This document shows positions 1 to 11,447 of a DNA stretch of 11,447 nucleotides, piece after piece (the stretch's first letter is position 1; each line of letters starts with the position of its first letter). Made by a program: the position numbers and the translations under genes. Origin of the DNA: Candidatus Aenigmatarchaeota archaeon. GTDB lineage: Archaea; Aenigmatarchaeota; Aenigmatarchaeia; Aenigmatarchaeales; JACQIB01. The stretch is taken from assembly GCA_038999215.1 (NCBI GenBank), contig JAWABM010000017.1:1-11447 (forward strand), given 5' to 3'. A model generated the notes under the pieces. That model did no database searches. It had not been told where the DNA came from and saw only the letters and a program-made list of their open reading frames with translations.

Positions 1-2860
1 CGAGCGTGATTTTGTCCTTGACATTGAGGCCGAGCTTCTTCCTCGCGTCCTGCACGGCACGGATTAGCTCGCGCACGAGCCACTCCTCCTTCAGCTTTTC
101 GCTGACCTCGGTGTCCAGCGAAACCATCCCTCCTTCGAAAGCCTTGCCCTCCGCCTTATGCCCGACTTCCGAGAACGCCAAATCTTCCTTTCCGAGGCTG
201 AATTTTCCGACCTTCACCTTGCCCCTCTTGATTATTTCCTCCCTCAGCATGGCGCCGTCGACCTTTGCGAGAGCTTCGGCAAGACCCTTGACATCTTTGC
301 CGAACTTCTTGCCGGCAACAGCGTAATTCGGCTTCGCAACGTATTCCATCCTTTTCCTGCTAACTTCAACCCTCTTCACGTTCGCCATCCTGGCAAGCGG
401 GGCCTCGAGTTTCTTTGCAGCCTTAAGTACGGTCTCCTCGCCGCAAACGCTCATTGAGGCGAGCGGGTACTTCAGCTTTATGCCCTTCTCCTGACGCAGG
501 GCATTCGAAGCTTCCACAATCCTCATGATGATGGCCATGTCCTCCTCGAGCCTCCTATCAATCGCTCCTTTCTCGGCCTTCGGCCACGGTTCGAAATGCA
601 CGCTAGTATCATGGCCGAGCAAATCCGTCCAGATGAAATCGGAAAAATACGGGATGAAGGGGGCCATGGCCTTCGCGACCTTCTCAAAGACCGCTTCGAG
701 CACGAACCTGAGGTAGGCATCCTCCCTCTCCCTGCCGAGCTTCACATACCAGCGCGAGAGGTCGTCGACAACGAACCTTTCGAACTCGGCAAGCGCGATG
801 TGATATTCATGGGCGTCGAGCGCCTCCCCGACCTTCTGCACAAGGGTGCTAGCCCTGGAGACTATCCACTCATCCTCTATCCAGAGCTTGCCTTTCCTCG
901 CCTTGGGCAGCCGCTTAGTGAACAGGTAAACATTCCACAGGGTGTTCAGAGTCGGTATGACTTCCTCTTCAATCGTCTGCGGCCCGAACCTCTTGGTGTT
1001 GCCAGGAGCGGACGTGCACATGGCAAGCCTCGTGGCGTCAACGCCGTACTTGCTGAACATTTCCCATGGGTCTATTATGTTGCCCTTGCTCTTAGACATC
1101 TTCTCGCCGTTCGCGTCGACCAGATGGCCGGCGCAAACCACGCTCTTATATGCCGGCTTTCCAAAAAGCAGCACTCCAAGCACGTGCAGAGTGTAGAACC
1201 AGCCGCGCGTCTGATCTATCGCTTCGGCGATGAAATCGTAAGGGAAGGATTTCTTGAAAAGCTCCTTGCTTTCGAACGGATAGTGGAACTGCGCGAAGGT
1301 AGCCGAGCCTGAGTCGAACCACGTGTCTATGACGTCGGGAACGCGCTCCATAAGCTTGCCACACCTGCACCTTATGACTATCTCGTCTATCGCGGGCTTG
1401 TGCAAATCCAGCTCCTGCGGGACCTCAACCCCCTTCTTTTTGAGCTCATCAATGCTCCCGATGCATTCGGTCTTCCCGCAGGCTTTGCAGCGCCATATGG
1501 GAAGCGGGGTGCCCCAGAACTTGGTCCTGCTCAAGGCCCAGTCCCTGGCCTCCGCGAGCCAATTGCCGAAACGGCCTTCCTTGATGTAATCCGGGTACCA
1601 TCTGATTTTGGCGTTCGCGTCAACGAGCTTCTTTCTGTATTTGCTTACCGCAATGAACCATGACGTCATCGCATAATAGAGCAGCGGAGATTTGCAACGC
1701 CAGCAATAGGGATAATCGTGCGTGTACTTCTCCACGGAAAATATCCTCCCATAGGACGCAAGATGTTCGGTTATCAGCGGGTCCGCATCTATGACGAACA
1801 TTCCTGCCCATTCCCTGACGTCCTTCGAGAATCTTCCGTCCTTTTCGACTGGCTGAACGAAGGCGATGCCGCTTTTTTTGCATGCTTCATAATCTGTCTC
1901 TCCGAAGGCAGGCGCTATGTGCACTATGCCTGTGCCGTCCTCCTCGGACACAAAATCGGCAGGTATGACCTTCCAGGCAGGCTTGTCCAGCTTCCCGACG
2001 AAATAATCGAACAGCGGTTCGTACTCCATCCCAACGAGCTCCCTTCCCTTCACCTCTCTCACGACTTCCGGCTTGCCGGGGAAGTAGTGCTCAAGCCTGC
2101 CTTTGGAAAGCACGAACATGTCGTTGCCCTTCCTGACGAACGCATAAACCATTTCCGGATTAACGGCGAGCGCAAGGTTCGAGGGCAGGGTCCAGGGCGT
2201 GGTGGTCCAAGCAAGGAAATAGAGGTTCTCCTCGTTCTTGACCCTGAATTTCAATGTTATTGAGTCCATAGTGACTTCCTTGTAGCCCTGCGCGACCTCG
2301 TGCATCGACAGCGGGGTCTCACAGCGAGGGCAATAGGGCACGACCTTGTGCGCCTCATAAAGCAGCTTCCTTTTGAACAGCTCCTTCAGGGCCCACCATT
2401 CGCTCTCGATGTACTCATTCTTCAGCGTGATGTAGGGGTTAGCGAGGTCTATCCAATAGGCGGACTTGGAAGTGAAGTTTGTCCAGTCATCTATCCTTGA
2501 GAAGACGTTCTCCCTGCACTGCTGGTTGAACTTCGCTATGCCGTATTTCACCACGTCCTTCTTTGATTCCAGGCCCAAGGCCTTCTCGACCTGGACCTCC
2601 ACAGGCAGGCCGTGGCAGTCCCATCCGCCCTTGCGCGGGACAGAGAAGCCCCTCATGAATTTGTACCTGCAGACTAGGTCCTTGAACACCCTGACCTCGA
2701 GATGGTGCAAGCCTGGCGGGGCATTGGCGGTCGGCGGGCCCTCTAGGAACGAGAAGAGCGGCCTCTTCCTGTCGCCAGCTATGCTGGCCCTTATTTTGGC
2801 CCCTTCCTTCTTCCACAGGCCCTCCACTTCGGCCTCGATGCGCTTGAAATCGTAATTCAT
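1..2860 (-). CDS. ileS: Isoleucine--tRNA ligase (IleRS type 2/archaeal-eukaryotic-like), partial; 3' end runs off the window
   Basis: Segments translated by hand from ATG at 2860: MNYDFKRIEAEVEGLWKK...FLEGPPTANAPPGLHH (HIGH-equivalent, 2702-2713), GWDCHGLPVE, CP1 editing motifs WTTTPWTLPSN and GTGIVHIAPAFG, KMSKS at 1088-1102 (in frame with the ATG), C-terminal EEWLVRELIRAVQDARKKLGLNVKDKI. Probably missing from the ORF track because its stop lies outside the window. Confidence 0.97.
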   Translation of the reverse strand, partial: MNYDFKRIEAEVEGLWKKEGAKIRASIAGDRKRPLFSFLEGPPTANAPPGLHHLEVRVFKDLVCRYKFMRGFSVPRKGGWDCHGLPVEVQVEKALGLESKKDVVKYGIAKFNQQCRENVFSRIDDWTNFTSKSAYWIDLANPYITLKNEYIESEWWALKELFKRKLLYEAHKVVPYCPRCETPLSMHEVAQGYKEVTMDSITLKFRVKNEENLYFLAWTTTPWTLPSNLALAVNPEMVYAFVRKGNDMFVLSKGRLEHYFPGKPEVVREVKGRELVGMEYEPLFDYFVGKLDKPAWKVIPADFVSEEDGTGIVHIAPAFGETDYEACKKSGIAFVQPVEKDGRFSKDVREWAGMFVIDADPLITEHLASYGRIFSVEKYTHDYPYCWRCKSPLLYYAMTSWFIAVSKYRKKLVDANAKIRWYPDYIKEGRFGNWLAEARDWALSRTKFWGTPLPIWRCKACGKTECIGSIDELKKKGVEVPQELDLHKPAIDEIVIRCRCGKLMERVPDVIDTWFDSGSATFAQFHYPFESKELFKKSFPYDFIAEAIDQTRGWFYTLHVLGVLLFGKPAYKSVVCAGHLVDANGEKMSKSKGNIIDPWEMFSKYGVDATRLAMCTSAPGNTKRFGPQTIEEEVIPTLNTLWNVYLFTKRLPKARKGKLWIEDEWIVSRASTLVQKVGEALDAHEYHIALAEFERFVVDDLSRWYVKLGREREDAYLRFVLEAVFEKVAKAMAPFIPYFSDFIWTDLLGHDTSVHFEPWPKAEKGAIDRRLEEDMAIIMRIVEASNALRQEKGIKLKYPLASMSVCGEETVLKAAKKLEAPLARMANVKRVEVSRKRMEYVAKPNYAVAGKKFGKDVKGLAEALAKVDGAMLREEIIKRGKVKVGKFSLGKEDLAFSEVGHKAEGKAFEGGMVSLDTEVSEKLKEEWLVRELIRAVQDARKKLGLNVKDKITL

Positions 2861-2899
2861 GGTAAGTAATTAATACCTGCGTTTAAATAAATTGGTGTC
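2861..2899. promoter_or_regulatory. Overlapping divergent archaeal promoters for ileS and aMBF1
   Basis: 39-bp AT-rich spacer. TAATTAATA (2867-2875) lies ~25-33 nt before the aMBF1 ATG (2900). TTTATTTAAA on the minus strand (2882-2891) lies ~22-31 nt before the ileS ATG (2860). Confidence 0.55.
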
Positions 2900-3322
2900 A
2901 TGGCGGAATGCGAGCTCTGCGGCAGGAAAGCGGAGACGACGGCGGAGGTGGAGGGCGCCGTTGTCGGCGTTTGCTACCGGTGCGCAGGCGGCAGCCCGAA
3001 GCCTGCCGAGCGCAAAAGGCAGTTCAGGCGGGCGCCGAGGATGCCGGAGGAGCTCGAGCAGACTGTCGTGCACGACTTTTCTTCGATAATCAAGTCCAGG
3101 AGAGAGAAGATGGGATTGACGCAGAAGCAGTTCGCCGAGAAAGTCCAGGAGAACGAGAACGTGATAAGGAGGATAGAGGAGGGCTGGATTCCGCCCTTCG
3201 GGACAGTGAGGAAATTCGAGAAGTTCCTCAAGACGAATCTCATAGAAAAAGCGGCGGATGCGCGTCCAAAGAAAGGCAGGCAAGAAAGGATTACGATAGG
3301 TGACGTAGTCGAGGTAAAGTAA
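2900..3322 (+). CDS. mbf1: Archaeal multiprotein bridging factor 1 (aMBF1): N-terminal Zn ribbon plus Cro/XRE-type HTH
   Basis: CELCG...VEGA..VCYRC zinc ribbon; IIKSRREKMGLTQKQFAEKVQENENVIRRIEEG HTH; C-terminal TIGDVV motif typical of aMBF1. Confidence 0.92.
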   Translation: MAECELCGRKAETTAEVEGAVVGVCYRCAGGSPKPAERKRQFRRAPRMPEELEQTVVHDFSSIIKSRREKMGLTQKQFAEKVQENENVIRRIEEGWIPPFGTVRKFEKFLKTNLIEKAADARPKKGRQERITIGDVVEVK

Positions 3323-3330
3323 CCTATCAA

Positions 3331-3338
3331 TTTTTAAA
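3331..3338 (+). promoter_or_regulatory. Putative TATA box of the M20 hydrolase gene
   Basis: TTTTTAAA ending 30 nt upstream of ATG 3369 in an AT-rich intergenic region. Confidence 0.45.
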
Positions 3339-3368
3339 CCTCTCGTGTGATGTTTAATTGGGGTCGCA

Positions 3369-4505
3369 ATGGCAGACAGCGGAAGGATAACCGAGCTTGC
3401 GAAGAAGCTGATAAGCATAGACAGCAGCAACCCGCCGGGAAACGAGAAGCCTGTCGCGGACGCTCTTGCCGAAGAGTTCAGGCGGCTGGGTCTCGAAGTG
3501 AGATTTCTGGAGGCCGCGCACGAGAGGCCCAATGTCATGGCCATATGGCGGGGAGGCAGCGGAAAGAAGCTCATATTCCACGGGCATATGGATACCATAC
3601 CGGTCGGCGAGGGGTGGAAGCACGACCCGTTTGCCGGCGACGTCGAGGACGGCAAGATATACGGCCGCGGGGCCGCCGACATGAAGGGCTCTCTGGCGGC
3701 GCTGGTCTGCGCGATAGAGGACCTCAAGAAGGAGAAATGGGAGCCGAAGGGCGAGCTGATGATTCTGGCCTGCTGCAACGAGGAGATGGGCGACAGGGAG
3801 GAGATAGGCATGAAGTTCGTCGCAGACAAGATAACGGGCGACCTGATAGTGATGGCAGACACAACGAACTTCAACATCGTAACTGCTGAAAAAGGGCCGC
3901 TCTGGCTCGAGTTTATAGCGCGCGGAAAGCAGGCGCACGGCTCGATGCCGTGGCTGGGCATCAACGCTATAGAGATGCTCGGGAAGTTCCTGATGGAGCT
4001 GAAGAAGCTGGAGTTCACGGTGCATCACCCGCTTCTCGGAAAATCGACGCTGTCGATAAACACGATAACAGGCGGGGTGAAGACGAACGCGGTTCCGGGC
4101 GTGGCCCGGGCGACGGTTGACATAAGGCTCGTTCCGGGCGAAAGCAAGGACGGCGTGAAGGCAAGGATAAACGGCATAATAAACGGCATGAAAGCGAAGG
4201 ACAAGAACCTTGACATAGAGATGAAGGAGATAATGTATTTTGAGCCGGTCGAGACATCTCCGGACCAGCCCTTCGTAAGCCAGCTGAAAGAAGTGAACGA
4301 GAAGGTCACGGGAAGGAAGGTGCAGGTTGCGGGCGAGCACGGCACAACAGGCTCGGTGGTCTTCATAAGGAACGGCATACCGGCGATAGTGTGCGGGCCG
4401 GGCAAGCCGGAAGTAGCGCACACGAAAGACGAATACATAGACGTGGACGACCTTGTCAAGGCCTGCGAGATGTACAAGGAGTTTGCGAAGAAGTTCCTCG
4501 GCTGA
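3369..4505 (+). CDS. M20 family metallopeptidase/amidohydrolase (ArgE/DapE-like)
   Basis: Motifs GHMDTIP, IYGRGAADMKG, NEE (catalytic and metal-binding Glu pair), GKQAHGS, TVDIR, GPG...AHTKDE; 378 aa. Confidence 0.92.
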   Translation: MADSGRITELAKKLISIDSSNPPGNEKPVADALAEEFRRLGLEVRFLEAAHERPNVMAIWRGGSGKKLIFHGHMDTIPVGEGWKHDPFAGDVEDGKIYGRGAADMKGSLAALVCAIEDLKKEKWEPKGELMILACCNEEMGDREEIGMKFVADKITGDLIVMADTTNFNIVTAEKGPLWLEFIARGKQAHGSMPWLGINAIEMLGKFLMELKKLEFTVHHPLLGKSTLSINTITGGVKTNAVPGVARATVDIRLVPGESKDGVKARINGIINGMKAKDKNLDIEMKEIMYFEPVETSPDQPFVSQLKEVNEKVTGRKVQVAGEHGTTGSVVFIRNGIPAIVCGPGKPEVAHTKDEYIDVDDLVKACEMYKEFAKKFLG

Positions 4506-4508
4506 TTC

Positions 4509-5456
4509 TCAGGCAAACCCGCGCAGGATGAACAGGAAATAAAGCAGCACAAGCAGCAAGCCCGCGTACCTCGGAACCTGCTTGGTCGCCATCACGACTG
4601 AAACAAAAACCACAGTGAGCAGCGCCACGGGAAAATAGAAATACAGAACAGAAGGGGCTATTGATATGGGGTTGACGAGCGCAATGACACCGGCATTGAG
4701 CAGAACAAAATGTAATACGGAGCCGTTCATGTTGCCGTAACTTATGTCATACCTTCCCTTCAGCGCCGCTGGCAATTGCTTGGCAAGCTCCTCTATGCTT
4801 ATGAGGAAAGCGAGTATTGTCATACCGAAGAGCGTGTCGGTTATGCCAAGAATGCCTATCAGGGGTTTGGCGCCTTCCACGAGCAGCTCGCTGCCCATCA
4901 CGATTCCTACGATCGCGGCAACCATGATTGCGAGCGCCTTCCACTTGCTCAGGCCCTTCACCGCCGCAAGCGATTCCTTGAGCTCTCCTGCGGGCCTGAT
5001 GTCCAAGCCCCTCCTGCTGGCCCCGATAAGATAATACGCCGTTGCAGCGAAAGCGGCCAGCAGCAGGACGCCGTCGAGGCGCGATACAAGGCCGTCCATG
5101 CTCAGCAAATAAAGGAGGATCATAGCGGCAACCGGCGCGAGCAGGAGCTGCTTCGACACCCTTCTGAACCTCATCCTAGTTATCATGGCGGTCAGGCCGA
5201 AGGCGAGAGCCACCGGCACCATTATGGCGCCGACTATGCTGCCTATCGCTATGCCGTGTATGCCCTGCGAGGCACCGGCAGCTCCGGCGGCCATATTCTC
5301 CGGGTCGAATCCCACGAAGACCGCGGTTATCATGAATGCGGAGAGGCCGAAGCCGACCGAAACGCCGACTATTCCCCTGACCAGCTTCTCGGCAGAATAC
5401 ATCATCAGACCGAGGCCGAAAGCGAAGACTGCCAGCGGATAAAGCACGTCATACAT
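4509..5456 (-). CDS. Cation/Ca2+ exchanger (CaCA, Na_Ca_ex/YrbG-like) family antiporter with divergent alpha-repeats
   Basis: 315 aa with ~10 hydrophobic segments in two repeated halves (YSAEKLVRG / MGSELLVEG; GFDPEN / ISIEEL; IAIGSIVG / ISYGNMNGS; SRLDGVLLL / PRYAGLLLV). Confidence 0.82.
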   Translation of the reverse strand: MYDVLYPLAVFAFGLGLMMYSAEKLVRGIVGVSVGFGLSAFMITAVFVGFDPENMAAGAAGASQGIHGIAIGSIVGAIMVPVALAFGLTAMITRMRFRRVSKQLLLAPVAAMILLYLLSMDGLVSRLDGVLLLAAFAATAYYLIGASRRGLDIRPAGELKESLAAVKGLSKWKALAIMVAAIVGIVMGSELLVEGAKPLIGILGITDTLFGMTILAFLISIEELAKQLPAALKGRYDISYGNMNGSVLHFVLLNAGVIALVNPISIAPSVLYFYFPVALLTVVFVSVVMATKQVPRYAGLLLVLLYFLFILRGFA

Positions 5457-5476
5457 GTGTAAGGATTATGCCGTCC

Positions 5477-5487
5477 TTAATATTTAA
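5477..5487 (-). promoter_or_regulatory. Putative TATA box of the antiporter gene (leaderless-type spacing)
   Basis: TTAAATATTAA on the minus strand ~21-31 nt upstream of ATG 5456. Confidence 0.45.
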
Positions 5488-5506
5488 CGTCCATTTCCCA
5501 CATAGA

Positions 5507-5514
5507 TTTATATA
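5507..5514 (+). promoter_or_regulatory. Consensus TATA box upstream of the AbrB/MraZ-like ORF - tRNA-His unit
   Basis: TTTATATA matches the archaeal TATA consensus. Predicted transcription start ~5537-5540, followed by SD-like AGGTGA (5537-5542) and GTG start at 5555. Confidence 0.6.
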
Positions 5515-5554
5515 CTTCCGAGGAGTAATTACTATCAGGTGAATCCTGTGAAAG

Positions 5555-5881
5555 GTGAACCAGTTCACGGCGGCGGAAGACTTTGCCAGGTTCACCTCTA
5601 AAATAGACAAGAAAGGAAGGGTTCTGGTTTCTGCCGATACAAGGAAGCTACTCGGACTCAGGTTCGGGATTCCTGTCGAGGTACTGATCAGCGAGAAGAA
5701 GTTCTATACGAAGGTCGACGAAAGGGGTAGATTCTCCGTGCCAGCACGCCTGCGCAAAGGCAGCGAGGTCTCGGGTGCAATCATTGTTCGCGGTGGTGTA
5801 ATGGCTCGCACAGCAGGCTGTGGACCTGCAGGACCGGGTCCGATTCCCGGCCGCGGACCCATTTCATGGAGGTCGATATAG
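5555..5881 (+). CDS. Tandem AbrB/SpoVT (MraZ-like) DNA-binding protein; C-terminal tail encoded through the tRNA-His gene
   Basis: Two swapped-hairpin repeats, FTSKIDKKGRVLVSADTRKLLGL..G..VEV and FYTKVDERGRFSVPARLRK, each with a DxxGR motif. GTG 5555 is the first possible start (in-frame TGA at 5549). No stop until TAG 5879-5881. Confidence 0.72.
   Translation: MNQFTAAEDFARFTSKIDKKGRVLVSADTRKLLGLRFGIPVEVLISEKKFYTKVDERGRFSVPARLRKGSEVSGAIIVRGGVMARTAGCGPAGPGPIPGRGPISWRSI
5786..5861 (+). tRNA. tRNA-His(GUG) with genomically encoded G-1 and CCA
   Basis: Hand-folded cloverleaf: G-1 (5786):C73 (5858); acceptor TTCGCGG/CCGCGGA; D stem GTGT/GCAC; anticodon stem GCAGG/CCTGC with loop CT-GTG-GA (anticodon 5820-5822); T stem CCGGG/CCCGG with loop TCCGATT; CCA 5859-5861. 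G-1:C73 is the established prokaryotic His identity element. Confidence 0.92.
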
Positions 5882-6008
5882 GTGGGCGAGGAGCTTCACA
5901 AGCGATTTGGAAAAAGTGCAGAAGGATTACGCTGATGGAAAAATCTCCGATAGGGAATACAATGAGCTTACAATATTAATAGGGGCCTACAAAATAGATG
6001 GTGGGTAA
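5882..6008 (+). pseudogene. Small SHOCT-like protein gene interrupted by a single +1 frameshift (pseudogene, assembly error or recoding)
   Basis: SD GGAGGT at 5868-5873, 8 nt before GTG 5882. The frame reads MGEELHKR; skipping one T at 5906-5908 gives LEKVQKDYADGKISDREYNELTILIGAYKIDGG* (stop 6006-6008), matching the SHOCT pattern L..L.....G.IS..EY. Confidence 0.45.
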
Positions 6009-6011
6009 ATT

Positions 6012-7262
6012 ATGGCGTTCCAACCGCCGAAAGGCACAAGGGACTTCCTGCCTGACGAGGCAGCGAAGAGAAGGAAATATTTCGAGCTGGCGCGCAAAAT
6101 ACTGGAGAGCTACGGCTACGGCGAAGTCGTAACGCCGGCTTTCGAAACAATCGAGCTGCTTGAGGCCAAGGGAAGCTTGGGAGAAGAGGCAGTCAAGGAC
6201 GTGTTCAGGATATGGGACAAGGGCAAAGAGAAGCTCGGCTACGGCCTGATATTCGACCCGACGACCCCGATAGCGAGGATAGTCGCTTCTGACAAATCGC
6301 TTCTCAAGCCCTTGAGGTGGTATTACATCAGGCCGATGTGGAGGTACGAGGAGACGAAGGCCGGACGCTACCGCGAGTTCTGGCAGGCGGGGGCGGAGCT
6401 TATAGGGACAGAGGATCCTGCGGCGGATGCGGAGATAGTCGCGCTGACTGCGGACTGCCTGAAGGCGATGGGAATAAAAGATTTCACGATAAAGGCGAGC
6501 TCAAGGAAAATAGCCGAGGCTCTGGCGGATGCGGCTGGAATCCCTGAAGAAAAGAAGACGGCCGCCTTCAGGGCGATGGACAAGATAGAGAAGTTCGGCG
6601 AGGCGGCGGTGAAGGAGGAGATGGGGAAAGCGGGCATACCGGCGAAGGCGGCTGGCAGGCTGCTCAGGCTCGTCGCTGAAGGCGGCAAAGAAATGATGGA
6701 CGCCGCGGCGGTTGCGGAAGTGGAGAAGGTTATTGATTGCGCGAAGAAGATGGGCGTGGAGAAAATAGCGCTCGACTTCAGCATAATAAGGGGAATCGAT
6801 TATTACACAGGCTTCGTTTTCGAGACAACAGTAAAAGGATATGAGAGGCTGGGAAGCGTGGCCTCTGGAGGGCGCTACGATTCCCTGATAGAGATGTACG
6901 GTGGGGCAAAGACCCCGGCGACAGGCGTAGGCATAGGCATCGACAGGCTGATGGAGATAGTGACCGAGAAAATCTCCGCCAGCCCCAAGGTTTTCGTTGC
7001 GAACGTCAAGGAAGAGCAGAAGGAAGACGCTATGAAGATTGCGCAGACGCTGAGGAGGGCAGGAGTTCCGGCGGAATTCAACGTCTCAGGCAAGGGCCTC
7101 AAGAAGCAGATAGAGTACGCAAACGCCAGGAAAATAAAATTCTTCGTCGTAATAGGGCCGGAAGAGGCCAAGGAAGGCACCGCGAAGGTGAGGGACATGG
7201 CCTCGGGCAGGGAAGAGGAGGTCAAAGTCGACAGACTGAAGGATTTTCTCGCAAAGCAATAG
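6012..7262 (+). CDS. hisS: Histidine--tRNA ligase
   Basis: PKGTRDFLP, motif 2 WRYE..AGRYREFWQAGAELIG, HisA loop RGIDYYTGFVFE, GGRYD, motif 3 GVGIGIDRL, and a C-terminal anticodon-binding domain (KKQIEYAN..VVIGPEE), so HisS rather than HisZ. Confidence 0.97.
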   Translation: MAFQPPKGTRDFLPDEAAKRRKYFELARKILESYGYGEVVTPAFETIELLEAKGSLGEEAVKDVFRIWDKGKEKLGYGLIFDPTTPIARIVASDKSLLKPLRWYYIRPMWRYEETKAGRYREFWQAGAELIGTEDPAADAEIVALTADCLKAMGIKDFTIKASSRKIAEALADAAGIPEEKKTAAFRAMDKIEKFGEAAVKEEMGKAGIPAKAAGRLLRLVAEGGKEMMDAAAVAEVEKVIDCAKKMGVEKIALDFSIIRGIDYYTGFVFETTVKGYERLGSVASGGRYDSLIEMYGGAKTPATGVGIGIDRLMEIVTEKISASPKVFVANVKEEQKEDAMKIAQTLRRAGVPAEFNVSGKGLKKQIEYANARKIKFFVVIGPEEAKEGTAKVRDMASGREEEVKVDRLKDFLAKQ

Positions 7263-7305
7263 GGCACTGACCCCTACAAGGAACTAGAAAACCGCTTTTC
7301 CGCGC

Positions 7306-7419
7306 CTACTTCGCTGAAAATATCGTGTCCTCGAGCACGAAACCGCATTTCTTGCACACTATTTCCATCGAGCTGTTCTTTATCTTGTTCGATCCGCATT
7401 CCGGGCATGAAATTTTCAT
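7306..7419 (-). CDS. Stand-alone TFIIB-type zinc ribbon microprotein (37 aa)
   Basis: Hand translation MKISCPECGSNKIKNSSMEIVCKKCGFVLEDTIFSAK*; the CPECGS..EIVCxxCGxVLE pattern matches the TFB/TFIIB N-terminal Zn ribbon; has an upstream TATA-like box. Below the ORF-track size cut-off. Confidence 0.85.
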   Translation of the reverse strand: MKISCPECGSNKIKNSSMEIVCKKCGFVLEDTIFSAK

Positions 7420-7440
7420 GATAATTTTTTATCCCGCAAG

Positions 7441-7448
7441 TTATTTAA
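7441..7448 (-). promoter_or_regulatory. Putative TATA box of the zinc-ribbon microprotein gene
   Basis: TTAAATAA on the minus strand ~22-29 nt upstream of ATG 7419. Confidence 0.5.
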
Positions 7449-7515
7449 GCATTGTTGCGCTGCGACATCTATACGACAACGCATTAACACGCATTTTTCC
7501 GAGTGAAAAAACAAG

Positions 7516-7524
7516 TTTTAAATA
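7516..7524 (+). promoter_or_regulatory. Putative BRE/TATA promoter of the PINA gene
   Basis: Purine-rich GAAAAAACAAG followed by TTTTAAATA. It lies inside the GTG-7503 extension of the ORF track, which supports ATG 7572 as the true start. Confidence 0.55.
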
Positions 7525-7571
7525 CTTCATCCGCAAATGATAGTACGGTACAGCTTCTAAGAAGTGATAGG

Positions 7572-9371
7572 ATGGCAAAGAAACCAATGAAGATAGTCCC
7601 GGATACATCTGTCCTGGTGAACGGAAGGCTTAGCAGGTTCATAAAAGAGGAAAAGCTCAGCGAAGCAGAGGTAATAATCCCGAAAATAGCGATAGAAGAG
7701 CTGCAGGCGCAGGCCTCGAAAGGGCGGGAATCCGGCTTCGAGGGCATAGAGGAGATAAAGAAAATAAGGGGGATGAAGGGAATCAAGGTCACATTCTGCG
7801 GAGAGCGCCCCAGCTTGGAGGATATCTCGCTCGCCAAGAGCGGGAGGCTCGATGCGCTCATACAGGACGCGGCCAAGAAGCTCGGAGCGACGCTTGTCAC
7901 GTCGGACCTGCCCCAGGCGATGGCCGCCGAGGCCGAAGGCATAAGCGTCAAGCATTACGAGGCCTATGAGAGGGCGGGGAAGATAAGGGTAGAGGAGCTG
8001 CTCACGCCGGACACGATGTCGCTTCACATAAAGGAGGGAGCGCTGCCGTGCGCGAAGAGGGGCGGGCCCGGGAAATTCGAGCTCGTGTGCGCGGGACGCG
8101 AAGCGGTAGATAGGAAGACCATCGATTTGATGATAAGGGAAATAATGGACGCCGCGAGGTACGAGGAGGACTCGTTCGTGGAGTTCGACAGGCGCGGGGC
8201 GTCGGTGATACAGCTGAAGAACATGAGGATAGCGATTGCAAGGCCGCCGTTCTCGGACGCCACTGAAATAACAGTCGTGCGGCCTATAGTGAAGCTCACG
8301 CTGGACGACTACAAGCTTTCTGACAAGCTGAAGGAGCGCCTCGCGGAGAAGGCGGAGGGCATACTGCTAGCCGGCCCGCCCGGCTCCGGCAAGAGCACAT
8401 TCGCCGCATCGCTCGCGGAGTTCTACATGCAAAAAGGGAAGGTCGTGAAGACCATGGAGTCTCCCCGCGACCTCCAGGTGCCCAAGGAGATAACGCAGTA
8501 CTCCATGCTGGAAGGCAGCTTCGCCAAGACTGCGGACGTGCTGCTGCTCGTGAGGCCGGACTACACGGTATTCGACGAGGTGCGGAAGACGTCGGATTTC
8601 GGCGTGTTCGCTGACATGCGCCTCGCAGGCGTGGGCATGGTCGGAGTGGTGCACGCAAGCGACCCGGTTGACGCGGTGCAAAGGTTCATAGGCCGCGTGG
8701 AGCTGGGGGTAATACCGCACATCATAGACACCATAATATTCATAAAGGACGGAAAGGTGGAGAAGGTGTTCAGCCTTGCCCTGACCGTGCGCGTTCCGCA
8801 GGGAATGACAGAGGCGGACCTCGCAAGGCCGATAGTGGAAGTGAGGGATTTCGACAGCGGCAAGCTTGAATATGAAATCTACACTTACGGCGAGCAGACG
8901 ACCGTCGTGCCTGTGAAAACGGAGAAGAAGGCTGGTATGGAGAAGCTCGCCGAGGAGCGCATACGCGAAGAGATAAGGAAATACGACAGCCATGCGCAGA
9001 TAACGTTCGCCTCGGCGGAAAAAGCGATAGTGCGCGTCGGGAACGATATAATTCCGAGGCTGATAGGGAAGGAGGGGAGGAACGTGAAGGAGCTGGAGGA
9101 ACGGCTCGGCATCGGAATAGAAATCGAGCCCGTGGTGGAGAGCCTCGGCAAGGAGGTCAAGGCGGAAATAGGCGAAACGGGCGCGTACGTGGTGCTATAC
9201 TTCAGGAAAGACCTGTGCGGGAAGAAGGCGAACGTCTATGTGAACGACGGATACCTGTTCACGGCCACCATAGGACGCAAGGCGGAGATAAAAATAAGCA
9301 AGGACTCGGACATAGGCAAGGCGCTGATAAGGGCGGCATCAGGGAAAAGGGCAGTAAAGGTTTTTATCTAA
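7572..9371 (+). CDS. PIN-domain P-loop ATPase with KH domain (PINA / COG1855-type; Holliday-junction branch-migration ATPase family)
   Basis: N-terminal PIN (IVPDTSVL, IEELQAQA, LDALI, LVTSD), Walker A GPPGSGKST, MESPRDLQ, RPDYTVFDEVR (Walker B), GVVHA, C-terminal KH with RLIGKEGRNV. Start placed at ATG 7572 (ATG 7587 is an alternative). Confidence 0.93.
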   Translation: MAKKPMKIVPDTSVLVNGRLSRFIKEEKLSEAEVIIPKIAIEELQAQASKGRESGFEGIEEIKKIRGMKGIKVTFCGERPSLEDISLAKSGRLDALIQDAAKKLGATLVTSDLPQAMAAEAEGISVKHYEAYERAGKIRVEELLTPDTMSLHIKEGALPCAKRGGPGKFELVCAGREAVDRKTIDLMIREIMDAARYEEDSFVEFDRRGASVIQLKNMRIAIARPPFSDATEITVVRPIVKLTLDDYKLSDKLKERLAEKAEGILLAGPPGSGKSTFAASLAEFYMQKGKVVKTMESPRDLQVPKEITQYSMLEGSFAKTADVLLLVRPDYTVFDEVRKTSDFGVFADMRLAGVGMVGVVHASDPVDAVQRFIGRVELGVIPHIIDTIIFIKDGKVEKVFSLALTVRVPQGMTEADLARPIVEVRDFDSGKLEYEIYTYGEQTTVVPVKTEKKAGMEKLAEERIREEIRKYDSHAQITFASAEKAIVRVGNDIIPRLIGKEGRNVKELEERLGIGIEIEPVVESLGKEVKAEIGETGAYVVLYFRKDLCGKKANVYVNDGYLFTATIGRKAEIKISKDSDIGKALIRAASGKRAVKVFI

Positions 9372-9389
9372 GACGCGACAGTATTGCTT

Positions 9390-10262
9390 ATGAGAAATCT
9401 TCTGGCGCTGCTGCCGATTCTGCTTCTGGTAATGCCTGCCTTTGCGCAGGAAGTGCCGGGCTATACGGACAAGTACGTGAACGATTTTGCAAAGGTCCTT
9501 TCGCCCGGCCAGGCTGGCGAGCTCAGGGCAATATTCTCGCAGGTCGACCAGAACACGACCGCGGAGATGGCATTGCTCACGGTCGACACGGTATCGCCCT
9601 ATGCGATGAGCGACTATGCCCAGCAGGTCTTTGACAAGTGGAAAATAGGCAAGGCCGACAAGGACAACGGACTGCTGATGCTCTACGCGAAGGACACGCA
9701 GAAGATTTGGGTCTCCACGGGCTACGGCCTCGAGGGCATACTTCCGGACTCCAAGGTGGGGCGCATACTGGACGAGACCTTCGTGCCAGCGAGGGCGGCG
9801 GGCAACGCCACAGAAGGCATAGTGCTTGCGGCTCGCGAGTATGCGGCGGTGATAAGCGAGAACGCGAACGAAGTCATATCAGGCCAGACCGGCCCGTCTT
9901 CGGTGCCAGTTCTGCTGCCCATATTTTTTCCGCTCATGTTCATTGCCATCATAGGCGGCACCTTCTTCAGCGCGCTTGCCGGCCCCAAGTGCCCCAAGTG
10001 CGGCGGAAGGATGAAAGCCGTCAAGACCGAAGTAAAGGCAGAGAAGAGGCCGGGGCCATTCGGCATGACAGTGGAGACGTACTACACGCTGGTCACATAC
10101 GAATGCGCGAAATGCGAGCACAGGACGACTGTCAAGAAGAAGGGGCAGCATAGAAGAAGCGGGGCTTTCGTGATCGCTTCATTTGGAGGCGGGCACGGCG
10201 GAGGCTTCCACGGCGGGGGCTTCGGCGGAGGAGGATTCGGGGGCGGAGGGGCAGGAAGATAA
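9390..10262 (+). CDS. TPM-domain (YgcG-like) membrane protein with C-terminal Zn ribbon and Gly-rich tail
   Basis: Signal peptide ending AFA-Q; YVNDFAKVLS, WKIGKADKDNGLLML, TGYGLEGILPD; TM helix; CPKC...CAKC; GGGFGGGGFGGGGAGR terminus. TTG 9384 is an alternative start. Confidence 0.9.
   Translation: MRNLLALLPILLLVMPAFAQEVPGYTDKYVNDFAKVLSPGQAGELRAIFSQVDQNTTAEMALLTVDTVSPYAMSDYAQQVFDKWKIGKADKDNGLLMLYAKDTQKIWVSTGYGLEGILPDSKVGRILDETFVPARAAGNATEGIVLAAREYAAVISENANEVISGQTGPSSVPVLLPIFFPLMFIAIIGGTFFSALAGPKCPKCGGRMKAVKTEVKAEKRPGPFGMTVETYYTLVTYECAKCEHRTTVKKKGQHRRSGAFVIASFGGGHGGGFHGGGFGGGGFGGGGAGR
10184..10256 (+). repeat. Low-complexity coding repeat (GGN codons, FGGG units) of the TPM protein tail
   Basis: Encodes GGGHGGGFHGGGFGGGGFGGGGAG, a standard feature of TPM/YgcG proteins. 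Confidence 0.7.
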
Positions 10263-10292
10263 TCTTATAAGAAACCCTTCAGATGTGTTATT

Positions 10293-10895
10293 ATGGCAGA
10301 AGCAAAGCAGAACTTCATTTCGAAGTACAAGTGGCCGCTGATAGCGGGAGTAATAGTCCTGCTGCTTGCCGGCTGGATTGCGGGAATGTACAACAACTTC
10401 GTGAGGATGGATCAGGACGTGAGCGCCAAGTGGTCAGAGGTCGAGAACCAGTACCAGAGGCAGGCCGACCTGATACCCAACCTGATATCCACGGTCAGCA
10501 GCGCGGTGAAGGTCGAGACAAGCTACGTGACAGCTGTCACCGAGGCCAGGTCAAGATGGCAGACGGCCGGAACCGCGTACGACAAGGACACGGCAGGAAT
10601 ACAGATGAACAACGCGGTGACCGCGCTGATGAACGCCGTGCTCACGCACGAGAACTATCCGGTACTGCAGGCTAACCAGCAGTACGCGATGCTGATGGAC
10701 GAGCTGACAGGCACGCAGAACAGGATAGCCACGGCCCGCGGCAGGTACATATCCTCCATACAGTCCTACAACACGGGGATAAGGATGTTCCCGGCGAACG
10801 TGTTCGCAGGGATGTTCGGCTTCACGGAAAAGGCATATTACCAGGCAACGACCGAACTTATAACGCCTGCAATCGGAGCAGGGGCATTGCCGTGA
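10293..10895 (+). CDS. lemA: LemA family protein
   Basis: N-terminal TM, YNNFV, WSEVENQYQRQADLIPNL, ENYPVLQAN, ELTGTQNRIATAR, YNTGIRMFPANVFAGMFGF. Candidate TATA TTATAA at 10265-10270. Confidence 0.95.
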   Translation: MAEAKQNFISKYKWPLIAGVIVLLLAGWIAGMYNNFVRMDQDVSAKWSEVENQYQRQADLIPNLISTVSSAVKVETSYVTAVTEARSRWQTAGTAYDKDTAGIQMNNAVTALMNAVLTHENYPVLQANQQYAMLMDELTGTQNRIATARGRYISSIQSYNTGIRMFPANVFAGMFGFTEKAYYQATTELITPAIGAGALP

Positions 10896-10902
10896 TTTTT
10901 TT
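10896..10902 (+). terminator. Putative oligo-T terminator after lemA
   Basis: T7 tract immediately after the TGA stop; archaeal intrinsic terminators are U-rich tracts. Confidence 0.45.
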
Positions 10903-10932
10903 GGGGCGCGAATTTCCGCTCCGATTATCCTA

Positions 10933-10942
10933 TTTTTAAATA
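10933..10942 (+). promoter_or_regulatory. Putative TATA box of tRNA-Arg
   Basis: TTTTTAAATA ending 23 nt upstream of the mature tRNA 5' end (10966). Confidence 0.55.
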
Positions 10943-10965
10943 TTCTCCAGCTTTACTATTATCAT

Positions 10966-11044
10966 GCTCGGCTAGCTCAGCTTGGATCAGAGCGTCCGCC
11001 TCCTAAGCGGAAGGTCGAGGGTTCGAATCCCCCGCCGAGCGCCA
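10966..11044 (+). tRNA. tRNA-Arg(CCU), intron-less, CCA encoded
   Basis: Acceptor GCTCGGC/GCCGAGC; D stem GCTC/GAGC with A20 (Arg identity element); anticodon stem TCCGC/GCGGA with loop CT-CCT-AA (anticodon 11002-11004); T loop TTCGAAT; G73; CCA 11042-11044. Confidence 0.96.
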
Positions 11045-11076
11045 TTTTATATTCAAGAAAAACAAGATGATTTTGC

Positions 11077-11447
11077 ATGACCAAAGCAAAGAGCGCAATG
11101 AAAGGATATCAGCTGTTCCTGATGGGGCTGGTGGCGATAATGTCGTTCATATACGTGGTCATATCGGTACAGCCGCCCTTCGACACGTCGAAGTACGTTG
11201 AGGCGGACCTGATAGACGTTGCTGGCCAAACCGTATACATAGGGCATGAATGCGTCGCAATAGTTGCGGACACGTCTGTGGAAAGGGCGGAATCGATAGC
11301 ACTAGGCCTGGAAGGGAAGATAGACAGCAGGCCGAACACGCACGACCTGTTCGCGGAGACGCTGAAGAGCTTCAACATCACGCTCGATTCTGTGACCCTA
11401 GACTACTACAACGGCGACTTCTACTACAGCAGCATGATAATGCGGAC
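11077..11447 (+). CDS. DUF151 / bifunctional nuclease (BFN) domain protein with N-terminal TM anchor, partial
   Basis: Hand translation MTKAKSAMKGYQLFLMGLVAIMSFIYVVISVQPPF...ERAESIALGLEGKIDSRPNTHDLFAETLKSFNITLDSVTLDYYNGDFYYSSMIMR; A..IA..L......RPxTHDL is the DUF151 signature. Open to the window end; alternative ATG 11098; TTTATATT ~24 nt upstream of ATG 11077. Confidence 0.82.
   Translation, partial: MTKAKSAMKGYQLFLMGLVAIMSFIYVVISVQPPFDTSKYVEADLIDVAGQTVYIGHECVAIVADTSVERAESIALGLEGKIDSRPNTHDLFAETLKSFNITLDSVTLDYYNGDFYYSSMIMR

Follow-up and report, generated by a model that had tools for sequence, protein, structure and literature searches.

A probable frameshift-gated hisS leader with a translated-through tRNA-His copy in Aenigmatarchaeota

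The stretch of DNA analyzed here (the window; 11,447 nucleotides, contig JAWABM010000017.1 of a Candidatus Aenigmatarchaeota archaeon) carries, ahead of the histidine-tRNA ligase gene hisS, what is probably a frameshift-gated leader with a selected, translated-through copy of tRNA-His, as judged from comparative sequence analysis. Comparison with related leaders bears out the anatomy of the shift cassettes, the match between cassette codon and synthetase, the reading frames lacking starts, the tandem sites, the depletion of the cognate amino acid, and the read-through of a structurally conserved extra tRNA. The original prediction, which concerned a tRNA-His gene nested in a regulator gene, overlooked the His-codon +1 cassette, the second cassette after the tRNA, and hisS.

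The features of the locus are collected in Table 1. As had been predicted, the frame at 5555-5881 runs stop-free through the tRNA, over 108 codons, to the TAG at 5879-5881, and hisS starts 150 nt 3' of the nested tRNA. A 245-nt contig of run X1, with a depth of 2.2 and possibly sharing the window's source, was compared with positions 5701-5945, thereby covering the 5770-5790 region where an indel had been a concern, and showed 0 differences and 0 gaps. A metagenome locus, L279, whose protein is 68% identical, shares both the nested tRNA and the position of the stop. Since the contig agrees with the window and L279 shares its layout, the nesting is no artifact of assembly; that contig, the read-through in homologues and the fresh metagenome loci rule out both a lost stop and a misassembly. 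Relatives having named records belong to Aenigmatarchaeota, and a protein homologue search gave three matches, without gene context. Window regions 2-2860 (minus strand), 2900-4505, 4509-5456 (minus strand) and 7503-11044 hold ordinary neighbors: an HTH_3 protein, an M20 peptidase, a Na/Ca exchanger and a PIN-ATPase-KH protein by Pfam, and an IleRS-like ORF and TPM- and LemA-like ORFs by eye. ARAGORN also placed a tRNA-Arg(CCT) in the window.

Table 1. Features of the leader-hisS locus, given in window positions (SD, Shine-Dalgarno).
Feature	Position	Strand	Basis or detail
Leader-hisS locus: uORF1, +1 AbrB/MraZ frame with tRNA-His copy, uORF2, small ORF, hisS	5497-7262	+	
CCCAC box, 5' of BRE/TATA; candidate site for the leader product	5497-5501	+	Inferred
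TATA box of the leader-hisS transcript, TTTATATA	5507-5514	+	Sequence; position conserved in relatives
SD GGTGA, 5 nt before GTG 5548	5538-5542	+	Complementary to the 3' end of the genome's 16S
uORF1, 17 codons, zero frame, GTG start, TAA 5599-5601	5548-5601	+	
Shift cassette 1 (predicted)	5554-5568	+	Internal SD 5554-5558, 4 nt, P-site GTT 5563-5565, His CAC 5566-5568
+1 frame: two-repeat AbrB/MraZ swapped-hairpin domain (to ~5785) and tRNA-encoded tail	5564-5881	+	Pfam, NCBIfam, structure model
Extra intronless tRNA-His inside the +1 frame	5786-5861	+	G-1:C73, GUG, CCA encoded; T1-A72, T2-G71, T-loop TCCGA
SD of next cassette, 6 nt behind A76	5868-5873	+	Sequence
uORF2, GTG abutting the leader stop, holds shift cassette 2	5882-5935	+	Conserved in L030, L279, L282
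Shift cassette 2 (predicted)	SD-like GGCGA 5885-5889; CTT 5894-5896; His CAC 5897-5899	+	
+1 frame of cassette 2: 37-codon small ORF, stop 3 nt before hisS	5895-6008	+	
hisS, histidine-tRNA ligase	6012-7262	+	TIGR00442 383 bits (cut-off 286.75); Pfam

Cassette 1 is a predicted +1 slip site. Within uORF1, GGT GAA is followed by one codon, GTT and CAC; the AbrB frame is the +1 frame of uORF1, and the internal GGTGA matches the genome's own 16S tail. A coding sequence starting at 5555, as first proposed, does not agree with the upstream SD, which stands 12 nt from GTG 5555 but 5 nt from GTG 5548, the spacing common to most leaders; the AbrB/MraZ-like frame thus probably does not start at 5555. 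Many leaders, the window's included, have a GTG in the +1 frame because GGT-GA creates one, and some weak initiation at GTG 5555 might occur. In a loose cassette scan of the whole genome, 57 candidates were found, 20 of them with a short zero frame, and only the two His cassettes described here and an Asn leader on contig C1 were convincing, without any further amino acid being prominent. Taken by itself, the 15-nt His signal is present 23 times in this genome, and an SD-led start is therefore also required.

One search for the AbrB domain gave 296 matches in 180 out of 371 genomes, 146 of them beyond those listed, and from the matches listed by this and other searches 173 loci were examined, of which 139 were non-redundant. 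For 138 loci the upstream DNA was long enough to apply a fixed rule, which about 30 of them had served to devise: an SD-like word (at most one mismatch), 4 nt and a P codon, with the +1 frame entering an open AbrB frame. The codon behind the P codon was then compared with the downstream synthetase. At hisS loci, a cluster that takes in HisZ-like genes and consists mostly of orthologues from related genomes, the rule codon was His in 54 out of 61, Asn in one and Tyr in none, and all seven misses had GTT or CTT followed by a His codon, with a variant SD. An Asn codon was found in 19/19 loci of the asnS cluster, which takes in AsnA-like genes, and a Tyr codon in 4/4 tyrS loci, while the 54 loci without a synthetase in view had His in 19, Asn in three and Tyr in two. 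When the spacing at hisS loci was set to 3, 5, 6 or 7 nt, His was found in 3, 1, 6 and 3 of 61, respectively, and the frame controls gave 0/61 (zero frame) and 10/61 (-1 frame). A fresh set of 39 new metagenome loci was reduced to 28 by dropping three without a match and eight duplicates; in these, many of which are close kin and from which the sampling left out single-repeat leaders, the rule gave His in 26. Spacing specificity is weaker in this set, because spacings 6 and 7 also often gave His (1, 0, 12 and 7 of 28 at 3, 5, 6 and 7 nt). On a tree of 104 leaders, which is poorly resolved at 44 columns, the amino-acid label changes seven times, at least three of these being forced, and the codon-synthetase match is consequently not a single event.

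The P-site codons are GTT, CTT, CCC and CGG before His or Tyr, and CAA and GAA before Asn. Most of them, we infer, are able to pair again once the ribosome has slipped by +1, at the cost of a mismatch in the first position; CGG and CCC, which re-pair poorly or are unlike CUU, count against slippage. The AbrB frame is without ATG, GTG or TTG in 26 of 61 His, two of 19 Asn and three of four Tyr leaders, and ATG is present in 24 of 31 ordinary AbrB loci. An SD-led start codon is missing from this frame in 46 of the 61 His leaders. The first SD-led start at His loci stood in the +1 relation to the AbrB frame in 31 cases, in the +2 relation in 18 and in frame in one, with none found in 11, and the +2 leaders that were inspected have two tandem cassettes in successive frames. 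An extra zero-frame site (CTT plus a Tyr codon, in 7/28, or plus a Trp codon) lies ahead of the His site in many His leaders, namely L279-L311 and L060, and might serve as an additional input or be a source of leakage. The asnS leader of the window's own genome (L053, G000 C1:10764-11064) is paralogous to the hisS leader and has a uORF with an Asn codon and a single AbrB repeat. Its AbrB frame is bounded by a stop immediately ahead of the slip site, lacks a start codon, and runs through a 117-nt, intron-bearing tRNA-Asn copy identical to the stand-alone gene at C1:6996-7112.

The predicted product of the +1 frame was confirmed to be AbrB/MraZ-like with two repeats: Pfam MraZ (PF02381) matches the frame twice (E 2e-6, 28.1 bits, cut-off 23), and the AlphaFold model (pLDDT 87.8) has the swapped-hairpin PHS018 (2glw) as its best fold match (E 1.3e-5), followed by MraZ. 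DxxxR motifs are present together with the swapped-hairpin fold. The MraZ equivalog score is 24.7 bits versus a cut-off of 162 (NCBIfam), and the neighbors are hisS and the Na/Ca exchanger, with no dcw context. In the window, the shifted part of the frame has no His codon. More broadly, His residues amount to 2/4468 in His-leader products versus 14/1179 in Asn-leader products (p 2e-8), Asn residues to 2/1179 in Asn-leader versus 180/4468 in His-leader products (p 3e-16), and Tyr residues to 0/346 in Tyr-leader products; the predicted products thus avoid the amino acid apparently sensed by their own leader. In six loci (L100, L155, L143, L191, L192 and L212) the AbrB frame continues stop-free into a long downstream frame, which is AsnA-like in L100 and HisS-like in L155, where it lies behind the nested tRNA.

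The prediction of a complete tRNA-His with G-1 on a codon boundary held: ARAGORN finds tRNA-His(GTG) at 5787-5861, the Rfam tRNA model matches 5787-5858 with 48.1 bits (gathering score 29), and G-1 at 5786 falls on a codon boundary of the AbrB frame. It is not the only tRNA-His of the cell, as a canonical stand-alone gene with an intron and its own TATA lies at C5:11650-11763 of the same genome. The nested copy departs from this housekeeping type, having TCCGA rather than TTC in the T-loop and no TATA of its own; the C5 copy has both. ARAGORN miscalls the C5 gene as tRNA-Phe, and tRNA-His introns are found in the T-loop or D-loop in several relatives. A second tRNA-His was found in 23 of 42 genomes with a nested copy and not in the other 19, in an incomplete search of genomes that are 63-95% complete. 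A pattern search for stand-alone tRNA-His succeeded in 9 of 43 genomes, and although an RNA model and inspection found more, the search remains incomplete.

The expectation that homologues also lack a stop before the tRNA was borne out. Six of eight two-repeat homologues read through the tRNA in the same frame, and all 36 tRNA-His copies within 400 nt of a leader stop, two of which parse poorly, lie wholly inside the frame, 34 of them in one register, at 20 spacer lengths. The other two frames of these copies hold stops in 31 and 32 cases, and no His copy was found behind or across the stop in the main (0/36) or fresh (0/10) set. Among 28 aligned nested copies, 99.4% of cells are paired, 17 of 22 pairs are compensatory, and G-1:C73 (28/28) and the anticodon are invariant. 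The D-loop GG is present in 26 of 36 nested versus 17 of 17 stand-alone copies (p 0.02), and the T-loop TTC in 26 of 36. The nested copies have hence kept their stems, G-1:C73 and GUG, while the elbow is relaxed, and these patterns mark the overlap of tRNA and frame as conserved and selected. In L060 and L215, a tRNA-His copy at the end of a racemase gene is read through in the same register. Before tyrS, tRNA-Tyr-like copies are nested in an unrelated carrier in three of four loci (L318, L319 and L320, not L321); this carrier, of about 130 codons in L318-L320, appears helix-turn-helix-like by eye, with sub-threshold Pfam matches, is preceded by a short uORF containing Tyr, and reads as lying in the -1 frame. 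The tRNA-Asn copies of L065, L107 and L118 are behind asnA/asnS and not nested, and in the fresh set a tRNA copy is absent from the neighborhood of 18 of the 28 His-type leaders. Position 74 is C in 28/28 aligned nested copies, CCA is encoded in only 6/36, and several stand-alone tRNA-His genes have T74. The constancy of C74 could reflect a Pro codon, a synthetase contact or an RNase Z anti-determinant.

Downstream, the distance from N73 to the next SD has a median of 9 nt in 30 of 36 nested copies. In 81 of 104 leaders, the next SD-led start either overlaps the leader stop or is at most 5 nt away from it. Second cassettes before the next gene were found in 28 of 103 loci, and the genes behind them include racemase, GNAT, histidinol dehydrogenase and AsnA-like genes. 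The 37-codon small ORF of the window had no family match at cut-off; homologous peptides occur in L279 and L282, and the ORF is mostly deleted in L291. The His operons of relatives repeatedly have genes for a racemase, an M20 peptidase, GNAT and creatininase-family proteins placed between leader and hisS, beside hisG, hisI, histidinol dehydrogenase and aromatic amino acid lyase genes. This His-related operon content suggests a His salvage regulon.

As to the promoter, no TATA-like run was read in the 35 nt 5' of the nested tRNA, and the nearest promoter is indeed that at 5507 (TTTATATA), both in agreement with the original prediction; a sigma-70 scan is unsuited to archaea. CCCAC, whose reverse complement GTGGG resembles MraZ boxes, precedes the TATA box in 81 of 84 synthetase-linked leaders versus five of 31 ordinary AbrB loci, and in 28 of 28 fresh metagenome loci, while in the window's genome it precedes just three of 253 TATA-like words. 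The tRNA-Cys promoter at G000 C3:42527 (minus strand) has the same layout, CCCACATAG plus TATA. According to PMC12957436, GTG(G/T) boxes are the targets of MraZ, which contacts them through DxxxR loops (also PMC5282649). Because CCCAC is enriched at leaders and MraZ binds GTG(G/T) boxes via the same DxxxR loops, self-regulation is plausible, and by this analogy we tentatively suggest that the leader product may bind the CCCAC box of its own promoter.

On the model we favor, ribosomes would initiate at GTG 5548 and, with charged tRNA-His plentiful, read the His codon in the zero frame and stop at 5599; the tRNA copy would then fold, since unshifted ribosomes leave the rest of the leader bare. 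With His-tRNA scarce, the A site would stand empty, and the internal SD and the re-pairable P-site codon would favor a +1 slip. The slipped ribosomes would enter the His-free AbrB/MraZ-like frame and make its product, unfold the tRNA copy, stop beside the following start, and be handed via the second His cassette to hisS. The slippage event, the effect of starvation on it, and the coupling are thus predicted features. A single transcript cannot have its tRNA copy translated and folded into the cloverleaf at the same time, and here a part of the dual-function mRNA/pre-tRNA switch originally envisaged stands; processing of the nested tRNA is also possible, because RNase P RNA is present in the genome. 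Its other part, coupling of regulator synthesis to tRNA-His maturation, is not supported, because a canonical stand-alone tRNA-His was found in this genome and in 23 of the 42 genomes checked that carry a nested copy, and the D-loop GG is gone in 10 of 36 nested copies. The folded copy may well be an operator that binds HisRS and hides the SD next to its 3' end, a reading favored because the identity elements are fixed, the elbow is loose and the SD is adjacent. That it is a signal for RNase P/Z cleavage or for termination seems somewhat unlikely, a role as extra tRNA supply more doubtful still, and neutrality of the folded copy improbable.

Alternative explanations account for parts of these data. 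As first envisaged, the leader could be a normal AbrB gene with GTG 5555 as its start, its mRNA being either translated or matured into the working tRNA-His. The GTG is in frame, the cloverleaf is fully conserved, CCA is encoded here, RNase P RNA is present, and 19 of 42 genomes yielded no second tRNA-His; however, the SD fits GTG 5548, 26 of 61 homologues have no in-frame start codon, the canonical C5 copy exists, the elbow is relaxed in 10 of 36, and the codon-synthetase match would go unexplained, all of which makes this a very improbable account. Sensing of His by stalling on the uORF, an attenuation-like process in which a +1-frame start, weak or non-standard, becomes accessible, would fit a single cognate codon at a fixed place, and in the window a predicted hairpin (-24.3 kcal/mol) pairs SD1 with the leader. 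Yet 97 leaders were no more structured than shuffles (median z -0.5), so that a conserved leader hairpin is not supported, and no terminator-like site was found at 5400-6100. Moreover, the tandem sites in successive frames and the restricted, re-pairable P-site codons fit slippage, and TTC, AAA or GGC, none of them a start codon, stands 5 nt behind the internal SD. We regard stalling as a poor candidate.

Another explanation concerns the tRNA alone and is compatible with the frameshift: the copy could be merely a second source of tRNA-His, its nesting a by-product of a compact genome. Most leaders work without a copy, some tRNA-Asn copies are outside ORFs, and one nested tRNA-Asn is identical to its stand-alone gene, intron included. 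A by-product is nevertheless unlikely, given that none of the 36 and 10 His copies lies behind or across the stop, although the other frames hold stops in 31 and 32 of 36, and that the register stays the same over 20 spacer lengths as well as in two further carrier genes. Duplicated tRNAs next to a small antitoxin-fold gene are typical of mobile elements that integrate at tRNA genes, and the locus does have this appearance; as a relic with degenerate attachment-site copies, though, it would hardly show a whole cloverleaf under compensatory selection or a copy that always matches the synthetase, and no integrase family was found among 31 representatives of downstream clusters (singletons left out). 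This last explanation is scarcely credible.

With respect to known systems, the leader resembles the bacterial prfB (RF2) site, as presented in PMC5009743, in having a short zero-frame ORF, an internal SD, a CUU-type P-site codon, a slow A site and a +1 product; this product has no start of its own, although the window keeps GTG 5555 in frame. Counted from GGTGA, 4 nt separate the SD and the P codon, versus 3 nt in prfB, and the A-site codon is a sense codon for His, Asn or Tyr, whereas prfB has UGA there and encodes a release factor (PMC5009743). The leader would thus act like a prfB shift but is no member of that group, because its A-site codon is a sense codon and its product is not a release factor. 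It further differs in being archaeal, in its tandem and cascaded sites, and in the genes regulated, i.e. synthetases and His-pathway genes. Limitation of aminoacyl-tRNA promotes +1 slips at 'hungry' codons, and no functional trans-frame product specific to starvation was known according to this 2016 review (PMC5009743). Unlike the hungry-codon shifts reviewed there, the leader sites are conserved and matched to the synthetase. The archaeal recoding cases listed in a 2021 review, namely fucA1 (-1), haloviruses and Mg chelatase, include none given as an amino-acid sensor or a cellular +1 shift (PMC8211752). The leader is also unlike a leader-peptide transcription attenuator, with one sensing codon per site, 0 terminator-like sites and no excess structure. 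Cognate identity elements are present in the synthetase's own transcript, beside a ribosome-binding site, as in tRNA-mimic operators. One such operator is that of E. coli thrS, a tRNA mimic in the synthetase's own autoregulated transcript. The anticodon mimic of the yeast HisRS mRNA is likewise a cognate tRNA-like element in the synthetase's own transcript (PMC6542539). The leader differs from both in that a whole 76-nt cloverleaf lies inside an upstream translated frame, and synthetase binding is putative. Its product shares with MraZ/AbrB regulators the fold, the DxxxR motifs with basic residues and a GTGG-like upstream box (PDB 2glw; PMC12957436), but is a predicted frameshift product with a domain of ~45-75 aa in one or two repeats, far under the equivalog cut-offs and outside any dcw operon. 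No published report of such a frameshift leader system was found in the open-licence literature. It would be new as a regulatory system, with parts that are already known.

Taken further, the leaders may form a modular three-layer system of amino-acid control in Aenigmatarchaeota, unmatched by any system described so far, which we offer with reserve from sequence comparison: cognate-codon +1 gates, a translated-through tRNA-mimic operator of the synthetase, and a starvation-made MraZ-like factor of self-feedback, re-targeted between His, Asn and Tyr by joint change of codon, tRNA copy and gene. The gates would be single, tandem and AND-like, or cascaded before each gene; the mimic would be bound by the synthetase when no ribosome clears it; and the factor, free of the sensed amino acid, would feed back on its own promoter. 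Gene callers would then be assigning wrong starts to such leaders and to several of the enzymes encoded behind them, and tRNA finders would be listing the mimics as genes.

Archaea are not known to have counterparts of T-box riboswitches or attenuators acting on synthetase genes, and the leader appears to be a hitherto undescribed means of detecting that an amino acid is short. If this is true, hungry-codon frameshifting would have a natural and conserved role in sensing aminoacyl-tRNA, in a system where a whole tRNA is kept within a protein-coding frame for regulation.
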